This document shows positions 1 through 57,763 of a stretch of 57,763 nucleotides of DNA, piece after piece. The notes beneath the pieces are model-generated. The model was not told the origin of the DNA, made no database searches, and saw nothing but the letters and a program-made list of their open reading frames with translations. Where the stretch lies: positions 1 to 57,763 of the forward strand of contig JBPOHW010000014.1 of NCBI GenBank assembly GCA_052035095.1. Reading direction: 5' to 3'. Origin of the DNA: Candidatus Moraniibacteriota bacterium. Lineage in GTDB: Bacteria; Patescibacteriota; Minisyncoccia; Moranbacterales; UBA1568. Position numbers and translations under genes: made by a program. Numbering within the stretch: the stretch's first letter is position 1; each line of letters starts with the position of its first letter.

Positions 1-471
1 GTCGAGGTAAAAGGCAACCCGACTTCGGGAACCTTCACTCCCTGCAACACCGTGACGACCACGAACTTCTCCCAGTCCACCTACAACAGTTACGGCGCGC
101 CCTTCGACGCTTTTCAAACGAGCACCAACCTCATCAATGCCACTTGTAGCAGTGCCGATCCGCACACCATCCAACTCACCTCCGGCGTCCCCGGCGACAC
201 CACCCGCATCGTCTACACCAAAGGCTACTACTATACCGGAAGTGCGTGGACCCAGTACTCCGGCACCTGCACAGGAGCCCTAAACGGCGACTGGTGCCAG
301 GGGAGTGTCTCCGCGACGATCACCGATCCCAATATTTCAACGGCAAGCGCGAGCGCACCGACGTACTTCGTCGGGATGACGTGCTCGGTGCAAGACGGCG
401 GGTGGAAGTGCGGGTGTCGGGATACGACGTGCAATAATTTCTATTGGCAGATACAGGGAGCAGGGATGTAG
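1..471 (+). CDS. C-terminal part of a secreted/surface Thr/Ser/Cys-rich protein (5'-truncated)
   Basis: Frame is open from base 1. It ends in a WKCGCRDxxCxxxxWQIQ motif that I associate with Parcubacteria surface proteins. Confidence 0.75.
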   Translation, partial: VEVKGNPTSGTFTPCNTVTTTNFSQSTYNSYGAPFDAFQTSTNLINATCSSADPHTIQLTSGVPGDTTRIVYTKGYYYTGSAWTQYSGTCTGALNGDWCQGSVSATITDPNISTASASAPTYFVGMTCSVQDGGWKCGCRDTTCNNFYWQIQGAGM

Positions 472-488
472 GAAATGCAAAATTCACC

Positions 489-536
489 ATGCCTACCTTG
501 CCTACCCTGCCTACCGGCAGGCAGGCGGCAGGCAGG
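489..536. repeat. Nested copies of the 20-bp palindrome CCTGCCTACCGGCAGGCAGG
   Basis: A full copy at 506-525 sits inside a split copy (498-505 plus 526-536). An extra left arm lies at 489-497. Confidence 0.85.
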
Positions 537-707
537 AAATACGCAATGCAAAATTGAGAGCCGAAGGCTGATTGCCGGTGGCTGAAAGCCGCGAAGCATC
601 AGGGTGCGGGAATGCACATCCGGGAACACCGTCTCGAACCAGGATTTTCTTGATTGTTTGATTGCCGTGATAAACCCGCACAATGCAGGTTTCAATATTG
701 GGTTTTT

Positions 708-1841
<1,134 letters not shown>

Positions 1842-1874
1842 CTATCCTACCAATCAAAGAACAGTCAAGAAATC

Positions 1875-3788
1875 TTATTTCCCTTTCACTTTGTAGCCGC
1901 TTGAGGGAATGGAGGTGTCCTCGCGCAGGTTCGTCGTCTTTTCGCGCGTCTCCGATCGAATGAGCGATTGCGTGAACACATCCGTCGCTTTCGCCGTCGA
2001 AACACCGAGGAGGGGTACCTCCATATCCACCTGATTCACTTCGGGTCGAATTGAAACCTGAAACGACACGCTTCGTTTCGGCGAGAGAAATCCCTCGCCA
2101 ACTCCCATACTCCCGACACTCCACACGATTTTGTTTGTTCGTTCGTTGTAGGCAAGCGTTTCCGAATCCGGAAAGGTCTTCCCGGTCCAGCGCGCGCCGG
2201 TCGGAAGATCCGCGGACACCTCCACCCCCGTCACGTCATTCGTCGTATTGGCAAGTTGCCAGCGAAGAGTATAGGTCGTCTCCTCTCCCACGGTAGGAGG
2301 GATCGGTCCCGTATTCGGAATATCTCCGTTTTGATAGCTCCCGAGGGTTTCAAGCAAGAGCCGCGAATTTACCTTGACCCACATCGTGTTCGTCGCGACA
2401 ATCTTGTTCGCGCCGGCGGGATTCGGCACGTCGGGACTCTCGATTTTTGCCGTCGTTTTCACGCGAAAGTTCTTTGCAATGGCGCTCTCCGGCACGAAAT
2501 CATCCCCGCGAACCGGCACGGAAAACTCCACCTTTCCCGAAGCGTTTGGCGCGAGATTGGCAAACTGCCCCACGTCCGACGCCTTCCATACAATACGTTT
2601 CCGAGCGCTATCGTAAGCACCCTTTTCCGGTCGAAGTCTTGAAAAATCAAGCGCGTCGCCTTCAAGCTCCACCGTCAAAATCACCTCTCGAAGCGCGGTC
2701 GGGCTATCATTTCGATACTGTATCTCATACCGAAGCGTATCGCCAGGATCAACGGCGGCGGGCGCCGCGCCATTTACCACCTGCCGAATACCAAACGGAG
2801 GGGCAACCACCCGTGTCGTCCGCTCAACATCGCTATAGGAAAGAAAGGTGTTGTCGCCCTGGAAGGTTCCGAGCTCGACCCGGAAAAGTTTCGTTTCATT
2901 GGGAATGCCATCCAAGATTCCCGTTATCCGAACTTTTCCCTTCTCTCCCGCGGAAAGCGTACCGAGATACCATACGGCGTCCCCTTCCGACGGTCTCGGG
3001 TCTCCTTCAATCAGCGAAAATCCCGAGGGGTAGCTCGCCTTGAGGCGCACGTTCGAGAGTGTCGCGTCGCTTGTGTTTTCATAATTCACGAGATAGGTCG
3101 CTTCTCCTTGCGGAGAAGTTGTGAGGGGCGCCTCCATCTCAACCGCGAGAGAGGCGGTCCGAAGGTTGACGCTCTTGTGACCCTTCGCCGAAAAACGGCT
3201 CTCGAGATTTCTCGGTTGATATCGAAGTTCGGCTCCAATATAGGCGAGGGTGTTTTTGGATCCGAAAAATTTTCCGGAAAACTCGAAGCTCCCTTCGCCA
3301 AAAGCGGGAACATCTCCGATTGCTACGACACTTGACGAAACATTGTCCTGAAAGGTTGCCTCATTCGCCTCCGGACGAAATCCCGAAGGATATGACACGA
3401 CCAGTTCCGCGTTCGAGAGGCCTGAACGATTCGCATTTCGATAGGAAATGATGAACGTCGTCAGATCGGATCCGCCGACATTGCTCGGTCCCGATACGGT
3501 AACCGTCACGCGATTTTCGGAAAAAAGCGATTGCTGAATACGGACGAATGTCCCAACTAAGAGCGCGAAAAAGGCTATCGCTCCGATTGCGATTGCCCCC
3601 TTTCGAAGTTCCTTCTTGTACCGCGTGAAGAAACGCGTCCGCGCGTCATGCCAATCGCTCGTCTCGGTCAATCGAATCTCGGCGCCCGCCGGCGCCCGAC
3701 CGGGATTGAACTCGCTCGACCCATGCGTCGCAAGAGGCTCCGTCTCATCGTGCTTGTGTAATTTTTCATCAAGTTCAGAAAGACTCAT
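1875..3788 (-). CDS. Single-pass membrane protein with repeated DUF11/Ig-like domains
   Basis: N-terminal TM helix followed by repeated 'T-Y-x-I-x-Y-x-N' beta-sandwich units. Start reassigned to the ATG at 3788. Confidence 0.8.
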   Translation of the reverse strand: MSLSELDEKLHKHDETEPLATHGSSEFNPGRAPAGAEIRLTETSDWHDARTRFFTRYKKELRKGAIAIGAIAFFALLVGTFVRIQQSLFSENRVTVTVSGPSNVGGSDLTTFIISYRNANRSGLSNAELVVSYPSGFRPEANEATFQDNVSSSVVAIGDVPAFGEGSFEFSGKFFGSKNTLAYIGAELRYQPRNLESRFSAKGHKSVNLRTASLAVEMEAPLTTSPQGEATYLVNYENTSDATLSNVRLKASYPSGFSLIEGDPRPSEGDAVWYLGTLSAGEKGKVRITGILDGIPNETKLFRVELGTFQGDNTFLSYSDVERTTRVVAPPFGIRQVVNGAAPAAVDPGDTLRYEIQYRNDSPTALREVILTVELEGDALDFSRLRPEKGAYDSARKRIVWKASDVGQFANLAPNASGKVEFSVPVRGDDFVPESAIAKNFRVKTTAKIESPDVPNPAGANKIVATNTMWVKVNSRLLLETLGSYQNGDIPNTGPIPPTVGEETTYTLRWQLANTTNDVTGVEVSADLPTGARWTGKTFPDSETLAYNERTNKIVWSVGSMGVGEGFLSPKRSVSFQVSIRPEVNQVDMEVPLLGVSTAKATDVFTQSLIRSETREKTTNLREDTSIPSSGYKVKGK

Positions 3789-3871
3789 ACAGTAGTAAGT
3801 AGTGAGTTGCAAAGCAAGTGTATCACGAATTTTCTTTTTTAAGAAGAAAAATAGAATCGGCAAGCGAGCAT

Positions 3872-3899
3872 AAAAAACCGCCCCGAAAAAATCGGGGCG
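3872..3899 (-). terminator. Intrinsic terminator
   Basis: CGCCCCGA-5nt-TCGGGGCG hairpin followed by a T6 tract on the minus strand. Confidence 0.7.
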
Positions 3900-3903
3900 A
3901 TCG

Positions 3904-4023
3904 TTGGCGCATCGGTTCCGCCCGCAGCCGCCTAAATCGTCAGAGACGAAGAGACGCAACCTTCGGGGACGTAAGGAGGGATAGTCCTCGAATGGTCACT
4001 GCGGACGGAGCCGATAGCGCCAA
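3904..4023. ncRNA. Unidentified structured element (23-bp closing stem with branched apex)
   Basis: 3904-3927 pairs with 3999-4023 almost continuously. Internal hairpins include C(UUCG)G. It abuts the terminator above. Confidence 0.45.
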
Positions 4024-4060
4024 GTAATACCAAATTACGCTGAAGACTTCTATCATGTGC

Positions 4061-4144
4061 GCCGAGACTGCAAAAAATAATTTTTCGAAAGTTTGCTCCG
4101 ATAGAGAGGAGCATGTGAGAAAAAATATTTCTTGCAGTCGAGGC
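4061..4144 (+). repeat. ~85-nt structured repeat family B, copy 1
   Basis: GCCGAGAC...GTCGAGGC termini with three internal hairpins. Homologous copies at 7982, 9192, 36717, 38839 and 53411. Confidence 0.9.
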
Positions 4145-4258
4145 AACTCACGCGGTAGCAGAGATGAGAATAAGCTGGTACAACAGGACGTTTTACAGTA
4201 GCAAAAAAAGAAACCTCCGTCAAGAGGAAGTCTCTTTTTCTGTCAGAAAAAAATAACA

Positions 4259-4918
4259 TTAGGATTCCTTTTTCTCTGAAGCGGGGGCGGGGGTTTCTTT
4301 TACGACGCCTTCAACCTTCGTCACATCGGCTTCCACCTTTGTATCGAGTTCGGCCATTTCGGCATCGCTTCGCGGCCGCTCAACGAGCGCCACTGTCGTT
4401 TCGGCATCACTTACCATTTGAACCCCCTCGGGAACAGCGATATCGGAAACGCGAATTTGATCGTCAAATGTCGCCAGTATGGAAATATCGACCGAAAACT
4501 CATGTGGAATATTCCCCGGCAGACACGACACTTCCACTTCATCAAGCGCCTTGATCAAGACCCCGCCCAAACCGCGCACGGCGGGTGAATCGCCCGTAAA
4601 GACAATCGGAACGCTCGCCTCAACCTTTTCGTCCATACGGACCTGATAGAAATCAATATGGAGAAAAGCTCCCGACAACGGATCCCGCTGGACTTCGTAA
4701 ATGAGCGTGTTGAGAGGTTTTCCCGTTGGAAGCGAGAGCTCGATAAGCGTGTTTTCTCCCGCCGCCCGATACGCGCGAGAAAATTCCAAAAACGGCACGG
4801 AAAGCGAACGAGACGGGACATTCTTCCCATAAAGCACCGCGGGGACGCGACCACTTTTTCGAGTGCTCGCTGATTTTTCCGTTCGAATTTCCGCCGACAA
4901 CTGTATTGGTGAGCTCAT
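4259..4918 (-). CDS. rplY: 50S ribosomal protein L25/Ctc
   Basis: Motifs GRVPAVLYGK, EVQRDP...HIDFY and VEASVPIVFTGDSPAV. Start at the ATG at 4918. Confidence 0.95.
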   Translation of the reverse strand: MSSPIQLSAEIRTEKSASTRKSGRVPAVLYGKNVPSRSLSVPFLEFSRAYRAAGENTLIELSLPTGKPLNTLIYEVQRDPLSGAFLHIDFYQVRMDEKVEASVPIVFTGDSPAVRGLGGVLIKALDEVEVSCLPGNIPHEFSVDISILATFDDQIRVSDIAVPEGVQMVSDAETTVALVERPRSDAEMAELDTKVEADVTKVEGVVKETPAPASEKKES

Positions 4919-4943
4919 ACGCAAAAACAAAAAACCGATTTAT

Positions 4944-5087
4944 TAGGACTTTCTCGCTTTGATGCAGTTTGAGGAAAAACCGAGTACCGAAATGAGGTGT
5001 ATACCATAATACTCCGAATGAGGAACGGAGGTTTTGACGAAGACCAGCCTACCGGCAGGCAGGAATGCGCAAAGTGAGGAAGTCCTA
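4944..5087 (+). repeat. ~130-nt structured repeat family A, copy 1 (carries a 20-bp palindrome insertion at 5044-5063)
   Basis: 18-bp terminal stem TAGGAC...GTCCTA and conserved core TTTGAGGA...GACGAAGA-AATGCG. Confidence 0.85.
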
Positions 5088-5420
5088 GATTTTTTCCAAA
5101 ATAGCCCTCGTTTTTCCCGCCTCTTCCTTGAAAAACATATAGGCGTCCAGCGCCTCATCGGTCGAAACGATATCCTTTTCTTTTCCCAAGAGCTTCTTTG
5201 ATTCCTCCCCTTCCAAGTCCGTGAGAACGCCGATGCTGGCAATTCCCCACTGATTCGTCGAAACAAACAAAATACTCGAAACACCGCACGATGGACACGA
5301 CACATGCATCGTCGAGTGAATATCGTCTTCGATGAGCGGCGTCACCACGGCGGGCGCGTATTTCTTATTGCACACCGGGCACTTCGCGAGCGATTTCAAA
5401 TTTCCAAGAGGGAGACTCAT
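5085..5420 (-). CDS. Conserved hypothetical protein with C4 zinc ribbon
   Basis: CPVC...CPSC pairs. Start set at MSLPLGN. Confidence 0.75.
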   Translation of the reverse strand: MSLPLGNLKSLAKCPVCNKKYAPAVVTPLIEDDIHSTMHVSCPSCGVSSILFVSTNQWGIASIGVLTDLEGEESKKLLGKEKDIVSTDEALDAYMFFKEEAGKTRAILEKI

Positions 5421-5574
5421 AGGGGAAGTATAGAGGAAAAGAACCGCAAAATCAAAGCCTCCTCGCTCAAACGAGCGTAGCACAGAAAACGAGAAAAGGT
5501 CAAGGAACGCCCTCCTTATAAGAGGAAACCGGCATCATTGCGACACCGGCTTAAAATGATAATATTCCCACACA

Positions 5575-5787
5575 TCAGCGACCATTTCTCCTTATCGCAC
5601 ATATCCAGGAGAACAGCATAGAAAAGGGATTTTCCCCTCCGGAAAACACTATGACAATATTTTCCAACAAGACACCTTGTCCAACTATTCCCTTCACACG
5701 TGCAATACCCAACTCATCATCAAGTGGAGTAAGGATATGCTCCCCTCCCGGCACCAAAAAACGCTCTCCTAAAGTCACCTTAGACAT
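5575..5787 (-). CDS. Small hypothetical protein
   Basis: 70-aa ORF with a GGAG RBS before the ATG. No recognised motif. Confidence 0.4.
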   Translation of the reverse strand: MSKVTLGERFLVPGGEHILTPLDDELGIARVKGIVGQGVLLENIVIVFSGGENPFSMLFSWICAIRRNGR

Positions 5788-5866
5788 TTTAGCTCTCCTG
5801 TGAAAAGCGCACGGTCGCGCTGAAACCAGAATACACCGAATAAAACCCTTGTCAATATCGAAAAGA

Positions 5867-7945
<2,079 letters not shown>

Positions 7946-7981
7946 CTAAAAAAAGTTACCTTGAAATCTTTTATCTTACTC

Positions 7982-8065
7982 GCCGAGACCAAGAAAAATT
8001 ATTTTTCTCGAGCTTGCTCCGATAGAGAGAAGCATGTGAGAAAAATAATTTTTCTTGGTCGAGGC
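7982..8065 (+). repeat. Repeat family B, copy 2
   Basis: GCCGAGACCAAG...CTTGGTCGAGGC with the same internal hairpins. Confidence 0.9.
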
Positions 8066-8114
8066 AGCTTCTCGGGAAACGAGAGTGTAAACAATAGCTA
8101 TACAATTCCGAACG

Positions 8115-8510
8115 TTAGTTCTTTTCTTCTTTCTTCTTTCGGAACTTCCGCAAAAAGAAGAGCTCAATCAAAAATAAAAATCCCCCAAGAAACACGGCGA
8201 CCCACCACGTCAACCAACCCGCCCGAAAAAAAAGCGCGACTCCGATCAGGAAGATCGCCAGAAAACCGCCTTGCCGCGTAGACGTCCCGAGACGCGCAAG
8301 CGCGCGCTCGCTTCCCAAAAATATCCTCCGGAAGAAAAGGATGCCGATCGAAGAAAGACCGAGAAACGACAAGAACGACGTCGCCAAAAATATCACCCAT
8401 TCAAACGCTCCCGCATCTTCCGGGCTCACAAAGAAAAGCACCATTCCCCACGAAAGAAGCGCGATACACGTACCGAGCGCAAACCAAAAAAGAACCGCTG
8501 ACCACTTCAT
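8115..8510 (-). CDS. Small multi-pass membrane protein
   Basis: Four hydrophobic segments and a basic C-terminus. Confidence 0.75.
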   Translation of the reverse strand: MKWSAVLFWFALGTCIALLSWGMVLFFVSPEDAGAFEWVIFLATSFLSFLGLSSIGILFFRRIFLGSERALARLGTSTRQGGFLAIFLIGVALFFRAGWLTWWVAVFLGGFLFLIELFFLRKFRKKKEEKN

Positions 8511-8591
8511 ATCGGCATACCGTTAAAGCCGGTTCCCCTTCAACCTCCAGCCTTCATTGTAGCCAAAAACCGAAGACAATGCAAATAGAGC

Positions 8592-9149
8592 CTATGCCCG
8601 GGACACGTAGGTGCCTCGATCGGTGTTCACGATGACGCGATCGCCTTCTTTGACAAAAAGTGGGGTGGTGACCTCGAGTCCGGTTTCAAGTTTCACCAGT
8701 TTGTCGCCGGACGAAACACTATCGCCCTTGATGCCGGGTGGCGCGTCTATAACCAGAAGCGTCACCTTGGGCGGCAGTTCGATGGTAAGCGGCGTCCCCT
8801 CAAATTGAAGCAAAATCACTTCCGTTCCCTCGACAAGGTACCGTTCGGCACCACCAAGCACCGCCGCCGAAAGCGAAATCTGATCATAGGACTCCATATC
8901 CATAAAGGCGTAAGAATCGCCTTCCCGATAGAGGTACTGCGCTTTGGACTTCATCACATCCGCTTCTTCAACCTTGTCCGCTCCCTGAAAGGTCCGCTCC
9001 AAAACCGCGCCGGTTCGAAGATTTTTGAGTTTCGTCCGCAACACCGCGCCCGCGCGCCCCGTTTTGGAATGCTCATGCGAGAGTACCGCGTACGGATCCC
9101 CCTCCAGCACGATTTTCTTCCCGGTTTTGATATCACTGATGGTCAGCAT
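8592..9149 (-). CDS. efp: Elongation factor P
   Basis: Motifs KLKNLRTG, QYLYREG, PGIKGDS and LFVKEGD..VNT..G.YVSR. Confidence 0.97.
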   Translation of the reverse strand: MLTISDIKTGKKIVLEGDPYAVLSHEHSKTGRAGAVLRTKLKNLRTGAVLERTFQGADKVEEADVMKSKAQYLYREGDSYAFMDMESYDQISLSAAVLGGAERYLVEGTEVILLQFEGTPLTIELPPKVTLLVIDAPPGIKGDSVSSGDKLVKLETGLEVTTPLFVKEGDRVIVNTDRGTYVSRA

Positions 9150-9191
9150 AACGCCTTATATCAAATTACACTAAGAGCTTCTCTAATACAC

Positions 9192-9228
9192 GCCGAGACT
9201 GCAGAAAATAATTTTTTGCAGTCGAGGC
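9192..9228 (+). repeat. Repeat family B, short copy 3 (outer stem only)
   Basis: Sequence GCCGAGACTGCAGAAAATAATTTTTTGCAGTCGAGGC. Confidence 0.85.
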
Positions 9229-9265
9229 AACCCGCAAGAGAGCAGAAGTGAGAATACATTTGGTA

Positions 9266-9475
9266 CTACTGAATAACGTACGGCACGAGCGCCATATACC
9301 GCGCGCGCTTGATAGCGACGGAGAGGTGTCGCTGTTCCATTGTCGTCAATCGGAACTTTTTCGGCGGATAGATTTTCCCCTGCGAGTTGAGAAATCGTCG
9401 AAGGAAATAGGCATCCTTGTAGTCCAGCGCCTCCAATTTCTTCCGCATCGCCTGTTCTTGTTCACTTGTTTGCAT
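9266..9475 (-). CDS. rpsR: 30S ribosomal protein S18
   Basis: Motifs LDYKD..FL.RF....GKI and QR....AIKRARYMALVPY. Follows rpsF-ssb. Confidence 0.95.
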   Translation of the reverse strand: MQTSEQEQAMRKKLEALDYKDAYFLRRFLNSQGKIYPPKKFRLTTMEQRHLSVAIKRARYMALVPYVIQ

Positions 9476-9517
9476 ATCGGTCAATGTTCAATGGTTAACT
9501 GTCAAATAGTAACTCTG

Positions 9518-10009
9518 TCAAAAAGGTACGTCTTCTATTTTTATTTCTTCCTTTTCATCGTCGAGATTGATCGTTGGAATATCCTCATCGGGAGATTTTG
9601 ACGCCACTTGCGGCGCGTTTGATCGCGACGAGGGCGCACTCCCATTCCCTTCTCTCGGATATCCGCCGCCACCTTGCCCCATGGGACGACTCCCCATTTG
9701 CATTTCCTCTCCGACAATTTCCGTCACCCGACGCTCGACACCGTCCTTTCCGGTATAGGTCCTCGTCTGAAGGCGTCCTTCGAAATACGCCTCTTGCCCC
9801 TTTGTCAAATACTGCGCGGCAATCTCGGCGAGCCGCCCCCAGAGAATGATCGTGTGAAACTCCGTCTTCTCCTGCTTCTGTCCACTCTTGTCACTCCATC
9901 GGTGACTCGTCGCCAATCCGATTGTCGCGACGGTTTGCCCCGAAGGGGTCGATCTCGTCTCGGGATCGCGCGTCAACCTCCCCACAAGGACTACTTTATT
10001 CACATTCAT
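9518..10009 (-). CDS. ssb: Single-stranded DNA-binding protein
   Basis: Motifs NKVVLVGRLTRDPE and EGRLQTR, with acidic tail IEDVPF. Confidence 0.97.
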   Translation of the reverse strand: MNVNKVVLVGRLTRDPETRSTPSGQTVATIGLATSHRWSDKSGQKQEKTEFHTIILWGRLAEIAAQYLTKGQEAYFEGRLQTRTYTGKDGVERRVTEIVGEEMQMGSRPMGQGGGGYPREGNGSAPSSRSNAPQVASKSPDEDIPTINLDDEKEEIKIEDVPF

Positions 10010-10034
10010 AAGCGATTGAGAATGCTTAACGATT

Positions 10035-10163
10035 TAGGACTTACGCGTTTGAGTGCAGTTCGAGGAAAATGCGAGGAACGGAGTAAGCTGTATGCGCCAT
10101 ACAGTGTCCCCGCCGAAGCGGGGGAGCATTTGACGAAGAAATGCGCCAAACGCGTAAGTCCTA
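10035..10163 (+). repeat. Repeat family A, copy 2
   Basis: Perfect 17-bp terminal stem TAGGACTTACGCGTTTG/CAAACGCGTAAGTCCTA plus the conserved core. Confidence 0.9.
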
Positions 10164-10189
10164 CGATTGATTTTTATATTTTTGCCGGA

Positions 10190-10681
10190 TTAAATATCAA
10201 GTACCTCGCCGAGCTTCTTGTCTATTTCCGTATCCGAGAGCGCGGGTTTTGTCGGGGCGGATTCCTGCGCCGCAACCGGCGAGGACGCCATCGGTCGCTG
10301 ACGATTCGCCGAGTATCTCCCCATTGGTTTCCGACGCGAATCAGCGGTTCGCTTTACTCGTTCTTGAGATTCTTCCAATGTCGGCAACCCCTTTGCATGA
10401 ACGATCAAAAATCGAAGCACGCCCTTGTTGAGCGAAAGCGTCTTCGTGACGGCGCCGGGAACATCCCGATCCGCCTCATCCGGAACACGAAAACGCTTCG
10501 CGGTATATACTCCGCGACGCTCGCCGGAAATCGCATACTCCATACGTCGCTCATCGACGAATTCGCCGGGAAGTATTTCTCCACCCGAAGCGACAACCGC
10601 ATCCTCGACGCTTTTTTTCACCGCCTCAAGCTCCGCCTTCTTCGACTCACCAACCAAAAACAGTATTTCGTATTCTGTCAT
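10190..10681 (-). CDS. rpsF: 30S ribosomal protein S6 with long C-terminal extension
   Basis: YEILFL N-terminus and RMEYAI...G.Y, VLRFLIV. First gene of rpsF-ssb-rpsR. Confidence 0.9.
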   Translation of the reverse strand: MTEYEILFLVGESKKAELEAVKKSVEDAVVASGGEILPGEFVDERRMEYAISGERRGVYTAKRFRVPDEADRDVPGAVTKTLSLNKGVLRFLIVHAKGLPTLEESQERVKRTADSRRKPMGRYSANRQRPMASSPVAAQESAPTKPALSDTEIDKKLGEVLDI

Positions 10682-10809
10682 AGTATCGCATTAAAAATCA
10701 AAAACCCGCAACGCAAAAAGGCGTTGCGGACCCAAAAGTTCCGCGCCCCGCCCATATCCCCGAAAAACTTCGAGGCGAGGCGGGAAAGGCCTTTTCCTGT
10801 TGTTCCCCC

Positions 10810-10839
10810 ACCCTATCACGCTCGCCGCGTCCGTGTCAA
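10810..10839 (-). promoter_or_regulatory. Putative sigma-70 promoter of the rpsF operon
   Basis: TTGACA-18nt-TAGGGT with a TG extension. Confidence 0.45.
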
Positions 10840-10875
10840 CCAAACTCACCAACCGAAGCAAAAGACGCTACGCTC

Positions 10876-10974
10876 CTAGTGTCACCTTACAAAAGTTCTG
10901 ACTCTCAAGAAAGGCTTTCTAGAAATATTTTTTGTACAAATGGGTAGGTCAAAATTAACGTAAGGCGACACTAG
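10876..10974. repeat. 99-bp CTAG-bounded inverted-repeat (MITE-like) element
   Basis: 15-bp terminal inverted repeats CTAGTGTC(A/G)CCTTAC with one mismatch. Confidence 0.6.
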
Positions 10975-11447
10975 AGTCGACTCACCACTCCCGCCGCGTT
11001 CAGGACAATGCTCCGAGAGACGCCACCGGAAGCCGTGATGGTTATGGTCGCGGGGGCGTTCGGGATGCCCGAGACGCGAGCGAAGACCGTTTCGGAAAAA
11101 CCGCCAACGGAAACATTCGCCGGCAAGGACACGCGTCGATCCAAGGCCGGGGTCCGCGCCGCAAAGCTCGCTCCTCGAAACAAGACGATGTCGCCACCCG
11201 ATATCGCCACCCCCCACGGAGCGCCCCCCTTGCCGGAAAGCGCGTATCCTTGGGCGTTTCGTAGTGAAAACGCGAGACGATCCGCCGCCTCGAGGGCGGC
11301 ATCTTGCAAGAGAAATCGGCTATAAAACACCGGCGCCGTCCCCGCGAGAATCAGCAATATCGCCACCGCCAACATAAATTCAATCAAGGTAAACCCGCGA
11401 GAATAGAGACTTGAATGATGAATGGTGAATGGTGATTGTTGAGTCAT
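10971..11447 (-). CDS. Type IV minor pilin / pseudopilin (FimT/GspH-like)
   Basis: Prepilin motif RG-FTLIEF followed by a hydrophobic helix. Confidence 0.9.
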   Translation of the reverse strand: MTQQSPFTIHHSSLYSRGFTLIEFMLAVAILLILAGTAPVFYSRFLLQDAALEAADRLAFSLRNAQGYALSGKGGAPWGVAISGGDIVLFRGASFAARTPALDRRVSLPANVSVGGFSETVFARVSGIPNAPATITITASGGVSRSIVLNAAGVVSRL

Positions 11448-11458
11448 ACGTCCGCGCG

Positions 11459-12514
11459 CTATCTTTGCAACGAGCCGGTAAGAGAATAAATCGGCGTGAT
11501 AATCGAGAGCGCGATGAAGAGAACGACGCCGGCGATCAGGAAAAGAAGTGCCGGTTCGAGGAGCGTCGAGAAACGTCGAGCGATCGTATCCACCTCCTCA
11601 TCGAAAAATTCACTCAAGAAAAAGAAACTCTCATCCAGCTTTCCCGTTCGTTCTCCGACCGCGATCATTTTGGTCGCCAGGGGCGGCACCCGTCGAAATT
11701 CCGGCCGAGACAACAGCGCGGAAAGTTCGGAACCGGAAGCAACCCCTCGCATCAATTCGCGCGCGTAACGACTAAAGACGCGATTATTGAGACTTCGCTC
11801 TTCGACGCCGAGCGCGTGTACCAGAGGAAGTCCACTCCTCATCATAATGCCGAGTCCGCGAAAAAACCTCCCCAGAGAAACCGCGGCAAGAAAAGAACCG
11901 AGAACCGGAAGCCTCAAAAGAAAACTGTGCCAGAGCGGTATAACCGACCGGAGTCGAACGAGAAATCGAAATGCAAGGAGCATCACCGCAAGCGAAGCGA
12001 GGATAACCAAACCATAGGCTTCCATACCATTCGCGAACCACAAGAGAACGCGCGTCGAAAGCGGCAATTCCACATCAAGCGACGTAAAAAGATCGAGGAG
12101 TTTCGGCAAAATAAAAATGCTGATGAAGCTCCCGAGAACGACCGCCATGCCGAGAATGAGCGACGGGTAGAGAAGTATCCCTTGAATTTTTTTTTGGAGA
12201 CGATGTTCTTTTGAGAGTTGCTTTCCGAGAAAATCCAAATTCTCGGCGAGCGTTCCGGATTCTTCACTTACCTCAACAACGCTCACAAAAAACGGGTCGA
12301 AGTCTTTGGGGTGAATGAAGAGCGCTTCGGCGAGTTTTTTTCCACCCTCAATATCGGCGCAAATACGCGAGAGAATCTTCCGGAATGCCGGGGTCTTCGT
12401 TTCCAATTCGAGTACGCGAAGCGCTTCCGGAAGCGAAATGCCGCTCCGAATCATCATGGCGAGATGCCGCGCAAACATCGCCCGATCCACAAGTCGAATA
12501 TGCGAAGAAAACAT
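11459..12514 (-). CDS. pilC: Type IV pilus / T2SS inner-membrane platform protein (PilC/GspF)
   Basis: Motifs LAMMIRSGISL, EESGTLAENL, YPSLIL and GERTGKLDE...LEPALL. Start at 12514. Confidence 0.93.
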   Translation of the reverse strand: MFSSHIRLVDRAMFARHLAMMIRSGISLPEALRVLELETKTPAFRKILSRICADIEGGKKLAEALFIHPKDFDPFFVSVVEVSEESGTLAENLDFLGKQLSKEHRLQKKIQGILLYPSLILGMAVVLGSFISIFILPKLLDLFTSLDVELPLSTRVLLWFANGMEAYGLVILASLAVMLLAFRFLVRLRSVIPLWHSFLLRLPVLGSFLAAVSLGRFFRGLGIMMRSGLPLVHALGVEERSLNNRVFSRYARELMRGVASGSELSALLSRPEFRRVPPLATKMIAVGERTGKLDESFFFLSEFFDEEVDTIARRFSTLLEPALLFLIAGVVLFIALSIITPIYSLTGSLQR

Positions 12515-12539
12515 ATAAAAAGAAAATTCTAAAATTTTT

Positions 12540-12669
12540 GAGGACTCGTGATTTTGAGTGCAGTTTGAGGAAGATACGAGGAGCAGAGTAAGCTGTATGT
12601 AAACATACAGCGTCCCCGCCGAGGCGGGGGAGTATCTGACGAAGAAATGCGCCAAAATCACGAGTCCTA
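12540..12669 (+). repeat. Repeat family A, copy 3
   Basis: Perfect 16-bp stem AGGACTCGTGATTTTG/CAAAATCACGAGTCCT. It overlaps the pilB stop codon. Confidence 0.9.
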
Positions 12670-14379
12670 CTCTCGCGCGACGCGGATCACTTCATCCACC
12701 GTCGTTACACCCTGTCGGACTTTCTCAAGACCGTCTTCAATCATCGTGCGCATCCCGTTCTTTTTTGCTATCGCCTGAATTTCACTCGCCGTCGCCCGTT
12801 CCATAATAGCATGACGCACCGCCTCATCTATCGAGAGCACTTCAAAAATCCCGACTCGACCCGCGTACCCGCTTCCGTGACAGAGGGGACACCCCTTTCC
12901 GCGATACACGCGCACGGTTTCCTTTTTCGAAGCGATTGCTCGAGGAAACATATTTCGCACCAATTCCTCGCTCAATTCTTTTTGAAGAAACTCCAAAGAC
13001 ACCTCCTCGCTCACGCGACACGGCTCATGAATTTTTCGCACGAGTCGTTGCGCGACAATCACCGATACGGTCGAGGCGATGAGAAATGGCTCGACGCCGA
13101 GGTCAAAGAGTCGTGGCACCGTCGTCGCGGCATCATTCGCGTGAAGCGTCGAGAGAACGAGGTGTCCCGTCATAGCAAGATTGATCGCGATACCGGATGT
13201 TTCTTCGTCGCGAATTTCACCTACCAGAATAATATTCGGATCCTGCCGCAAGATACTCCGGAGTCCCGTCGCAAAAGTAAGGTTGGCGCGCTGATTCACC
13301 TGAATCTGATTGATGCCCGGCATATCATACTCGACCGGATCCTCGATGGTCATAATGTTCACATTCGGCTTGTTCAAAATTCTCAAAATGGCATAGAGCG
13401 TCGTTGTTTTCCCGCTTCCCGTGGGGCCGGTCGAGAGAATCATACCGTAGGGCTTGCGGTACGCCTCCGTTACTCTCGCGAGATCCTGAGATACAAGCCC
13501 GAGGGTACCGAGTGAGAAATGGCGCACGTGCTCGGCAAGAAGGCGGAGTACGATCTTTTCTCCGTCCGTCGTCGGAACAACGGATAAACGAACGTCAATC
13601 GGTGTTTCACTTCCCTCAATCGGCACTCTTATTTTTCCATCTTGCGGCACTTGATGTTCATCCGTTCGAAGGCGCGACAAAACTTTGAGCCTCGAAACCA
13701 CTTGCTCATGAATGCGGCTCGAAAACGAAAGCACATCATAGAGAATACCATCAATACGGAAGCGAACCGTCGCTGATTTCTCGCGCGGCTCAATATGAAT
13801 ATCGGACGCCTTGTTCTGGTACGCGTAGAGGAAAAGCGTGTCCACGATGCGAACAATCGGGAGATCGAGCGCGTCACCGCCTTCGCGCACCCGACGCTCG
13901 GCGGTTTGCACGTGCTCCGCCATAATTTCGTCAAATGTCTTTCCGATATCCTTCGTATAGAGACTGAGTCCGATATCGATATCGGATGCTGTTGCGAGAA
14001 ATACCCGAAGCGGCATACCGGTTTTCTTGACCAGAAAGTCGCATACTTGAATATTGGTAGGATCCTCCATAGCAACCGCGAGACCCCGCTCATCACAAGT
14101 GATAGCAATCACTCGTTGAGCGCGCGCCACCACAAACGGGATCATTCGAAGCACGTGATCCGGAATGGCGATATCCGAAACGCGAACAACGGACACGCCG
14201 AGAAGATCCCCTGCGATTTCAGCCGCTTCCCGCTCACCAATACACCCTTCGGATATCAACGTCGGAAGAAGTGTTGCTCCAGTTCTTTTAGCAGTCGCGC
14301 GCGCCGAAAGAATCGCCTCGTCCGGAACGAGACGCATATCCGAAAGAAGACGAAGAAGAGCGGCTTCGTCAAGTATCAT
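12667..14379 (-). CDS. pilB: Type IV pilus assembly ATPase (PilB/GspE)
   Basis: Motifs ASDIHIEP, Walker A GPTGSGKT, TIEDPVEY, LRQDPNIILVGEIRD, TGHLVLSTLH and CPLC zinc site. Confidence 0.95.
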   Translation of the reverse strand: MILDEAALLRLLSDMRLVPDEAILSARATAKRTGATLLPTLISEGCIGEREAAEIAGDLLGVSVVRVSDIAIPDHVLRMIPFVVARAQRVIAITCDERGLAVAMEDPTNIQVCDFLVKKTGMPLRVFLATASDIDIGLSLYTKDIGKTFDEIMAEHVQTAERRVREGGDALDLPIVRIVDTLFLYAYQNKASDIHIEPREKSATVRFRIDGILYDVLSFSSRIHEQVVSRLKVLSRLRTDEHQVPQDGKIRVPIEGSETPIDVRLSVVPTTDGEKIVLRLLAEHVRHFSLGTLGLVSQDLARVTEAYRKPYGMILSTGPTGSGKTTTLYAILRILNKPNVNIMTIEDPVEYDMPGINQIQVNQRANLTFATGLRSILRQDPNIILVGEIRDEETSGIAINLAMTGHLVLSTLHANDAATTVPRLFDLGVEPFLIASTVSVIVAQRLVRKIHEPCRVSEEVSLEFLQKELSEELVRNMFPRAIASKKETVRVYRGKGCPLCHGSGYAGRVGIFEVLSIDEAVRHAIMERATASEIQAIAKKNGMRTMIEDGLEKVRQGVTTVDEVIRVARE

Positions 14380-14425
14380 AGAGGTTTCATCGGCGCGCGC
14401 TATTTCACGCTACGCGTATGGTCTA

Positions 14426-14863
14426 CTACTGAGCATGCTGTGCTGCGCTTTCAAGCGCTTCCTCGACACTTTCCACCATTTGATGGATCGAAACATTCGA
14501 CTTGATAATGTATTTGAAAACGCCGAGCGCTTTTGCCCGCTCGATATCCTCCGGCTGTCCCAAATTGGAAAGAATGATGACCGGCACATCGCGCAAATCC
14601 TTCTCTTCCTTGAGCTTCTTCAACACTTCAAAGCCATCCATTTCCGGCATCACCAGGTCCAAGATGATAAGATTGGGGCTATTCTTTCGAAGCAAATCGA
14701 GCGTTTCCGTTCCGTTCGACGCCACCAAAACGCCAAATCCTTCCTTCTCCAATTTCGTCCGATAGAGATTGGCATAAAACTGATCATCCTCTGCTACCAA
14801 AAGAAGCGCCGTCTTTTTGTCTCCCGCCGCTTCTTTGAGTGTGGACGCAACATCCTGCATCAT
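14426..14863 (-). CDS. Single-domain response regulator (receiver)
   Basis: Motifs AEDD, LDLVMPEMDG, IILSN and YIIK. Confidence 0.93.
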   Translation of the reverse strand: MMQDVASTLKEAAGDKKTALLLVAEDDQFYANLYRTKLEKEGFGVLVASNGTETLDLLRKNSPNLIILDLVMPEMDGFEVLKKLKEEKDLRDVPVIILSNLGQPEDIERAKALGVFKYIIKSNVSIHQMVESVEEALESAAQHAQ

Positions 14864-14869
14864 ACGCGT

Positions 14870-16006
14870 TTATGTTAACGAATTATTTCCTTCTATAATT
14901 TTCTCGCGAGACTGAGAAAGAGGCAATTCGATATGAAACGTTGTTCCCTTTCCTTCGATGCTTTCAAAGAAAACTCGACCGCCCCACGCCTCAACAAAAA
15001 GTTTCACGACCGCCAACCCGAGGCCCGATCCTTCGGTTTGCGATCGCACCGCATTCGACGCCCGGAAAAATTTCGAAAAAATATTTTGCTGTTCATCAAT
15101 CGGGATGCCGATACCTTCGTCTTTTACCGAGAGACGACACATCGCGTCAATTTTTTTTACTTCAACCAAAACGTGCCCGCCGGGTTTGCTATACTTGACC
15201 GCATTCGAGACGATATTGCGCACCACCTCATAGAATCGCCTTCTTGGCACGAACAGCTTCGGGAGTTCCGGATCGATACGCTTCCCAAAAACAACCCGTC
15301 GCCGCTGAGCGTCAAGTTCGAGAAAGCGGAAGATGCCCTCCACCACCTCCGCAACATCAACGATCGCCGGCTCCTCGACTCCTCCCGTGCGATTGAACTT
15401 CGCCATATCGAGGAGATCATTGACGAGTTCAACCATCTGCTGATTGCTCGCGTGAAGGTTGATAATGGCGCTTCTCGCTTCGCGGGACAGCTCGCCGAAG
15501 TCGCCGGAAAGCAACAGATCCATACACCACCTGGCGCTCCCCAGAGGCGTTCGCAACTGATGCGCCACAATCGAAAGGAAATGATCCTTTGCCTGAATGA
15601 GCCGATGCTCGATGGTCGCATCGCTCAAGAGAATAAGCGTCCCCGCGCGAGTTCCATCTTTCTCAGAAAAAGGAAGTGCACGACCTTTTATCGGGTTCTT
15701 TGAGCCATCTTTCTTCACGAGCGATATCCTTCCTGTGAATTCCTGCGGTGATTCCGGCGGCGCGTAGGCCGAAGAAGAGAGCACGGTTTGTATATCATCA
15801 TCAATTGAGAATTTGACGATATCGCCAACCGGCCGCCCAATCGACTCATCCTCGCTCCACCCCGAAAGAGTGACAGCCTTGGGATTCATAAAGAGCATAT
15901 TCCCATGCGTATCCGCCACAAAAATAGCATCGCTCACCGAAGCGAACGCCAGCACCATCCACCGCTCCTTGCCGGAAAGATCGCAAGCTATAGAAGGAAA
16001 GTCCAT
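14870..16006 (-). CDS. Cytoplasmic PAS-domain histidine kinase
   Basis: PAS region, AHQLRTPL H-box, NIVSNAVKYS, DEGIGIP and GSGLGL. Confidence 0.93.
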   Translation of the reverse strand: MDFPSIACDLSGKERWMVLAFASVSDAIFVADTHGNMLFMNPKAVTLSGWSEDESIGRPVGDIVKFSIDDDIQTVLSSSAYAPPESPQEFTGRISLVKKDGSKNPIKGRALPFSEKDGTRAGTLILLSDATIEHRLIQAKDHFLSIVAHQLRTPLGSARWCMDLLLSGDFGELSREARSAIINLHASNQQMVELVNDLLDMAKFNRTGGVEEPAIVDVAEVVEGIFRFLELDAQRRRVVFGKRIDPELPKLFVPRRRFYEVVRNIVSNAVKYSKPGGHVLVEVKKIDAMCRLSVKDEGIGIPIDEQQNIFSKFFRASNAVRSQTEGSGLGLAVVKLFVEAWGGRVFFESIEGKGTTFHIELPLSQSREKIIEGNNSLT

Positions 16007-16064
16007 GAGAAAAAACTAAAAGATGCGCCCGATGTTTATTATAGCACAATTGAATGAAGTCTTT

Positions 16065-16715
16065 TCAAAAAAGCGTTCCGGACCGATGTGGGGAAGTGGA
16101 GACATCTTCCACTTTCTTCCTTCCGAGAAGTTCCGAAATCGCCTCCCAGCTTCGAAATTCCGGGTGGCGCTCAAGTTGCTTTTCGAGAACCCGAACGGTT
16201 ACCGCGACATCCCCTTCTGCCGTGTGCGCGCTCGTGTGAATCTCTCCACAATACTCCTTGCACGCCGCGCCCAGATTTCGCTGGGATACGATATCGCGCG
16301 GCGCGAATTTATGAAAAATAAATTTCGCGTCAAGAATTTTTCGATTCGAGTAATCAAAGCTCTTGCCGACAAGCGCAAACTCGGCGCGTAAAAACGGGAG
16401 ATCGTATCCGTACACATTGAATCCACCAACATCCGCCCCCTCAAAAATGCTCCAGAGTTCGTAGCACAGCTGGGCAAAGGTGGGCGCCGTCGCCACATCC
16501 TCATTCGTAATTCCATGTACCGCCGTCGCGTCCTTCGGGATGGAACGCCCGGGATTGATACGCCGAACACCGGCAAGCACCTCCCCGCTCGGCGCAATTT
16601 TTTGGTACGCGATTTCCACCGTTCTGTCCTCACCGGGAATAAGCCCGGTCGTTTCAAGGTCAAAGATAACAAGCGGTCGCTCAAACGGAATGAGGGTGGG
16701 GAGAGTGGAATGCAT
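16065..16715 (-). CDS. DEDDh 3'-5' exonuclease (DnaQ-like)
   Basis: Motifs FDLETTG, VHGIT, YDLPFL and AHTAEGD. Confidence 0.92.
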   Translation of the reverse strand: MHSTLPTLIPFERPLVIFDLETTGLIPGEDRTVEIAYQKIAPSGEVLAGVRRINPGRSIPKDATAVHGITNEDVATAPTFAQLCYELWSIFEGADVGGFNVYGYDLPFLRAEFALVGKSFDYSNRKILDAKFIFHKFAPRDIVSQRNLGAACKEYCGEIHTSAHTAEGDVAVTVRVLEKQLERHPEFRSWEAISELLGRKKVEDVSTSPHRSGTLF

Positions 16716-16827
16716 AGGTCGAAAATATAAAAAAATACTCCCACATGGTAGCATGTGTAAAAACTTTTGTCATAAAAAAACGATTGATTCCTTAAAAAAA
16801 TCAATCGCTTGCAAGTAAAGTAGAACC

Positions 16828-17511
16828 CTAGATTTCCTTCGCCCCATATTCCTTCCAGTACGCTTCAAATCGAGGGAGAAAAAGTTTGTATTTTGGATCT
16901 TCGCGAATATACTCCATAAGTTCGCGCATCCCCACAATACTCTGCACAAAGACCCCTTTCTGTTCAGAAAGCTCCTTCGCCACCGAAAAGCCGGAAGTGC
17001 CTCGATCCTCACGATCAAACCCAGCAATCACGCCCCTCACATACGCGCCGCGCTCACGAGCCACATCAATAGTCATCCCTATCGTCGTACCACTGGAGAT
17101 TACACCAGTAACTATGACAACATGAGATCCTATTTCAAGAGGCGCCCACAGAAATCGTTCCTTATTCCCAGAAAAGCTTCCTTCCTTTCGGAATGAAGAG
17201 AATCGAACATCTTTTACTGCGTATTCTTGAGACAAAACTGTGGCAGTGGCAAACGCGAGAATTTCTCCAGTATCGGGAGGTCCTAAAAGAATCGGGAATG
17301 CCTCTTCAAGGTTGTCATTATTAGGAGTATCACCCAAAAGAAACGCCGCCGCATAACACCTCCCGATGACAAAGAGCGCCTCCACATTTGGAATTGCACT
17401 CATATTAATCAAGTACGGACTTTTTCGACCCTTCAAGCTAAACCCCCCATCAACATTAAGCACATTGAAATCCAAGCAGGTCTGAACAAACATCTCCTGA
17501 TATTTTTGCAT
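16828..17511 (-). CDS. Orotate phosphoribosyltransferase-like protein with degenerate PRPP loop
   Basis: PyrE-like FSLKGRKSPY, SFRKE and VIAGFDRED. The DD of the PRPP motif is replaced by TG. Confidence 0.75.
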   Translation of the reverse strand: MQKYQEMFVQTCLDFNVLNVDGGFSLKGRKSPYLINMSAIPNVEALFVIGRCYAAAFLLGDTPNNDNLEEAFPILLGPPDTGEILAFATATVLSQEYAVKDVRFSSFRKEGSFSGNKERFLWAPLEIGSHVVIVTGVISSGTTIGMTIDVARERGAYVRGVIAGFDREDRGTSGFSVAKELSEQKGVFVQSIVGMRELMEYIREDPKYKLFLPRFEAYWKEYGAKEI

Positions 17512-17607
17512 CACATTTCTCCTTTCAGTTTGAAAACAACTCGTTTCGCACACTGGCGAAACTCGAAGCCACTGTACTCGAATTGGCGGGCGCATGTCAA
17601 ATCACTC

Positions 17608-17658
17608 AAAAAAAAAGAAGGCCTCTGTCAGTTAACGCTTCAACTGATGAGCACCTTC
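17608..17658 (-). terminator. Intrinsic terminator
   Basis: GAAGG...CCTTC long hairpin followed by a T9 tract. Confidence 0.65.
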
Positions 17659-17667
17659 GGAACAGAA

Positions 17668-18399
17668 CTATCGTGTTTTCATAGCGTTGCGCAACCTCGC
17701 CCATTCGTTTTTAGGTTTCCAAACGACATTATCATCCTTGATCGCGTCCGCTACCAGTAGATCATCCTGCCGATATTGCGGAGTCTCCCTTTCGACAACA
17801 GCCACAATAGGCACGCCGATTCCCTCAAAGAAGAATTCCTCCTGAAACGGAAAGGAACGGTTGATAGCACACTGGATAGCGATCACATTCGCGCCGGCAT
17901 TCTTGATGATCTGGCAGAGCTTCCCCGAAGTTGAGAGGTTATTGACAAGCTCCTCCCCAATAAGGACGCGATCCCCTGCGTTTATCGCCCCTTCATAACG
18001 CCCGAGGAAAATTCGATTACCTTCCTTCTCTGCGAAAACATGGCGACAACCGAGAATTGCCGCCACTTCCTGCGAAAATTTCACTCCCGCCCATGGCGCA
18101 CCGAGGATAATCGTTGGAGAAACACCGCGAGAATCCAGCGTCTCAACCATCATATTCGCGAACAACGTAAGCACGGCAGGCCACATATCAGCTTTGGAAA
18201 AATTAAAGTATGTGAGTCCGACATACTTCTTCTTTTTCCCATCAATGTCCGCGTAATCGCCGGTATATCCAACAATCGGACCGATTGGCATTCCATCATT
18301 CCCAAGGGGACACGTATAGTATCCTTCGCAATTTATCAATGTTTGCAGAGGGTCGCCTGAAACAATAAGATGCGACCCATCACTTGAATATACGTTCAT
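17668..18399 (-). CDS. Type I phosphoribosyltransferase (PyrE-like, divergent)
   Basis: GAPWAG loop and PRPP motif VLIGEELVNNLST. Confidence 0.8.
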   Translation of the reverse strand: MNVYSSDGSHLIVSGDPLQTLINCEGYYTCPLGNDGMPIGPIVGYTGDYADIDGKKKKYVGLTYFNFSKADMWPAVLTLFANMMVETLDSRGVSPTIILGAPWAGVKFSQEVAAILGCRHVFAEKEGNRIFLGRYEGAINAGDRVLIGEELVNNLSTSGKLCQIIKNAGANVIAIQCAINRSFPFQEEFFFEGIGVPIVAVVERETPQYRQDDLLVADAIKDDNVVWKPKNEWARLRNAMKTR

Positions 18400-18468
18400 T
18401 TCAATATCCTCTTTCCGACTTGAAGAGAAGAAGAGAGCGTTTTTCAGGCGCCCTCTGCGATCACTGCA

Positions 18469-19197
18469 TCACGCAACAATTTGCCGCGTGACACGCCGTG
18501 CGGCTTCCCGCATTTTTTCTGGGGTATCCTGTTTATAGATGGCGGAACCGACGATAGCATGCCACCTGCCTCCCGCTACGCGTCCGCATTCGGAAATATC
18601 CCCTCCCTGACTGATAAACCCCGGAGCATAGAGAACGAATTCTTCATCGCCAAGCTCTTCCATAAGCCATCCCCGAATCCGCAGAACCCACTCGAGCTTC
18701 GTTCCCGGAACGACAAAGTCCCGAACGCCGAGATCGCACGCGAGACGAAAGATTCGTTCAACAGCCTCATCGGCTATATAGCCGCCCTCGCTCACCAAGA
18801 ACTGCGGATGAGTCATGACGCCGCCGACTACTACCCTAAGACCCCTATTGAAACATGCTTCCGTCCATACTTCCTGTGTTTTCGGTCCGGCAAAGGGAAA
18901 AAGAATCACGGCGTCCACGCGACTCCATGCCAACGCTTCTGCAAACGGCGCTCCCATTTCGGGAATATCTGTCGCTCCTTTCTGGGGATCATAGATAACG
19001 GGAAAACCCGCACCCATCACATCTTTGACCGCTGTAACAGCACAATCCAAGTCACATAAACCCAGAAGGGACCCGAGCTTGAAAGCTCCTATGCCGGGAA
19101 CATCGCGGACACTCCCTACAAGTTCGTCGAGAGTATTCAGATCAATAACGTCCGCCGCAACGACAACACTTTTCTCTGCTTCAATGATTCTTTTCAT
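18469..19197 (-). CDS. pyrF: Orotidine 5'-phosphate decarboxylase (divergent type)
   Basis: Motifs VVAADV, AFKLG, IYDPQKGATDIP, PGFISQGG and IVGSAIY. Confidence 0.85.
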   Translation of the reverse strand: MKRIIEAEKSVVVAADVIDLNTLDELVGSVRDVPGIGAFKLGSLLGLCDLDCAVTAVKDVMGAGFPVIYDPQKGATDIPEMGAPFAEALAWSRVDAVILFPFAGPKTQEVWTEACFNRGLRVVVGGVMTHPQFLVSEGGYIADEAVERIFRLACDLGVRDFVVPGTKLEWVLRIRGWLMEELGDEEFVLYAPGFISQGGDISECGRVAGGRWHAIVGSAIYKQDTPEKMREAARRVTRQIVA

Positions 19198-19305
19198 GCT
19201 TACTCTCCGCTTCATGTTGGTAAAGATCCGCTCCGAAATTTTCCGAAGCTCGGCACTATCCTCTCGTATTTTGAAGCCATTGTCAATTCCGATTTCCAAA
19301 AAGAA

Positions 19306-19356
19306 CTACACCACAAAATTCACCAGTCGATCCGGAACGAAAATGACTTTTCGAAC
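19306..19356 (-). repeat. Orphan duplicate of the last 16 codons plus stop of leuS
   Basis: Encodes VRKVIFVPDRLVNFVV*, identical in amino acids to 20203-20253. Confidence 0.92.
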
Positions 19357-19498
19357 CGTTTTGTTGGTAATGAACCCACTCCGGACATTTCGGAAGCCTA
19401 TCAATATCCATTGCAATCCTACCTGTTTCGATTCTCGATTGTCAATCCGAAAAAGAAAAACATCACCCACATACGAGAGTGATGCCAGAAAAACATTT

Positions 19499-20176
19499 TT
19501 ATACATCGCCTTCAAAGGATTCGTGAAACGCCCTCAACTCATCGCACCGAAGCTTCCGGAGTATACCCTTATACATTGATCGTATCCCTTCATTGGAGAG
19601 CTTTTTCCGAATCAGCTCTCCGTCCTTCCTTCTTCTCAGAACAAAAAATCCCTCTTGAACTATATCATGAATATCCCAATCTTTCTCGAGGAGGGTATGG
19701 AGAAGCTGACGCTCGTCTCGAGAGAGGCCAACTTCCACCGCGCGATCCCAAATAGCCCTTCGAAGAGAAGTGCCGTCGTATTCCCGAATCGTCCGACACG
19801 TAGCATCGTCTTGTTCCGCTATGGTATCGAGACGCGTTCGATCCGAATCCTCACACTCCGGGGCATCAAGCGAAACCGGAAGACTCACTCGACTGAAGAA
19901 AAGCACTTCCCGAACCTTCCCCGGACGAAGCTTTCGCGATCGAACCTTCCCTTTCAAAAGAAGGAGAAGGAGCCACACCTCTTCACGAGGAAGACTCTCG
20001 AGCCACTCCCTGGCAAAATTCGCCGACTCACTGTCTCCCGCAGGTCCCCGATTGAAGTATGCCGTACAAACAATGTTCACGATGAGTTCAATCAGCAACA
20101 TGTCTCGAGACATTCGTCGCAATTCCCGATCACCAATCGGAAAACCTCTCTTGACCGCACTCGCCTTACTTGTCAT
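19499..20176 (-). CDS. Sigma-70 region 3.2/4-like protein lacking a recognisable region 2
   Basis: PVSLDAPECEDSDRTRLDTI (region 3.2), LSRDERQLL and LSNEGIRSMYKGILRKLR (region 4). GGAGG RBS present. Confidence 0.65.
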   Translation of the reverse strand: MTSKASAVKRGFPIGDRELRRMSRDMLLIELIVNIVCTAYFNRGPAGDSESANFAREWLESLPREEVWLLLLLLKGKVRSRKLRPGKVREVLFFSRVSLPVSLDAPECEDSDRTRLDTIAEQDDATCRTIREYDGTSLRRAIWDRAVEVGLSRDERQLLHTLLEKDWDIHDIVQEGFFVLRRRKDGELIRKKLSNEGIRSMYKGILRKLRCDELRAFHESFEGDV

Positions 20177-20202
20177 AAAGAACCCTCCGAGACCAAAATC
20201 AA

Positions 20203-22692
20203 TCAAACGACGAAGTTCACCAATCGATCCGGAACAAATATCACCTTCCGAACTACTGCATTAGCAAGGTACTTCTTCACCGACTCTTCTTCCTGCGCCA
20301 TTCGCTCAACATCTTCTTGCGACGAACCCGCGAGCACGCGAAGCCGTGCGCGGAGCTTGCCGTTGACCTGTATCACCACTTCCGCCATTTCTTCTTTGAG
20401 AAATTTGGAATTGGCTTTGGGCCAACGTTCCAGCATAATGGATGCTTTGTTTCCTTGCAAACTCCACAATTCCTCGGCAATATGCGGCGCAAAGGGCGAA
20501 AGGAGAATGAGTAGAGTTTCAAAATCTTCTCTCGCAACCGATTCCGCCTTTTCCATTTCATTTACAAAAATCATGAGCGCCGAAATCGCCGTATTGAATC
20601 GCATCCCCTCGATATCTTCGCTTACTTTTTTAATGGTCTTATGCAAGAGGGCATTCAGCTTTCCGCTCTCAGCTTTCGGGTTTCGACCGCTGACGACTGA
20701 CTGCTGATCGCTGATTGCCGGCGCAAGCCTCCATACCTTCTCCAAAAACCGCCGCATCCCGACAACACCGTCCGTATTCCACGACACGCTCTGCGAAAAC
20801 GGTCCCAGAAACATTTCGTAGAGCCGGAGCGCGTCCGCGCCGAAGCGCCGAACCATATCGTCCGGATTCACCACATTGCCCCAGCGCTTCGACATCTTGC
20901 GTCCGTCGGACGCCATGATAAGCCCCACATGGGCAAGTCGCTTGAAGGGCTCCTTCGTCGAGACAACACTGATATCATAGAGAAACTTGTGCCAAAATCG
21001 CGCGTAGAGCAAATGCCGCGTCGCATGCTCCGCGCCACCCACATAGAGATCAACCGGCATCCATTCCTTCTCTTTCTTGGGATTAATGAGTTTTTTGGAA
21101 TTGTTTGGATCAATATACCGGAGATAATACCAGCTCGATCCCGCCCACTGCGGCATCGTATTGTTCTCGCGCCGCGCCGCGCCGCCACAGACGGGACATT
21201 TCGTCTTCACCCACTTTTCAATGCTTGCCAAAGGCGACTCCCCCGTCCCCGTCGGCTCATACGACTTCACTTCCGGCAACTTCAAGGGCAACTCCTTCTC
21301 CGGCACCGGCACCCATCCACACGATTCACATTTCATGAGCGGGATCGGTTCGCCCCAATATCTCTGCCGCGAAAACACCCAGTCCCGCAACTTGTAATTC
21401 ACTTGTTTCTTGCCGAGCTTCCTCTTCATCAACCACGCTGTCATTTTCTCCCGCGCCTCTTGGGATGAAAGCCCCGTAAATTCTCCGGAATTTACCAAAA
21501 TACCATCCTCAACAAATGCCTCCATGTTTTCCGCCTGATTCTTTATTCCTGATTCTTCATTCACCCCAACCGACTGCCGCACTGACACATCATACTTCTT
21601 CGCAAATGCAAAGTCTCGTTCATCATGCGCCGGCACTGCCATCACCGCGCCCGTCCCATAATTCCCCAGTACATAATCCGCCACATAGATTGGCACTGAT
21701 TCTCCGGTAAACGGATTCACCGCCTCGACGCCCTCCAACCTCACGCCGGTCTTTTCCCTGCTCGCATCATTTCTCTCCTGCTCCGTCTTTTTCTTCGTTG
21801 ACTCAATGTATTTCCTCACCTCCTCGGAATTGGAAATTGAAAATTGATCATTGAAAATTAACTGGTGTTCCGGCGCCACCACCACATAGGTGCACCCAAA
21901 AATCGTATCCACTCTCGTAGTGAAGACTTCGATAAAATCTTGAGAATTTTGAATTTGAGAATTATTTGGAAATTGGTTATTGGAAATTGGAAATTTTATC
22001 AATGTTCCCTCCGATCGCCCGATCCAATTCCGCTGTTGTTCCTTGATAGACTCACTCCAGTCGAGTTGCTCCGCATCGAGATCATGGAGCAATCGATCGG
22101 CATAGGCGGTCATCCGGATCACCCACTGGCGGAGAGGTTTCTTCTCGATTTCGCTTCCGCACACTTCGCATTTTCCATCCTCTAAGTCTTCGTTGGCAAG
22201 ACCCGTCTGACATGTGGGGCACCAATTGATCGGTTCCTCGGATTCATACACCAGTCCCTTTTTGAAAAGCTGCAAAAATATCCATTGTGTCCATCGATAA
22301 TATTCGGGATCAGTCGTATTAATCTCACGATCCCAGTCGTAGGTAAAACCAAGATTTGAAAGTTGTTTCTTGAAGTTGGCAATATTTTTTCGGACAGAGA
22401 TTCTCGGGTGTGTCTTGCTCTTTATTGCAAAGCGTTCAGCCGGAAGACCAAAAGCATCCCATCCCATCGGGTGAAGCACACTATATCCTTCGAGTTGTTT
22501 CTTCCGCGCCACGACATCGGTTGCGATATAGCCCTTGGGATGCCCCACATGAAGCCCCGCCCCCGACGGGTATGGAAACATATCGAGCGCATAAAACTTT
22601 TTCGCCCGATCATACTGCTTATAGATTTTCTTCGTCTCCCACTCCTTCTGCCACTTCGGCTCTATTTTCTTCGGATCGTATTTCGCATGCAT
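20203..22692 (-). CDS. leuS: Leucine--tRNA ligase
   Basis: Motifs MFPYPSGAGLHVGH, GWDAFGLPAE, EVFTTRVDT, KMSKR and VIQVNGKLR. Confidence 0.98.
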   Translation of the reverse strand: MHAKYDPKKIEPKWQKEWETKKIYKQYDRAKKFYALDMFPYPSGAGLHVGHPKGYIATDVVARKKQLEGYSVLHPMGWDAFGLPAERFAIKSKTHPRISVRKNIANFKKQLSNLGFTYDWDREINTTDPEYYRWTQWIFLQLFKKGLVYESEEPINWCPTCQTGLANEDLEDGKCEVCGSEIEKKPLRQWVIRMTAYADRLLHDLDAEQLDWSESIKEQQRNWIGRSEGTLIKFPISNNQFPNNSQIQNSQDFIEVFTTRVDTIFGCTYVVVAPEHQLIFNDQFSISNSEEVRKYIESTKKKTEQERNDASREKTGVRLEGVEAVNPFTGESVPIYVADYVLGNYGTGAVMAVPAHDERDFAFAKKYDVSVRQSVGVNEESGIKNQAENMEAFVEDGILVNSGEFTGLSSQEAREKMTAWLMKRKLGKKQVNYKLRDWVFSRQRYWGEPIPLMKCESCGWVPVPEKELPLKLPEVKSYEPTGTGESPLASIEKWVKTKCPVCGGAARRENNTMPQWAGSSWYYLRYIDPNNSKKLINPKKEKEWMPVDLYVGGAEHATRHLLYARFWHKFLYDISVVSTKEPFKRLAHVGLIMASDGRKMSKRWGNVVNPDDMVRRFGADALRLYEMFLGPFSQSVSWNTDGVVGMRRFLEKVWRLAPAISDQQSVVSGRNPKAESGKLNALLHKTIKKVSEDIEGMRFNTAISALMIFVNEMEKAESVAREDFETLLILLSPFAPHIAEELWSLQGNKASIMLERWPKANSKFLKEEMAEVVIQVNGKLRARLRVLAGSSQEDVERMAQEEESVKKYLANAVVRKVIFVPDRLVNFVV

Positions 22693-22842
22693 ACTCCATC
22701 AATTGAAAATTGAATCTTGATCATTGAAAATTTCTCTCTCCATCCTATCGCTTCAGAGAAAACTTTTCAATGTTGACAAAAAAAGAGAGACCATTGGCAG
22801 CTGGTCCCTCAAAAAGCTTTCCATTAACATTCGTACCTTTTT

Positions 22843-23085
22843 TCAAGTCAAAATAACCGGAAGAGGTGAGGGCGCATTTTCTGCGTTACGACTCCTCTCG
22901 GGCGCATACCATTTTTGAATACACGCATTCGAACAAAGGGCGGCCGGATAACCACATATAATCACGTTGACATAAGGGCCTTTAAAAAATCGGTTACACT
23001 GGGCACAGTGCATCCTATTTTCTCCGGAATCAAAAACCGACTGAATATCTACCGCAAACACATCTACACCCTCCATGAAAAACAA
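22843..23085 (-). CDS. Small zinc-finger-like protein (CxxC...CSxxC)
   Basis: HCAQC...LCSNAC motif. Start position is uncertain. Confidence 0.4.
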   Translation of the reverse strand: MFFMEGVDVFAVDIQSVFDSGENRMHCAQCNRFFKGPYVNVIICGYPAALCSNACIQKWYAPERSRNAENAPSPLPVILT

Positions 23086-23179
23086 CTACCCTCCTTCTAC
23101 TCCCAAAACAAGCAAAAGTCAAAAGTTTCGCAAAATAAAACGAGGTTGTGTTCCTACGGAAACACAACCCCTTGCAAAC

Positions 23180-23545
23180 CTATATTCCAAAAAGCTTGCC
23201 GAAAGCTTCTATCATCCTTTCGGCATCCTCCTGCCCATCGGGAAGCAAGAAGCAGCCCGGAAGCGTAAAGCCAAAAGCGTTGTCCGGATCTCCTGTGGCA
23301 ATACTGCAAGCTTTTTGAAAAGCTCCAGCTCCCTCAAGAATAATGCCAATAGCATCTTTCCCTACAAAACTATCCATGGAACCGTCAGGAAAAAGCGTCT
23401 TTGCCAGCTCGCGACTCACGCGAACTCTCCGCGCGAGCAACAAGCCAACTCCGCGTCCTTCGCAACCCGCAATGAAACGCCCAGCCGAAAGTGTCTCTCC
23501 CGCCTCTCCCGCGACGGCAAGAACAAATACCCACTCTTTTTCCAT
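23180..23545 (-). CDS. Degenerate nucleoside diphosphate kinase-like protein
   Basis: Colinear by-eye similarity to NDK over its length. The catalytic His is absent. Confidence 0.6.
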   Translation of the reverse strand: MEKEWVFVLAVAGEAGETLSAGRFIAGCEGRGVGLLLARRVRVSRELAKTLFPDGSMDSFVGKDAIGIILEGAGAFQKACSIATGDPDNAFGFTLPGCFLLPDGQEDAERMIEAFGKLFGI

Positions 23546-23716
23546 ATCATCTCTCTTCGTTTTTGGTTGTTTGAAAGAACCGCAAAAGTGCACCGAACAG
23601 GAAAAATATCATAAAAATTAATTTCCGTCAATATTCACAAAAAAAGACCCGTATTAGGGGTCTTCTCCTTACCGCACGCAAATGAATACTCTTTGCGTCA
23701 ATATGTTTGCCACTCA

Positions 23717-24811
23717 CTACTGACCGCCAACCATCTTCCGATATACCTTCCGACCAACGAGAAACAATGCCCAAAGCCCGAAAAGATACAGCGCAAGGAA
23801 CGGCAGTACCGAGACGACGAAATAGATAACGCCATCAACAAATCCCTGAAATTTCACCAAGAGATGATTCAGCGCGTTCTTTACCGTCTGCCATGGTCGC
23901 CACGTATTGGTCACGGCGCCCACTTTGGCATCCTCCGTGAGGTACACGGAAATTTCCGCCATATCGGTCTGCGATTCCATATACTTCTTTTGCGTTTCAA
24001 GCTGTTCTATTTCACCGCGAACCCGCGCGAGCTCGCGCGTCACTTCGAGGACGTCTGATACTTTGCCGGGATTCGTGTTCAAAATTTTGGTAAACGCCGC
24101 TTCTTCGGCGTATTTGTTCTTAATTTGCGCCTCGAGATCGGCGAATTGCGCCGTCACATCGCTCGCCGACGACGACTCATTCACGACGACCGTGGCGATT
24201 CCCTTGATCGCCGACACCGCCTCGGCAAACTTCGACGAAGGCACCCGTAGTATCACCGTTCCGCTCTGTATCGTGTTCCCGCCCACTTCCTTCGCGCCCC
24301 CCAAAGGAGCATCATCCTCCGCCCCGCCCCGCATCATCGGCACAGGATAGGGATATACTTCTTGCCCGTTCATCATCCGAGACGAAGTAAATCCGCCAAG
24401 TCGCGTCGCGATGCGGTCAATCTCATCCGCCGACCATTCGGCGTCTTCAACACGAAGGGAGAGATTGCCATTTCGTATCACTCGTTTCTCCATACCGGTC
24501 GGCGGAATTCCGGAAGCGTCCGGCGCGATTTCCGAAAACATCATTTCCTTCCCTATCTCTGCCGGCATCGGCTCGGCGCCGGAAGGAGGCGAGACGGCAA
24601 CACCCTGATCCGCCAAGTCCGCGCTCACCCATCCGCCCATCCGCGACGAAATACCTTCATCGGTTCCCAGTGTTGACTGATTCTTGTATTTTCTCACCAT
24701 ATCGCGATCACCTCTCTCGCCGAAAAACACAAAAAACACCGCGACCGCAAGCACTCCGGCGGACGCATACAACACCCATTTACTTATCTTGACCAACAAT
24801 TCTTGATTCAT
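23717..24811 (-). CDS. DUF4349 domain membrane protein
   Basis: Motifs RVIRNGNLSLRVED, LRVPSSKF and DVTAQFADLEAQ, with N- and C-terminal TM helices. Confidence 0.88.
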   Translation of the reverse strand: MNQELLVKISKWVLYASAGVLAVAVFFVFFGERGDRDMVRKYKNQSTLGTDEGISSRMGGWVSADLADQGVAVSPPSGAEPMPAEIGKEMMFSEIAPDASGIPPTGMEKRVIRNGNLSLRVEDAEWSADEIDRIATRLGGFTSSRMMNGQEVYPYPVPMMRGGAEDDAPLGGAKEVGGNTIQSGTVILRVPSSKFAEAVSAIKGIATVVVNESSSASDVTAQFADLEAQIKNKYAEEAAFTKILNTNPGKVSDVLEVTRELARVRGEIEQLETQKKYMESQTDMAEISVYLTEDAKVGAVTNTWRPWQTVKNALNHLLVKFQGFVDGVIYFVVSVLPFLALYLFGLWALFLVGRKVYRKMVGGQ

Positions 24812-24906
24812 AGAAAAAATTTAAAAATTACACACCTTTAGTATACCACCAAAAAACCCCCAACAAAAATGCAAGAAAAAAACAAGCGTCATAGAGAGAA
24901 CAAAAA

Positions 24907-24946
24907 AATCTTTCAACTTTTCACGATCGTGAAAAGTTGAAAGATT
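24907..24946. terminator. Perfect 40-bp palindrome at the end of the atp operon
   Basis: AATCTTTCAACTTTTCACGA|TCGTGAAAAGTTGAAAGATT, followed by a T tract on the minus strand. Confidence 0.7.
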
Positions 24947-24985
24947 CAAGATGTACAGAAACAGCGTTCTGAAAAATAAGCTCAG

Positions 24986-25432
24986 CTATTCGCTCGTTTC
25001 CGGATGCGCGCCACTGCGACTGTGGTGTTTCTTGGCGACATGAAGGCGCGCCCAGGCGCGTTCCAAGGCGGCGACCGCGAGCGCTTGTTCTTCGGCGGAG
25101 ACGTCGAGCTTCTTCTCGCGAATTTCCCGCGCGCGCGCTTCGGCCGCCCTCGCGCGTTCGGGGTCGATTTCGTCGGCGCGCTCCGCCGCGTCCGCGAGAA
25201 TCGAGATTGTATTGTCGTGAAATTCGACGAAGCCACCCGAAACAACGAAACTCCGCGTCTCGCCCTTGGCATTCTTGGTAAGAATCTCGCCGGGTTTCAG
25301 CGTTGCAATGTACGGAATATGATCCGGCAGTATCGTCACCTCCCCCGCCTCGGTCGGGAGCGTCGCCTGCATCACTTCTTCCTCAAGGAGCTTGCGTTCC
25401 GGCGTCACGAGTGAAAATTTTATAGGCTTCAT
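24986..25432 (-). CDS. atpC: ATP synthase epsilon
   Basis: Motifs LVTPER, GEVTILPDH and VSGGFVEF. Confidence 0.96.
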   Translation of the reverse strand: MKPIKFSLVTPERKLLEEEVMQATLPTEAGEVTILPDHIPYIATLKPGEILTKNAKGETRSFVVSGGFVEFHDNTISILADAAERADEIDPERARAAEARAREIREKKLDVSAEEQALAVAALERAWARLHVAKKHHSRSGAHPETSE

Positions 25433-25446
25433 ACTTTTCAGAGAAA

Positions 25447-26880
<1,434 letters not shown>

Positions 26881-27024
26881 CTAATCCTCAAAACAACCAG
26901 TCGAAACTTCAGAAGCGCTTCCTGAAATCCCGAATGATGGTTTTGAGACCAAACAAAAACTCCCTCATCCCTGACTCTCCACTGTAAGTTGTTTATTGTT
27001 CGTTGTTTGTCAGAAGTTACATCG

Positions 27025-27942
27025 CTACGTCACCGCCGCCATCCCTGCCGACAATTCCGCAATCTCTTGCGTCACTTTCGCCTGGCGGAGTTGATTGTAG
27101 AGAAGCGTGAAACTGTCAGTCATATCTTTCGCGGCATCGGTCGCGCTGTGCATCGCGACCATACGCGCGGCTTCTTGGGAGGCATTCGATTCGAGAATGG
27201 CGTGAAGAAGTTGCGTCTCGACGAGACGGAAGAGAAGCATTCGCAAAACTCCTTCTGGCGCCGGCTCTATGCAATATTCCGCGGAAAGTATCTGCTTCGA
27301 TTCGGCAGCGTCGTTTCCATCTCCCATTTCGGCAAGTTGCTCTTCGGCATCGTGTTCGAAGAACGGGAGAATTTGGTGGACGCGCGGCTTCTGCGCGAGC
27401 GCCGACACAAAGTCCGTGTAGGCGAGGGAAATATGATCCCACCGCCCCGCCTCAAATCCATCGAAGAGAAACTTCGCAATCGAACGGATTTCAGAGGCGG
27501 ACGGATTAGCGATCGCTTCCGGAAACGACGCAACGATGTCGCCTTTCAAAAACCGCAGTCCCGAATCGCCTTTCTTTCCAAGAGAAACAAATTCGAGCGC
27601 GACATCCGGATGTTCCGCGCGCAACACTTCGATATCCGTGCGAAGCCGCCGAAACATCTGTGTATTGAACGACCCGCAGAGTCCGCGGTTCGATGTCACA
27701 ACGACAAAAAGTTGCTTGGCACGCGGTCGCTCCGCAAAAAGTGGCAATTTCTCCCGCACATCCCGCGCGGAAGACACCGCGCGGAGCACATTCCACGTGC
27801 TCTTCGCGTAGGGGCGAAGAGCGAGGACGCCCGCGGCGGCTTTGCGCATTTTGACCGACGAAATCATCTCCATCGCGCGCGTGATTTTCCCCGTATTCTT
27901 CACGCTCTTGATCCGCCGCCGAATTTCACGAGTTCCAGGCAT
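27025..27942 (-). CDS. atpG: ATP synthase gamma
   Basis: Motifs KITRAMEMIS, NRGLCGSFN and NQLRQAKVTQEI. Start at 27942. Confidence 0.97.
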   Translation of the reverse strand: MPGTREIRRRIKSVKNTGKITRAMEMISSVKMRKAAAGVLALRPYAKSTWNVLRAVSSARDVREKLPLFAERPRAKQLFVVVTSNRGLCGSFNTQMFRRLRTDIEVLRAEHPDVALEFVSLGKKGDSGLRFLKGDIVASFPEAIANPSASEIRSIAKFLFDGFEAGRWDHISLAYTDFVSALAQKPRVHQILPFFEHDAEEQLAEMGDGNDAAESKQILSAEYCIEPAPEGVLRMLLFRLVETQLLHAILESNASQEAARMVAMHSATDAAKDMTDSFTLLYNQLRQAKVTQEIAELSAGMAAVT

Positions 27943-28060
27943 ACCGTAAAAATTCCAAATGACAAACTCCAAATTCCAAATAAATTTCAAATCTTCAATC
28001 CCCGTCAGAGTCTCTCAAAGAGGACTCTGACGATTAAAGGTAGCTACCTTCCAATTCCCA

Positions 28061-28462
28061 TCAAAGTCCCCTCGGGGACTCTGACGAGGATGGTTCGCTT
28101 TTTCTCTTTTTGAATCCTAGTTCAAGCTGCTTTGGAAATTCTTCTCCCTTTTTATATCTATCAGCAACACTTATTGCAATTGCATAAACTATAAACAATC
28201 CCATTCCAGGAGCAAACAAGAGAATTCCAATAGCCCATCCATACTTCTTACCCATTGCCCTCCAAAGATCATTCAGATATTTCACCCATAGAATCAAAAC
28301 AACGATTATAAACAAGTTAAGAAGAGAGGGTATATATTCCGGAACAATAATCCACTTTGACTCTATTGCTATGCCAAAAATATTTAACAGTAGATTTACT
28401 GTAAGCAAACTACTAAAAATAGCTACATAGTTTTTCTTACCTTTCTCTCGTTGAATTTCCAT
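28061..28462 (-). CDS. AT-rich hypothetical membrane protein between atpA and atpG
   Basis: 133-aa ORF with about three TM segments and visibly lower GC than its neighbours. Confidence 0.75.
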   Translation of the reverse strand: MEIQREKGKKNYVAIFSSLLTVNLLLNIFGIAIESKWIIVPEYIPSLLNLFIIVVLILWVKYLNDLWRAMGKKYGWAIGILLFAPGMGLFIVYAIAISVADRYKKGEEFPKQLELGFKKRKSEPSSSESPRGL

Positions 28463-28478
28463 ATTTTTTTCTTAATTT

Positions 28479-29981
28479 TTACACCGCAAAACTTTTCTTA
28501 AACGTCTCAATATGTTTCTTGAGCATTGCTTCCACCTCCTCATCAATTGTCTTCTTGTTCCGGAGCATTGAGACAAAATCTTCACCGTTCGTATCGATGT
28601 ATTCGAGGAACTTTTCTTCCCACTCGCCGATTTTTTCGACCGCCACATCATCAAGATGTCCGCGCGTAAGCGCATACAAAACAGCGACTTCTTTCTCGAC
28701 CGAGAGCGGCGCGTATTGTTTTTGTTTCAACACTTCCACTCCGCGCTTCCCCCGTTCGATCTGCTCGCGCGTCTTCTCGTCGAGGTCGGACCCGAACTGC
28801 GCGAAAGCTTCGAGCTCGCGGAATTGCGCAAGGTCGAGACGGAGTGTCCCGGCAACCTGCTTCATCGCTTTAATCTGCGCCGAGCTTCCCACGCGCGAGA
28901 CCGAGAGTCCCACATTGAGCGCCGGTCGAATTCCCTTGTAGAACAAATCCGACTCGAGATAAATCTGCCCGTCGGTGATGGAAATCACATTGGTCGGAAT
29001 ATACGCCGACACATCGCCGGCTTGGGTTTCAATAATGGGGAGTGCTGTGAGCGATCCGCCACCCAATTCTTTGGAGAGCTTGGCGCTTCGCTCCAAAAGT
29101 CGCGAGTGAAGGTAGAACACGTCGCCCGGATAGGCCTCGCGTCCCGGCGGTCGGCGAAGAATGAGCGAGATTTGCCGATACGCCGCGGCGTGTTTGGAGA
29201 GATCGTCATACACAACCAGAACATCTTTCCCTTCTTCCATAAAGTGCTCCCCCATCGCGCACCCCGCATAGGGTGCGAGGAAGGAGAGCGCCGCCGGATC
29301 CGAAGCGCCTGCCACCACGACGGTTGTATACGCCAAGGCGCCGCCCTTCTCGAGCTCGGAGACGATACGCGCAATCTTCGATTCCTTCTGTCCGATCGCG
29401 ACATAGAAACAAATGACATTCTGTCCTTTTTGATTAAGAATCGTATCGATCGCTACCGCGGTCTTCCCTGTCTGGCGATCGCCGATAATGAGTTCGCGCT
29501 GTCCGCGACCGATCGGAATGAGCGCGTCAATCGCTTTGATGCCGGTCTGCAAAGGCTGTTTGACCGACTCGCGCGTCATCACCCCGGGCGCCACGCGCTC
29601 AATCGGTCGGAATGTTTCCGCTTTGATCTCGCCCTTGCCGTCAATCGGCACCCCGAGCGTATTCACCACACGCCCGATCACGTTCTTTCCCGCCGGAACC
29701 GAGAGGATTTTTCCCGTCGCTTTGACCGCACTCCCCTCCTTGAGATCACCAGCTTCACCCAAGAGAATGATTCCCACCATATCTTCTTCGAGGTTGAGCG
29801 CGACCCCCATCACGCCGTTTTCAAATTCCACCATTTCTCCCGCCGCTACATTCGCCAAACCCGAAACGCGCGCAACTCCGTCACCCACTTCGAGCACGGC
29901 GCCGGTCTCTTCGTGCTTCGTCGTTCCTTGAAATTGTTCGATCCGCTTGCGGATTTCCTCCACGATTAAATTTTGGGTCAT
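28479..29981 (-). CDS. atpA: ATP synthase alpha
   Basis: Motifs [20 protein letters not shown] and VSRVGSSAQ. Confidence 0.98.
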
Positions 29982-30385
29982 AGGCTCTTCTCAAGAAATT
30001 GCTTAAGCTGTCGGAGGCGTCCGCCGATACTCGCGTCAAATGTCTCGTTTTCCGTTTGAAACTTCGCGCCCCCCAAAAGTCCCGATCGTATTTTTTGTTG
30101 AAAAAGAATTTTCTCTTCTCCGAAAATCTTCTTCCCCTCTCGCTCTATCGCGTGAAGCGATGCTTCCGAAAGCGTCTTCGAAGAAACAATCTCCACTCGT
30201 TTTGCTCCCGCTTCGCGCTCGGCGATTCGCTCGATACGACGGAAAACAAGCGGAATATCCCGTCGCCGCCGATCGCGCGTCATAAGCTCGAGAAATCGAT
30301 CGATAAGCGCGGGGCGATTCAAAGCCTCGGCATTCTTCACCGATTCATACAACCCCTCCGCGTACTGTCGTGCTGTGATACGCAT
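29978..30385 (-). CDS. atpH: ATP synthase delta
   Basis: [10 protein letters not shown]-terminus and LLGGA...DASI...L. Operon position fits. Confidence 0.88.
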
Positions 30386-30388
30386 AAA

Positions 30389-30880
30389 TCAAAGTTTCCC
30401 CACCGCCTCGCGAACCAACGCTTCATCCTTCACGTCTTTCATTTTTTCGCCGAGGACTTTCTCGGTCGCGAGGAGGACGAGTCCGGCGAGCTCTTGCTTC
30501 ATTTCGGTTCGGAGGCTCTCGCGCTCGTTCTCTATTTTCTTCCGCGCTTCGGTCAGAATGCGCGTCGCCTCCTCGCGAGATTCGGCTATGATTTTTTCGC
30601 TCATCTTTTCCGCCGACTCCTTGGCGCGCGCGACGATCGCGCCGGATTCTTTTTTCGCCGCTTCGAGCACCTCTCGCTCCTTCCGCTCCATTTCGGAGAG
30701 CTTCTCACTCGCAAGTTTCGCGTCACGCAGTCCCGCTTCTATTTTCTTCGACCGATCGTCGAGAAACTGAAGCATTGGTCGGTACGCAAACCGCCGCAAC
30801 ACCCACAGGAGAATCAAAAAGTTCACCACCTGCGCAAGGAGCAATTTCCAATCAACACCAAGTTTTGCCAAAACTTCCAT
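30389..30880 (-). CDS. atpF: ATP synthase b
   Basis: Motif LAQVVNFLILLWVL...Y.P followed by a coiled coil. Confidence 0.95.
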   Translation of the reverse strand: MEVLAKLGVDWKLLLAQVVNFLILLWVLRRFAYRPMLQFLDDRSKKIEAGLRDAKLASEKLSEMERKEREVLEAAKKESGAIVARAKESAEKMSEKIIAESREEATRILTEARKKIENERESLRTEMKQELAGLVLLATEKVLGEKMKDVKDEALVREAVGKL

Positions 30881-30882
30881 AG

Positions 30883-31155
<273 letters not shown>

Positions 31156-31185
31156 TTAAAAATATTAATTGTATACAAACACCCT

Positions 31186-31308
31186 CACGGCTTTCGTATT
31201 TGAGTACATTTCGAGGCGCAAACGAGAAGCGGAGTAAACTGTATGTAAACATACAGCGTCGAGCATCGGAGGTTGCAACGAAGAAATGTGCCAAATACGG
31301 AAGCCGTG
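31186..31308 (+). repeat. Repeat family A, copy 4
   Basis: 17-bp stem CACGGCTTTCGTATTTG/CAAATACGGAAGCCGTG with one U.G pair, plus the conserved core. It abuts the atpB stop. Confidence 0.85.
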
Positions 31309-31309
31309 C

Positions 31310-32059
31310 CTAAGTATGTTCCGGTTCAAGAGTCGCCATCTTCAGAAACACCAAGGTCAATATGGAGAATACCGCCGCCTGCACCACCCCGACGAAAACT
31401 TCGAGAAAGAGAAACGGAAGCGGCACTACATATGGCACGAGATTCAAGATAACGATGAGGAGCACCTCGCCCGCGAAGATGTTGCCGAAAAGCCGAAACG
31501 AAAACGATACCACACGCGTCACCTCCCCCATAAGTTCGAGGACACCCATAAAGGTTCCCACACCGTACGGCTTCACAAGAGGGCTCACAAAAAACTTCTT
31601 CGCATACTTGACCGCGCCGATCGTGGCAATCCCCATAAACTGCACCATAAAAACCGCAAGAAGGGAAATCGCGAGCGTCATATTGAGATCCGCTGACGGA
31701 CTCCGGATAAAGGGAATAATCGAGTGACCGTCATGCCCCGGAAGCCCGACCGTTCCGAATCCCGGCACGAGTCCCGACCAATTCGAGAAAAGCACGAAAA
31801 AAAAGATGGTCGCGATAAACGGGAAAAACTTCCGAGCAAGCGATTCACTTCCGGCAACATCGACCACCAGTTTCCACAGCGCTTCGAATATCGCCTCGAC
31901 CGCCGACTGCACCCTCCCCGGCACCGCCGAGAGTTTCCCGAAAAACACCGCCGAAAACAATACCAACCCGACACTCACGATAAGCGTCAGGATGAACGTA
32001 TTCGTCATCGGAAAATTCCCCAAGCGAAACATTTCTTCCGCCGCAATCGAGATATGCAT
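31310..32059 (-). CDS. atpB: ATP synthase a
   Basis: Motifs PSADLNMT, SFRLFGNIFAGE and QAAVFSILT. Start at 32059. Confidence 0.97.
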   Translation of the reverse strand: MHISIAAEEMFRLGNFPMTNTFILTLIVSVGLVLFSAVFFGKLSAVPGRVQSAVEAIFEALWKLVVDVAGSESLARKFFPFIATIFFFVLFSNWSGLVPGFGTVGLPGHDGHSIIPFIRSPSADLNMTLAISLLAVFMVQFMGIATIGAVKYAKKFFVSPLVKPYGVGTFMGVLELMGEVTRVVSFSFRLFGNIFAGEVLLIVILNLVPYVVPLPFLFLEVFVGVVQAAVFSILTLVFLKMATLEPEHT

Positions 32060-32181
32060 ACGCTTCAAATATATCTTCCCGCAGTACAAACAAAAACCCT
32101 CCGCCACAAAGGCAGGTGTCATTTCAAACTTTTTCCCTTGTTTCCAGTATTATCGAAAATGAAAGAGAAGTCAATTATTCG

Positions 32182-32210
32182 TTGACAAGGAAGCGTTACT
32201 CTCCTATCGT
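32182..32210 (+). promoter_or_regulatory. Sigma-70 promoter
   Basis: TTGACA-17nt-TATCGT, upstream of the 32253 ORF. Confidence 0.6.
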
Positions 32211-32252
32211 TGATTGCAGTATTCTTCCCAATTCAACCAAGAGGAAAAGTTC

Positions 32253-32615
32253 GTGACTCTCTCACGCACACTCAAGACTCTCGCCATTACTTGCGCCCTC
32301 GTTCTTTGCGTATTTCCGCACATATCGCTTGCCGAATCTCTCTCCGAGAGCGTTGCCGCATTCCTTGTTACGGAAAAAAATTTTCGCCAGCCATCTGGTG
32401 ACACTTTTCCCTCCGCATTCGCATTTCCGGAGGAGGAACCCCCTCCATTTGCTGAAATCGCGCAACCAATAGGCATACTACGATTCGGAAACTTGAACCT
32501 CACCACCTACGCAAATAGCCGACCATCGCTCTCGTATCAGTTCAACAAAAACATGAACCTTCGCATCAAGGCATCGGGAGACTCGGCGCTCCTGCAATTT
32601 CGCTTCCACTTCTGA
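32253..32615 (+). CDS. Secreted hypothetical protein with beta-strand-rich C-terminus
   Basis: GAGG RBS with GTG start, signal peptide (SLA-ES), and C-terminus LLQFRFHF. Confidence 0.65.
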   Translation: MTLSRTLKTLAITCALVLCVFPHISLAESLSESVAAFLVTEKNFRQPSGDTFPSAFAFPEEEPPPFAEIAQPIGILRFGNLNLTTYANSRPSLSYQFNKNMNLRIKASGDSALLQFRFHF

Positions 32616-32674
32616 AAATTCCAAAAATAAAAAATATCCGCCTCAGCACACTTGCAGAAGAACCTCCTAATTTC

Positions 32675-32707
32675 AAAGCCCCTCCCGGATTCCGGCGAGG
32701 GGCTTTT
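32675..32707. terminator. Bidirectional terminator
   Basis: AAAGCCCCTC...GAGGGGCTTTTT between convergent genes. Confidence 0.65.
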
Positions 32708-32753
32708 TACTTCGAAGGGTTTCTCTTTACTTTTCAAGCGCCTCAACAAGAGA

Positions 32754-33140
32754 TCAAATCTTCGAATGAAGCGCGACGCGGTTTCCTTCGGTGTCGAGGA
32801 CAACCGCCATGAAACCATATTCACCGATCGACTTCTTTGGCACCAGGATTTTTCCGCCCGCCGCTTCGACCCGACCGAGTTCATTCTCGAGATCGCCCGA
32901 ATACGCCGTGAAATATACGAGTGTGCCATCCTGCGACGGTTTGTACCACTCCGCATGCGCGACGAGCGAGCCCGCCGCCCCCTTCCCGTCCACCATCGGA
33001 AACCACGCCATATCGATTTCTCCCACCATGTGTCGCTCAAGCTTCATCTCCAAGACCGTCTCATAGAACTTCACCGCCCGCCCCATGTCGGTCACAGGAA
33101 TCTCAAACCACCCCACTGCATTGCCTTTTTCTTCCGCCAT
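32754..33140 (-). CDS. VOC (glyoxalase/bleomycin-resistance) family protein
   Basis: Motifs WFEIPVTD..RA..FY and DTEGNRVALHS. Confidence 0.92.
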   Translation of the reverse strand: MAEEKGNAVGWFEIPVTDMGRAVKFYETVLEMKLERHMVGEIDMAWFPMVDGKGAAGSLVAHAEWYKPSQDGTLVYFTAYSGDLENELGRVEAAGGKILVPKKSIGEYGFMAVVLDTEGNRVALHSKI

Positions 33141-33177
33141 AACGTTGTGTGAAAAAATTATTTAATTGTGCAGAAAT

Positions 33178-34200
33178 CTACCTCCACCCTTGTCCCGTGA
33201 TGCGCCAGACGATCTGTTCTTGCTGAACATTCACTACGCCGCTGGGGGTTTGTTGGGGGACGAGTTGTTGGAGTTTCTTGAATTCCATCGAGAGTCCGAA
33301 GAAGTGGGATGATTGGGTGGATTCGACAAAGGCGATTTTGTAATCGCGTTTACTCTCGCTTCGCCCGTCTATTTCCGTTTCTGGATTCCACGGTTCGGTG
33401 AGGCGCATATCGGTATCGTAGGACTCATAGATCGCGGAGAGCATCTCGGCAAGCTGGGGATCGGCGTCGACGATGGTCGAGACGCCCAAGTCCTCGCGCG
33501 CTTCTTTGCGGCCGATATAGTACTGGTGCGAGTAGAGCTTCTCGGTAAAGTGCTCGATAATACTCGCAATTTTTTCTTTCGTCATGGGGCGCGCGTGACT
33601 CGAGAGAAGTCTCCCGGCGAGCACTTTGATAAGATTGTGCGTCCGATTCACATTGCCAAGAGCAAGCGGGTGAATGGGAGGCGTCGCCTCCATAAATTTC
33701 ATAAAAATATCGGCGAGCTTCTCGTCACTTTTCACACCGAATTTATTCTTGGCGAGATCAAAATAGCTCATCACTTCTTCGACCGAAATTTGGATGCGCC
33801 CCTCGGGATTCTTGGGATCGGCGAGATTGAAAAAGTTGGACGTCGAAGGGTCGATCGGCGAGAGCTCGCTCATATCGCTCATCACGATTTCATCGGCGCC
33901 GAGCGCGATCATGGTCGCCGCAGAGTGCGCCTTGTACGGCACGATGACTGAGAACTTTTCACCGTACTCGCGAATCATCGAGACGAGACGCCATGGCACC
34001 ATAGTGTCGCCGCCCGCGCTGTAGAGCACGAGATCAATCCGCTTCGCCTTCCCGATCGCGCGCAGTTGCTTACTGACAATCGGAATGATATCCATCGCGA
34101 CCCGCGCATTGACCGGCCCCTGCCGATCACTCGTCACATACGCGACGACTCGCGACCCGCGCTTCGCTTCTATCTGTTCAAACAATTTTTTCCGTTCCAT
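33178..34200 (-). CDS. SDH_sah / ClpP-crotonase-clan serine protease-like protein
   Basis: Motifs LYSAGGD, AHSAATMIALGADEIVM and LSPIDP. Confidence 0.85.
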   Translation of the reverse strand: MERKKLFEQIEAKRGSRVVAYVTSDRQGPVNARVAMDIIPIVSKQLRAIGKAKRIDLVLYSAGGDTMVPWRLVSMIREYGEKFSVIVPYKAHSAATMIALGADEIVMSDMSELSPIDPSTSNFFNLADPKNPEGRIQISVEEVMSYFDLAKNKFGVKSDEKLADIFMKFMEATPPIHPLALGNVNRTHNLIKVLAGRLLSSHARPMTKEKIASIIEHFTEKLYSHQYYIGRKEAREDLGVSTIVDADPQLAEMLSAIYESYDTDMRLTEPWNPETEIDGRSESKRDYKIAFVESTQSSHFFGLSMEFKKLQQLVPQQTPSGVVNVQQEQIVWRITGQGWR

Positions 34201-34307
34201 AAAAGTGTTCTCAAAAAAAGAAAATCGTCCCCGCAGTATATATCGAAATAGATTGGGGGGCAAGAAAAAAACGCCCCCGCCAGATTCCTGCTAGCGGGGT
34301 CATTAGA

Positions 34308-35396
34308 TCACTTCATTTGCGCGAGAATATCCTCTTCTCGCTTTTTCTTTTCAGCCTCTCGCCGGGCGTCTTCCATAACTCGTCGCTTGTAACTCTTTAC
34401 ACAAAAGCGCAAGCAATCGACGAGTTCCACGTCATCCGGATATTCCCTCATCACTCGATTCGCTGTCCGAATATCAATTTCGTTTCTGACAGAAAATCTC
34501 CGCCAGTCATCCTCCTCATATTCAAGAATTGACGCTCGCGCAATGCGATGCCGCAAATCTTTTCTCTTGTCACCGGAAAGAACATCAAACATCTTCGGCA
34601 ATCTATACCCGATAATCAAGGGACAGATAGTGCTGTGGTGCCTCAGAAGAAAGTCTATTTGACTCTCGAACAGCTCCACGGAATAGGGAGAATCATTCCA
34701 CAGGTATGCCTCGACAATACGCGCATAGCAAGAAAGGGCATCCTCCCACTGTTCTCTTGGCTTTGATTTCCCCGCCAGTTCACTTCGAATAATTTCCCAC
34801 ATCATCGAATCCGCCCTTACCTTCCAATATTCGCCAACTTCTTTCGAATACAAAAGAAGTCCGAAAGGAGTATATGCGGAAGCACCTCCCCTGTCAGAAC
34901 TTGTTGAAATACTCCGAAGAGAATACAGCAGAAAAAGTTCCTCGCTCTTTTCCATTGGGAGAAGCGAAAGGAGCTTCAAAATACAGCAGCTGTAGAAACT
35001 CAAGGCATCATGCCATTCGCCCGAACTCGATCGATCGTTATGTAGCTTTTTCAGTCTCAAGCAAAAGCCCGATACGAGTCCGGCTACATAGAGGAGGAGA
35101 TCAAAAGAAAGACTCGGGAGAGCATCAAGAAATCCTTTTTCACCGTAAAACCCCCCTATTTCTTCCTTCTTCCAGTAAATCGGATTGAACTTCTTCGAAG
35201 GCACAACAAGCAGGTACAGCGCTCTTCGTTTGAAGGAGTCGCGCACGTCCGAAGTCAAAAGTCCGACGAGGTCACTCTGTTCCCTCGCTCTCGGTCCGCG
35301 ATCTACCCATTGTTTCCAAATGGCATCCTCAGCGGTCGGAAACCACTCAGTCAAAAATTCCCGAACAAAGATCGGTAAATCTCTCGTTCTCATCAT
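34308..35396 (-). CDS. Hypothetical protein (helical, lower GC)
   Basis: 362-aa ORF with no recognised motif. Confidence 0.7.
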   Translation of the reverse strand: MMRTRDLPIFVREFLTEWFPTAEDAIWKQWVDRGPRAREQSDLVGLLTSDVRDSFKRRALYLLVVPSKKFNPIYWKKEEIGGFYGEKGFLDALPSLSFDLLLYVAGLVSGFCLRLKKLHNDRSSSGEWHDALSFYSCCILKLLSLLPMEKSEELFLLYSLRSISTSSDRGGASAYTPFGLLLYSKEVGEYWKVRADSMMWEIIRSELAGKSKPREQWEDALSCYARIVEAYLWNDSPYSVELFESQIDFLLRHHSTICPLIIGYRLPKMFDVLSGDKRKDLRHRIARASILEYEEDDWRRFSVRNEIDIRTANRVMREYPDDVELVDCLRFCVKSYKRRVMEDARREAEKKKREEDILAQMK

Positions 35397-35569
35397 TAAC
35401 TCCTTGTGACAATATGGAATGAGGATAGGATATGGTTCGTTCCTTGGTCACTCAGGAAATATCGAGTTGTAAAGGAGCGCCTCCTTAATATCACCAAAAA
35501 AAACTTTCGTCAACATAAAAGCGACCTCGCTATGAAACGAAGTCGCTTTTTTTCTTTACACAAAAACCT

Positions 35570-36028
35570 TTACCGGCTGGTCAAAATCGTCATACCGCCT
35601 TCGGCATTGCAGGCGCGCACGGTCACCATATTGTTCGTGTCGCGAACAATGGTATACCCGGTCTTTCCCGCCGTACCGTTTGGATCGACCGGAATGCTCT
35701 TCAGATAACTCCCGAGCGCCGTCCCAAGATCAACGCACGATGCTGCGGTCGCCGCGCATCCACCCGTTGCAATGGCGCATCCGGTCGTATCCGTTCCGAT
35801 TTGCGTCTCAACCGCCGGAACCGCCGCCGGGAATGTCCCCTTCATGTCATTCACATACGTATGCACCGCTGAGAGAATGTTTTGAATATCCGTCGTTCGT
35901 CGCGCGTTTCGCGTATCCTGGAATCGTTTCGCCGGATCGAGCGCCACAAAGACCACGACCGCGAGGACCGCGAGCAGTCCAATGACCAAGAGAATTTCCA
36001 TAAGTGTGAATCCTTTCTGCTGTTTCAT
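35570..36028 (-). CDS. Type IV pilin
   Basis: KG-FTLMEILLVIG prepilin motif and YLKSIPVDP. Confidence 0.93.
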   Translation of the reverse strand: MKQQKGFTLMEILLVIGLLAVLAVVVFVALDPAKRFQDTRNARRTTDIQNILSAVHTYVNDMKGTFPAAVPAVETQIGTDTTGCAIATGGCAATAASCVDLGTALGSYLKSIPVDPNGTAGKTGYTIVRDTNNMVTVRACNAEGGMTILTSR

Positions 36029-36204
36029 ATGATTTTTCTTTTACTATTTAATAAAATAAAGATTCCTTCGATACGATACCGACAGCACCCGCGCATCGCG
36101 GGAAAAAATCCGAATCAAAAGTTATCCCATATCGTTTTATTTTTATCGAGTAAAGAAATGCAAAAAAACATGCTTTCATTATACCACATCTTTGAAAAAA
36201 ATTG

Positions 36205-36666
36205 TCAACGCGATGCGGAAATGATCGCGCCGCCTTCGGCGCCGCACGCCTTCACGGTCACGATGCCGTTTGCGTCTACCGCGACCGAGTACCGCGTGAG
36301 CGCCTGCGTGCCGCCGCTCGGATCTTGCGGGATCGTTTTGAGATATTTCGCGAGCGTCACCGAGAGATTGACGCAATCGGTCGCGCCGACAACGCTGCAT
36401 CCGCCGGTCGCGATCGCGCATCCGGTCGCCGCCGTACCAACCTGCTTCTCAACCGTAGTAATGCCCGAAGGCAGTGTCCCTTGCGTATCGATAATGGAGG
36501 TTTGAATCGCCGAGAGGATCGACTGCGCGTCGGTCGAACGCTTGGCGTTTCGCGTATCCTGAAATCGTTTCGCCGGATCAAGCGCGACAAACACGACCGT
36601 CGCCAGGACCGCGATCATCCCGATCACGAGCAAAATTTCTATTAACGTAAACGCTTTCTGTCGCAT
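36205..36666 (-). CDS. Type IV pilin (paralogue of 35570-36028)
   Basis: KA-FTLIEILLVIG prepilin motif and YLKTIPQDP. Confidence 0.93.
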   Translation of the reverse strand: MRQKAFTLIEILLVIGMIAVLATVVFVALDPAKRFQDTRNAKRSTDAQSILSAIQTSIIDTQGTLPSGITTVEKQVGTAATGCAIATGGCSVVGATDCVNLSVTLAKYLKTIPQDPSGGTQALTRYSVAVDANGIVTVKACGAEGGAIISASR

Positions 36667-36716
36667 AGTATAAATTCGTTGTTATACCAAATTATCCTGA
36701 AGCCATGCCCCTGCAC

Positions 36717-36802
36717 GCCGAGACCGCAAAAAAGAATTTTTCGAAACTTCGCTCCGAGCCCGGGAGGAGTGTGTGAGAAAAAATCTTTTTCTTGGTCGAG
36801 GC
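36717..36802 (+). repeat. Repeat family B, copy 4
   Basis: Near-identical to 38839-38924. Confidence 0.9.
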
Positions 36803-36835
36803 GACTTTCAAAAGAGCAGTGGCTAAAACATAGCA

Positions 36836-38317
36836 TTACTTCTTCCCGATCACTATCGTCACGTCCGCTTCGGATGCTTCCAAAGTTTCGACGCGTCGAT
36901 CAAGCGAAGCCTCGAGACCAGAAACGGAGATGAGCTCATCCACAAAAGCGTCCGGCACCGACGCTTTCGCTCGAACCGACGGCGCGATTTCTTTTGACTC
37001 GGCGTTTCCGACGCGTATCACGACAAACTCCTCTTTCGTCAGGATCTCTTGCAATCGCCCCGCCGCCCCCGCGACGCCACTTGCGTTTTCGATGGCGATG
37101 CGAAAACTCGCTCGATTGAAAGCAACCGGCTCTTCGGATGGCGCCGGAACCGTTTCAACCGCTTTCTCCGGAATCGAATTGACAGGAGACACATCCGGCG
37201 GGACACTCGTTTCCAACTGACGCGCGCGATCCGAAGTCTCTTTTTCCCTCTCTTGCCCTTTCTTCAGCAATCCTATGGCGGCAACGCCGCAGGTCAACAC
37301 CACGAGAAACGAAGCAGCCAACGTCCACGTTTTTCGTGAAACCCGATGAGTACCTCCAACCTTTCCCGTAACATCTCCAGACCGATCCGAAGCCGGTCGT
37401 TCATCAAGTGTATGCGGACGAAACCGATCCTCAGCCGCTTCCATTTCTTCCGACGCGGTTACAGCATCATCCGACGCGACCGTCGAAATTTCCGGAACGT
37501 CGAGCTTGATTGAGAGCACCGAACGATCGTCCCCGGAAATATCGCGCTTCTCCGCGCACCCGAGCAGAGCTGTTTTCTTGGAAAACTCCAGTGAAAGTCC
37601 GACTGACTCCGCCTTCTCCCGTTCAAAATCGGAAAGCTCCCGTTCCGAAAAATCGCCAACAAACACGATTGTTTTTATCGACAAGGCAAATCGATGTTCA
37701 ACAAAACGCCGCACATTCTCCACCGCCTCGAAATTTACCACTCCTAAGGATGTCACACTCGAAAGCACTATGCCGCCGATCACTCCAGCGACAAAAATCC
37801 CATCGCTTTTGCAGACGACAAGGATTGCCTCTTTCCGATCGGCAAACAAAGAAGCGATCGCGCACGATTCGGGAAGCGCCTCGAGGACGCGAAATCCGGC
37901 AGATTTCACCGCCGGCACGACAATTCGCGCGAACGAAGCGATGACCGCCACCACCTCGACCGGTCGCCCCAAAGAAGCCGCCGGCAAGGAGACTTCCCGA
38001 TAGTCCCAGGTGGTTTTTTCCAGTTCTTCGGGAACAAGTTTGCCGGCAAGCTGAAAGACCGCTTCGCGTTCCTTTTCCAAGGAAGCGAATACTTCCTTTT
38101 CTTGTTCCGACACAAAAAGCGTCGCCACATACGCGAAGGGCTCCCCCATCAAGAGTCGCACGCTTCGCCCCATCGCCGATCGCGCCGTCTCCAAAACGCG
38201 CCCGATTGTCTCCGGCGTCCACGAGAGACTCACCAATTCCTTCGCTTCATCCCCGTGAACCGAAAATCCTTTCACGGCGCTCGACGTTATGAAAAGCACC
38301 TCCTTGGTATTCAACAT
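36836..38317 (-). CDS. Membrane protein with C-terminal LytR_C domain and PilM/GspL-like N-terminus
   Basis: C-terminal IENASGVAGAAG...VGNA...DVTIVIG and one TM helix. The N-terminal assignment is tentative. Confidence 0.75.
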   Translation of the reverse strand: MLNTKEVLFITSSAVKGFSVHGDEAKELVSLSWTPETIGRVLETARSAMGRSVRLLMGEPFAYVATLFVSEQEKEVFASLEKEREAVFQLAGKLVPEELEKTTWDYREVSLPAASLGRPVEVVAVIASFARIVVPAVKSAGFRVLEALPESCAIASLFADRKEAILVVCKSDGIFVAGVIGGIVLSSVTSLGVVNFEAVENVRRFVEHRFALSIKTIVFVGDFSERELSDFEREKAESVGLSLEFSKKTALLGCAEKRDISGDDRSVLSIKLDVPEISTVASDDAVTASEEMEAAEDRFRPHTLDERPASDRSGDVTGKVGGTHRVSRKTWTLAASFLVVLTCGVAAIGLLKKGQEREKETSDRARQLETSVPPDVSPVNSIPEKAVETVPAPSEEPVAFNRASFRIAIENASGVAGAAGRLQEILTKEEFVVIRVGNAESKEIAPSVRAKASVPDAFVDELISVSGLEASLDRRVETLEASEADVTIVIGKK

Positions 38318-38422
38318 AGAGAAAATAGTATGAGCCGTGAGATGAAAAATCGGAAACTGAGAAACGTATGTATTCAGTATACACCATACTTCACTTCCCG
38401 CATTCACCACCGACCCGTCGCA

Positions 38423-38800
38423 TTACGGAATCGCGTGCCAACTCACCAGCTTGACGCCCGCGCCGGTCCGATCGAAGACAACGCTCGCCGCGTGATCGTA
38501 CTCTCCACTTGTCCGCACCGTCGCCGTCCAACGATTGCCCGCCTTCGAAAGCGAAACCGTGCACGATCCGTCCGGTCGCGACACCGTCCCGCCGGCATAG
38601 GACGCGCTCGCGCGGGAAAAAAGAAGCGTATCCTCGACACACCCGTCAAGGAGTACCCGCGCCGATCCGCCTTCCGAAAGCGCATACGATGTCTGCGCGT
38701 CGCTTACCGACAAAATCGTCATCGTCACCCCGAGCATAAGCGACACCGCAAGGAGCACAAAAACCGTAGAAATAACGACAAAACCGTTGAATGATGACAT
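38423..38800 (-). CDS. PilX-like minor pilin
   Basis: NG-FVVISTV start lacking Glu5, then A...A.GC.E..L. Confidence 0.8.
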   Translation of the reverse strand: MSSFNGFVVISTVFVLLAVSLMLGVTMTILSVSDAQTSYALSEGGSARVLLDGCVEDTLLFSRASASYAGGTVSRPDGSCTVSLSKAGNRWTATVRTSGEYDHAASVVFDRTGAGVKLVSWHAIP

Positions 38801-38838
38801 AGGTTAACTACATTACTCTGAAGACCACTATCATGCAC

Positions 38839-38924
38839 GCCGAGACTAAGAAAAAGAATTTTTCGAAACTTCGCTCCGAGCCCGGGAGGAGCGTGTGAGA
38901 AAAAATCTTTTTCTTGGTCAAGGC
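38839..38924 (+). repeat. Repeat family B, copy 5
   Basis: Near-identical to 36717-36802. Confidence 0.9.
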
Positions 38925-38962
38925 AACTCCCAAGGAAGCAGGGACGAAAATAAGGAAACAAT

Positions 38963-39499
38963 TTAGAGTGAGTTCGATCGGATTTCCGCCGATGATCGAA
39001 GAGCGGTATCACTCGCGTATTCGAAACGATTGCTCCCCGATATTGTTTCGAGCTGGAGTTCAAAGCCGATATTTTTTGTTTTGTTATCAAGAGAAGAGGC
39101 ATTGGTGAAGAGAATCGAACTCACGACAACAGTGGAGGACGTGAGCGCGACCGGCGCCGAAACGCCTTGTGCCACGCGGAGCGTGCCACTCGACACGTCG
39201 ATAACAATCGGATCATTGGGCGCGACACCGCGAAGCGTCACCCTTGATCCGGGAGTCGCCGCGAGGTTCACGCCAAAATTGGAATTGGCGACATCGATAT
39301 CCGTCGCCTCGCGGATAAAGAATGAGAGCCTCTCTCCCGCAAATCGAATATTCGATACCGCGTCGTGATGTGTGTTTCCCTTCACGCCGATCCCGATCAT
39401 ATTCCATCCAAATCCCGCCAAGGACACCAACACCATCCCGGCAATACCGACATAGAGCAACACTTCAATCAAAGTAAACGCTTTTGCCTTGTATTTCAT
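38963..39499 (-). CDS. PilW-like minor pilin
   Basis: KA-FTLIEVLLYVG prepilin motif. Confidence 0.88.
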   Translation of the reverse strand: MKYKAKAFTLIEVLLYVGIAGMVLVSLAGFGWNMIGIGVKGNTHHDAVSNIRFAGERLSFFIREATDIDVANSNFGVNLAATPGSRVTLRGVAPNDPIVIDVSSGTLRVAQGVSAPVALTSSTVVVSSILFTNASSLDNKTKNIGFELQLETISGSNRFEYASDTALRSSAEIRSNSL

Positions 39500-39595
39500 A
39501 CAAAATTCCAAATTACAAAAACAAAATTTCAAAATAATTTTCAAATTTCAAAATTTCTTTATCTTTTATCATTTAACATTTGGAATTTAAAATTT

Positions 39596-41404
39596 TCAGA
39601 GATTGTCCCACGCGAAATCAAACCACATCGCCGTCGCCGACACCCCGCTTGTTCCATGCGTCGTAAACCCAAGCGCCCCCGACCCGACCGGCGCCGAGCC
39701 ATCCCAGAGTTGCGTCGAGACGCGCCGATTCGCGTCCGCCATCACCAAGAGAATTTCATCGCTCCCGACACTCGGCACAAGACGAATCGCGCGCGCGACA
39801 CCGGAGAGTGCCGGAAGTGACGTTGCCGACGCGTCAAACGCGTTCGTTGCCGCGGTATATTTCCGCAGTTTCGGAATACTCGTATTGTCACTCACAACCG
39901 CGAGTCCGTCGCCGGAAGCACTCTCATAGGCAATGTGGAAGCTCCTCTCCGCTCCAGTACTACTTGTTGTCGTCAGAATGTTATTGGTTGGCGTTGTCCA
40001 AGTAGGCGTCGCGTCGGCGCGAAAGCAATAAATATCGTTTTGTGTATCCTTATCGCACGAGAGAAAAATCGCCGAAGCGGGACTCGCGACTACTGCCGAG
40101 GGACCGAGTCGCGTCGAGCCTACACCTTGATTGGGCGCGTTCGCCGCCGCGCTCCACGCGCCACCCCCGGAGCCGTTCGCCGTAAATACTTTCGTAGTGA
40201 TTCCGCGATCGGTCGTTCCGTCGGCATAGACGAGAGCCCCACGAAGGGGATCGATCGCGCTCCAGACAAAATCCACCCGGTGAAACGCCGTCGAGGGCGC
40301 GGCCGTCGCGTGCGCGCCGTGAAGCGTCCAGCTCGCCGTCTGGTAGGCGCCGCCACTGAAATACTCCGTTCGCGTATCGCTTGCCTGATCGAAGAATGCC
40401 GCCATCGCCTCACTCGTCCCGGGACGCGCGCGAAGCGTGACAATGGAAGGAATACCCGAAAGCGCCCGAAGCGACACTTGCCCCGACCACGATGTTCCGT
40501 TCCATACGCGAGACTTCGGCGTCGTCGTGTTATCACTCACAACCGCGAGAAAATCACCATTTGCGAGATACGTCCCGTCAAAATTCTGCGCGTCGAGAAA
40601 CGTGTTATTGTTCCAGTTTGCCAGGAGTTGAACATCGCTCCAAGAGTTTCCATCCCACACTTGTCCGTAGATATACTGCGTCGTGCCATTTGAATGGCGA
40701 GAGAGAAGAATTTTTTCATTCCGCGTCGAAGAGGCGAAGAGACTCATCGCGCGCGCGACGCGATTGGTCGTCGCGCCGTCAATATCGGCAACGGACGAGA
40801 CGGCGCTCCATGTGCCGGCATCGCCGTCGAGGAGTCGGTAGCGCATCGCGTCCGTCGTCGTTCCGCCATCCGCGTAGACAAGCATACCGCGCCTCGGCAC
40901 CAAGGGCTTTTTCCAATCGGTCAGGTATGAAGTGTAGGAAATCGTATTCGTTCGCGCCGAGGTAACCGGCCACACGACCGTCGACGTAATTTTCCGGCTC
41001 AAAGAATCAAGCGTCCCGCCGCTTGCAACAATAGTGCCGCTCCCATCGCGAGCAACCGGCGCGATCGAAACCGTCCGCACGTATTTCCCATACGATGTCG
41101 AAACTCCCGATACCGCCCACGTGCCGCCCGCTCCCACACGATCGATACCCGCGCTCGGCGTTGTCGAAAGAAGCGCGAACGATTGATTCTTCACCGAGCG
41201 AAGCGCCTCGATGCCCTCACTCGCGTACTGCGCCGCGATCGCTTCTTCTTCGGCGAGCCGATCCATCTCGAGCCCCTGCAGAAGAAGCGCGATTACGCCG
41301 GACGAGAAGATGACAAAAAGCGCCGTCCCGAGCATCACCTCAACGACGGAAAATCCGCGACTGTTTCGAAAGGATACATTGTGTTTTTGCTCTTGCCTTT
41401 CCAC
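39596..41404 (-). CDS. PilV-like minor pilin with large C-terminal repeat (probable beta-propeller) domain
   Basis: RG-FSVVEV prepilin motif and recurring W-D/N-G-x-S-W units. Confidence 0.85.
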   Translation of the reverse strand: MERQEQKHNVSFRNSRGFSVVEVMLGTALFVIFSSGVIALLLQGLEMDRLAEEEAIAAQYASEGIEALRSVKNQSFALLSTTPSAGIDRVGAGGTWAVSGVSTSYGKYVRTVSIAPVARDGSGTIVASGGTLDSLSRKITSTVVWPVTSARTNTISYTSYLTDWKKPLVPRRGMLVYADGGTTTDAMRYRLLDGDAGTWSAVSSVADIDGATTNRVARAMSLFASSTRNEKILLSRHSNGTTQYIYGQVWDGNSWSDVQLLANWNNNTFLDAQNFDGTYLANGDFLAVVSDNTTTPKSRVWNGTSWSGQVSLRALSGIPSIVTLRARPGTSEAMAAFFDQASDTRTEYFSGGAYQTASWTLHGAHATAAPSTAFHRVDFVWSAIDPLRGALVYADGTTDRGITTKVFTANGSGGGAWSAAANAPNQGVGSTRLGPSAVVASPASAIFLSCDKDTQNDIYCFRADATPTWTTPTNNILTTTSSTGAERSFHIAYESASGDGLAVVSDNTSIPKLRKYTAATNAFDASATSLPALSGVARAIRLVPSVGSDEILLVMADANRRVSTQLWDGSAPVGSGALGFTTHGTSGVSATAMWFDFAWDNL

Positions 41405-41527
41405 ACCGCTATTGTACCACGAGAAAGTAGACAGTATTTAGCGGCAAACAATAAGCGTTTCTCACAAAGCAATCACAATTTGTCTTTTTGGATACTGACT
41501 ACTCGCTACCAACTACTCTCTCATCTC

Positions 41528-42274
41528 TCACCCTATCCAATCAAGGAAACTTTTGAGCGCGCGACGAAGCGAGAGTATAACGTCGCGATCAATGGAAAGT
41601 TTGGGGAGCGACGCGAGCGAATTGGCAAAGATGAGACGCAAGGACTTCACCGCGTTCTCGCCGAGAGAAAGCGCGACCATTGCCCTCTCTCGATGTTTCG
41701 CGCAGACAATGCCGCCCAAGTCGGGGCTAAAAAAATACCGCTCATTTTTGGGAAGCGCTTCTCGCCCTCCGACGCACACGCGCGCTTCAACCGAATAGCC
41801 GAGTCGCGCCAAAAGCTTCCAAGAAAATCCTTGCGACAAAAGGAATATTTTCTCCAGAAACCGCGCCTCTTCGCGCGCGTCAAGTCGCGGAAGCGCGCTC
41901 ACGATTTCAAGCGACCGGAGAAACTCCAGAAGAAGCTCGAAGAGTTCGCGGTCCGCCTCATCTTCTTCGGTCAGCCGATCAACCAGTGAGACTCCCTCCA
42001 TCGCCGCGCGAAGCGACGCCTCGCTCTCTCGAATACGCGGAAAGTACGCCTCCGCGATCGCGCCCGCGATATTCCCCTTCCCGCGACTCTTCATCACCGA
42101 GAGGTGCGCGAGATTCAATGTTTCGAGTTGTCCCGCGAGTTTCGCCTCCATCTTCCGCACCCCGCGCGCGACCGCGCGCACCTTCCCATACTCCAACGTC
42201 AGAAACGAATACACCCGGTCCGTCTCGCCCGTGTCAATCTTCTTGAGAACAATGGCAGTAGAAGAGAGTTGCAT
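41528..42274 (-). CDS. recO: DNA repair protein RecO
   Basis: AIVLKK.DTGETDR...LT..YGKV.AVARGVRK, with a partial C-terminal zinc site. Confidence 0.95.
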   Translation of the reverse strand: MQLSSTAIVLKKIDTGETDRVYSFLTLEYGKVRAVARGVRKMEAKLAGQLETLNLAHLSVMKSRGKGNIAGAIAEAYFPRIRESEASLRAAMEGVSLVDRLTEEDEADRELFELLLEFLRSLEIVSALPRLDAREEARFLEKIFLLSQGFSWKLLARLGYSVEARVCVGGREALPKNERYFFSPDLGGIVCAKHRERAMVALSLGENAVKSLRLIFANSLASLPKLSIDRDVILSLRRALKSFLDWIG

Positions 42275-45196
42275 TTATACTCGTTTCAACTGAAAACTAA
42301 ACTTCTCTCCTTCAATATTCACCTCTTCCGAATATTCGGCATCGTTCAGTTCTCCCGCGCCGTATGTCGTCGCGAGCACCTCTTTCGCGATCATCTCGCC
42401 AAATGTTTCGAAAACATTCTCCTTTCCGGAATATCCGAGCACTATTCGGTCTTCCACACTGAACCCCGCCTTCTTACGTCCTTCTTGTATCACGCGAATG
42501 ATTTCCCGCGCCTCGCCTTCGAGTCGGAGTTCGGGAGTAATGTCAGTATCGAGAACGATATCCTCCGACAAAGACGCATCAATTATCACTCGCTTCATAT
42601 TCAATTCCTCGCAAATAATCTCCAAGAAATCTTTGCTTAATTCCTGATTCTTAATTCTTGATTCTCCAAGCGGTTGTCTCACCTTTATTTTCGCCTCCGC
42701 TCGTTTCTGCAATCCGATCGTCACAATTTCTCGAACAGCTTTCATATTTCTATTCAACACCTCATCAATCAACTTCTCATCCGCCACCGGAAAATCCGCC
42801 AAATGCACCGACGACTCACCGGTCAAATTCCGATATATTTCTTCCGCGAGAAACGGCGTGAAGGGCGCCATGAGTTTCGAGAGCGTTACCAAGACGTCGC
42901 GCAATGTCTGATACGCCTGTTCTTTATCGGTGTCGTTTTCATTCTTCCAAAACCGCTTCCGACTTCGGCGAATATACCAATTGGAGAGATGATCGATAAA
43001 CGGCGCAAACGCGCGCGCGGCGCGATTGAGCTCGTAAGATTCCATTGCTCCGTTTACTTCCCCGATAAGAAGTTGGAGTTCCGAAATAATCCACCGGTCA
43101 AGCAAATTTTTCGAAGACTCCTGTCCTTTCTTTGGCTCCCAATTATCGATACTCGTGTACATCACGAAGAACGAATATGAGTTCCAGAGCATTCGGAAAA
43201 CATTCCGCTCCAGTTCGGACACTTCCTTTTCGGAAAAATTCAGGTTTTCCGCCGCGACAACCGGTGACGAAAGAAGATAGAGCCGCACGACATCCGCGCC
43301 GTACTTGTCAAACATGAGCATTGGATCGGGATAATTCTTGAGCTTCTTCGACATTTTCTTGCCATCCTCAGCAAGGACGATGCCATTTACAATGACATGC
43401 TGATACGCCGACTTCTCCTTGAGAGCGGTTGCAATGATATGGAGATAGTAGAACCAACAGCGAGTCTGATCGACGCCCTCGGCAATAAACTGCGCCGGAA
43501 ATCCCGCATCAAACTTTTCCGTTTTTTCGAACGGGTAGTGCATTTGCGCATACGGCATCGACCCGGAATCAAACCATGTATCGAGCACATCCGGCACGCG
43601 ATGCATCGTTCCTCCGCATTTCTCACACGACACCGTAATCGCATCTACAACATGTTTATGCAGATCATTAATTTTTTCCCCACTCGCTTCTTCCAATTCT
43701 TTCGCCGATCCAAATACTTTCATCTCGCCGCATTCGCACTTCCATATCGGCATCACACTCGCCCAATATCGCTGGCGACTGATAGACCAATCCCGCGCGC
43801 CTTCGAGCCATTTGCCGAAGCGCCCCTCCTTGATGTGAGTCGGTACCCACTCAATATCTCGCGCGAGCTCGAGTGCTCTTTCTTTGATCGCCGACACTTT
43901 CACAAACCATGAGCTCGTCGCGTAATGAAGAAGCGGCGTATCGCACCGCCAACAGTGTGGATAGCTGTGCTCGAATTTTTCTTTCGAAAAAAGCAAATTC
44001 TTTTTCGCCAAGTATTTGATAATTTCAACATCCGTCGCCTGCGGATTTTCCAAAGGTTTCACCGAAAGTCCAGCCAACTCCTTCACCTCTCCCTTGATAA
44101 TTCCGTCCATACCCACATGCTGGACAAACGGCAGGTTTTCTTTCTTCCCCAGCTCCATATCATCCTCCCCAAACGCCGGCGCAATATGCACCACCCCCGT
44201 CCCCTCCTCCGTATTCACAAACTCCGCCGCGTATATTTTCCAGCCATTCTCGCGATTTTCCAAGCTTTCATTTTTGAAATATGAATCGAATGGCGGAAGA
44301 TATTTTTTTCCCACCAAATCAGCCCCATCAATATCCCCTTCTCCAGAGAAACTCATTTTTGAACCAACTTTCTCCAAAGCTTTTGGTAATATGTTCTGAC
44401 TGTATTCTTTTTGAGTAATGTATACACCGATATCTTCTCCGTCCTTCTTTATTCTTAATTTTTCATACTTTATGCCTGCACCGACCGCTAAAGCCACATT
44501 CCCTGGCAGTGTCCACGGCGTCGTCGTCCACGCAAGAACAAATGTTCCCGGTTCATCAACGAGTTCAAACTTTGCCACAACCGACAAGTCCTTCACCTCT
44601 TTGTATCCCTCGGCGACTTCCGACTGCGAGAGCGTCGTCTCACACCGCGGGCAAATATGCATCGAACGATAGCCCTCATAGATAAGTCCCTTATCCCAGA
44701 GTTCTTTGAATACCCACCAGACAGATTCCATAAAATCCCGATCCATCGTCCGGTACGCGTGTTCCATATCCGCCCATCGTCCGACGCGGCGAATCACTTT
44801 CTTCCATTCATCCACATATTGAAGCACCGTCGAACGACAAAACTCGTTGAACTTTTCAACGCCAAGTGCCTCGATATCTTTCTTGCGCGATATGCCGAGC
44901 GCCTTCTCGGCAATGTTTTCGATCGGAAGCCCATGGCAATCCCATCCCCACCTCCGTTCCACCTGAAACCCGCGCATCGTCCAATACCGCGGCACGGCAT
45001 CCTTCATCACACTCGCTACAATATGTCCGTAGTGCGGCGTCCCCGTCGCAAAGGGCGGTCCGTCATAGAAACTATACCGCTTCGCCCCCTCGCGATCCGC
45101 GACCGACCGCTCAAACACTTTCTCCCGCTCCCAATACTCCAAAATTTCCTCCTCCATCTTGGGCAAATTCATTTTCGCATCAATTTTTTTGAACAT
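42275..45196 (-). CDS. ileS: Isoleucine--tRNA ligase, type 2
   Basis: Motifs FYDGPPFATGTPHYGH, GWDCHGLPIE, AWTTTPWTLP, EGVDQTR and KMSKKLKNY. Confidence 0.98.
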   Translation of the reverse strand: MFKKIDAKMNLPKMEEEILEYWEREKVFERSVADREGAKRYSFYDGPPFATGTPHYGHIVASVMKDAVPRYWTMRGFQVERRWGWDCHGLPIENIAEKALGISRKKDIEALGVEKFNEFCRSTVLQYVDEWKKVIRRVGRWADMEHAYRTMDRDFMESVWWVFKELWDKGLIYEGYRSMHICPRCETTLSQSEVAEGYKEVKDLSVVAKFELVDEPGTFVLAWTTTPWTLPGNVALAVGAGIKYEKLRIKKDGEDIGVYITQKEYSQNILPKALEKVGSKMSFSGEGDIDGADLVGKKYLPPFDSYFKNESLENRENGWKIYAAEFVNTEEGTGVVHIAPAFGEDDMELGKKENLPFVQHVGMDGIIKGEVKELAGLSVKPLENPQATDVEIIKYLAKKNLLFSKEKFEHSYPHCWRCDTPLLHYATSSWFVKVSAIKERALELARDIEWVPTHIKEGRFGKWLEGARDWSISRQRYWASVMPIWKCECGEMKVFGSAKELEEASGEKINDLHKHVVDAITVSCEKCGGTMHRVPDVLDTWFDSGSMPYAQMHYPFEKTEKFDAGFPAQFIAEGVDQTRCWFYYLHIIATALKEKSAYQHVIVNGIVLAEDGKKMSKKLKNYPDPMLMFDKYGADVVRLYLLSSPVVAAENLNFSEKEVSELERNVFRMLWNSYSFFVMYTSIDNWEPKKGQESSKNLLDRWIISELQLLIGEVNGAMESYELNRAARAFAPFIDHLSNWYIRRSRKRFWKNENDTDKEQAYQTLRDVLVTLSKLMAPFTPFLAEEIYRNLTGESSVHLADFPVADEKLIDEVLNRNMKAVREIVTIGLQKRAEAKIKVRQPLGESRIKNQELSKDFLEIICEELNMKRVIIDASLSEDIVLDTDITPELRLEGEAREIIRVIQEGRKKAGFSVEDRIVLGYSGKENVFETFGEMIAKEVLATTYGAGELNDAEYSEEVNIEGEKFSFQLKRV

Positions 45197-45253
45197 AGGA
45201 AAAATGTTAAACAATTGTCTTCAAAAATATTTTTCAGCGAAGATCATTTTGAT

Positions 45254-45871
45254 TTATCGCTCTTCCGCCGAGACTACTCGACCATTCTCCAATCGCACAA
45301 ACCCCTGTTCCCGAAGAAGTTTCGCTTCAAACGACTCCTCTTGTCGACGTCTCTCTTCTTGAAGGTGGAACCGATCGCGCGCGGGAAGTGTCCGTTCCTC
45401 ATTCATTTTTGCAAGAAGCGACTTCTGCAATCGATCAAACAAAAAATTCAATTCCTTGCACCGAAGCTTCAACTGAATCACCGCCGGCAACCGTGTATCA
45501 AGCGGATAAAACGGCAGAGCCTCAATATTAAATCCCCTTCCACCCCTTTCTCCCATTACTCCCTTTATCTCCAAAAGCTCCGGATACATTCCCTTCCATA
45601 TATCATCGCAGTCCTCCTCCAGTTCCGCGTTCGCCCCCATCGAGAATCCCAGAAAATCATAGTATTCCTTGCTCGAATTCCGCTTCCACCCCTCGACAAT
45701 GTTCTGTTTCACCGAACGAGCCGAACGGTCCATTTGATCGGCAAGCGCCACCAACGTCTTCGTTTTTGGGAAATGGTGCGTCAATTCCGAACACGACTTC
45801 TGCAACGCCTCCGATTTTTTGTAGACAAGGAGTTCGCGATAGCCATACAGTTTTCTGGACGGTTTTATCAT
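45254..45871 (-). CDS. Four-helix-bundle (23S rRNA intervening-sequence protein family) protein
   Basis: Y..L.VY.K...QM.RSARSV..NI.EG..R.S.KEY..FL..S.G...EL. Confidence 0.9.
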   Translation of the reverse strand: MIKPSRKLYGYRELLVYKKSEALQKSCSELTHHFPKTKTLVALADQMDRSARSVKQNIVEGWKRNSSKEYYDFLGFSMGANAELEEDCDDIWKGMYPELLEIKGVMGERGGRGFNIEALPFYPLDTRLPAVIQLKLRCKELNFLFDRLQKSLLAKMNEERTLPARDRFHLQEERRRQEESFEAKLLREQGFVRLENGRVVSAEER

Positions 45872-45916
45872 ACAAAGGGGAAAATGGGTAAAAAGGGAGA
45901 AAAAGGATTGAAAGAA

Positions 45917-46119
45917 ACAAAAAAATCCTCAACACAAAACAGTGTGCCAAGGACGTCCGGAAACCGAAACGTGGTACCACCTTGCTTTCCCCGAACACGA
46001 TTTCGAGGCTTCATTCTCGCTGTTACGGGCTCGCCCGTCGGGGTCTACCGATACGATCGGCTTCGCGCCAACCGAATGTTCTTCCCGAAGCTCCGAGGTG
46101 ATCGCCTCTTCATAGCCGC
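45917..46119 (-). promoter_or_regulatory. Ile T-box riboswitch with ultrashort stem I and terminator
   Basis: AUC specifier at 46100-46102, GGUAGA...GCCCGUAA stem II, AAGGUGGUACCACG T-box, and a hairpin with U tract at 45917-45952. Confidence 0.88.
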
Positions 46120-46573
46120 TACTCGGACGATACCAAATCTTCCCGCAAAGGGCAACCTCCCGCCGCCTCTGGACAACTTTCGAAAATTTTGTAAAATGAC
46201 AATATTCTTTAACAAAGAGGCATCCAACATGGTCACAAGAAACCTTGTGAGGAATATGTATGGACTCGGCGGAGCAAGACAAGCGAGAAGGCGGGCACTC
46301 ATTCAAGAAAGCGAACGAAGAAGAGCTGAGGAATTCTCATTCTCCCCTTTTGGGGATTGTTCCCACAACGATATAAAAAAAGAAGATAGTCAACCAGTCC
46401 ACGCTGAAAAATAGATGTGGAGCTATTTTTTTGTTTTTCAAAACTTTAGGAGACTGCTCAGTGAAAAAACCTTCTCCACTCCTTATTGTTCTCTGTGCCT
46501 TTCCCATGGTCGGAAATATGAAAGGAAGACATCGCCCGCCCATCCGTGGCGAATATCGTGAAGGAAAGCGCAG

Positions 46574-46830
46574 GATAGGAAGGGGATTCTGTCTTGCCGG
46601 TTCCAAACGGAGGTGATGCATTGACACCGAACGCCGAGAAAACGCAAAAATTTCATCCTGTTCGTATCACAAGGGGCTCCAGGGAGATTCCCGCCGATTG
46701 CCCCGATGATTCAAGACAGGAGGGTAGCACTCCCCTCCGCATACTTCCCAACGGAAAAGTGGAGACCCGCCCTATCACTCGTAGGTAAAACCAAACACCG
46801 CCCGTTGCAACCGCGACGGGCTTTTCTTTT
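46574..46830 (+). ncRNA. Unidentified ~200-nt structured RNA candidate with terminator
   Basis: Nested helices GATAGG/CCTATC, GGGGA/TCCCC and CTGTCTTG/CAAGACAG. Terminator hairpin with U tract at 46800-46830. Confidence 0.45.
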
Positions 46831-46867
46831 TCTCTCAATTCGCCAGAGGCTCGATACTCGCTCCTCA

Positions 46868-47452
46868 TTACACCCCTTCCACTTCCACCCGCATCATTTC
46901 ACCAAAGCCTGGACAAAAGCCGTGCGCCGATGAAAATGTCTCTTGAAGTGAAAGCTGTTTCAAAACGCCGTAGAGCACCTGAATGGTATCGGCATGCGAA
47001 ACAACCACTACCGTTTTCCCGGAGAATTCACCGAGCGCGTCCCGACAAAACCCGAGAAGCCGCTCGCGCTCGCGCGCGAAACCCTCGACGCCATCCGTTC
47101 CATCCGTTTCGAGGCGATCTGTTTTCTTGGGATACTTCTCATGAAAAATATGCACGTCGCGACCGCTGAAAACACCGAAATCCGTCTCCCGAAGCCGCGC
47201 GTCCTCGCGAAGCGGCGCGCCTGTTTTTTCGGCAAGAATCTCCGCCGTTTCGCGCGTCCGCGTAAGAGGCGAGTGGAAAATAACCGCGATCGGCTCGGCA
47301 TTTTTCCGGAGTTGCTCGGTGAGAGCGGCGATTTGCTCTCGTCCCCGCGCCGTCAAATGCCGCTCTTTCACCTCGGGAAGCGAGCTCAACACATTCAAAA
47401 CATTCTGCTCCGCCTCCCCATGACGGACAAGAAGAAACGTGGTGTTCCCCAT
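46868..47452 (-). CDS. Histidine phosphatase (phosphoglycerate mutase family)
   Basis: Motifs VRHGE, SPLTRTRETA, LRETDFG and VVSHAD. Confidence 0.92.
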   Translation of the reverse strand: MGNTTFLLVRHGEAEQNVLNVLSSLPEVKERHLTARGREQIAALTEQLRKNAEPIAVIFHSPLTRTRETAEILAEKTGAPLREDARLRETDFGVFSGRDVHIFHEKYPKKTDRLETDGTDGVEGFARERERLLGFCRDALGEFSGKTVVVVSHADTIQVLYGVLKQLSLQETFSSAHGFCPGFGEMMRVEVEGV

Positions 47453-47469
47453 AAAATAAAAGGTGCGCA

Positions 47470-47598
47470 CTACTCAAACATTCGTGAAATATCCGAGATG
47501 ATTCCGAAGAGAAAATAGAAAAGCACGGCAAAGAAAAGCGCGATCGCAAAGCGTCCCACGCGATTGTCAAGGCTCGTTTGTTTTTTGATGAAAAGCAT
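47470..47598 (-). CDS. 42-aa single-TM small protein (below ORF-track cutoff)
   Basis: MLFIKKQTSLDNRVGRFAIALFFAVLFYFLFGIISDISRMFE, with a GGAG RBS. It fills the gap after argS. Confidence 0.55.
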   Translation of the reverse strand: MLFIKKQTSLDNRVGRFAIALFFAVLFYFLFGIISDISRMFE

Positions 47599-47610
47599 AG
47601 CTCCATTCTA

Positions 47611-49278
47611 TCACATCCGCTCCGGCGCGGAGATGCCGAGGAGTCGAAGCGTCTCGGCGAGCACGGTTTTCGTCGCGCGAACAAGCGCGAGACGCGAACG
47701 AGTCGTTTCTTTTTGTTCCACATCGATCACCGTACATTCATCGTAGAAAGAATGAAAACAATCGGCGAGACGAATCGCGTACTGCGGCAATTGATGCACG
47801 GTAAGCGTCTCCGCCGCCTCCTCAACTACCTCCGGAAACTTCGCCAAGTGCCGCACCAAAAGCAGCTCCTTCTGATTCTTCAGAATGATCTCTTCTTGCT
47901 TGATTCCTAATTCCTGATTCTTTATTCCTAATTCTTCTTCTGCCTTCCGCAGTATACTCGCCATCCGCGCGTGCGCGTATTGAACATAGAAGACCGGGTT
48001 TTTCCGCGATCGCTCTTCCGCGAGCCCCAAATCAAAGTTCATATGCGTATCGGAGGAGTACATCAGAAAGAAAAACCGCGCGACATCAACCGGAATCGTT
48101 TCCAGGAGTTCATCGACCGAAACGACATTGCCCGCGCGCTTGCTCATGCGCACTTCTTGTCCGTCCTTCACCAATCGCACCAGTTGAACGAGAATGAAGT
48201 TCACGTTTTCTTTCGTAAAACCAAATGCCTCCGCCGCCGCCCGAAACCGCTCAACATACCCATGGTGATCCGCGCCCCATATTTCGATAAGTTTTTCGAA
48301 GCCGCGCTCCTTCTTGTGAAGAATATATCCACAGTCCGACGCGAAATACGTTTTTTCACCGTTCGCTTTGACGAGCACGCGATCTTTGCCATCACCGAAA
48401 GCGGTTGTCTTGAGCCAGAGCGCCTCTTCCGCCTCGTACGTTAATTTTTTTTCTCTGAAAAACGCAATCGCCCGATCAATATATCCCAGCTCAACGATAT
48501 CCTTCTTTTCCGACACAAACCGATCGAACGAAATGTTCATCTTCTCCGAAATCGTTTTCTTGATATATTCCTCCAAAACTTTTTCCCCCGCCCACTCACC
48601 TGCTTGCGCGGCTTTCGGCTTTCCGCTTTCGGCTTTCTGTTCATTGCCGACTGCCGATTGCTGATAGCCGATAGCAAGTTTCTCTATATATTCCCCTCCG
48701 TACACCGCCTCGCTATCCTTGAGCACACTGTGTCCCAATTTCATCACCTGCTCCCCCGCGTCATTCACGTAGTATTCAGTCGAGACAGCGTACCCCGCTT
48801 TCTTCAAAATATTCGCGAGCGCGTCCCCCAAAAATCCCCCGCGCGCATTCCCGATATGGAGGGGTCCAGTCGGGTTCGCGGAAATGTATTCGAGAAGAAT
48901 CGTGTGATGCGGCGCTTTCTCCTTTGAAAAACCGTACTCAACTCCCTGCTCGCGGATTGTCGTAACGATATTCGCGAGCGTCTCCTCGGTATACGAAAAA
49001 TTGAGATACCCGAGAGCGACCACCTCAATATGAAACGATTTCATGCTCTCGTCGCTCGACAATTTTTCCTTCAAAAGATTCGCGATGTCCATGGGCGGCT
49101 TTTTCACCATCCGCGCGAGCGCCATCGCGATATTGGTCGTATAGTCCCCATGCGCTTCGTCCTTCGGGAAACCCACTTCAATATTCGGACAAAGGATCAT
49201 TTCACCCAACAAAAAATCCCCGTCCTTTTGGCAGGCGTCTATACACCGTCGCAGCGCGTGTCGTATCACTTCTTTCAT
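47611..49278 (-). CDS. argS: Arginine--tRNA ligase
   Basis: Motifs EYISANPTGPLHIGNARG, GADHHGY, MSKRAG and YVQYAHAR. Confidence 0.98.
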   Translation of the reverse strand: MKEVIRHALRRCIDACQKDGDFLLGEMILCPNIEVGFPKDEAHGDYTTNIAMALARMVKKPPMDIANLLKEKLSSDESMKSFHIEVVALGYLNFSYTEETLANIVTTIREQGVEYGFSKEKAPHHTILLEYISANPTGPLHIGNARGGFLGDALANILKKAGYAVSTEYYVNDAGEQVMKLGHSVLKDSEAVYGGEYIEKLAIGYQQSAVGNEQKAESGKPKAAQAGEWAGEKVLEEYIKKTISEKMNISFDRFVSEKKDIVELGYIDRAIAFFREKKLTYEAEEALWLKTTAFGDGKDRVLVKANGEKTYFASDCGYILHKKERGFEKLIEIWGADHHGYVERFRAAAEAFGFTKENVNFILVQLVRLVKDGQEVRMSKRAGNVVSVDELLETIPVDVARFFFLMYSSDTHMNFDLGLAEERSRKNPVFYVQYAHARMASILRKAEEELGIKNQELGIKQEEIILKNQKELLLVRHLAKFPEVVEEAAETLTVHQLPQYAIRLADCFHSFYDECTVIDVEQKETTRSRLALVRATKTVLAETLRLLGISAPERM

Positions 49279-49381
49279 ATCCTCATCCTACTGGAGGAAC
49301 CCGAAAATGGGAAGAGGAGCCAGAAAGAAAAAAGCCCCGAAGCAATGCTTGGGGCAAGGAACAAAAAAGATAGACTTCGTA

Positions 49382-50176
49382 TTACTTGTTCAGATGAGAC
49401 TGAATCTTTTGTCGTATAGAGCCGAGAACACTTATCCTCCCCTTCCTTCCAAGGGGAAGAATTTTGGGATGAATCTCAACGATAATCGGGAGAGAAATAC
49501 AACGATCCCTCATCTCGGACAATACGAACAATGCAAGAGATTGCAAGCTATCCTCACTCCTTAAAAAAATTTCCAGTTTCTCCTTGTTTCGAAACTGAAT
49601 GTGAACCACCTTCACGGTGTTCTCATCAAAAACATCTTTCACAAACGCCATTGCATCAATACCATCCTTGATGAACGGAAACTCGTAGATATGATGCGTA
49701 TCAAGAACAACACCTCCTCTGTAGCCAAGCCATTGATTCCGACTCATCCGATGATGCGGTGAAATTTCACGAACGCCGCACGGATCAATATCAATTCGGA
49801 TGGCATCCGGGAACAACTCGGAAAAATACGCGAGGATATTTTTTACCCTCTTTTCCGTCCCGAAAAGCGCTGTATCGAGAAGAAGTCCCGAATCGAGTCG
49901 GAGCATCCTCCCCAATGTCGTCCGATCATCAAAATACATACCGTTCCAGCTCCCCTCATACGAAAGAACTGGAAATCCGCTCCGCTTGAGAGACTCAAGG
50001 TCGTACCATGAGAACGGCCAGAACGGTAACATTTGAAGCCCGTCATATCCGGCTTCCCGCGCGATATATTCCGCGTACCACAATCCATACCTCGGGACAA
50101 GCGTCTGCGGAAGAACCGAAACCACCGAAAGACCAATTGGATATTTTGCAAAACCACTCATGACAGCACCACCCAT
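49382..50176 (-). CDS. Xylose-isomerase/AP-endonuclease-2-like TIM-barrel protein (divergent)
   Basis: Motifs AREAGYDGLQ, VLDTHH, VHI and IIVE. Lower GC than neighbours. Confidence 0.55.
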   Translation of the reverse strand: MGGAVMSGFAKYPIGLSVVSVLPQTLVPRYGLWYAEYIAREAGYDGLQMLPFWPFSWYDLESLKRSGFPVLSYEGSWNGMYFDDRTTLGRMLRLDSGLLLDTALFGTEKRVKNILAYFSELFPDAIRIDIDPCGVREISPHHRMSRNQWLGYRGGVVLDTHHIYEFPFIKDGIDAMAFVKDVFDENTVKVVHIQFRNKEKLEIFLRSEDSLQSLALFVLSEMRDRCISLPIIVEIHPKILPLGRKGRISVLGSIRQKIQSHLNK

Positions 50177-50354
50177 GACGGCAGCTCCTCGCTGTAGAAG
50201 ATTGGGAAGAAATTTTTCTCAAATTGGTAAAGAAAGTCTCCTTTGTATCACTACAAGCCGAGACCCTTCAATATACACGAAAATATATTTTTGTCAACCA
50301 CAATCCTTGCTTCTTTCTTCCTTCATGCTAGAGTAAATGCGAAGAACATTCCCT

Positions 50355-50798
50355 ATGACCACCATCGCCATCAACAAGCGCGCGCGATTTGATTATGAAA
50401 TCCTCGAGACGATCGAGGCGGGCGTTGCTTTGCTCGGGCACGAGGTAAAGTCGGTCAAAACCGGGCATATGAGCCTCCAAGGGAGCTTCGTCACCATTCG
50501 CGGAAACGACCTCATGCTGACCAACGCGCTCATTCCCTTCTACGAGCATGCGGGCGACCCGTCGGGCTATGAGCCGACACGTCCCAGACGCCTCCTCGTC
50601 AAGAAAAGCGAGGCGAAGCGCTTTATCGGAAAGATTCGAACGAACGGCTTGACACTCATTCCCCTTCGGGTCTATACTAAACGACACCTCGTGAAGGTCG
50701 AGTTTGCTTTGGCGAAAGGCAAAAAAGAATACGACAAGCGCGAGACGACCCAGAAACGTGAGGCTGCCCGAAAGATGGCACGAGCCATGAGAGGATAA
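50355..50798 (+). CDS. smpB: SsrA-binding protein
   Basis: Motifs NKRARFDY, EAG..L.G.EVKS, R..LL....E and KGKKEYDKRE. Confidence 0.97.
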   Translation: MTTIAINKRARFDYEILETIEAGVALLGHEVKSVKTGHMSLQGSFVTIRGNDLMLTNALIPFYEHAGDPSGYEPTRPRRLLVKKSEAKRFIGKIRTNGLTLIPLRVYTKRHLVKVEFALAKGKKEYDKRETTQKREAARKMARAMRG

Positions 50799-51010
50799 AC
50801 TCAAGCACCAAATTCAAAATTACAAGCTCCAAATAAATCTCAATCAACAAAAAAATCAAACCGGTTTCAGTTTAAAATTTGATCATCGGAACTTATTTGG
50901 AAATTGAAGATTGATCATTGGAAATTTGAGAAACGATACAAAAATTTGAAGACACTTATAGACCATCGCTCGATCATCGCAAAAGAGTGGAGCAGTTATG
51001 TAATGACCGA

Positions 51011-51405
51011 GGGGTTGTCTAGATTCGACAGGATGCACTTTGAAAATACGCAAGCCGATTATGAGGGTGATATCGCAAATCTTTCCCTCGCGATGATACC
51101 TGCAAACTTCATCACAAAGGCAAAGCAAGCCTTCGCTTCGGCGTTCCAGCCTGCTTTCGCTTCCGCTCTCGCCTAATTTAGGCAAGCGCCATCGGACTCC
51201 CGACTCCCGATAGGGAATGTTCCGGTGTCATACTCTCGGGAAGGCGCGTTTCTTTCGCCCTCTGAAGAAACGATCGCTCTTGCACAGAGGACATGTTGAA
51301 CCGTTTTCGTGCGCTTTTATCGATCAACGTACTCCAAGCACACTACGCTTGTAGAATATTTTCGGAAATCATCACTGGACATGGGTGCAATTCCCATCAA
51401 CTCCA
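51011..51405 (+). ncRNA. ssrA: tmRNA
   Basis: GGGGUUG/CAACUCC-A acceptor stem with G3.U70, GAUUCGAC D-loop region, T-arm, and an internal tag ORF at 51102-51176. Lies next to smpB. Confidence 0.95.
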
Positions 51406-51413
51406 CAGAGCAG

Positions 51414-51572
51414 TTGCCAGCTATCAGTCGTCAGCTTTCTGCTTTCGGCGATAGATACGTTTTTATCGCAAAGGCTGAAGGCCTATAGCCGACAGCTGAA
51501 AGCCGCGTAAGCAGAGGAATAATTTTTTTCGCCAACAGCCGAAAGCCGAAAGCTGACAGCTGAAAGCCGCGA
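51414..51572. repeat. Inverted 7-nt-period arrays (GCTATCA/GCTTTCG vs GCCGAAA/GCTGACA)
   Basis: One left arm and two right arms that can pair into a long hairpin. A related array lies at 52347-52386. Confidence 0.8.
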
Positions 51573-51576
51573 AGCC

Positions 51577-52125
51577 ATGCGTCGACGTCGATACCGAAGA
51601 CCGCAACCGAAAACCGTAGAGCTTCCAAAAGCGCGCGTCAACGAGCAAATTCGCGTGCCGTTTGTGTTTTTGGTGGATGCTGACGGAACTGTCACCGAGA
51701 GTATGCCGACCGAACAGGCGATCGCCCGCGCCAAGGAACAGGAACTCGATCTCGTCGAAGTCTCCCCCAAGGCGACGCCGCCCGTCTGCAAAATTCTCGA
51801 TTACGGAAAATACCTCTACGCTGAGGGCAAGAAGGAACAGCAAGCAAAAAGCAAACAGAAAAAAGTCGAGACCAAAGGTATTCGCATTCGCCTCCGCACC
51901 GACACGCACGACCTCGATTTCAAACGAGCGCAAGCCGAGAAATTCCTCTCGCGCGGACACAAGGTGAAGATTGAAATCGTCCTCCGCGGTCGAGAGAAGG
52001 CTTCTATGGATCGCGCGCGGGACGCCCTCAAAGAGTTTATGAATTCTATCAAAGCGACCTTCGGCGTCGAAGAAGACATCAAACGATTCCCCAACGGTCT
52101 CCATATCATCATCGCCCCAAAGTAA
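51577..52125 (+). CDS. infC: Translation initiation factor IF-3
   Basis: Motifs VNEQIR, LDLVEVSP, PPVCKILDYGKY and D...K......FL..G.KVK. Confidence 0.97.
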   Translation: MRRRRYRRPQPKTVELPKARVNEQIRVPFVFLVDADGTVTESMPTEQAIARAKEQELDLVEVSPKATPPVCKILDYGKYLYAEGKKEQQAKSKQKKVETKGIRIRLRTDTHDLDFKRAQAEKFLSRGHKVKIEIVLRGREKASMDRARDALKEFMNSIKATFGVEEDIKRFPNGLHIIIAPK

Positions 52126-52134
52126 TAAAACTAT

Positions 52135-52329
52135 ATGAAGCAAAAAACCAGGAAATCCGTCGTCAAGAAGGTGAAGATCACCAAAAAAGGGAAAGTGATT
52201 CGCCGCACAACCAAACAGAATCACTACAACCTTCGCGAGACAAAGCAATTCAAACGAGCGAAGCGTCGTGATGTCACGATGAGTGGTCTTGACGCCAAAA
52301 ACATCAAAGCCGCTCTTCCCTACGCGTAA
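52135..52329 (+). CDS. rpmI: 50S ribosomal protein L35
   Basis: KQKTRKSVVKKVKIT..GK, in infC-rpmI-rplT order. Confidence 0.95.
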   Translation: MKQKTRKSVVKKVKITKKGKVIRRTTKQNHYNLRETKQFKRAKRRDVTMSGLDAKNIKAALPYA

Positions 52330-52394
52330 ATCCTTTAAGACTGTATGCCAAACGCTGACAGCCGAACGCTGACAGCCGAACGCTGTGAAACACT

Positions 52395-52739
52395 ATGCCC
52401 CGAGTAAAACGCGGCGTCGCCGCCAACAAGCGAAGAAAGAATGTTCTCAAGATGGCGACGGGATTCCGCTGGCGCCGCAAGACCAATTACCGCGCCGCCA
52501 AAGAAGCGATCCTGAAAGCCGGCAAATACGCCTATCGCGATCGTCGCGCCAAGAAGCGAAGCTTTCGCAGTCTCTGGATCGTCCGCCTCAACAACGCGCT
52601 CCGCGAACATGGTCTCACCTATGCGCGCTTCATCGCGATCGAAAAGAAAAAGGGTATCGAGCTCGATCGGAAAGTTCTCTCCGAGCTCGCCGTGCAACAC
52701 CCCGCCGTTTTCAAAACATTTATCGCGACTCTGCAGTAA
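52395..52739 (+). CDS. rplT: 50S ribosomal protein L20
   Basis: Motifs MPRVKRG, YAYRDRR..KR.FR.LWI.R.N and LDRKVLSELA. Confidence 0.98.
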   Translation: MPRVKRGVAANKRRKNVLKMATGFRWRRKTNYRAAKEAILKAGKYAYRDRRAKKRSFRSLWIVRLNNALREHGLTYARFIAIEKKKGIELDRKVLSELAVQHPAVFKTFIATLQ

Positions 52740-52752
52740 ACGTTTCCTTCAA

Positions 52753-52784
52753 AAAAACCACCCCGATGCATTGGGGTGGTTTTT
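52753..52784. terminator. Bidirectional terminator
   Basis: AAAAACCACCCC...GGGGTGGTTTTT between convergent genes. Confidence 0.75.
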
Positions 52785-52798
52785 GTTTTTCGGGAGAG

Positions 52799-53230
52799 CT
52801 ATTCTTCCCGTCTCCGTCTCCACCATGGCAGTATCACGAGAAAAAAGATGAGTGAAAGCAAGATGCCGATCGCGTCAATGCCGACATCGGTGACTCTTCC
52901 TTGCCGACCCACGACAAACAGCTGATGCGCCTCATCGGAGAGCGCGAAAGGGAGTGAAATAAGCACCACTCCCGCCGCCGTCATATGCGAATTCTGGGGA
53001 AAATAGAATCGAAACAATCGAAACAGCAACGCCCCGAGAACACCATATTCAAACACATGCGCGCCCTTTCGAAGGAGGAATTGTCCGAAAGAAAGCGCCT
53101 CTGCCGATGTCCCAAGTGTCGGCTGAGACGAGAGCAAAAAAATAACCCCCATCCACACCAGAACGGGAACATAATAGCGATACACTATCGCCACCCACCG
53201 CGCGAATCGTTCTGAAAAAGTGGTTTCCAT
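52799..53230 (-). CDS. VanZ-family membrane protein
   Basis: Motifs RKGAHVFEY and DEAHQLFV.GR.....DV.ID. Confidence 0.9.
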   Translation of the reverse strand: METTFSERFARWVAIVYRYYVPVLVWMGVIFLLSSQPTLGTSAEALSFGQFLLRKGAHVFEYGVLGALLFRLFRFYFPQNSHMTAAGVVLISLPFALSDEAHQLFVVGRQGRVTDVGIDAIGILLSLIFFLVILPWWRRRREE

Positions 53231-53253
53231 GCGCAGAGTGAGAAAGTCCTCGC

Positions 53254-53364
53254 TTATTCTTTCCGACCTCGATCGCGAAGTTCCTTGAGGAGCGTTCCGA
53301 ACGCGAAAAACGGAAGCCAGAGCCAGAGAATTTTTTTCAAAAATTTATCGAGAAATTGACTCAT
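53254..53364 (-). CDS. 36-aa small membrane-associated protein (below ORF-track cutoff)
   Basis: MSQFLDKFLKKILWLWLPFFAFGTLLKELRDRGRKE, co-directional with the vanZ-like gene. Confidence 0.5.
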   Translation of the reverse strand: MSQFLDKFLKKILWLWLPFFAFGTLLKELRDRGRKE

Positions 53365-53410
53365 AGAAAAATATTCTACCAAACCTACTCAAAAATTTCC
53401 TATTATGCAC

Positions 53411-53501
53411 GCCGAGACCGAGAATCCCGCCCTGGCGGGACGAAACTTCGCTCCGAGCCCGGGAGGGGTGTGTGAGAAAAAATCTTTTTCTTGGTCGAGG
53501 C
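53411..53501 (+). repeat. Repeat family B, copy 6 (first internal hairpin replaced)
   Basis: Same termini and 3' two-thirds as copies 4 and 5. Confidence 0.88.
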
Positions 53502-53538
53502 AACTCTCAAAATGGGAGAGATTTAAGCCAATTTTACA

Positions 53539-54285
53539 TTATTCCGTAATCAAGGGGAGCGTGTGATAACAGCGCGGATCGATTTCGTAGATCACGTCTT
53601 TTTTCTCAACCACAATGCGCCAACCTTTTCCTTCCGCCGCTTTTTTCAAATTCTCATTCGGATTGAATGCGATCGGATGCTCGACCAATTCCAGAAACTT
53701 CACATCCGACTCGGTATCGCCGATGCCGTAGGAATTTTCAAACGTGAGGTGATACTCTTCAAAAAGCTTCCGTGCCGCCTCACCCTTGTCGCGACTCGGC
53801 TCATAGGACGCGATCCCCGTATATCGCCCATCCTCCCCCACCTCATATATACTGCCAATAACCTTGTCAAAGTGGAGATAATCGCGATTGTACGCCTCAA
53901 CAATCTCGACCGGCGATCCGGAAATGGCAAAAAGAAGATATCCTTCGTCTCGAAGCTTCCGCATCAGATGCTCCGCGAAAATATAGGTCTGGCGCACGCG
54001 AAACGGGATGACGCTCTCGCTCGCTCGCCGCACGTCTTCCGGCGTGCACCCGCGGATGAATCGGGAATATAGATCAATGAGCGCGAGACGATAATCCTCG
54101 TACGTCCCGGTATGCGTCAACCACTTCGAATAAATATCCACCAAGGTCTTCCTGACATGGGGAGGGAAAATACGGAGCCATGAAAGCTCATTTATGAGTT
54201 CAAAATGAAGGTTCTTCCGAAATATCGTCCCGTCGATATCAAAAATAGCCGCCTTGGTTTTTTGGAGTGTTTCCATAGAGTTCAA
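53539..54285 (-). CDS. HAD-IB (SerB-like) phosphatase
   Basis: Motifs FDIDGT, ISGSP, K...A and GDTESD..FL..V.HP.A.NP. Confidence 0.92.
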   Translation of the reverse strand: MNSMETLQKTKAAIFDIDGTIFRKNLHFELINELSWLRIFPPHVRKTLVDIYSKWLTHTGTYEDYRLALIDLYSRFIRGCTPEDVRRASESVIPFRVRQTYIFAEHLMRKLRDEGYLLFAISGSPVEIVEAYNRDYLHFDKVIGSIYEVGEDGRYTGIASYEPSRDKGEAARKLFEEYHLTFENSYGIGDTESDVKFLELVEHPIAFNPNENLKKAAEGKGWRIVVEKKDVIYEIDPRCYHTLPLITE

Positions 54286-54350
54286 CTCAGCAAATGTATA
54301 TCAAGCCGCTTCAGGTCTCAAAAAAAGTGTACAGGCTTTCGAAATAACGG

Positions 54351-55394
54351 TCAACGCGACGAATGAACAATGTCTCGAGCCACATTCCAGAGCGACGGTT
54401 CGCTTTTCTTTTCTTTGAGCCAGTACCACCACTCCGCCCCCCAAAAATACACGTCCGAGAAACCGACCTGCCGAGCGTAGTGAGTGATATCCGCGAGTTT
54501 CTCGGCATCCATCGTTTTCCACTGCTCCTCGAGTGGAATATCAAGGAGCGATCCCGGCGCCCACGGCTCCGCCTGCAATTCAATCACGATGAAATTCTCT
54601 TGCTTCGTGAAAAGCCGCGTGAAAAATTCTTTGAATTGGAAAAAATTGGGACCGATGGGATATGTCACGTACCCGAATCGGTCATTCCAAATACGTCGAT
54701 AGAGCGTCGTCCCAAAAATATCTCCGCGACTCGCGGCGGGAATCCACATTGAGAGCTCTCCGCTATCGGTCGTCAAAATCGGTCGAGACAAATCCGCCTC
54801 GCGCGCGACGGCGATTTCTCGATCGAGCGTCGTGCCGGAAAGCGGCGGGCAAATACCAAACGCGAGAAACGGTTCATTTTCAATTTGCCACAAAACAATT
54901 TCGGAACGATGTTTGTACCGTTCGATGGTTGTTTGGATAAAACGCTCTGCCGCTTCATTTTTCAATACTTCGTTTTCTCCCGCCCACTTAGGGATATGAC
55001 ACTCCGGCCACCGCGGCACCTTTTGCCCCACCGCGAGTATCACCTCCGCGCCGTACTCTCGCGCCATATCGAGTTGCCAGTCGATATCCGAAAAATCAAA
55101 ACTTCCCCGCTCGCGCTCAACCGCGTCCCAGTACACGGGAAGACGAATTTTGCGAACACCCAAATCCGAAAAAATCGCAAGGAGTGTCTCTTGGGGTTGG
55201 AGTCCCATATCGCGCGCGAAGCGGCTCGAAAAAGTAACACCGAATTCCACATCCTGCCGAGACGGCAATCCGGGAATATTAAAAAACACCAAGAGTAGTA
55301 CCGCGAGCGTAAACAAACAGAAAAACACCCAAAGAAAAAATTTCAGCATTCGCCTAAAAATACTATGTGTTTGTGCCAAAAAATTCATAACCAT
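54351..55394 (-). CDS. Membrane-anchored clan GH-A glycoside hydrolase (GH5/GH42-like)
   Basis: Motifs IRLPVYW, WQIENEP (acid/base) and ELQAEPW (nucleophile). Confidence 0.85.
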   Translation of the reverse strand: MVMNFLAQTHSIFRRMLKFFLWVFFCLFTLAVLLLVFFNIPGLPSRQDVEFGVTFSSRFARDMGLQPQETLLAIFSDLGVRKIRLPVYWDAVERERGSFDFSDIDWQLDMAREYGAEVILAVGQKVPRWPECHIPKWAGENEVLKNEAAERFIQTTIERYKHRSEIVLWQIENEPFLAFGICPPLSGTTLDREIAVAREADLSRPILTTDSGELSMWIPAASRGDIFGTTLYRRIWNDRFGYVTYPIGPNFFQFKEFFTRLFTKQENFIVIELQAEPWAPGSLLDIPLEEQWKTMDAEKLADITHYARQVGFSDVYFWGAEWWYWLKEKKSEPSLWNVARDIVHSSR

Positions 55395-55551
55395 AGTTGT
55401 TCCCTATCCAAGATCATGTTGAAAAAGCATCGAAGAGGACTATCTTGCGCAAAGTTTTTTGGGGAAAATTGTTTTTTTGCGGCTTTCGAACGGCAGTGGA
55501 AGACAAGCAAAAAAATAATTTTTCCCAAAAAACGGACTTCCTTAACACACT

Positions 55552-56541
55552 CTAAAATAACGCGCTTCCGCCTCGCGCCGCGAGCCACGCGCCGATTGAA
55601 ATACACAAAAATGCAATCGCTTTGAGCGCCCACCCAGCAGAAGAAATCCGCTCTTCGAATATGGACGGAAATCTTCGAGAAAGAAACAGTGCAAGAAGAA
55701 ACACCGCCGCGAATTGCACGCCGACCAGAGCCTGCACGATCGCGACCGACGCCTCGTCCTGATAGGCGGCAAAAATAATGAGGAGCGCGCCGATACCGCC
55801 CAGGGTTTTGCCGCCGATAAAAATCGTCCACGTCGAGAGTCGTCCCGCTTCGCGCCGCCACGGGAAAAAAATCGTCCGCCAGGAATTTCGTATCGCGGGA
55901 AGAATCACCTCATACGCGAACACGCAGATATCGCTCCGATACGCCGGCACGCAGAGAAACGAAAGCCCTCCCAAAAACACGCCAAACCGAGACCATATGA
56001 GACCGCTCACAAAATTCGCGCCGGTTCCCTCGCCCAGCTTGAGAAGAAAATAAAAGAGCGAGAGAAATACGCCGGAAAGCAGTGCGAGTCCGACACTTTT
56101 CCGAGAGTACGTCGCTCCCTCCGGTCCCGACACCGAAAGGAGCGCCGCTCCCGCGAGAAGGAGTGAAAAGGCGAGGAGTCCCGTTACCGGAATTTCTCCC
56201 GATATCATACTTCGAACAATCGAGGGAACGATCGCCATAAGCGCCGCGAAAATTCCGACGAGCGGCAAAATTTTCGAAACCTCCCCAATCTGAAACGCCC
56301 GATAGAGAAACAATAAACTCCACGCGAACGACACGCCGGATACAAAAAAAAGAGAAAGCGTGTCGATCGGAAACAGGCGAAGCCCAAACGGCGCGAGCAC
56401 GAACGACACCAAACTGAAAATGGTGAGAAAAAAAATATACGCCGCCGGTTTTTCGATTCGATCGGCGACGAGAAACTTATCGGCAACACTCGCGAGCGCC
56501 GTCGCCCCATACCCGCCGATCGCCGCAAAAATCCAAAGCAT
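55552..56541 (-). CDS. EamA/DMT-like multi-pass membrane protein
   Basis: About ten TM segments in two repeats, with DKF and A...GEVS motifs. Start reassigned to 56541. Confidence 0.8.
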   Translation of the reverse strand: MLWIFAAIGGYGATALASVADKFLVADRIEKPAAYIFFLTIFSLVSFVLAPFGLRLFPIDTLSLFFVSGVSFAWSLLFLYRAFQIGEVSKILPLVGIFAALMAIVPSIVRSMISGEIPVTGLLAFSLLLAGAALLSVSGPEGATYSRKSVGLALLSGVFLSLFYFLLKLGEGTGANFVSGLIWSRFGVFLGGLSFLCVPAYRSDICVFAYEVILPAIRNSWRTIFFPWRREAGRLSTWTIFIGGKTLGGIGALLIIFAAYQDEASVAIVQALVGVQFAAVFLLALFLSRRFPSIFEERISSAGWALKAIAFLCISIGAWLAARGGSALF

Positions 56542-56716
56542 ACGAAGTTTCCAAACAAAAGCAAAGAAAGCAAATCCATTATAGCGCGATTCCAGCAATG
56601 CAGCACGAAAAAAAATCCCCAAAATATTTCGGATAAAAAAACACCCCCGCCAAGCATCCACGCTCGGCAGGGGTTTCGATTCCACTCGATTCAATCTTCC
56701 TTTCAATCGTCCATCC

Positions 56717-57763
56717 TCACTTCACCACGGTAAAATATATCGTGGCGCAGTTGTTACTCTCGTTCAGTTCGTCGACAGCTCCTTTGTTGTCGACACAACA
56801 CATATAGCTCCGGGTTCCTCGATCACCCAGCTTGATATTGTTGTTGTTCACCTGCTCGTGTTGCTCGCACCCGACGCACATTTCATTCGCCTCCACATTG
56901 TCATCGTCCCGATACTGGTTCGAGTTGATGTAATAGGCGAGACGCATGTCTTTCGTCGGTTTGGCGTTTCCGATGTTTTTCACGATGCAGTGAGGATGCA
57001 CTCTCGTCCCCGATTTGATCGTCGTTCCCTCGGCAATCCAAAGAGAAGCAACGACAAAGTCCGGTTTCCACACTTGAGCGATGACCGTATAGGAAAAATC
57101 GAAACAGTTGTTGACTTCGCTTGTTTCCCGATTGGCATTGTTCGTATCGGCGCAGACTCTTCCTTGATACGTTCCGGGAATATCAGCGACGAGGGTGTCC
57201 TCTGTCATCCATTCCTCGTTCGTTTGATTCGGGAGGAGTTTGAACGCGGGCGTATCATCTCCATCAGCGTATCGCCAACTCGTATCTCCCGGCTTCATGT
57301 AGAAGTAGGAGAGTCTCGTGTCCGAGGGACAAGAGTCTGGACCCAGGTTGAGAAGTGTTCCTCCGAAACCGTAGAGTTCCCCTTGATTCAAGGTGATCCG
57401 TCCTTTGGTGAGGTTTCCGGAAGCAATGACGAGATCGCAAGAGCCATTCACCGGATACCATTCGACATTGGACCAGTTGTCATCTTCGTTCGACTCGAAA
57501 ATGTTTCCGGGTGCGTCAACCTTCGATTTGAAGTAGACGCGTTTTCCGGAAGCTTCGATCGGAACGGTGAAGGAGATCATTTCCTTTTTGGAGTTGTCTT
57601 CATCCATATATTTGCAGTGAGTCTCACTTCTCTTGAGGAGAGTCCATTCGCCTTCGTCCTCGTTCATCGCAACCTTGTAGAATGTATCGGTTTTGACCTC
57701 GAAGTCTTCGTTGCCGGTCGTATTGCCATTTTGACAATGTTCCTCTTTGGAAACCGGCCAGAC
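56717..57763 (-). CDS. CARDB-repeat secreted protein (5'-truncated)
   Basis: Frame is open to the window end. Two units end in C.D.....E..E.NNC. Confidence 0.8.
   Translation of the reverse strand, partial: VWPVSKEEHCQNGNTTGNEDFEVKTDTFYKVAMNEDEGEWTLLKRSETHCKYMDEDNSKKEMISFTVPIEASGKRVYFKSKVDAPGNIFESNEDDNWSNVEWYPVNGSCDLVIASGNLTKGRITLNQGELYGFGGTLLNLGPDSCPSDTRLSYFYMKPGDTSWRYADGDDTPAFKLLPNQTNEEWMTEDTLVADIPGTYQGRVCADTNNANRETSEVNNCFDFSYTVIAQVWKPDFVVASLWIAEGTTIKSGTRVHPHCIVKNIGNAKPTKDMRLAYYINSNQYRDDDNVEANEMCVGCEQHEQVNNNNIKLGDRGTRSYMCCVDNKGAVDELNESNNCATIYFTVVK

Follow-up and report, generated by a model that had tools for sequence, protein, structure and literature searches.

Six copies of a repeat in the window

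The DNA studied here, called the window below, is a stretch of 57,763 nucleotides (the whole of contig JBPOHW010000014.1, assembly GCA_052035095.1) from a Candidatus Moraniibacteriota bacterium. It is gene-dense, with about 51% G+C and a GC skew that is negative throughout, and nearly all of its genes lie on the minus strand. The first-pass annotation had described six "cloverleaf" copies of a repeat, all on the plus strand. A search of the window with the pattern CGCCGAGAC...GTCRAGGC matches exactly these six, all on the plus strand (4060-4144, 7981-8065, 9191-9228, 36716-36802, 38838-38924 and 53410-53501), at a chance expectation of none. As argued below, they are very probably copies of a non-autonomous DNA transposon (MITE). 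Their full extents and neighbours are as follows.

4028..4180, plus strand: MITE copy of 153 bp with left terminal repeat TACCAAATTACGCT; core 4061-4144; flanking triplets TAA 4025-4027 and CAA 4181-4183; between the terminator of rplY (L25) and a DUF11 gene.
7942..8100, plus strand: old MITE copy of about 159 bp; terminal repeats decayed, core intact (7982-8065); left end 2 nt from the gyrB start codon (CAT 7937-7939).
9159..9265, plus strand: short MITE copy of 107 bp; core 9192-9228, without the apical hairpin and one A/T arm; flanking triplets TTA 9156-9158 and CTA 9266-9268, the latter being the TAG stop codon of a small minus-strand gene (9266-9484); efp start 6 nt past the left triplet.
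36685..36835, plus strand: MITE copy with decayed right end; core 36717-36802; flanking triplets TTA 36682-36684 and TTA 36836-36838, the latter being the TAA stop codon of a gene with a LytR_C domain; start of a pilin-like gene 15 nt to the left.
38806..38962, plus strand: MITE copy with decayed terminal repeats; core 38839-38924; the sole GA/AA copy; right triplet TTA 38963-38965, the stop codon of a pilin-like gene.
53377..53538, plus strand: MITE copy; core 53411-53501; G+C hairpin TCCCGCCCTGGCGGGA in place of the first A/T arm; right triplet TTA 53539-53541, the stop codon of a HAD-hydrolase gene.

The same DNA holds further features. An unrelated repeat, called Family A in the first-pass annotation, has four same-strand copies (4957-5018, 10048-10164, 12553-12670 and 31199-31303), one of which ends 345 nt from a strain-variable segment, positions 5505-5849, replaced by 491 other letters in run X8. 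A contig of run X5 joins the right end of a MITE copy (4180) to position 5089 via 7 other letters (TTATCTT); this junction is more likely another locus where both repeat families abut than a strain without rplY and the Family A copy. Positions 51011-51408 match the full-length tmRNA of Rfam (98 bits), but ARAGORN calls neither a tmRNA nor a tRNA in all of the window's 57.8 kb.

How widely does the MITE occur? A profile search over the window and related DNA gave about 45 copies on about 30 contigs, which come from wastewater or sludge and represent three or four genomes of Moranbacteria. The scan of species-representative genomes found 16 true loci in two MAGs, Candidatus Moraniibacteriota XM1_ASGE3bin.7 (JAYRSG01) and CAZJZN01, the latter labelled Bdellovibrionales and carrying the same MITE family. 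The JGI metagenome scan added 12 true loci, every one from sample Ga0268298; 8 of the 20 metagenome matches and one genome match (Rhizobium, L006) were discarded as chance matches of the pattern, and the viral contigs scanned held no true copies. In five wastewater or sludge metagenomes the contig depth over the MITE is 12-17 times that of its flanks, and contigs break at the element. It should be noticed that all the sequences are short-read metagenome assemblies and that the interiors of repeats in them may be chimeric, for example in the orthologues L010/L023, L012/L036 and L016/L024, which differ by a whole module.

Ends, target duplication and an empty site

What kind of element do the six copies represent? 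The 85-nt stretch that had been proposed as the repeat unit is only the inner near-palindrome of a whole element of about 152 bp: conservation extends about 33 nt further to the left and about 36 nt to the right, up to true terminal inverted repeats bordered by a 3-bp duplication. These repeats, TACCAAATTACCCT...AGGGTAAGTTGGTA, are 14 bp long and become visible once at least 23 copies are aligned; in well-kept copies they agree at 13 of 14 positions. The ends are of the TACCAAATTAC type, and a copy is thus bounded by TACC...GGTA. The conserved asymmetric termini GCCGAGAC/GTCGAGGC, earlier judged to be unlike the terminal repeats of MITEs, are therefore not the ends. The lengths range from 152 to 161 bp, with short forms of 106-107 bp and one copy of 190 bp. 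There is no coding capacity, and the length variants are not multiples of three; they differ by whole modules, namely the short form, the G+C hairpin in place of an A/T arm, and the apical loops. The short copy of the window has a counterpart at L027:545-653, with the flanking triplets TCA/TCA.

Directly outside each end stands a triplet T-N-A, in which N can be A, T, C or G, and which constitutes a 3-bp target-site duplication. The two triplets are identical (TTA, TAA, TCA or TGA) in 12 of the 24 copies that could be anchored, and most of the others are one base off. They are direct repeats, inverted in none of the 24. A 2-bp TA duplication was ruled out, since the pairs TCA/TCA and TGA/TGA cannot be parsed in that way.

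Looking for unoccupied sites in relatives, as had been proposed along with the cloverleaf description, gave one clean case. The site is empty in L033:10191-10270 (Ga0268298) and filled in L001:2902-3057 (CAZJZN01), with flanks that are 97-99% identical and junctions that read gaagTAAcatt (empty) and gaagTAA[152 bp]TAAcatt (filled). At greater length, the empty allele is ...gggaagTAAcattctg..., within ...tttttgggaagTAAcattctgtcc..., and the filled allele is ...tttttgggaagTAA[ TACCAACG...152 bp...ATTTGGTA ]TAAcattctgtcc..., or in short gggaagTAA[TACC..152 bp..GGTA]TAAcattctg. This precise pair of sites, filled and empty, with its 3-bp duplication, identifies the insertion as that of a MITE. Taken as a whole, the six repeats are best explained as copies of a non-autonomous DNA transposon of about 152 bp, with a probability of about 0.88; the family consists of real repeats and is a bona fide MITE of ordinary kind.

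For the copies in the window, no empty site was found in contigs of eight DNA metagenomes, whose strains are 97-100% identical; there the copies are kept or the contigs break inside them. L014 was considered as an empty site against window 1640-1960 and rejected, since synteny breaks there. The window copies are old: decay has reached their ends, no sampled strain is without them, and a genome that is only 73% identical shares one of them. Integron attC sites were rejected as an identity for the repeats, and tRNA-like punctuation, IS605 ends, TnpB guide RNAs and intrinsic terminators were dropped likewise, on account of the terminal repeats with their duplication, the irregular spacing, the lack of a U-tract and the lack of any tRNA or Rfam match.

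Which enzyme could move the element? Bacterial insertion sequences of the IS1031 type produce TNA duplications, and the ends of the IS5 family are typically GG/GA. The end of the Moranbacteria MITE starts with TACC and no transposase gene with MITE ends was found, so that membership in the IS5 family is putative. Judged by the 3-bp duplication, a DDE transposase of the IS5 or PIF/Harbinger kind would move the MITE in trans; the enzyme itself was not found. Duplications of 3 bp with the sequence TWA/TNA are the mark of PIF/Harbinger-IS5 relatives (PMC4482050), and together with short terminal repeats they are what the element has in common with Tourist-like MITEs of the PIF/Harbinger and IS5 (IS1031/ISL2-type) groups (PMC4482050). 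Neither some 250 kb of related DNA nor the scans of the collections yielded an autonomous element with these ends, and terminal repeats standing alone or far apart were absent from the window, 28 related loci and the viral contigs. The parent insertion sequence is missing for several accepted MITE families too. The first-pass annotation had itself named plain MITEs, derived from an insertion sequence with exactly these ends, as the result that would overturn its reading; MITEs they are, but no such parent was found. A literature search found no description of MITEs in Patescibacteria.

The core, its fold and its strand asymmetry

The 15 stem pairs of the core are standard on the plus strand in 98.4% of cells. 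Both sides of a pair are changed in 61 cells, compared with 15.6 in shuffled alignments; none of 500 shuffles reaches the observed value, and the signal is lost when the partner is shifted by 1-3 columns. The covariation that had been claimed for the stem is thus borne out, and the pairing in the MITE core is actively kept. A 4-bp box beside GAC/GTC occurs in at least nine Watson-Crick versions (TGCA, CAAG, CGTA, CACA, CGAG, CGAA, CGCG, CACG and TTGT, each with its complement). The inverted repeats of a DNA element can covary without any RNA function.

Is the fold a cloverleaf? Most copies have their two A/T arms paired to one another in a rod of about 26 bp, with covariation between the central triplets of the arms (TAA/TTA, TTA/TAA, GAA/TTC, TGA/TCA). 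In about eight copies a G+C hairpin stands instead of one A/T arm, and only there is a branched, cloverleaf-like fold the sole option. The cloverleaf is therefore an allowed alternative and not, as had been proposed, the general fold of the core. The apical hairpin has 7 bp, (C/T)GCTCC...GGAG(TG/CA), in which one pair covaries (C-G in 19 copies, U-A in 17), and its loop always has GA at both ends. On the plus strand the core contains an invariant block, GAGGAG-(C/T)-(A/G)TG-TGA-G (window 4104-4120, for example). Its translation, from a Shine-Dalgarno-like run through a start to a stop, is unlikely because the spacing is 1 nt.

The tandem GA/GA mismatch had been called invariant. This nearly holds in the window, with five GA/GA copies and one GA/AA, but not overall: among 38 aligned copies the site is GA/GA in 30, GA/TC in 5, AA/TT in 2 and GA/AA in 1, so that Watson-Crick pairs stand there in 7 of the 38. 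The mismatch characterises a subfamily. Where the rod ends on its inner side, another site has the same exchange of GA for TC between subfamilies, and this exchange places both G.A positions in a helix, where the tandem G.A is tolerated and frequent and not required.

The two strands do not fold equally well. The first-pass annotation had noted that the G.U pairs favour the plus strand, and the alignment agrees with it: there are 32 G.U cells against 4 A.C cells, and the same pairs, read on the minus strand, are standard in 93.5%. The plus fold is the more stable one in 37 of 39 cores, with energies for the plus and minus strands of -43.5 vs -37.9 kcal/mol under RNA parameters and -24.5 vs -22.6 kcal/mol under DNA parameters. 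When the arms are compared copy by copy, the wobble pairs add up to about 15-18 on the plus strand vs 6 on the minus in a hand tally that leaves out the G+C-hairpin arms, and 23 vs 19 in the raw script totals over all copies. The 37 of 39 do not stand for that many independent events, because the asymmetry is largely inherited from a few master copies. A mutation bias was considered as the source of the G.U excess and rejected, since the G-rich strand is the one expected to gain C-to-T changes, which would tilt the asymmetry the other way.

A transposon that is purely selfish and active should keep its ends best. Here the majority fraction is 0.98 and 0.93 at the two sides of the stem foot and 0.99 at TGTGAG, and it is lowest in the terminal repeats (0.78 and 0.66). 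Between the window and the copies of other genomes, identity is 75% in the core and 58% in the arms. Selection in place may have kept the core better than the ends, and so may segment exchange between copies. The exchange of segments is favoured by the G+C hairpin modules, which recur among copies of one genome, and by orthologous copies that differ by whole modules, a pattern that chimeric short-read assembly could mimic.

Is the element transcribed as a known RNA, or does it carry a signal for transcription? No Rfam family, tRNA, sigma-70 promoter or terminator consensus matches the MITE. The conserved left flank was considered as a Bacteroidetes -7 box or extended -10 and rejected: this flank is nothing other than the terminal repeat, and neither a promoter nor a terminator emerges from the consensus scan of the elements. 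Two metatranscriptomes hold transcripts of this organism at 100% identity, in shallow, unstranded contigs, none of which runs over a MITE copy.

Orientation, neighbouring genes and what they suggest

Is there any rule in the orientation of the copies? The C-rich strand of the contig carries 35 of 37 non-redundant copies (95%); counted per contig, the ratio is 23 to 1, with one mixed. We infer that the C-rich strand is the lagging strand. The skew follows the chromosome strand rather than the coding strand, as 30 of 32 well-scored genes on the C-rich strand keep the skew sign of their contig; the G-rich strand carries only 79% of the genes. At five loci the nearby coding DNA has mostly the same sense as the MITE, and the MITE is still on the C-rich strand, while one or two loci run contrary to that pattern. 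The first-pass annotation had placed the copies antisense to every flanking gene, which is correct throughout the window but fails twice in relatives, at the independent loci L010 (=L023) and L012 (=L036). The replication strand is therefore at least as good a guide to orientation as gene direction is, and fragmentary contigs blur the two. In L010:1-7038 the C-rich, presumably lagging, strand carries seven well-scored genes in a row, which is unusual where about 80% of genes are co-oriented with replication.

Such an orientation bias is unusual for cut-and-paste MITEs. The better-folding strand, on the inferred lagging strand, corresponds to the leading-strand template, and the weaker fold falls on the strands that are exposed in single-stranded form, which are the mRNA of most neighbours, the lagging-strand template and the non-template strand. 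A weak fold on exposed strands is as compatible with a tolerance filter or with fork-coupled insertion as with a function of the plus strand. The polarity would come most readily from fork-coupled insertion or from loss of copies in the opposite orientation; function of the fold is a less likely cause.

Where do the copies land? In 8 of 24 copies, four of the six in the window among them, the triplet that is duplicated serves as the stop of an adjacent gene, and the next gene often starts 2-20 nt past the other end of the MITE. Four of the six window copies start at the stop codon of the gene upstream and reach to within 2-15 nt of the next start codon. The MITE would thus seem to insert at TNA sites within the very short spaces between the genes of these compact genomes, and often at the stop codon itself. 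An insertion there is harmless because the duplication restores the stop, and the landing on the stop codon accounts for the fixed distance of about 36 nt from core to upstream stop. The site beside gyrB is also occupied in XM1_ASGE3bin.7 (L015:127-283), and since the DNA there is about 73% identical, this copy must be old. The short copy at efp is absent from that genome, in which efp has a canonical GGAGGT ribosome-binding site (L015:1336-1360); none is recognisable in the window (9150-9160), where the MITE ends 6 nt from the ATG. Copies also lie between convergent genes, after terminators and in a tRNA gene cluster. The last of these stands between tRNA-His and tRNA-Arg (L024:12290-12447 / L016:6720-6884) and, having the same sense as the tRNAs, would belong to their precursor transcript. 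In the same pair of contigs, which are 97% identical, L016:6556-6660 differs from L024:12473-12547 by a 105-nt insert in the anticodon region of tRNA-Arg(tcg), a gene that is uninterrupted in L024. Inverted repeats, CCCGCCTGCC/GGCGGGCAGGG, flank the insert, which holds a full tRNA-Arg(tcg) of its own; this is the gene that ARAGORN calls.

There is a further question, whether the MITE does anything for its host. The first-pass annotation had suggested a folded RNA or single-stranded DNA recognised by a protein. Part of this may still hold, as the core covaries, folds better on the plus strand, outlasts the ends and has a polar orientation, but the elements are MITEs. One could suppose that the MITE carries a strand-specific functional module, the plus strand of which a protein recognises as single-stranded DNA at the fork or as antisense RNA. 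We consider this unlikely, although several results point its way: the nine or more versions of the box, the G.U excess with the more stable plus fold, the interchange of G.A/G.A with G-A/T-C at two helix sites, the conservation of the core in old copies with decayed ends, and the polarity of 35 in 37 copies with a skew that follows the chromosome strand and not gene direction. Against it, the MITE contains no promoter, terminator or Rfam match, the cells of the asymmetry are non-independent, and the Watson-Crick variants have multiplied too, so that G.A/G.A is not required. Moreover, the well-folding strand is the leading-strand template, the one least exposed as single-stranded DNA, template switching allows a palindrome to correct one arm from the other, and copies can exchange segments. 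Recognition by a protein is a costlier explanation than correction templated by the palindrome, exchange between copies or selection against one orientation. In a more specific form the MITE would be the vehicle of a strand-specific module, made of the 26-bp stem, the tandem sheared G.A and the hairpin closed by GA...GA, which is read single-stranded in a fixed fork polarity and selected after the ends have decayed; this we regard as doubtful.

Equally doubtful is that the copies have been exapted as cis elements of host mRNAs, be it as an intercistronic hairpin that bridges stop and start, as a substrate of RNase III, or as an outward extended -10 (TTGGTA|TNA). The positions of the four window copies between stop and start speak for it, as do the gyrB copy, 2 nt from the start and shared by two genomes that are 27% apart, and the GGAGG site of efp in the relative without the MITE. 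Correia elements do all three of these things (PMC10969869). However, a simple promoter scan finds nothing inside the MITE copies, the spacing to the start codons varies from 2 to 20 nt, other copies lie in the convergent, post-terminator and tRNA-cluster positions given above, and the mRNA would carry the worse-folding strand.

The Correia elements of Neisseria (CREE/NEMIS) are the closest analogue of the Moranbacteria MITE. They are about 100-155 bp long, have terminal inverted repeats and a short A/T-rich duplication, occur in dozens of copies that are mostly intergenic and near gene starts, and have no known parent insertion sequence; in transcripts the whole element forms a long hairpin, and its ends resemble outward -10 boxes (PMC10969869). 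The Moranbacteria MITE differs in that it duplicates a 3-bp TNA instead of TA, is unrelated in sequence, lives in a CPR host, and has a branched apical module, tandem G.A pairs and a core that is better kept than the ends. To our knowledge, no comparable replication-strand polarity is known for Correia elements.

A hairpin of the REP/REPIN kind or derived from IS200/IS605 (PATE), moved as single-stranded DNA by a tyrosine HUH transposase, would directly explain the replication-linked orientation and has in its favour the strong polarity relative to GC skew and a conserved foot with a variable box, yet it is very improbable, since it is contradicted by the terminal inverted repeats and the 3-bp duplication with its varying base, and no RAYT or TnpA gene was noticed in an unsystematic look at the proteins of the sampled loci. 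The likeness to REPINs with RAYT and to IS200/IS605 PATEs lies in intergenic hairpin repeats with compensatory stem changes and a bias of strand or orientation; those elements are without terminal inverted repeats or target duplication, and the Moranbacteria MITE has both.

With the copies taken as a MITE, the finding bears on how the genomes of these bacteria are built. Genomes of CPR/Patescibacteria are about 1 Mb in size and tightly packed, yet in the window alone one MITE is present six times and a second repeat family four times. The MITE copies sit on stop codons and 2-15 nt from the starts of essential genes such as gyrB and efp. The 3-bp TNA duplication lets the element occupy a stop codon without harm, and such elements can become the entire intergenic region of an operon. 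In genome annotation these "cloverleaves" belong among the masked repeats and not among the RNA genes. Neither the 95% strand polarity nor a core that outlasts the transposon ends is expected of a plain cut-and-paste MITE. If the MITE is after all the vehicle of a strand-specific module, it would exemplify, in CPR bacteria, a class of hairpin elements that are oriented by replication and recognised by proteins; the alternative is a transposon with terminal repeats and target duplication whose insertion is coupled to the fork. If the polarity and the durable hairpin hold in complete genomes, they could reveal fork-coupled transposition or a use of the hairpin by the host.

Follow-up and report, generated by a model that had tools for sequence, protein, structure and literature searches.

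The analysed window, a stretch of 57,763 nucleotides from a Candidatus Moraniibacteriota contig (JBPOHW010000014.1), carries four copies of a small non-coding repeat, Family A, in intergenic spacers. The first-pass annotation had located them at positions 4944, 10035, 12540 and 31186, and all four were confirmed, with lengths of 123-144 nt and the same + strand orientation. The window genes that flank the copies are all encoded by the - strand, in the order 132-aa gene then L25, rpsF then ssb, pilB then pilC, and atpB then the next gene, and about 25 nt are left in the window between the element and the next start. A covariance model built from the four copies detected only those four within the window (111-132 bits), the next match scoring 20 bits. 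The features are the following, P1 to P5 being the helices of the fold described below and TIR the terminal inverted repeat.

4944-5087, + strand: putative MITE copy 1, 144 nt; covariance model 111 bits; -57 kcal/mol, z -7.1; flanked by an unnamed 132-aa gene and the L25 (TL5) gene (genes named by Pfam) and antisense to both
4944-4961, + strand: left TIR of copy 1, equivalent to the P1 5' arm, TAGGACTTTCTCGCTTTG; partner arm at 5070-5087
5044-5063, + strand: 20-nt hairpin insert of copy 1, CCAGCCTACCGGCAGGCAGG, in the P2 3' strand, seen in the alignment
10035-10163, + strand: putative MITE copy 2, 129 nt, rpsF/ssb spacer; covariance model 128 bits
10030-10034 and 10164-10168: target-site duplication CGATT of copy 2, read directly from the sequence
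10108-10124, + strand: G+C-rich hairpin of copy 2, CCCCGCCGAAGCGGGGG, which stands in for the usual GAGYACC strand of P5
12540-12669, + strand: putative MITE copy 3, 130 nt, pilB/pilC spacer; covariance model 132 bits
31186-31308, + strand: putative MITE copy 4, 123 nt, 1 nt from the atpB stop; covariance model 131 bits

Of the 18 pairs between the arms of copy 1, two are G.U on the + strand, and the outer 8 nt of the arm correspond to the IS701-type TIR consensus. The terminal CTA of this copy (5085-5087) doubles as the TAG stop of the upstream gene, and the terminal CTA of copy 3 is likewise the TAG stop of pilB. Compared with the 110-copy family alignment, the window copies are atypical in length because they carry extra hairpins: the 20-nt insert position of copy 1 is shared only with locus L027 among the 110 copies, and the P5 hairpin variant of copy 2, also found in copy 3 at 12614-12629, is restricted to these two. 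The ends of copy 4 have diverged (CACGGCTT...AAGCCGTG) with pairing intact, and no promoter-like or terminator-like site was found near this copy. In relatives, locus L093 has a copy at the site of copy 3 in which P1 and P3 are different yet paired, and L117 has a copy at the same site as copy 4 (31186). The window also contains a tmRNA gene at 51011-51408 (+ strand; RF00023, 98 bits).

Fold and conserved core

On the + strand each of the four window copies folds into an unbranched rod (z -7 to -11 versus shuffled sequences), with folding energies of -56 to -68 kcal/mol on the + strand versus -40 to -59 kcal/mol on the - strand. An RNAalifold consensus of the four copies comprised 42 pairs, 18 of them with double changes. 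A species-representative genome collection was scanned with two core patterns, the matches were confirmed by the covariance model and up to 8 loci were sampled per assembly. This search across genomes, which had been suggested by the first-pass annotation, revealed more than 110 further copies in about 40 species-level CPR (Patescibacteria) genomes, and 110 full copies from 100 sources were aligned.

In this alignment, 103 of the 110 copies are 120-126 nt long. From its base, the rod consists of P1, P2, an internal loop, P3, an internal loop, P5, an internal loop and the P4 hairpin. P1 has 17 bp and is followed by a single bulged purine, whereas P2 has 9 bp, with a wobble U20.G106 kept in 97 of the 110 copies and a central G24.A102 that is changed to A.G in 12 copies. 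P3 (6 bp) covaries freely, and P5 (GGARC/GYACC) includes an A.A mismatch. The loops between P2 and P3 (CGAGG/ACGAAG), between P3 and P5 (GA/NNA) and between P5 and P4 (GGAGUAA/GUC-GA) are nearly invariant. The apical loop of the P4 hairpin is variable and seldom GNRA or UNCG, with no enrichment in stable RNA tetraloops in the family alignment.

The covariation of the inner helices and the fixed loop bases, both pointed out from the four copies in the first-pass annotation, were borne out on those copies and on the 110. Paired cells amounted to 93.7% in the 110 copies, versus 72% in shuffles and 28-43% when the partners were slid, and double-change cells to 978 versus 265. The pairs with the highest mutual information were all inside the rod, and no pseudoknot or tertiary covariation was found by mutual information over the family alignment. 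Mean identity among the copies is about 65%, with conservation concentrated in the unpaired loops: 20 positions, nearly all unpaired purines, are 96-100% conserved, compared with about 50% for helix positions. The loops are near-invariant although the housekeeping proteins of the host genomes are only 35-65% identical.

A conserved single-strand structure favouring the + strand had also been proposed, and it agrees both with the folding energies and with the ratio of G.U to A.C pairs, which is about 3.5:1 overall, 108:31 in the antisense copies and 18:5 in the sense copies. This preference for the + strand is thus present also in copies antisense to their operon. The wobble bias is taken here as real selection on the + strand fold, because in most copies, the antisense ones, a bias in the other direction would be expected from local GC skew. 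The interior of the element, about 90 nt, folds on one strand only, and the + strand RNA displays four GGAG/GAGG motifs.

The same rod recurs in a second MITE architecture of 178 nt with two hairpins, in which the same inverted repeats close a Y-shaped fold made up of the rod and a second, unrelated hairpin (-97 kcal/mol, z -11.5). Examples are the following.

L317, 3927-4104: 178-nt variant
L268, 6678-6855: 178-nt variant
L270, L271, L311, L322 and L302: further loci with the variant

In L317, rpsM-rpsK is flanked by two 178-nt copies. In a single case (L262) the rod has a closing stem unrelated to the transposon ends.

The Rfam scan, another check put forward at the outset, yielded no family match for the element either at gathering or at permissive thresholds. 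With Rfam 15, the tmRNA was the only match of the whole window at the gathering threshold, and two copies of the element searched at E values up to 10 gave only chance matches, the best being Pistol with 13 bits (cut-off 34.5). Readings of the loops as hairpin ribozyme, K-turn or sarcin-ricin motifs were compared by eye and none fits.

Terminal repeats, movement and hosts

The P1 consensus is TAGGACTTACGCRTTTG, and its 17-bp arms are 88% Watson-Crick paired over the 110 copies. This sequence is the TIR of a 1.07-kb insertion sequence of the IS701 family (NCBIfam NF049921) that is present in other CPR genomes and in one archaeon. The same arms bound 1,068-1,455 bp in five loci, four of them near 1.07 kb (1,068-1,086 bp). 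In L321 and L337, the two loci scored with NF049921 'IS701 family transposase' (cut-off 250 bits), a single ORF of 322-342 aa reached 369-386 bits and matched Pfam DDE_Tnp_1, and the ORFs of L300 and L369 are of similar length. The TIRs of L300, from a Parcubacteria MAG, and of L321 are identical in 17 of 17 positions to both arms of copy 10035, and the intact element in L337 is flanked by a 5-bp duplication, TATAA. Similarity between the MITE and the intact insertion sequences is confined to the 17-bp ends; the core is absent from the latter, and the MITE interior is a separate module, not derived from the parent by deletion.

The family therefore displays TIRs, a fixed 5-bp duplication, a small, non-coding and dispersed body that is present or absent in relatives, and an autonomous partner (L300, L321, L337, L369). 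Since P1 is the TIR of an IS701-type insertion sequence and the family has these traits, Family A is classed by its sequence as a MITE family, with P1 as the putative pair of transposase-binding ends. The terminal stems had been described as differing almost entirely between the window copies while staying paired. The pairing stands, with compensation in the middle 5-7 bp, which vary; three of the four copies, however, have 6-8 bp at the outer end (TAGGACT.) and 4 bp at the inner end (TTTG) in common. Much of the P1 'covariation' is what any transposon end pair shows, because one transposase requires the same sequence at both ends and the two arms consequently match each other; more generally, matched transposon ends can mimic RNA covariation in motif searches. 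However, P1 is still perfectly paired in old copies with wholly diverged ends (L050, L027, L116 and window 31186), which independent decay of two transposase-binding sites does not predict.

The exact consensus arm was used as a scan pattern, and the matches were then checked for the inverse 17-mer. In cyanobacteria, Poribacteria, Methanosarcinales, Planctomycetes, Chloroflexi and many CPR lineages, exact TAGGACTTACGCRTTTG delimits MITE-like elements whose interiors are unrelated. Loci L259-L337 include short elements bounded by the 17-bp end TAGGACTTACGCATTTG whose interiors are quite different (for example L280, Moorena; L264 and L316, Poribacteria; L326, Methanosarcinaceae; L267, Planctomycetales), the cyanobacterial copies having in common a C-rich/G-rich hairpin interior. 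As far as sequence can tell, the TAGGACTTACGCATTTG ends point to a very widespread MITE superfamily that one small IS701 subgroup may serve.

The analysis of the flanks revealed identical 5-mers in 6 of 109 copies, versus 0.27 expected, and a match of at least 4 of 5 bases in 17, versus 3 expected, with no enrichment of direct repeats of other lengths, including 4 bp, at the element flanks. Nearly all of the duplication-bearing copies have consensus ends, TAGGAC(T/G)TAC...GTA(A/C)GTCCTA. A TA target duplication was considered and rejected: the duplication is 5 bp, and the 'TA ends' read as a signature in the first-pass annotation are part of the 17-bp TIR.

Filled and empty orthologous sites, a comparison also proposed there, were found. 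Copy 10035 is missing from the rpsF-ssb spacer in at least 79 of 80 ssb loci of related Moranbacteria, some of them with an SSB 80-85% identical; only one of the loci carries a copy anywhere within 1.5 kb. Removal of the element and one repeat leaves a spacer of 46 nt, and the spacers of relatives measure 18-66 nt; judged from these comparisons, copy 10035 is a recent insertion. Conversely, two sites that are empty in the window, after pilC and after a pilin-region gene, are occupied in the relative XM1_ASGE3bin.7. The closed 1.05-Mb Moraniibacteriota chromosome CP064994.1 (L181), with an SSB 80% identical to that of the window, has no element within 1.5 kb of ssb and gave no match in three pattern scans, and it could serve as a natural element-free comparison genome.

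In sludge metagenomes the summed depth of the family was 100-400x versus 5-7x for unique flanks, and read alignments to other copies stop precisely at the ends of P1. In the region 10024-10185 of the window, summed contig depth over the element was 20-60x that of the single-copy flanks in runs X11, X13, X18 and X20 (activated sludge, digester), which indicates that the family is very abundant in the community as a whole. The empty-site joint of copy 10035 was not found in four sludge runs. Decay was also observed, in a half-degraded copy (L092) in mismatches of a close syntenic pair (L056/L029) and in a copy whose P4 has other hairpin repeats nested inside it. In L128 (1221-1472, - strand) the P4 hairpin of the element is interrupted by about 150 nt in which another hairpin repeat, AGAAGT(C/T)C(G/A)ACTTCC...GGAAGT..., occurs twice; this insert by its sequence is a nested insertion of another small element family. 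The view of Family A as an undescribed mobile structured element was thus sustained as regards mobility, by the 5-bp duplications, the filled and empty sites and the copy number in sludge, and has to be amended as regards its kind, which is the known one of an IS701 MITE.

As sampled, the structured family is confined to CPR, that is, to Moran-, Uhr- and Roizmanbacteria and other Parcubacteria, and no copies of the element were found in IMG/VR, plasmids or phages. A spread of the core across phyla was rejected because the labels 'Gammaproteobacteria', 'Bdellovibrionales' and 'Micavibrio' belong to mislabelled Patescibacteria MAGs. Flanking proteins from these hosts are up to 77-98% identical to proteins of Patescibacteria/Moraniibacteriota MAGs, G+C content is 41% at the 'Micavibrio' loci, and MAGs labelled 'Bdellovibrionales' turn up repeatedly among the ssb loci most closely related to that of the Moranbacteria-like window. 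The TPA MAGs concerned (CAZIQG, CAYRYX, CAYOIM, CAYLJX, DYDB and others) are titled 'uncultured Gammaproteobacteria', 'Bdellovibrionales' or 'Micavibrio sp.', and these titles appear to be mis-assigned.

Position and orientation of the copies

In 58 of the 110 copies the distance between the 3' end of the element and the stop codon of an ORF on the other strand is 0-9 nt; in 15 of the 110 the terminal CTA itself is the stop, and 40 more are located 1-9 nt beyond a stop. Targeting of TAG stop codons was considered and rejected, because TAG is offered by both ends, many copies lie 1-9 nt beyond the stop and there is no flank motif. Since both ends offer TAG and no conserved flanking motif exists, the stop-adjacent placement probably reflects the survival of those insertions that spared the ribosome-binding site in tiny spacers. 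No promoter, terminator or target motif was found in the flanks, no sigma-70-like promoter upstream of the four window copies and no conserved upstream motif across the family. Low-depth, undirected Logan RNA-seq contigs, which carry no strand information, gave no sign of an abundant small RNA.

All four window copies are antisense to the operons in which they sit, as had been stated before; across the family this is a strong bias and not a rule. Crude ORF calls gave 49 copies antisense to both neighbours and 12 sense to both, and on inspection about 7 of the 12 sense cases are real, which brings the antisense to sense ratio nearer to 7:1. The real sense copies precede murF-, ftsA-, ddl-, efp- and rpsU-like genes by 2-30 nt. 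The neighbours that recur across loci are only housekeeping genes (EF-P, EF-G, SSB, S6), with no enrichment in nucleases or transposases among neighbouring genes. GC skew in the orientation of the element is negative in 81 of 107 copies, and copies that share one contig are nearly always on the same strand. Gene direction and GC skew flip together at every locus, so that transcription and replication polarity are confounded.

A few copies lie upstream of stable RNA genes. Two of them abut the first base of tRNA-Leu.

L116, 3248-3456, - strand: sense copy linked to tRNA-Leu
L100, 3608-3816, + strand: sense copy linked to tRNA-Leu

Both loci share a promoter-like TTGTCA-N17-TAACCT upstream of the element, and the sequence suggests that here the element would be the 5' leader of the tRNA, from which RNase P would release it.

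Interpretation and comparison with known systems

The reading preferred here, with a probability of roughly 0.8, is that Family A consists of IS701-type MITEs mobilised in trans, in which P1 represents the inverted repeats and insertion generates the 5-bp duplication. On the evidence of the sequences, a transposase from a 1.07-kb ISPlag1-like element binds in trans the two 17-bp ends, and the 124-bp unit is inserted into A+T-rich DNA with formation of the 5-bp target duplication; such mobilisation probably also takes place in the window's own organism. In these compact genomes the copies that survive occupy short spacers between genes, usually 0-9 nt beyond a stop, a placement for which selection is the probable cause. 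DDE transposases of this type are not known to require a folded interior, and it is therefore inferred that selection maintains the rod, acting between lineages of the element and to some extent on copies already in place. The explanation preferred here is that the + strand RNA would be an active module, either bound by a protein, processed or cut, or attracting ribosomes. If so, sense insertions inside operons would be counter-selected and most survivors would be antisense, which would explain the rarity of sense insertions inside operons, and lineages with a compact fold closed end to end would persist and spread. It seems best to regard the conserved rod as a cargo on which selection acts. 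A further step, considered here as a tentative possibility, is that the 90-nt rod is an undescribed class of structured RNA, or less likely of single-stranded DNA, with a function of its own, which travels as cargo of IS701-type MITEs and has been adopted by the host in some copies. In that case it might be a protein-binding platform, a processing signal or a ribozyme, and the copies 5' of tRNA-Leu and in a 16S rRNA leader would be examples of host adoption.

The element could also be primarily a functional RNA, such as a self-cleaving ribozyme or a protein-binding RNA, whose copies are kept by the host and for which the transposon ends are a vehicle or a coincidence. The purine-rich loops that do not vary, the covarying helices, the conserved U.G wobble and the G.A/A.G swap form a pattern typical of functional RNAs, the sense copy directly 5' of an identical tRNA-Leu in two genomes has every helix re-compensated, and a further sense copy is located about 150 nt upstream of 16S rRNA, in its leader. 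The rod is found in another MITE architecture as well, and once (L262) with a closing stem other than a TIR. Nevertheless, most copies are antisense to the operon, without a promoter-like site or a conserved flank, the P4 loops are variable and seldom GNRA or UNCG, mutual information gave neither pseudoknot nor tertiary covariation, and the Rfam ribozyme models did not match even at E values up to 10. The record of in-situ compensatory evolution is mixed. The syntenic pair L071/L160 is 88% identical, with four compensated double changes in P1 and no mismatch, whereas other pairs decay (L056/L029, in addition to the decayed L092) or resemble independent insertions, several being no more alike than random copies, and by a rough estimate the number of syntenic pairs is about that expected from chance re-use of a limited set of tolerated sites. 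On balance, a primarily functional RNA is unlikely.

Two other roles have been weighed, and both are less likely than an IS701-type MITE with an active + strand RNA. The fold might act as single-stranded DNA. It would then be recognised at the replication fork, or by an enzyme specific for single-strand structures, and its orientation relative to replication would be set in this way; REPIN/RAYT elements, IS200/IS605 ends and integron attC sites are likewise read as folded single strands. In favour of this role, the + strand is preferred whichever way the flanking genes run, copies on one contig nearly always have a common strand, and GC skew is negative in 81 of 107 copies. It is nonetheless very improbable: HUH-type single-strand transposition produces no target duplication, whereas the fixed 5-bp duplication and DDE-type inverted repeats indicate double-strand cut-and-paste; in most copies GC skew identifies the folding strand as the leading-strand template, and not as the fork-exposed strand; and gene direction and skew are confounded at every locus. 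Least probable of all is a role of the copies as host cis-elements in the operon mRNA (- strand), where REP/ERIC-like hairpins would block 3' exonucleases or uncouple translation. Their position 0-9 nt after the stop in 58 of the 110 copies and, in the window, about 25 nt before the next start would suit such a role, and the - strand too folds as a long hairpin (-40 to -59 kcal/mol); the wobble counts, however, favour the opposite strand by 3.5:1, in the mRNA the conserved U.G would turn into an A.C mismatch and the conserved loops would be rich in pyrimidines, and 79 of 80 relatives lack the rpsF-ssb copy.

Classed as an IS701-type MITE, the repeat that occupies spacers within conserved operons (rpsF-ssb, pilB-pilC, atp) in many ultra-small CPR gains a name and a mechanism for annotation, together with a link to a transposase family with ends found in organisms as different as cyanobacteria and methanogens. 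Its cargo implies either that selection for harmlessness in compact genomes shapes it or that a functional RNA module rides a MITE. The kind of element (MITE) and the parent family (IS701/ISPlag1) are already known; a literature search found no paper on MITEs in CPR genomes and no description of this element family, nor of its end sequence outside ISPlag1.

Among known repeats, REP/REPIN sequences resemble the element in being intergenic palindromic repeats that form hairpins, often at gene ends and with an orientation bias. REPs are 20-40 nt long, bear a GTAG/CGTC tag and are mobilised by HUH (RAYT) proteins with no target duplication, and this system is excluded by the 5-bp duplication and the ends of DDE elements. 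In integron attC sites, R''/R' core sites (RYYYAAC...GTTRRRY) bound cassettes next to an integrase; they are excluded because the ends of the element are TAGGAC...GTCCTA and its neighbours are housekeeping operons.

The closest relatives of the ends are the small IS701 elements of the ISPlag1/ISMhu9 type. ISPlag1 of Planktothrix, which belongs to the IS701 group and is related to ISMhu9, has the TIR CAGGACTTACGCA... (PMC2464740), and the corresponding sequence of the element, TAGGACTTACGCR..., has 12 of 13 bases the same. The IS701 TIR consensus ---YACT-Y--YR (PMC2266710) is matched by the element at A5, C6, T7, Y12 and R13. Target duplications are 4 bp long in most IS701 members and about 5 bp in 'emerging families' (PMC2266710); a short fixed duplication is thus found in the small IS701 elements too, being 5 bp in the MITE. 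Unlike ISPlag1-type insertion sequences, the window elements have no transposase gene, and their interior is the folded rod and not a remnant of the insertion sequence.

The likeness to ERIC and RUP that had been noted at first was right in kind. ERIC, RUP and Correia/NEMIS are non-coding elements of 100-170 bp with TIRs, located between operon genes and forming long stem-loops (PMC3184786), and are therefore the same kind of hairpin-forming bacterial MITE. They are, however, conserved in sequence within one genus or family, whereas the element described here is found in at least 40 species of several CPR classes, and its target duplication is 5 bp, and not TA. Especially close in kind, when compared by description only, is bcr1 of the Bacillus cereus group, for which the review names no parent insertion sequence (PMC3184786). 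It is about 155 bp long, non-coding and dispersed, with strain-variable positions and 5-bp direct repeats, and it is transcribed, with compensatory base changes that preserve the fold at the RNA level (PMC3184786). Both the 5-bp repeats and the compensatory changes are shared with the element, but bcr1 folds into a cruciform with two stem-loops, whereas the element forms a single rod, and the host phylum is different.

Follow-up and report, generated by a model that had tools for sequence, protein, structure and literature searches.

Prophage e14 and phage 21 integrate into the 3' end of the Escherichia coli icd gene and leave an icdC pseudogene, according to the description of Hill et al. (1989) given in PMC13626634. 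At rhs, CDI, and T6SS effector-immunity loci, the displacement of C-terminal ends and sequential displacement have been proposed to proceed via homology-facilitated illegitimate recombination (Kirchberger et al. 2017, PMC5361080); the citations in PMC5361080 also credit C-terminal displacement to Jackson et al. (2009), and the paper provides a precedent for the orphaned 3' ends that this type of recombination leaves. Homology-facilitated illegitimate recombination during natural transformation is attributed in PMC5361080 to de Vries and Wackernagel (2002), Prudhomme et al. (2002), and Meier and Wackernagel (2003). The locus analyzed here, within a stretch of 57,763 nucleotides (the window) from a Candidatus Moraniibacteriota bacterium, holds the 3' end of the leucyl-tRNA synthetase gene leuS twice (Table 1). 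We consider it probable that this locus is a recombination scar, in which two natural architectures found behind leuS were joined at a single nonhomologous junction.

Table 1. Features of the leuS locus and the adjoining variable region (window positions).
Feature	Position	Strand	Basis
leuS, 829-aa leucyl-tRNA synthetase, intact	20203..22692	-	ORF; Pfam tRNA-synt_1, LeuRS editing domain, Anticodon_1
Copy B, working final 16 leuS codons with TGA stop	20203..20253	-	Minus-strand reading; contiguous with ORF225 as in type 2 relatives
ORF225, weak partial similarity to sigma-70 regions 3.2-4	19499..20176	-	Family profile; position directly downstream of leuS conserved
Terminator-like hairpin and T tract after ORF225	19450..19486	-	Consensus scan and sequence
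Promoter-like site P1, TTGACA-18-TAGGAT	19416..19445	-	Consensus scan; conserved in type 2 relatives
Leader 1, copy of the conserved leader preceding the phosphoribosyltransferase (PRT) gene in relatives	19362..19415	-	Aligned with L085, L170, L178, L179, and leader 2
Copy A, read as a relic: final 17 codons with TAG of a second leuS allele, untranslated	19306..19359	-	Colinear with the L179 leuS end
Promoter-like site P2, TTGACA-17-GAGGAT, directly behind copy A	19258..19286	-	Layout as in L179, L181, and L184
Leader 2, second copy of the conserved leader, before the pyrF-like gene	19216..19257	-	Leader alignment
pyrF-like gene, divergent OMP decarboxylase family, 242 aa	18469..19197	-	Weak Pfam OMPdecase match
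PRT-243, putative PRTase, 243 aa	17668..18399	-	ORF; no Pfam match
P3 and leader 3 (17528-17600) with PyrE-like PRT gene (227 aa from ATG at 17511)	16828..17600	-	
RNase T-like exonuclease gene and upstream region, conserved right border of the slot	16065..16780	-	Pfam RNase_T

The final 16 codons of leuS recur at 19306-19356, and both copies, read on the minus strand, encode VRKVIFVPDRLVNFVV*. A codon-by-codon reading confirmed the counts of the first-pass annotation: copies A and B differ at 10 synonymous and 0 nonsynonymous positions over 48 coding bases, end in different stop codons (TAG in copy A, TGA in copy B), and share an identical 12-bp core, GTTCCGGATCGA. The 16 codons contain 13.0 synonymous and 35.0 nonsynonymous sites, which gives a pS of 0.77 and a pN of 0, and the probability that 10 of 10 differences are synonymous by chance is 2.1e-6. 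The similarity between the copies ends upstream of codon -16/-17. Copy A has ACG (Thr) at codon -17, as do alleles of relatives, and upstream of this codon lies a promoter leader and not leuS. Of 42 window genes, leuS alone has a repeated end that agrees in at least 10 of 16 residues.

Why do the two ends differ only at silent positions? The pattern is explained if, before the join, copies A and B served as working termini in separate lineages. Selection on both copies as LeuS termini, as originally claimed, was borne out by the values of pS and pN and by the existence of A-like working ends elsewhere, albeit in different lineages. Such ends occur in co-occurring relatives. Compared with the working leuS end of L171, copy A is identical at 42 of 44 positions, and the TAG stop and the T-run that follows it are among the matches. 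X5 and X6 contigs read ...NSVIRKV followed by an A-like functional leuS end with 1 to 2 mismatches in ~35 nt. These comparisons support the conclusion that copies A and B evolved as genuine LeuS termini in separate lineages and would later have been united by DNA exchange. In the present genome, copy A is best read as a dead second leuS end. Between strains, the body of leuS shows strong mosaicism; leuS-end alleles combine A-type and B-type blocks, and the LeuS C terminus is 64 to 96% identical among lineages, with the final 16 codons being nearly invariant. The four codons of the 12-bp core are identical or one base off in most of the sampled leuS alleles, including those of insertion-free loci; hence, its identity in copies A and B is no indication of a crossover.

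Related genomes do carry different genes downstream of leuS, as anticipated, and most of them lack a second leuS end; the duplication is not fixed in the clade. In the layout that we call type 2 (L085 and L170-178), leuS is followed by a member of the ORF22x family, to which ORF225 belongs, and then by terminator, promoter, leader, and PRT gene. In the type 1 layout (L179-184), promoter, leader, and a pyrF-like gene follow leuS directly. Both layouts are recognizable in the window. Positions 6068-6910 of L179 form one colinear alignment with window positions 19353-18499, taking in copy A and P2 as well as leader 2 and the pyrF-like gene; the layout of L179 recurs in L181-184, and in L179, L181, and L184 the -35 box sits at the leuS stop. 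The pyrF-like gene has 1580 homologues, and the nearest among those sampled are the immediate downstream neighbors of leuS in L179-L184; the window protein is about 72 to 73% identical to the proteins of these closest type 1 relatives. On the type 2 side, L085 encodes an identical ORF225 protein with only silent differences in the gene; there, leader 1 runs on into the PRT gene, and copy A is absent. The window contains two homologous promoter-leader modules, one on either side of copy A, and the end of leader 1 (...TTACCAACA) abuts AAACG GTT CGA of leuS, leader and leuS being otherwise unrelated.

The region from the conserved end of leuS to the RNase T-like promoter (16780-20253) can be regarded as a variable slot of this Patescibacteria clade, probably prone to recombination, that related lineages fill differently. 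Slot genes are 38 to 48% identical between lineages, whereas the flanks are 90 to 96% identical. Against L171, a sister lineage, these values are 38% for the PyrE-like PRT (compared with the L171 PRT) and 42% for ORF225 (compared with ORF219), versus 90% for the LeuS C terminus and 96% for the RNase T-like protein. The homology with L087, L171, and L172 begins at 16780. GC3 is 44 to 52% in the slot genes and 57 to 62% in the flanking genes, and a 175-nt remnant of PRT-243 persists in L179. An Rfam search of positions 16700-20300 gave no matches. The window also contains type IV pilus genes (T2SSE, T2SSF, and pilins) and recO, and recA is present in the syntenic L179 locus.

We hypothesize that copy B, as the working leuS end, together with ORF225, the terminator, P1, and leader 1, would represent a type 2 half, and that copy A, from a different leuS allele, together with the P2, leader 2, and pyrF-like gene to which it is still attached, would represent a type 1 half, the two meeting at one junction between the end of leader 1 and leuS codon -17. 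Such a hybrid could arise when DNA of a related lineage is taken up and joined by homologous recombination on one side and by an illegitimate join on the other, and homology-facilitated illegitimate recombination is the most likely route. The direction may have been either of two. Either the ORF225 module entered a type 1 locus and displaced the end residing there, or a type 2 locus acquired the pyrF module along with a leuS end as passenger. Comparisons of the strains L081, L085, and L171 favored neither, leuS being mosaic and the contigs short. The relic would be too short and too young for decay. We infer the illegitimate join and its 1 to 2 nt of microhomology from one product, because neither parental locus was found in a closely identical form (only about 72 to 73% for the pyrF-like protein of the closest type 1 relatives).

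One observation speaks against a scar of this kind, namely, that the relic of L087 and the breakpoint of L081 coincide with the same codon. L087 carries a second, decayed leuS-end relic behind ORF217 (p < 0.0002) which starts at codon -17/-16; its junction partner is the stop codon of ORF217 and thus differs from that in the window, the end of leader 1. The identity of the L081 strain with the window ends at 20253/20254, and strain identity breakpoints fall at or within the 51-nt block. Because random illegitimate joins are not expected to coincide, the shared start at codon -17 hints at a preferred site, although a site-preferring mechanism has low odds. Formulated more broadly, the nearly invariant last 16 to 17 leuS codons might be a preferred entry point for diverged modules which operates without a recombinase. 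Modules would then repeatedly enter at codon -17, bring a recoded end, and leave the old tail behind, and the shared codon would be accounted for by a break at a specific site or by strand exchange being blocked where the conserved stretch ends. We regard this as rather unlikely. The original proposal of an integrase-free capture hotspot at an aminoacyl-tRNA synthetase gene came closer to the data than that of an integrative element, and a scar that joins two architectures accounts for the layout better than a reduced integrative element does.

Further leuS-end relics were sought elsewhere. No convincing older, nested relics were found before the RNase T-like gene or between the slot genes in the window, L171, L179, and L182; nominal hits in L182 (p = 0.009-0.03) and L179 (p = 0.02-0.05) did not survive the 42 comparisons made. 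In 100 loci of distant relatives (at most 63% identity), collected by LeuS-based scans of genome and metagenome contigs, there was no convincing repeated leuS end, and a single chance-level match of 9/16 lay far upstream.

The first-pass annotation had also considered a reduced integrative element, with the ~850 bp between the repeats as its cargo. As at the borders of an integrative element, a direct repeat of the gene 3' end is present on both sides, and the displaced copy lies in ancestral synteny. One can therefore envisage that the 897-bp unit running from copy B to leader 1, with ORF225, the terminator, and P1 between them, is a miniature, nonautonomous module which was inserted at codon -17 by a recombinase or nuclease encoded elsewhere. 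In L087, the decayed relic that follows ORF217 also has its start at this codon, the strain identity breakpoints lie at or inside the 51-nt block, and the divergence of ORF22x alleles does not follow that of LeuS, as if these alleles were exchanged between lineages, all of which would fit such a module. Its machinery and its boundaries fit less well. A Pfam search of 47 of the 55 window ORFs (at least 110 aa) found no integrase, resolvase, or transposase domain, in agreement with the earlier remark that no integrase is present. The module-side junction is not constant (end of leader 1 in the window, ORF217 stop in L087), and the 12-bp core is near-constant in most sampled leuS alleles, even those free of an insertion. 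Contigs of 12 runs, which drop rare variants, contained neither an 897-bp skip corresponding to an A x B deletion nor a circle joint.

The distribution of ORF22x argues in the same direction. Its members always lie directly behind leuS (L087, L170, L171-176, L177, L178, L185, and L085), and loci without ORF22x exist as well (L169 and L179-184). ORF22x thus occupies this position in at least seven other lineages, which contradicts the view of ORF225 as repeat-defined cargo, and six of these lineages have no clear second leuS end. No such end was detected in L170, L171, L177, L178, and L185 (p = 0.62-0.97). In L085, a match of borderline significance (p = 0.015) is better explained by the T-rich terminator and a -35 box resembling CCGGATCGAC than as a leuS-end relic.

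Searches with the protein itself gave weak matches to sigma factors and none to recombinases. A profile of the seven-member ORF225 family matched RpoD residues 456-572 with an E-value of 3.6e-5, a weak and partial match, and Pfam Sigma70_r4 matched two of the seven members (best E-value, 0.0014); Pfam and PDB profile searches with the family gave no match to sigma-70 region 2, which mediates core binding and -10 recognition. The N-terminal 80 residues of ORF225 form family-specific helices, and the C-terminal 75 residues were modelled confidently as helices and a hairpin within a fold prediction that is weak overall (pLDDT of 52, then 64). A Foldseek search of the PDB with this model gave no significant match, and Pfam, profile, and fold searches gave no recombinase or nuclease match. 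A profile scan of genome contigs with an alignment of ORF225 and P0002 returned no matches. Taken with the lineages that carry ORF22x and no clear relic, this speaks against the reduced integrative element and makes a miniature module improbable. Of the original comparison with e14 and phage 21, in which DNA enters a gene and brings a replacement end, the exchange of ends between lineages is supported and the integrative element is not.

A local origin of the repeat is very doubtful. Direct repeats flank a gene that looks inserted, and insertion with a long target duplication is a mode described for restriction-modification genes and TA cassettes; in such an event, or in a tandem duplication, the copies of the leuS end would have diverged in place. 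However, near-identical repeats would be expected from an insertion with long target duplication, and 10 of the 48 coding bases differ, all silently. An untranslated copy cannot drift to 10 synonymous and 0 nonsynonymous differences (P = 2e-6), and copy A matches working alleles of other lineages and is colinear with the type 1 architecture of L179. It is no more credible that copy A is functional now, either as a reserve terminus or as the end of the 69-aa ORF at 19306-19515. This ORF does run in frame into copy A, and an A-like central block in the leuS end of L085 indicates that exchange between alleles occurs, but the ORF spans the terminator, the promoter, and the leader, has no Pfam match, and is broken by stops in L085, and most relatives have no such copy.

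There is next to no probability that the assembly merged two co-occurring strains into a chimera, even though several related strains share the same samples: the stretch was found in ~20 public wastewater and sludge runs from ~12 studies (2019-2025), in many of these runs and studies both junctions are spanned by per-run contigs with 0 mismatches (among them, a 5686-nt X2 contig covering 16000-20439 and contigs of ~6 kb in X4 and X6 covering 18900-20600), and the junction between leader 1 and leuS contains no common repeat able to mislead an assembler. These contigs refute the chimera that had been raised as a caveat.

If the scar reading is right, the locus is a natural case in which the silently recoded end of an essential gene was duplicated by recombination between diverged relatives and without an integrase. 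A signature that is usually read as the attachment site of a prophage or island can arise without an integrase; hence, annotators should not infer mobile elements from this signature alone. In an uncultured wastewater CPR population, small modules behind leuS appear to be swapped frequently, and the leuS gene, too, is a mosaic. Should the common relic boundary at codon -17 turn out not to be coincidental, an insertion process with a preferred site, so far undescribed, would be indicated.

How does this locus compare with the known systems? Replacement-type flexible genomic islands consist of diverged gene sets between conserved core genes, and the slot behind leuS likewise holds diverged alternatives between conserved flanks (the leuS end and the RNase T promoter, 90 to 96% identical). 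However, the slot is small (0.1-3.5 kb), carries regulatory-like and nucleotide-metabolism genes and not surface-structure genes, and has one border inside the coding end of an essential gene. With e14 and phage 21, the locus shares a gene end that is present twice, with the used copy recoded, the displaced copy surviving, and the differences mostly silent. In contrast, e14 is a 15-kb prophage with an integrase, an att core, and SOS-induced excision, whereas the leuS locus has a 0.9-kb unit without a recombinase, for which no excision product was seen in contigs, and ORF22x is a stable neighbor of leuS in repeat-free relatives.

Parallels are also found among recombination processes. In natural transformation, one homologous anchor combined with one join at little or no homology can insert foreign DNA with a duplication or deletion in the recipient sequence, as we propose for leuS, and homology-facilitated illegitimate recombination has reportedly been seen in E. 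coli conjugation (PMC3240628). The transformation events were demonstrated experimentally in competent model bacteria, whereas ours is deduced from a single product found in nature, in an uncultured CPR bacterium. The rhs, CDI, and T6SS loci gain a toxin tip of another kind with the new 3' end, and their orphan is accompanied by its immunity gene, whereas at leuS both ends encode the same 16 residues of an essential housekeeping enzyme and it is the neighbors that vary (a sigma-like ORF and pyr-like genes). Otherwise the two situations would be alike: a conserved gene anchors the incoming DNA, the other end is joined illegitimately, the old 3' end is orphaned downstream, no integrase is involved, and what follows the conserved gene varies by strain. 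The leuS locus presents a conserved anchor, an orphan 3' end in its prior context, and both parental architectures among its relatives, and it presumably arose in a manner corresponding to C-terminal displacement at rhs and T6SS loci.

The 3' end of leuS is present twice in the window. The gene itself (20203-22692, minus strand) encodes an intact enzyme of 829 amino acids with the catalytic, editing and anticodon-binding domains all present, and its last 16 codons and stop (copy B, 20203-20253) occur again 897 bp downstream (copy A, 19306-19356). Compared codon by codon, the two copies have 10 synonymous and 0 non-synonymous differences, end in different stop codons (TAG in copy A, TGA in copy B) and share an identical 12-bp core, GTTCCGGATCGA. 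The 16 repeated codons contain 13 synonymous and 35 non-synonymous sites (pS = 0.77, pN = 0), and the probability that all 10 random differences would be silent is 2e-6. Hence, the recoded repeat described in the first-pass annotation is real. Some 20 public runs on wastewater and sludge, from about 12 studies, contain the stretch, and contigs assembled separately for each run span both junctions with no mismatches, which leads us to reject an assembly artefact, including the two-strain chimera named earlier as a possible refutation. The organism is deepest in samples such as run X4 (word depth about 40). Among 42 window genes checked, an end repeat was limited to leuS. Elsewhere on the minus strand (~12614-12661 and ~10108-10155), the 16 residues at the N terminus of the longest T2SSF reading, from an upstream start, recur (12/16); this is probably a repeated intergenic element and not a gene-end duplication.

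Features around the two leuS ends and onward to the RNase T-like gene
Feature	Position	Strand	Remark
Copy B	20203-20253	minus	followed by a 26-nt spacer with a ribosome-binding site
ORF225	19499-20176	minus	gene between copies B and A
Terminator-like hairpin	19450-19486	minus	
P1, promoter-like site	19416-19445	minus	TTGACA-18-TAGGAT
Leader 1	19362-19415	minus	
Copy A including codon -17	19306-19359	minus	followed by 19 T-rich bases
P2, second promoter-like site	19258-19286	minus	
Leader 2	19216-19257	minus	homologous to leader 1
pyrF-like gene	18469-19197	minus	
PRT-243, 243-aa gene	17668-18399	minus	no Pfam match
P3 and leader 3, third promoter-leader	17528-17600	minus	leader at 17528-17570
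PyrE-like phosphoribosyltransferase (PRT) gene	16828-17511	minus	terminator behind
RNase T-like exonuclease gene	16065-16754	minus	

In the GTDB and JGI collections, all LeuS relatives were distant (at most 63% identity) and none had a convincing repeated leuS end; close relatives were taken from Logan and ENA contigs. These related loci show several architectures between leuS and RNase T, as expected from the earlier proposal of variable content downstream of leuS. In type 2 (L170, L171-176, L177, L178, L085), leuS is followed by a member of ORF22x, the family of ORF225, and then by a terminator, promoter, leader and PRT gene; in a short form (L087, L185), ORF22x is followed directly by the RNase T promoter. 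Type 1 (L179/L180, L181-184) has the promoter, leader and pyrF-like gene directly behind leuS, and L169, whose working leuS end is A-like, has a PRT gene in that place. A second leuS end is absent from L170, L171, L177, L178 and L185 (shuffle tests, p = 0.62-0.97), which contradicts a duplication fixed with identical cargo. ORF22x also lies behind leuS in loci without a second end, and the idea of an ~850-bp cassette as repeat-bound cargo is not upheld. L085 encodes an ORF225 protein identical to that of the window, with seven silent differences, and shares the terminator, P1 and leader 1 with it, but its leader leads into a PRT gene; the T-rich terminator and the -35 box account for its weak leuS-end match (p = 0.015). 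In L178 (473-3412; 979 aa) and L179 (3170-6124; 984 aa), leuS contains a NUDIX domain insertion (Pfam), which that of the window lacks.

Copy A lies in a type-1 context. Window 19353-18499 and L179 6068-6910 form a single colinear alignment, in which the leuS end, promoter, leader and pyrF-like gene of L179 correspond to copy A, P2, leader 2 and the pyrF-like gene of the window. The -35 box lies at or just past the leuS stop in L179, L181 and L184, as in P2 behind copy A. A 361-nt contig in runs X1 and X10 belongs to a relative with about 89% identity in the pyrF-like region. The working leuS end of the L171 lineage shares 42 of 44 positions with copy A, the TAG stop and following T-run among them, and contigs from two of the public runs (X5/X6) read ...NSVIRKV, then an A-like end (1-2 mismatches in ~35 nt), then a PRT gene. 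Judged from sequence, copy A is a normal working leuS allele in other lineages. The pS and pN values and the A-like ends that work in relatives bear out the claim that both copies were selected as LeuS termini. Blocks of A type and B type are combined in mosaic fashion in the sampled leuS ends, and the 12-bp core is identical or one base off in most alleles, even in genomes without the insertion, so its identity in A and B gives no indication of a crossover point.

The type-2 and type-1 architectures form a hybrid at this locus, with one junction apparently without homology, at which the end of leader 1 (...TTACCAACA) stands against leuS codon -17 (AAACG GTT CGA...). We hypothesize that DNA from a related lineage recombined here through one homologous anchor and one illegitimate end, in a process that would be homology-facilitated illegitimate recombination. 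Up to the join, each copy would have been under selection at the end of a working LeuS in a separate lineage, which would account for saturated silent divergence without amino-acid change. In a relic of 54 nt, no decay would show before neutral divergence reached a few per cent.

The stretch between the leuS end and the promoter of the RNase T-like gene (the slot, 16780-20253) is hypervariable and recombining. The LeuS C terminus of the window is 90% identical to that of the L171-176 lineage and the RNase T-like protein 96% identical to that of L171; identity to L171 is 42% for ORF225 (against ORF219) and 38% for the PyrE-like PRT. Homology of L087, L171 and L172 to the window resumes at one shared point, 16780, and GC3 is 44-52% in the slot genes (16828-20176) against 57-62% in the flanking core genes. 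Among strains that occur together, leuS is a pronounced mosaic: L081 and the window share 100% identity over 14756-20253, 90-98% on to ~20620 and 40-80% beyond. Upstream of ~20620, the two leuS genes are as distant as those of other genera. In L179, a 175-nt remnant of the PRT-243 3' end (6954-7128, against window 17680-17851; 71% identity) sits between the pyrF-like gene and RNase T, so gene decay also occurs within the slot.

L087 carries a decayed second leuS end, identical to its own end at 23 of 30 positions (p < 0.0002) and to the L173 end at 44 of 63. This relic lies directly behind the stop codon of ORF217, its ORF22x member, and directly before the conserved RNase T upstream region; it starts at codon -17/-16, as copy A does, and the other side of the junction differs in sequence. 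The shared start could point to a site-preferring mechanism behind the joins at codon -17. The identity between L081 and the window breaks at 20253/20254, and strain breakpoints can be explained by high allele divergence just upstream of codon -17, since heteroduplex extension would stop at the diverged stretch. However, two illegitimate joins at one codon are not accounted for in this way, and under random joins the shared relic start would be roughly a 1-in-10 to 1-in-20 event, a figure that we estimated and did not compute; we keep site preference as an improbable rival. Contigs of 12 runs, in which rare forms are invisible, contained no A-to-B deletion or circle junction. For the hybrid origin by homology-facilitated illegitimate recombination, two directions can be considered. 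In the first, which the L087 case favours, a type-1 locus would have taken up the ORF225 module with its leuS end, and its own end would have been displaced. In the second, a type-2 locus would have taken up the pyrF module together with a leuS end as passenger; this is favoured by the nearest relatives by flanks, all of type 2.

ORF225 alone had no match in Pfam. A profile of seven ORF22x members matches RpoD regions 3.2-4 (residues 456-572 of 6wmr, E = 3.6e-5) and, more weakly, many other primary sigma factors; Sigma70_r4 was matched in two of the seven. The C-terminal 75 residues of ORF225 are confidently predicted to form a helical domain of DNA-binding type, and Foldseek with the model returned nothing significant. 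No sigma region 2 is detectable, so ORF225 is not a complete sigma factor, and it shows no recombinase features. ORF22x lies immediately behind leuS in every contig with readable context. The family is known from a handful of metagenome contigs only (10 matches among 1.84 billion representative proteins), and its members share 27-48% identity between most lineages and 52% in the closest pair, even where flanks are 90-96% identical. This divergence fits allele swapping or diversifying selection.

A promoter (TTGACA-17/18-TAGGAT) and leader (GAGCTTCGGAAAnnTyCGGAGCGGnTTCTTTACCAA) are conserved before the pyrF-like and PyrE-like genes in all sampled lineages, with three copies in the window and leader sites in L179 (~6150-6200), L170 (~1600-1660), L178 (~4190-4250) and L181 (~1455-1500). 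By eye, the leader can be folded into a small hairpin, with compensatory changes from lineage to lineage, and it had no Rfam match; pyrimidine-type genes of Patescibacteria may have here a cis-regulatory leader that has not been described.

How does the locus compare with known systems? In the case of e14 and phage 21 at icd, the displaced end is kept as the icdC relic (PMC13626634). The leuS locus has the same topology, but no integrase, resolvase or transposase domain was found among 47 of the 55 window ORFs of at least 110 aa, in agreement with the first-pass annotation, and the slot content is not confined to repeat-bearing loci. The window has the gene content of ordinary core chromosome, with tgt, gyrB, efp, recO, ileS and argS besides the ATP synthase operon and type IV pilus genes. 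Of the suggestion that DNA entered a protein gene with a replacement end, the DNA exchange at the leuS end stands and the e14-type features do not; a reduced integrative element is improbable, given that those 47 ORFs showed no integrase and that ORF22x genes occur without repeats. We exclude an "insertion with long target duplication": its repeats would be copies of one target, and copies A and B are diverged alleles. We classify the locus as a probable recombination scar at a variable slot, together with a gene end that was displaced. [quoted passage not shown] C-terminal displacement by this process is the closest mechanistic analogue of the leuS locus, with the difference that at leuS both the old end and the new one specify identical residues of an essential enzyme.

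Follow-up and report, generated by a model that had tools for sequence, protein, structure and literature searches.

A PF05635 gene with complementary nonamer arrays in the leader of ileS in a Moranbacteria-like bacterium

In the 57,763-nt stretch of DNA analyzed here (the window), whose host is a Moranbacteria-like (CPR) bacterium, a gene of the PF05635 four-helix-bundle family is inserted, together with a leader made of pyrimidine nonamers (the Y array), in the leader of ileS, between the T-box terminator and the ileS start. A purine nonamer array (the R array) is a permanent, length-variable part of the gene itself and encodes, in frame, the alpha3-alpha4 loop of the protein. Across 33 homologous loci, arrays of this unit are enriched about 100-fold near the gene of this PF05635 subfamily. 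We propose that the gene is a passenger cistron resembling those of 23S rRNA intervening sequences (IVS) and that the arrays are the cis partner of a ring-forming protein, probably controlling its own translation, a reading to which we would give about an even chance.

The PF05635 gene and its site in the ileS operon

Read along the minus strand, on which all of these features lie, the locus consists of a promoter-like block, an Ile T-box, a terminator, the Y array, the PF05635 gene, a 57-nt tail, and ileS. The promoter-like block of the T-box/ileS operon (TTGTTAAAGAATATTGTCATTTTACAAAAT, positions 46183-46215) is a conserved block of 33 nt that has 94-97% identity in the related loci L001, L047, and L048, while the remaining spacer is unalignable. 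Its position and sequence suggest that it acts as a promoter. The putative T-box leader (45946-46122) has an ultrashort stem I and was assigned from a match to Rfam RF00230 as well as by direct reading. The RF00230 match covers the full model (1-219) at 44.5 bits (E = 4.5e-8) and is sub-threshold against a gathering score of 93, a level reached within the window by the tmRNA alone. The terminal loop of stem I is CGAUCA, which presents an AUC specifier, and the T-box sequence GGUGGUACCAC can be read directly in the leader. The leader is conserved in relatives, in which it precedes the PF05635 gene or ileS. A terminator scan placed the intrinsic T-box terminator, with a 12-pair stem and a U tract, at 45915-45954, and in the RF00230 alignment the 5' arm of this terminator overlaps the 3' strand of the antiterminator.

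The T-box-regulated host gene, ileS, occupies 42275-45196 in the list of open reading frames (ORFs). Its start is most likely the ATG at 45196. The tblastn alignments of relatives start at residue 7 of the longest ORF, and Pfam tRNA-synt_1 is recorded for ileS in the gene tables of strain variants. The PF05635 gene is flanked by ileS and by a histidine phosphatase gene (His_Phos_1), with the T-box also adjoining, and it is the sole ORF between these 2 genes. Since it lies between the T-box terminator and the ileS start, it is predicted to be transcribed only upon T-box read-through. For most genes in the window, the leader is rich in T and no Shine-Dalgarno sequence is present, and so the Y array can act as an initiation region.

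The gene itself (45254-45871, 205 codons) belongs to a long, CPR-restricted subfamily of PF05635/TIGR02436, scoring 64.1 bits against Pfam PF05635 (cut-off 33.8) and 58.6 bits against TIGR02436 (cut-off 24). The profile match spans residues 12-86 only, because a loop insert interrupts it. The AlphaFold2 model (mean pLDDT 85.6) contains the four core helices together with an extra helix (residues 164-188) and a beta hairpin, both of which are absent from the canonical PF05635 family. Foldseek gave TM-scores, normalized to the target, of 0.87-0.89 for 2GSC (XCC0516) and 0.81-0.87 for 2RLD (BT_0352); the TM-score for Avd was 0.75-0.80, with a sequence identity of 8-10%. A profile search of the PDB with the protein returned 2GSC at E = 1.9e-6. 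Membership in a four-helix-bundle family with a fold related to Avd, first proposed in a sequence-only reading of this DNA, is thus borne out by the family profiles and by the structural matches. To our knowledge, a pentamer has been established in this fold only for XCC0516, BT_0352, and Avd. XCC0516 is a pentameric toroid (PMC4990558).

We fetched 46 related loci, in which the gene spans 609-810 nt. The subfamily is small, with 43 clusters at E <= 1e-30 among 1.84 billion representatives. Homologs outside the species are at most 70% identical, and the window contains no second copy of this PF05635 subfamily. Alignment of 30 full-length homologs showed that the N-terminal 100 and C-terminal 95 residues are highly conserved and that an insert of widely varying length stands between ...YPELMGIKG and ...DIEKLxFYPL. 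This insert opens invariably with (V/I)MGE(K/R)G, followed by (G-x-K/M/R)n, and in most relatives (N-P-L/F)n comes next, corresponding to an R array and then a Y array, both in frame. AlphaFold2 puts the insert in the alpha3-alpha4 loop (residues 93-129, pLDDT ~70).

In the closest IleS relatives, L047 (78% identity) and L048, the T-box terminator runs directly to the ileS ATG. Compared with this empty site, the window carries an insert of ~707 nt (45197-45903, minus strand) that starts with the Y array and comprises the array, the gene, and the 57-nt tail, its boundaries being accurate to a few bases only. At the junctions, L047 reads ...caatccct/ATG (ileS), and the window reads ...caatcct/(insert)...tttttcct/ATG (ileS), such that TCCT/CCCT flanks the insert on both sides. 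The ileS start is joined to the T-box terminator in related wastewater contigs as well. In the IleS tree, the window is sister to L047 (support for the trio 100), and the presence of the gene requires at least 2 changes. A gene of this subfamily likewise lies upstream of ileS in eight relatives (L001-L008), and in L002, L003, L005, L007, and L008 it stands behind a T-box as it does in the window. The T-box-ileS site of other relatives holds alternative passengers, namely a Nudix-like gene, a HIT gene, a small membrane protein, or a 380-aa protein, and further occupants include a canonical PF05635 gene and ORF-less hairpin elements. The subfamily as a whole is found in at least 10 contexts, mostly co-directional with its neighbors.

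The two arrays and their complementarity

The Y array (45874-45906, minus strand) consists of four C-tracts in the 5' leader of the PF05635 gene. TRF reports a period of 9 with 3.6 copies and 79% matches, and the array ends 3 nt before the ATG (45871). The R array (45534-45572, minus strand) is in frame and encodes EIKGVMGERGGRGF in the alpha3-alpha4 loop. For this array TRF gives a period of 9 with 2.5 copies at 45549-45572, and the stretch that pairs with the Y array, 45543-45572, corresponds to codons 100-110. The R array also contains a canonical G-quadruplex (G4) motif of the form (G3+N5-6)x4 at 45534-45564 (CDS nt 308-338), a G4 motif being taken as at least 4 G3 tracts with loops of 1-7 nt, and such a motif occurs at the equivalent site in 23 of the 30 homologs. 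In G4-aware folding, the isolated R array is predicted to form a G4, and with the Y array present it is predicted to form a duplex.

The pairing of these arrays into a long stem had been proposed from the sequence alone, and a recount gave an identical result: 45877-45906 pairs with 45543-45572 at 24 of 30 positions, 3 of them G.U, with a duplex energy of -27.4 kcal/mol. The best ungapped register reaches 26 of 30. We also recovered the enclosure of the ATG and ~100 codons by this stem, and in the 406-nt 5' region the MFE fold and the centroid fold are each closed by this helix. Against shuffled CDS, the probability of at least 24 pairs in 30 is 0.012; 6 of 382 equal-sized stretches of the window get to 24; and the duplex energy between the 5' UTR and CDS of the PF05635 gene ranks 2nd among 43 genes. 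The fold of the 406-nt 5' region as a whole is not significant (z = -1.58). The stem spans only codons 1-100 and not the whole ORF. The gene cannot be described as bracketed by arrays, as had been suggested, since one arm is in the 5' leader, the other is inside the gene, and none follows the stop codon. The broader idea of the gene plus its arms as a cassette stands with regard to its status as an insert, for which the empty sites in L047 and L048, the tree, and the diversity of contexts all speak, and falls with regard to bracketing by a second arm.

The Y array of the window pairs with the CDS of 33 relatives at a mean of 24.8 of 30 positions, and R-Y duplexes of -20 to -50 kcal/mol are possible at all loci. 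Locus-specific co-evolution of the arms was rejected, with cognate duplexes at -34.1 kcal/mol and non-cognate duplexes at -33.8 kcal/mol (p = 0.33). Strand-specific (RNA-only) pairing through an excess of G.U gave no signal, the sense duplex being stabler at 15 of 28 loci (p = 0.46). Between strains that are 98% identical, the Y array differs by a T>C substitution that costs one pair and is not compensated. The cognate comparison, the strand comparison, and the strain comparison thus yielded no covariation support for the long stem, and since all three are null, the complementarity is a property of the unit and not of a co-evolving helix. Variation of array copy number between strains was likewise rejected, as array lengths are identical in the 98%-identical variants. 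What distinguishes these variants, besides the pair-breaking substitution, is a segment of 57 nt that lies between 9-nt direct repeats upstream of the Y array.

Duplexes of this strength bear on a reading that we consider improbable, in which RNase III would process the transcript at the stem, as it does in 23S rRNA IVS, and the passenger mRNA would be cut from the ileS transcript, so that the four-helix-bundle message would be destroyed and the ileS mRNA would keep a processed 5' end. There is a precedent in the IVS of Coxiella burnetii, where three or four tandem heptamers stand directly before the start of the S23p ORF, and where this PF05635-family ORF lies within a 28-bp stem that is cut by RNase III (PMC4990558). 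The duplex energies possible at all loci would be consistent with such processing, as would the only two metatranscriptome contigs that touch the gene (45365-45515 and 45332-45537), both of which, on the mRNA, end directly 3' of the R array. These contig ends, however, occur at a depth of 2-3, and the array is spanned in one library. The Coxiella stem has one mismatch in its 28 bp (PMC4990558), whereas the stem here is imperfect, with 24-26 of 30 positions paired and 4-6 mismatches, and lies partly in the gene's own CDS. In many relatives both arms are within the CDS, so that cleavage would always kill the message.

The array unit and its association with the subfamily

We defined the array unit as WWWGGGRNN or its complement and applied one simple detector to the 33 homologous loci. 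Arrays are commoner near the gene, as the sequence-only reading had led us to expect, with 2.4 per kb within 300 nt of it versus 0.025 per kb in the remaining 203 kb (p = 1.6e-72). Non-coding flanks alone contain 2.0 arrays per kb (p = 5e-36) at these loci. The mode of the spacing is 9 for G-tracts and C-tracts alike, and the 57.8-kb window has only three nonamer arrays of this unit. The absence of an enrichment of this kind had been set beforehand as the refuting condition.

At every locus (34/34) an R array is accompanied by one or more Y arrays, and their positions differ. The Y array may be placed before the ATG, after the internal R array, or past the stop codon and before the ATG of the next gene. 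Where it precedes an ATG, the distance from its end is 3-17 nt for the four-helix-bundle gene and 4-8 nt for the next gene. In 13 of 34 relatives it lies immediately against the ATG and has 2-6 CCC tracts (mode 4). Other sites near the gene (within about 300 nt) are the C-terminal tail, protein loops, and a loop of the neighboring gene; two Kaiserbacteria have an R array within a loop of the adjacent GAPDH gene. Arrays vary in length between 3 and about 28 units (L015) or more, and so their length has no fixed match to any oligomer size.

Distant homologs at 29-35% identity (Saccharibacteria, Berkelbacteria, L041-L045) are without the loop insert and keep R and Y arrays in their flanks, plus C-terminal tails of the GEKG type. 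Codon usage is biased within arrays: of the codons that precede Gly, 75% have G as their last base within arrays versus 26% outside, and Lys is encoded by AAG in 59% versus 30%. This bias shows selection at the nucleotide level, with the G-tract rather than the peptide being kept. A collagen-like (G-x-y) function of the protein was rejected on the grounds that the codon bias favors the G-tract and that the distant homologs have no loop insert. In L057, a canonical 125-aa PF05635 gene occupies the ileS site, and its arms are ATTGATG heptamers, one of them inside the CDS.

One explanation for these arrays is that they are incidental, slippage-prone G-tract repeats, like those of Xanthomonas and Nostoc, that expand where they are tolerated, in leaders, loops, and tails, with their pairing a by-product of a single unit and with no functional part for the pairing or the protein. 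We regard this as unlikely, although still a serious candidate. It would fit the generic Y-R pairing without covariation as well as the fast turnover of copy number and position among orthologous loci. Behind one and the same upstream gene, the array is of the R type in L010 and of the Y type in L012, and L020 combines the two; in L038, eight perfect copies of ATGGGAGAA point to recent slippage; and a similar tract occurs in a hypervariable GyrB loop. The published G4 repeats on the antisense strand upstream of ORFs also prefer four units and have no linked protein (PMC4692102). A neutral unit should drift, however, yet this one is tied to one subfamily down to 29% identity. Incidental expansion would not be expected to concentrate arrays about 100-fold within 300 nt of the gene, and it sits poorly with the complementary array at every locus and with the use of another unit by the nearby subfamily in L057. 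The conservation of the unit could partly reflect repeated array exchange instead of recognition by the protein.

Alternatively, the arrays may be sites of mobility or recombination at the DNA level, with solitary arrays such as the one in gyrB being the footprints of excised cassettes, an account to which we assign only a slim chance. In its favor, close relatives differ in whether a given site holds the cassette, the subfamily is found in at least 10 contexts, TCCT/CCCT stands on either side of the insert, and duplex strength is strand-symmetric, as DNA would predict. In L006, moreover, Y arrays of like orientation flank the gene on either side, and such arrays could mediate a deletion. Against this, there is no recombinase and no clear target duplication, and no two sites carry near-identical copies, homologs being no more than 70% identical outside the species. 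None of the empty T-box-ileS sites among 80 ileS loci retains a leftover or solitary nonamer array, and solitary nonamer arrays elsewhere are very rare, with five weak cases in 203 kb.

The other arrays of the window, which the sequence-only reading took for footprints of the cassette, do not support that role. Most are heptamers of unrelated units in or beside aminoacyl-tRNA synthetase genes (leuS, argS, and ileS). The heptamer tract of ileS (42636-42665) was considered as an insertion and rejected, as it aligns without indel to orthologs. The only further array of the nonamer type in the window is a solitary R-type tract found by the array detector in gyrB (6179-6203, minus strand), between the Toprim and C-terminal domains. 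The GyrB loop with this tract differs in the nearest relative and is hypervariable in length in CPR GyrB, relatives show no trace of a cassette there, and the tract is in a coding loop that could at no time have accommodated a cassette.

A candidate mechanism and related systems

The unit remains constant while arrays turn over, from which we infer that the repeated unit is recognized by the putative ring-forming protein, the only economical account that we see for this combination. By analogy with its structural relatives, which are pentameric toroids, the protein would form a ring for which the arrays would be the cis nucleic-acid partner. A Y array of 4-5 units would provide the U/C-rich initiation region of the PF05635 gene, lacking a Shine-Dalgarno sequence, and in some relatives it may serve the next cistron. 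This region could be closed by pairing with the R array, here through the 24-26/30 stem over the first 100 codons, or else by the protein wrapping the repeats in the manner of TRAP on GAG repeats. The R array might in turn escape pairing by folding into a G-quadruplex. The net effect would be a self-limiting, autoregulated passenger cistron within a host operon. Counting against this reading are the lack of covariation and of strand asymmetry, the uncompensated pair loss between strains, the array lengths that fit no one oligomer size, and the z-score of the 5' region fold.

TRAP of Bacillus is a ring-shaped homo-oligomer that wraps regularly spaced short repeats in a leader or ribosome-binding region and controls the downstream cistron. 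Its repeats are triplets with 2-3-nt spacers, and its binding is experimentally established. Unlike in TRAP, the wrapping of arrays suggested here is conjectural, and as the folds are unrelated, the comparison concerns mechanism alone. In the ileS T-boxes of Actinobacteria with an ultrashort stem I, the expression platform is sequestration of the Shine-Dalgarno sequence. The leader in the window resembles them in the AUC specifier in the terminal loop of a short stem I and in its position upstream of ileS, but it has an intrinsic terminator and a passenger gene between the riboswitch and ileS.

The insert shares much with the ORF-bearing 23S rRNA IVS: an ORF of the PF05635 family, tandem repeats right before the ATG (here four nonamers), complementary arms that can close a stem around the ORF or part of it, a poor or absent Shine-Dalgarno sequence, and insertion in a transcribed region of a host gene. 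It differs in that its host is the leader of an mRNA, between T-box and ileS, and not helix 25 or 45 of rRNA, that the unit is a G-tract nonamer instead of a heptamer, and that one arm is translated in frame.

Rehm et al. (2015) described G4-forming heptamer repeats, GGGNATC, in Xanthomonas and Nostoc, discussing competition between G4 and hairpin and naming no protein (PMC4692102). Like those repeats, the arrays here are tandem G-tracts of mostly about four units, frequently in convergent (inverted) pairs, that occur between co-directional ORFs, with their G-rich strand in antisense orientation no more than 50 bp ahead of an ORF. The Xanthomonas and Nostoc heptamers are intergenic and genome-wide, whereas the present arrays have a period of 9, are confined to the vicinity of one gene subfamily, and routinely form in-frame parts of coding loops. 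Avd (PDB 4DWL, 8UBE), the accessory protein of diversity-generating retroelements (DGRs), forms a pentameric ring associated with nucleic acid and works in cis on a repeat pair close by (PMC10053308). The four-helix-bundle fold is common to both proteins, but there is no reverse transcriptase or TR/VR pair beside the gene here, and the subfamily adds a C-terminal helix and hairpin.

The searchable literature on PF05635 holds almost nothing besides the Coxiella IVS and DGR Avd, and full-text literature on the names of the family describes no repeat-armed cassettes outside rRNA. Particular to this locus are the G-tract nonamer unit, the translation of the arms in frame into the protein's own loops, and residence in a T-box leader, as is the conservation of the unit across very distant homologs.

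A further idea, to which we attach very little probability, is that the arrays are also produced under the influence of the protein, with an Avd-like ring seeding and expanding its cognate unit in the few hundred bases around its own gene. This might occur in cis with a host polymerase or reverse transcriptase, or through stabilization of slipped G4 or hairpin intermediates. Such an activity would explain why one unit is found in the leader, both loops, the tail, and the loops of neighboring housekeeping genes (GAPDH in L032 and L035, perhaps gyrB in the window), and it would explain a 9-nt period that leaves reading frames intact. If true, PF05635 subfamilies would be "repeat writers" with one unit each, and rRNA intervening sequences would be one outcome of their action.

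With regard to cis recognition of the arrays by the protein, the locus offers an entry point to PF05635 (S23p, "IVS protein", Avd-related), which for about 30 years has remained an orphan family. Protein and repeat are paired unusually cleanly, as the unit is kept to 29% identity while the arrays change in number, place, and orientation, and the association yields concrete candidate binding partners in the R array, the Y array, their duplex, and the G4. It also indicates that repeat arms can be translated into protein, as (G-x-K/M/R)n and (N-P-L)n loops, and that the leader between a riboswitch and a start codon can serve as a safe harbor for passenger genes. If the protein binds the arrays, then rRNA intervening sequences, operon-embedded cassettes, and bacterial G4 repeats would be linked in a way that can be tested experimentally.

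Passenger genes and strain variants in the ileS leader

In this clade, the leader between the Ile T-box and the ileS ATG is a passenger hot spot. In the ileS leaders of two relatives (L049:1975-2501 and L052:1975-2489), passenger genes (Nudix-like, HIT) are inserted between the T-box and ileS, and these genes start with a copy of ileS codons 1 to 9-10 (MSFKKVDAK..., MTSRKIDSKKEF...). It seems that, in these two loci, the translation start of ileS was duplicated when the passenger inserted. Another relative, L057, carries a canonical 125-aa PF05635 gene at the same site, together with two arms of 15 nt each (2058-2072 and 2421-2435) that consist of ATTGATG heptamers, are 87% complementary, and include a 3' arm located inside the coding sequence of this PF05635 gene itself.

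Strain variants differ within this leader. Among loci L127-L132, two sublineages, ~98% identical, have an additional 57 nt at window 45914-45922, which separates the U tract of the terminator from the pyrimidine nonamer array (Y array) and is bordered on both sides by the 9-nt direct repeat TTTTGTTTC. With the extra segment present, gene callers run the ORF on through the Y array, giving 227- and 237-aa products. On the window's minus strand, a 48-codon frame (45868-46014) opens within the T-box, crosses both the terminator and the Y array, reads …NPFSPFLPIFPFV, and ends where it overlaps the four-helix-bundle gene start by ATGA. We consider this frame to be probably fortuitous.

A candidate non-coding RNA upstream of the ileS promoter-like block

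Between the terminator of the histidine phosphatase gene and the promoter-like block of the T-box/ileS operon, window 46221-46797 is matched with 0 mismatches by a 577-nt metatranscriptome contig (run X26), whose depth is 26.8 versus 2-4 for the flanking genes. This stretch contains no ORF of at least 100 aa, an Rfam search of it returned no match at E <= 1, and its identity is only ~91% among strains that share 98% identity in their coding regions. We regard 46221-46797 as a candidate abundant non-coding RNA.

Repeat arrays within coding sequences and RNA hairpins

In-frame arrays of RGAATYA heptamers are found in three aminoacyl-tRNA synthetase genes of the window, ileS (42636-42665), argS (47903-47934), and leuS (21534-21562), where they encode the similar peptides IKNQEL, GIKNQELGIK, and GIKNQAE. 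The IleS tract replaces residues without any indel, and L008, whose IleS is distant, has the identical peptide ESRIKNQEL at the same position. A second heptamer flavour, AGCCGAA/GCTGACA (20685-20714, 48609-48675, 51537-51569, and 52347-52385), recurs in leuS, argS, and intergenic DNA near tmRNA, and encodes KAESGK in both leuS and argS.

The nonamer arrays of relatives include extreme cases. Upstream of the four-helix-bundle gene, L015:905-1175 holds ~250 nt (~28 units) of purine (R) array. At L038:4680-4755, eight copies of ATGGGAGAA, all perfect, encode a C-terminal tail of sequence (GEM)8, a pattern suggestive of recent slippage. In L032 and L035, the GAPDH gene next door also has an R-type nonamer array inserted in frame in its N-terminal loop, ~70-110 nt past the four-helix-bundle stop (peptides …RGKMGGTGE… and …EKRGETGERG…). 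At L023:3785-3985, ~16 copies of an unrelated heptamer (ACAGAAT/ACAAAAT) are flanked by an upstream R array and Y array, a layout shared by L024; in both, one repeat family lies in the loop of a hairpin formed by another.

Inverted heptamer arrays also make up the Ile T-box's variable stem III region in L007:3850-3935, L008:3850-3940, and L002:3790-3860, with arms such as (GTATTTT)n ... (TACTAAA)n and (GGTAACT)n ... (TAATTAC)n. In these genomes, ordinary RNA hairpins are built from tandem-repeat arms.
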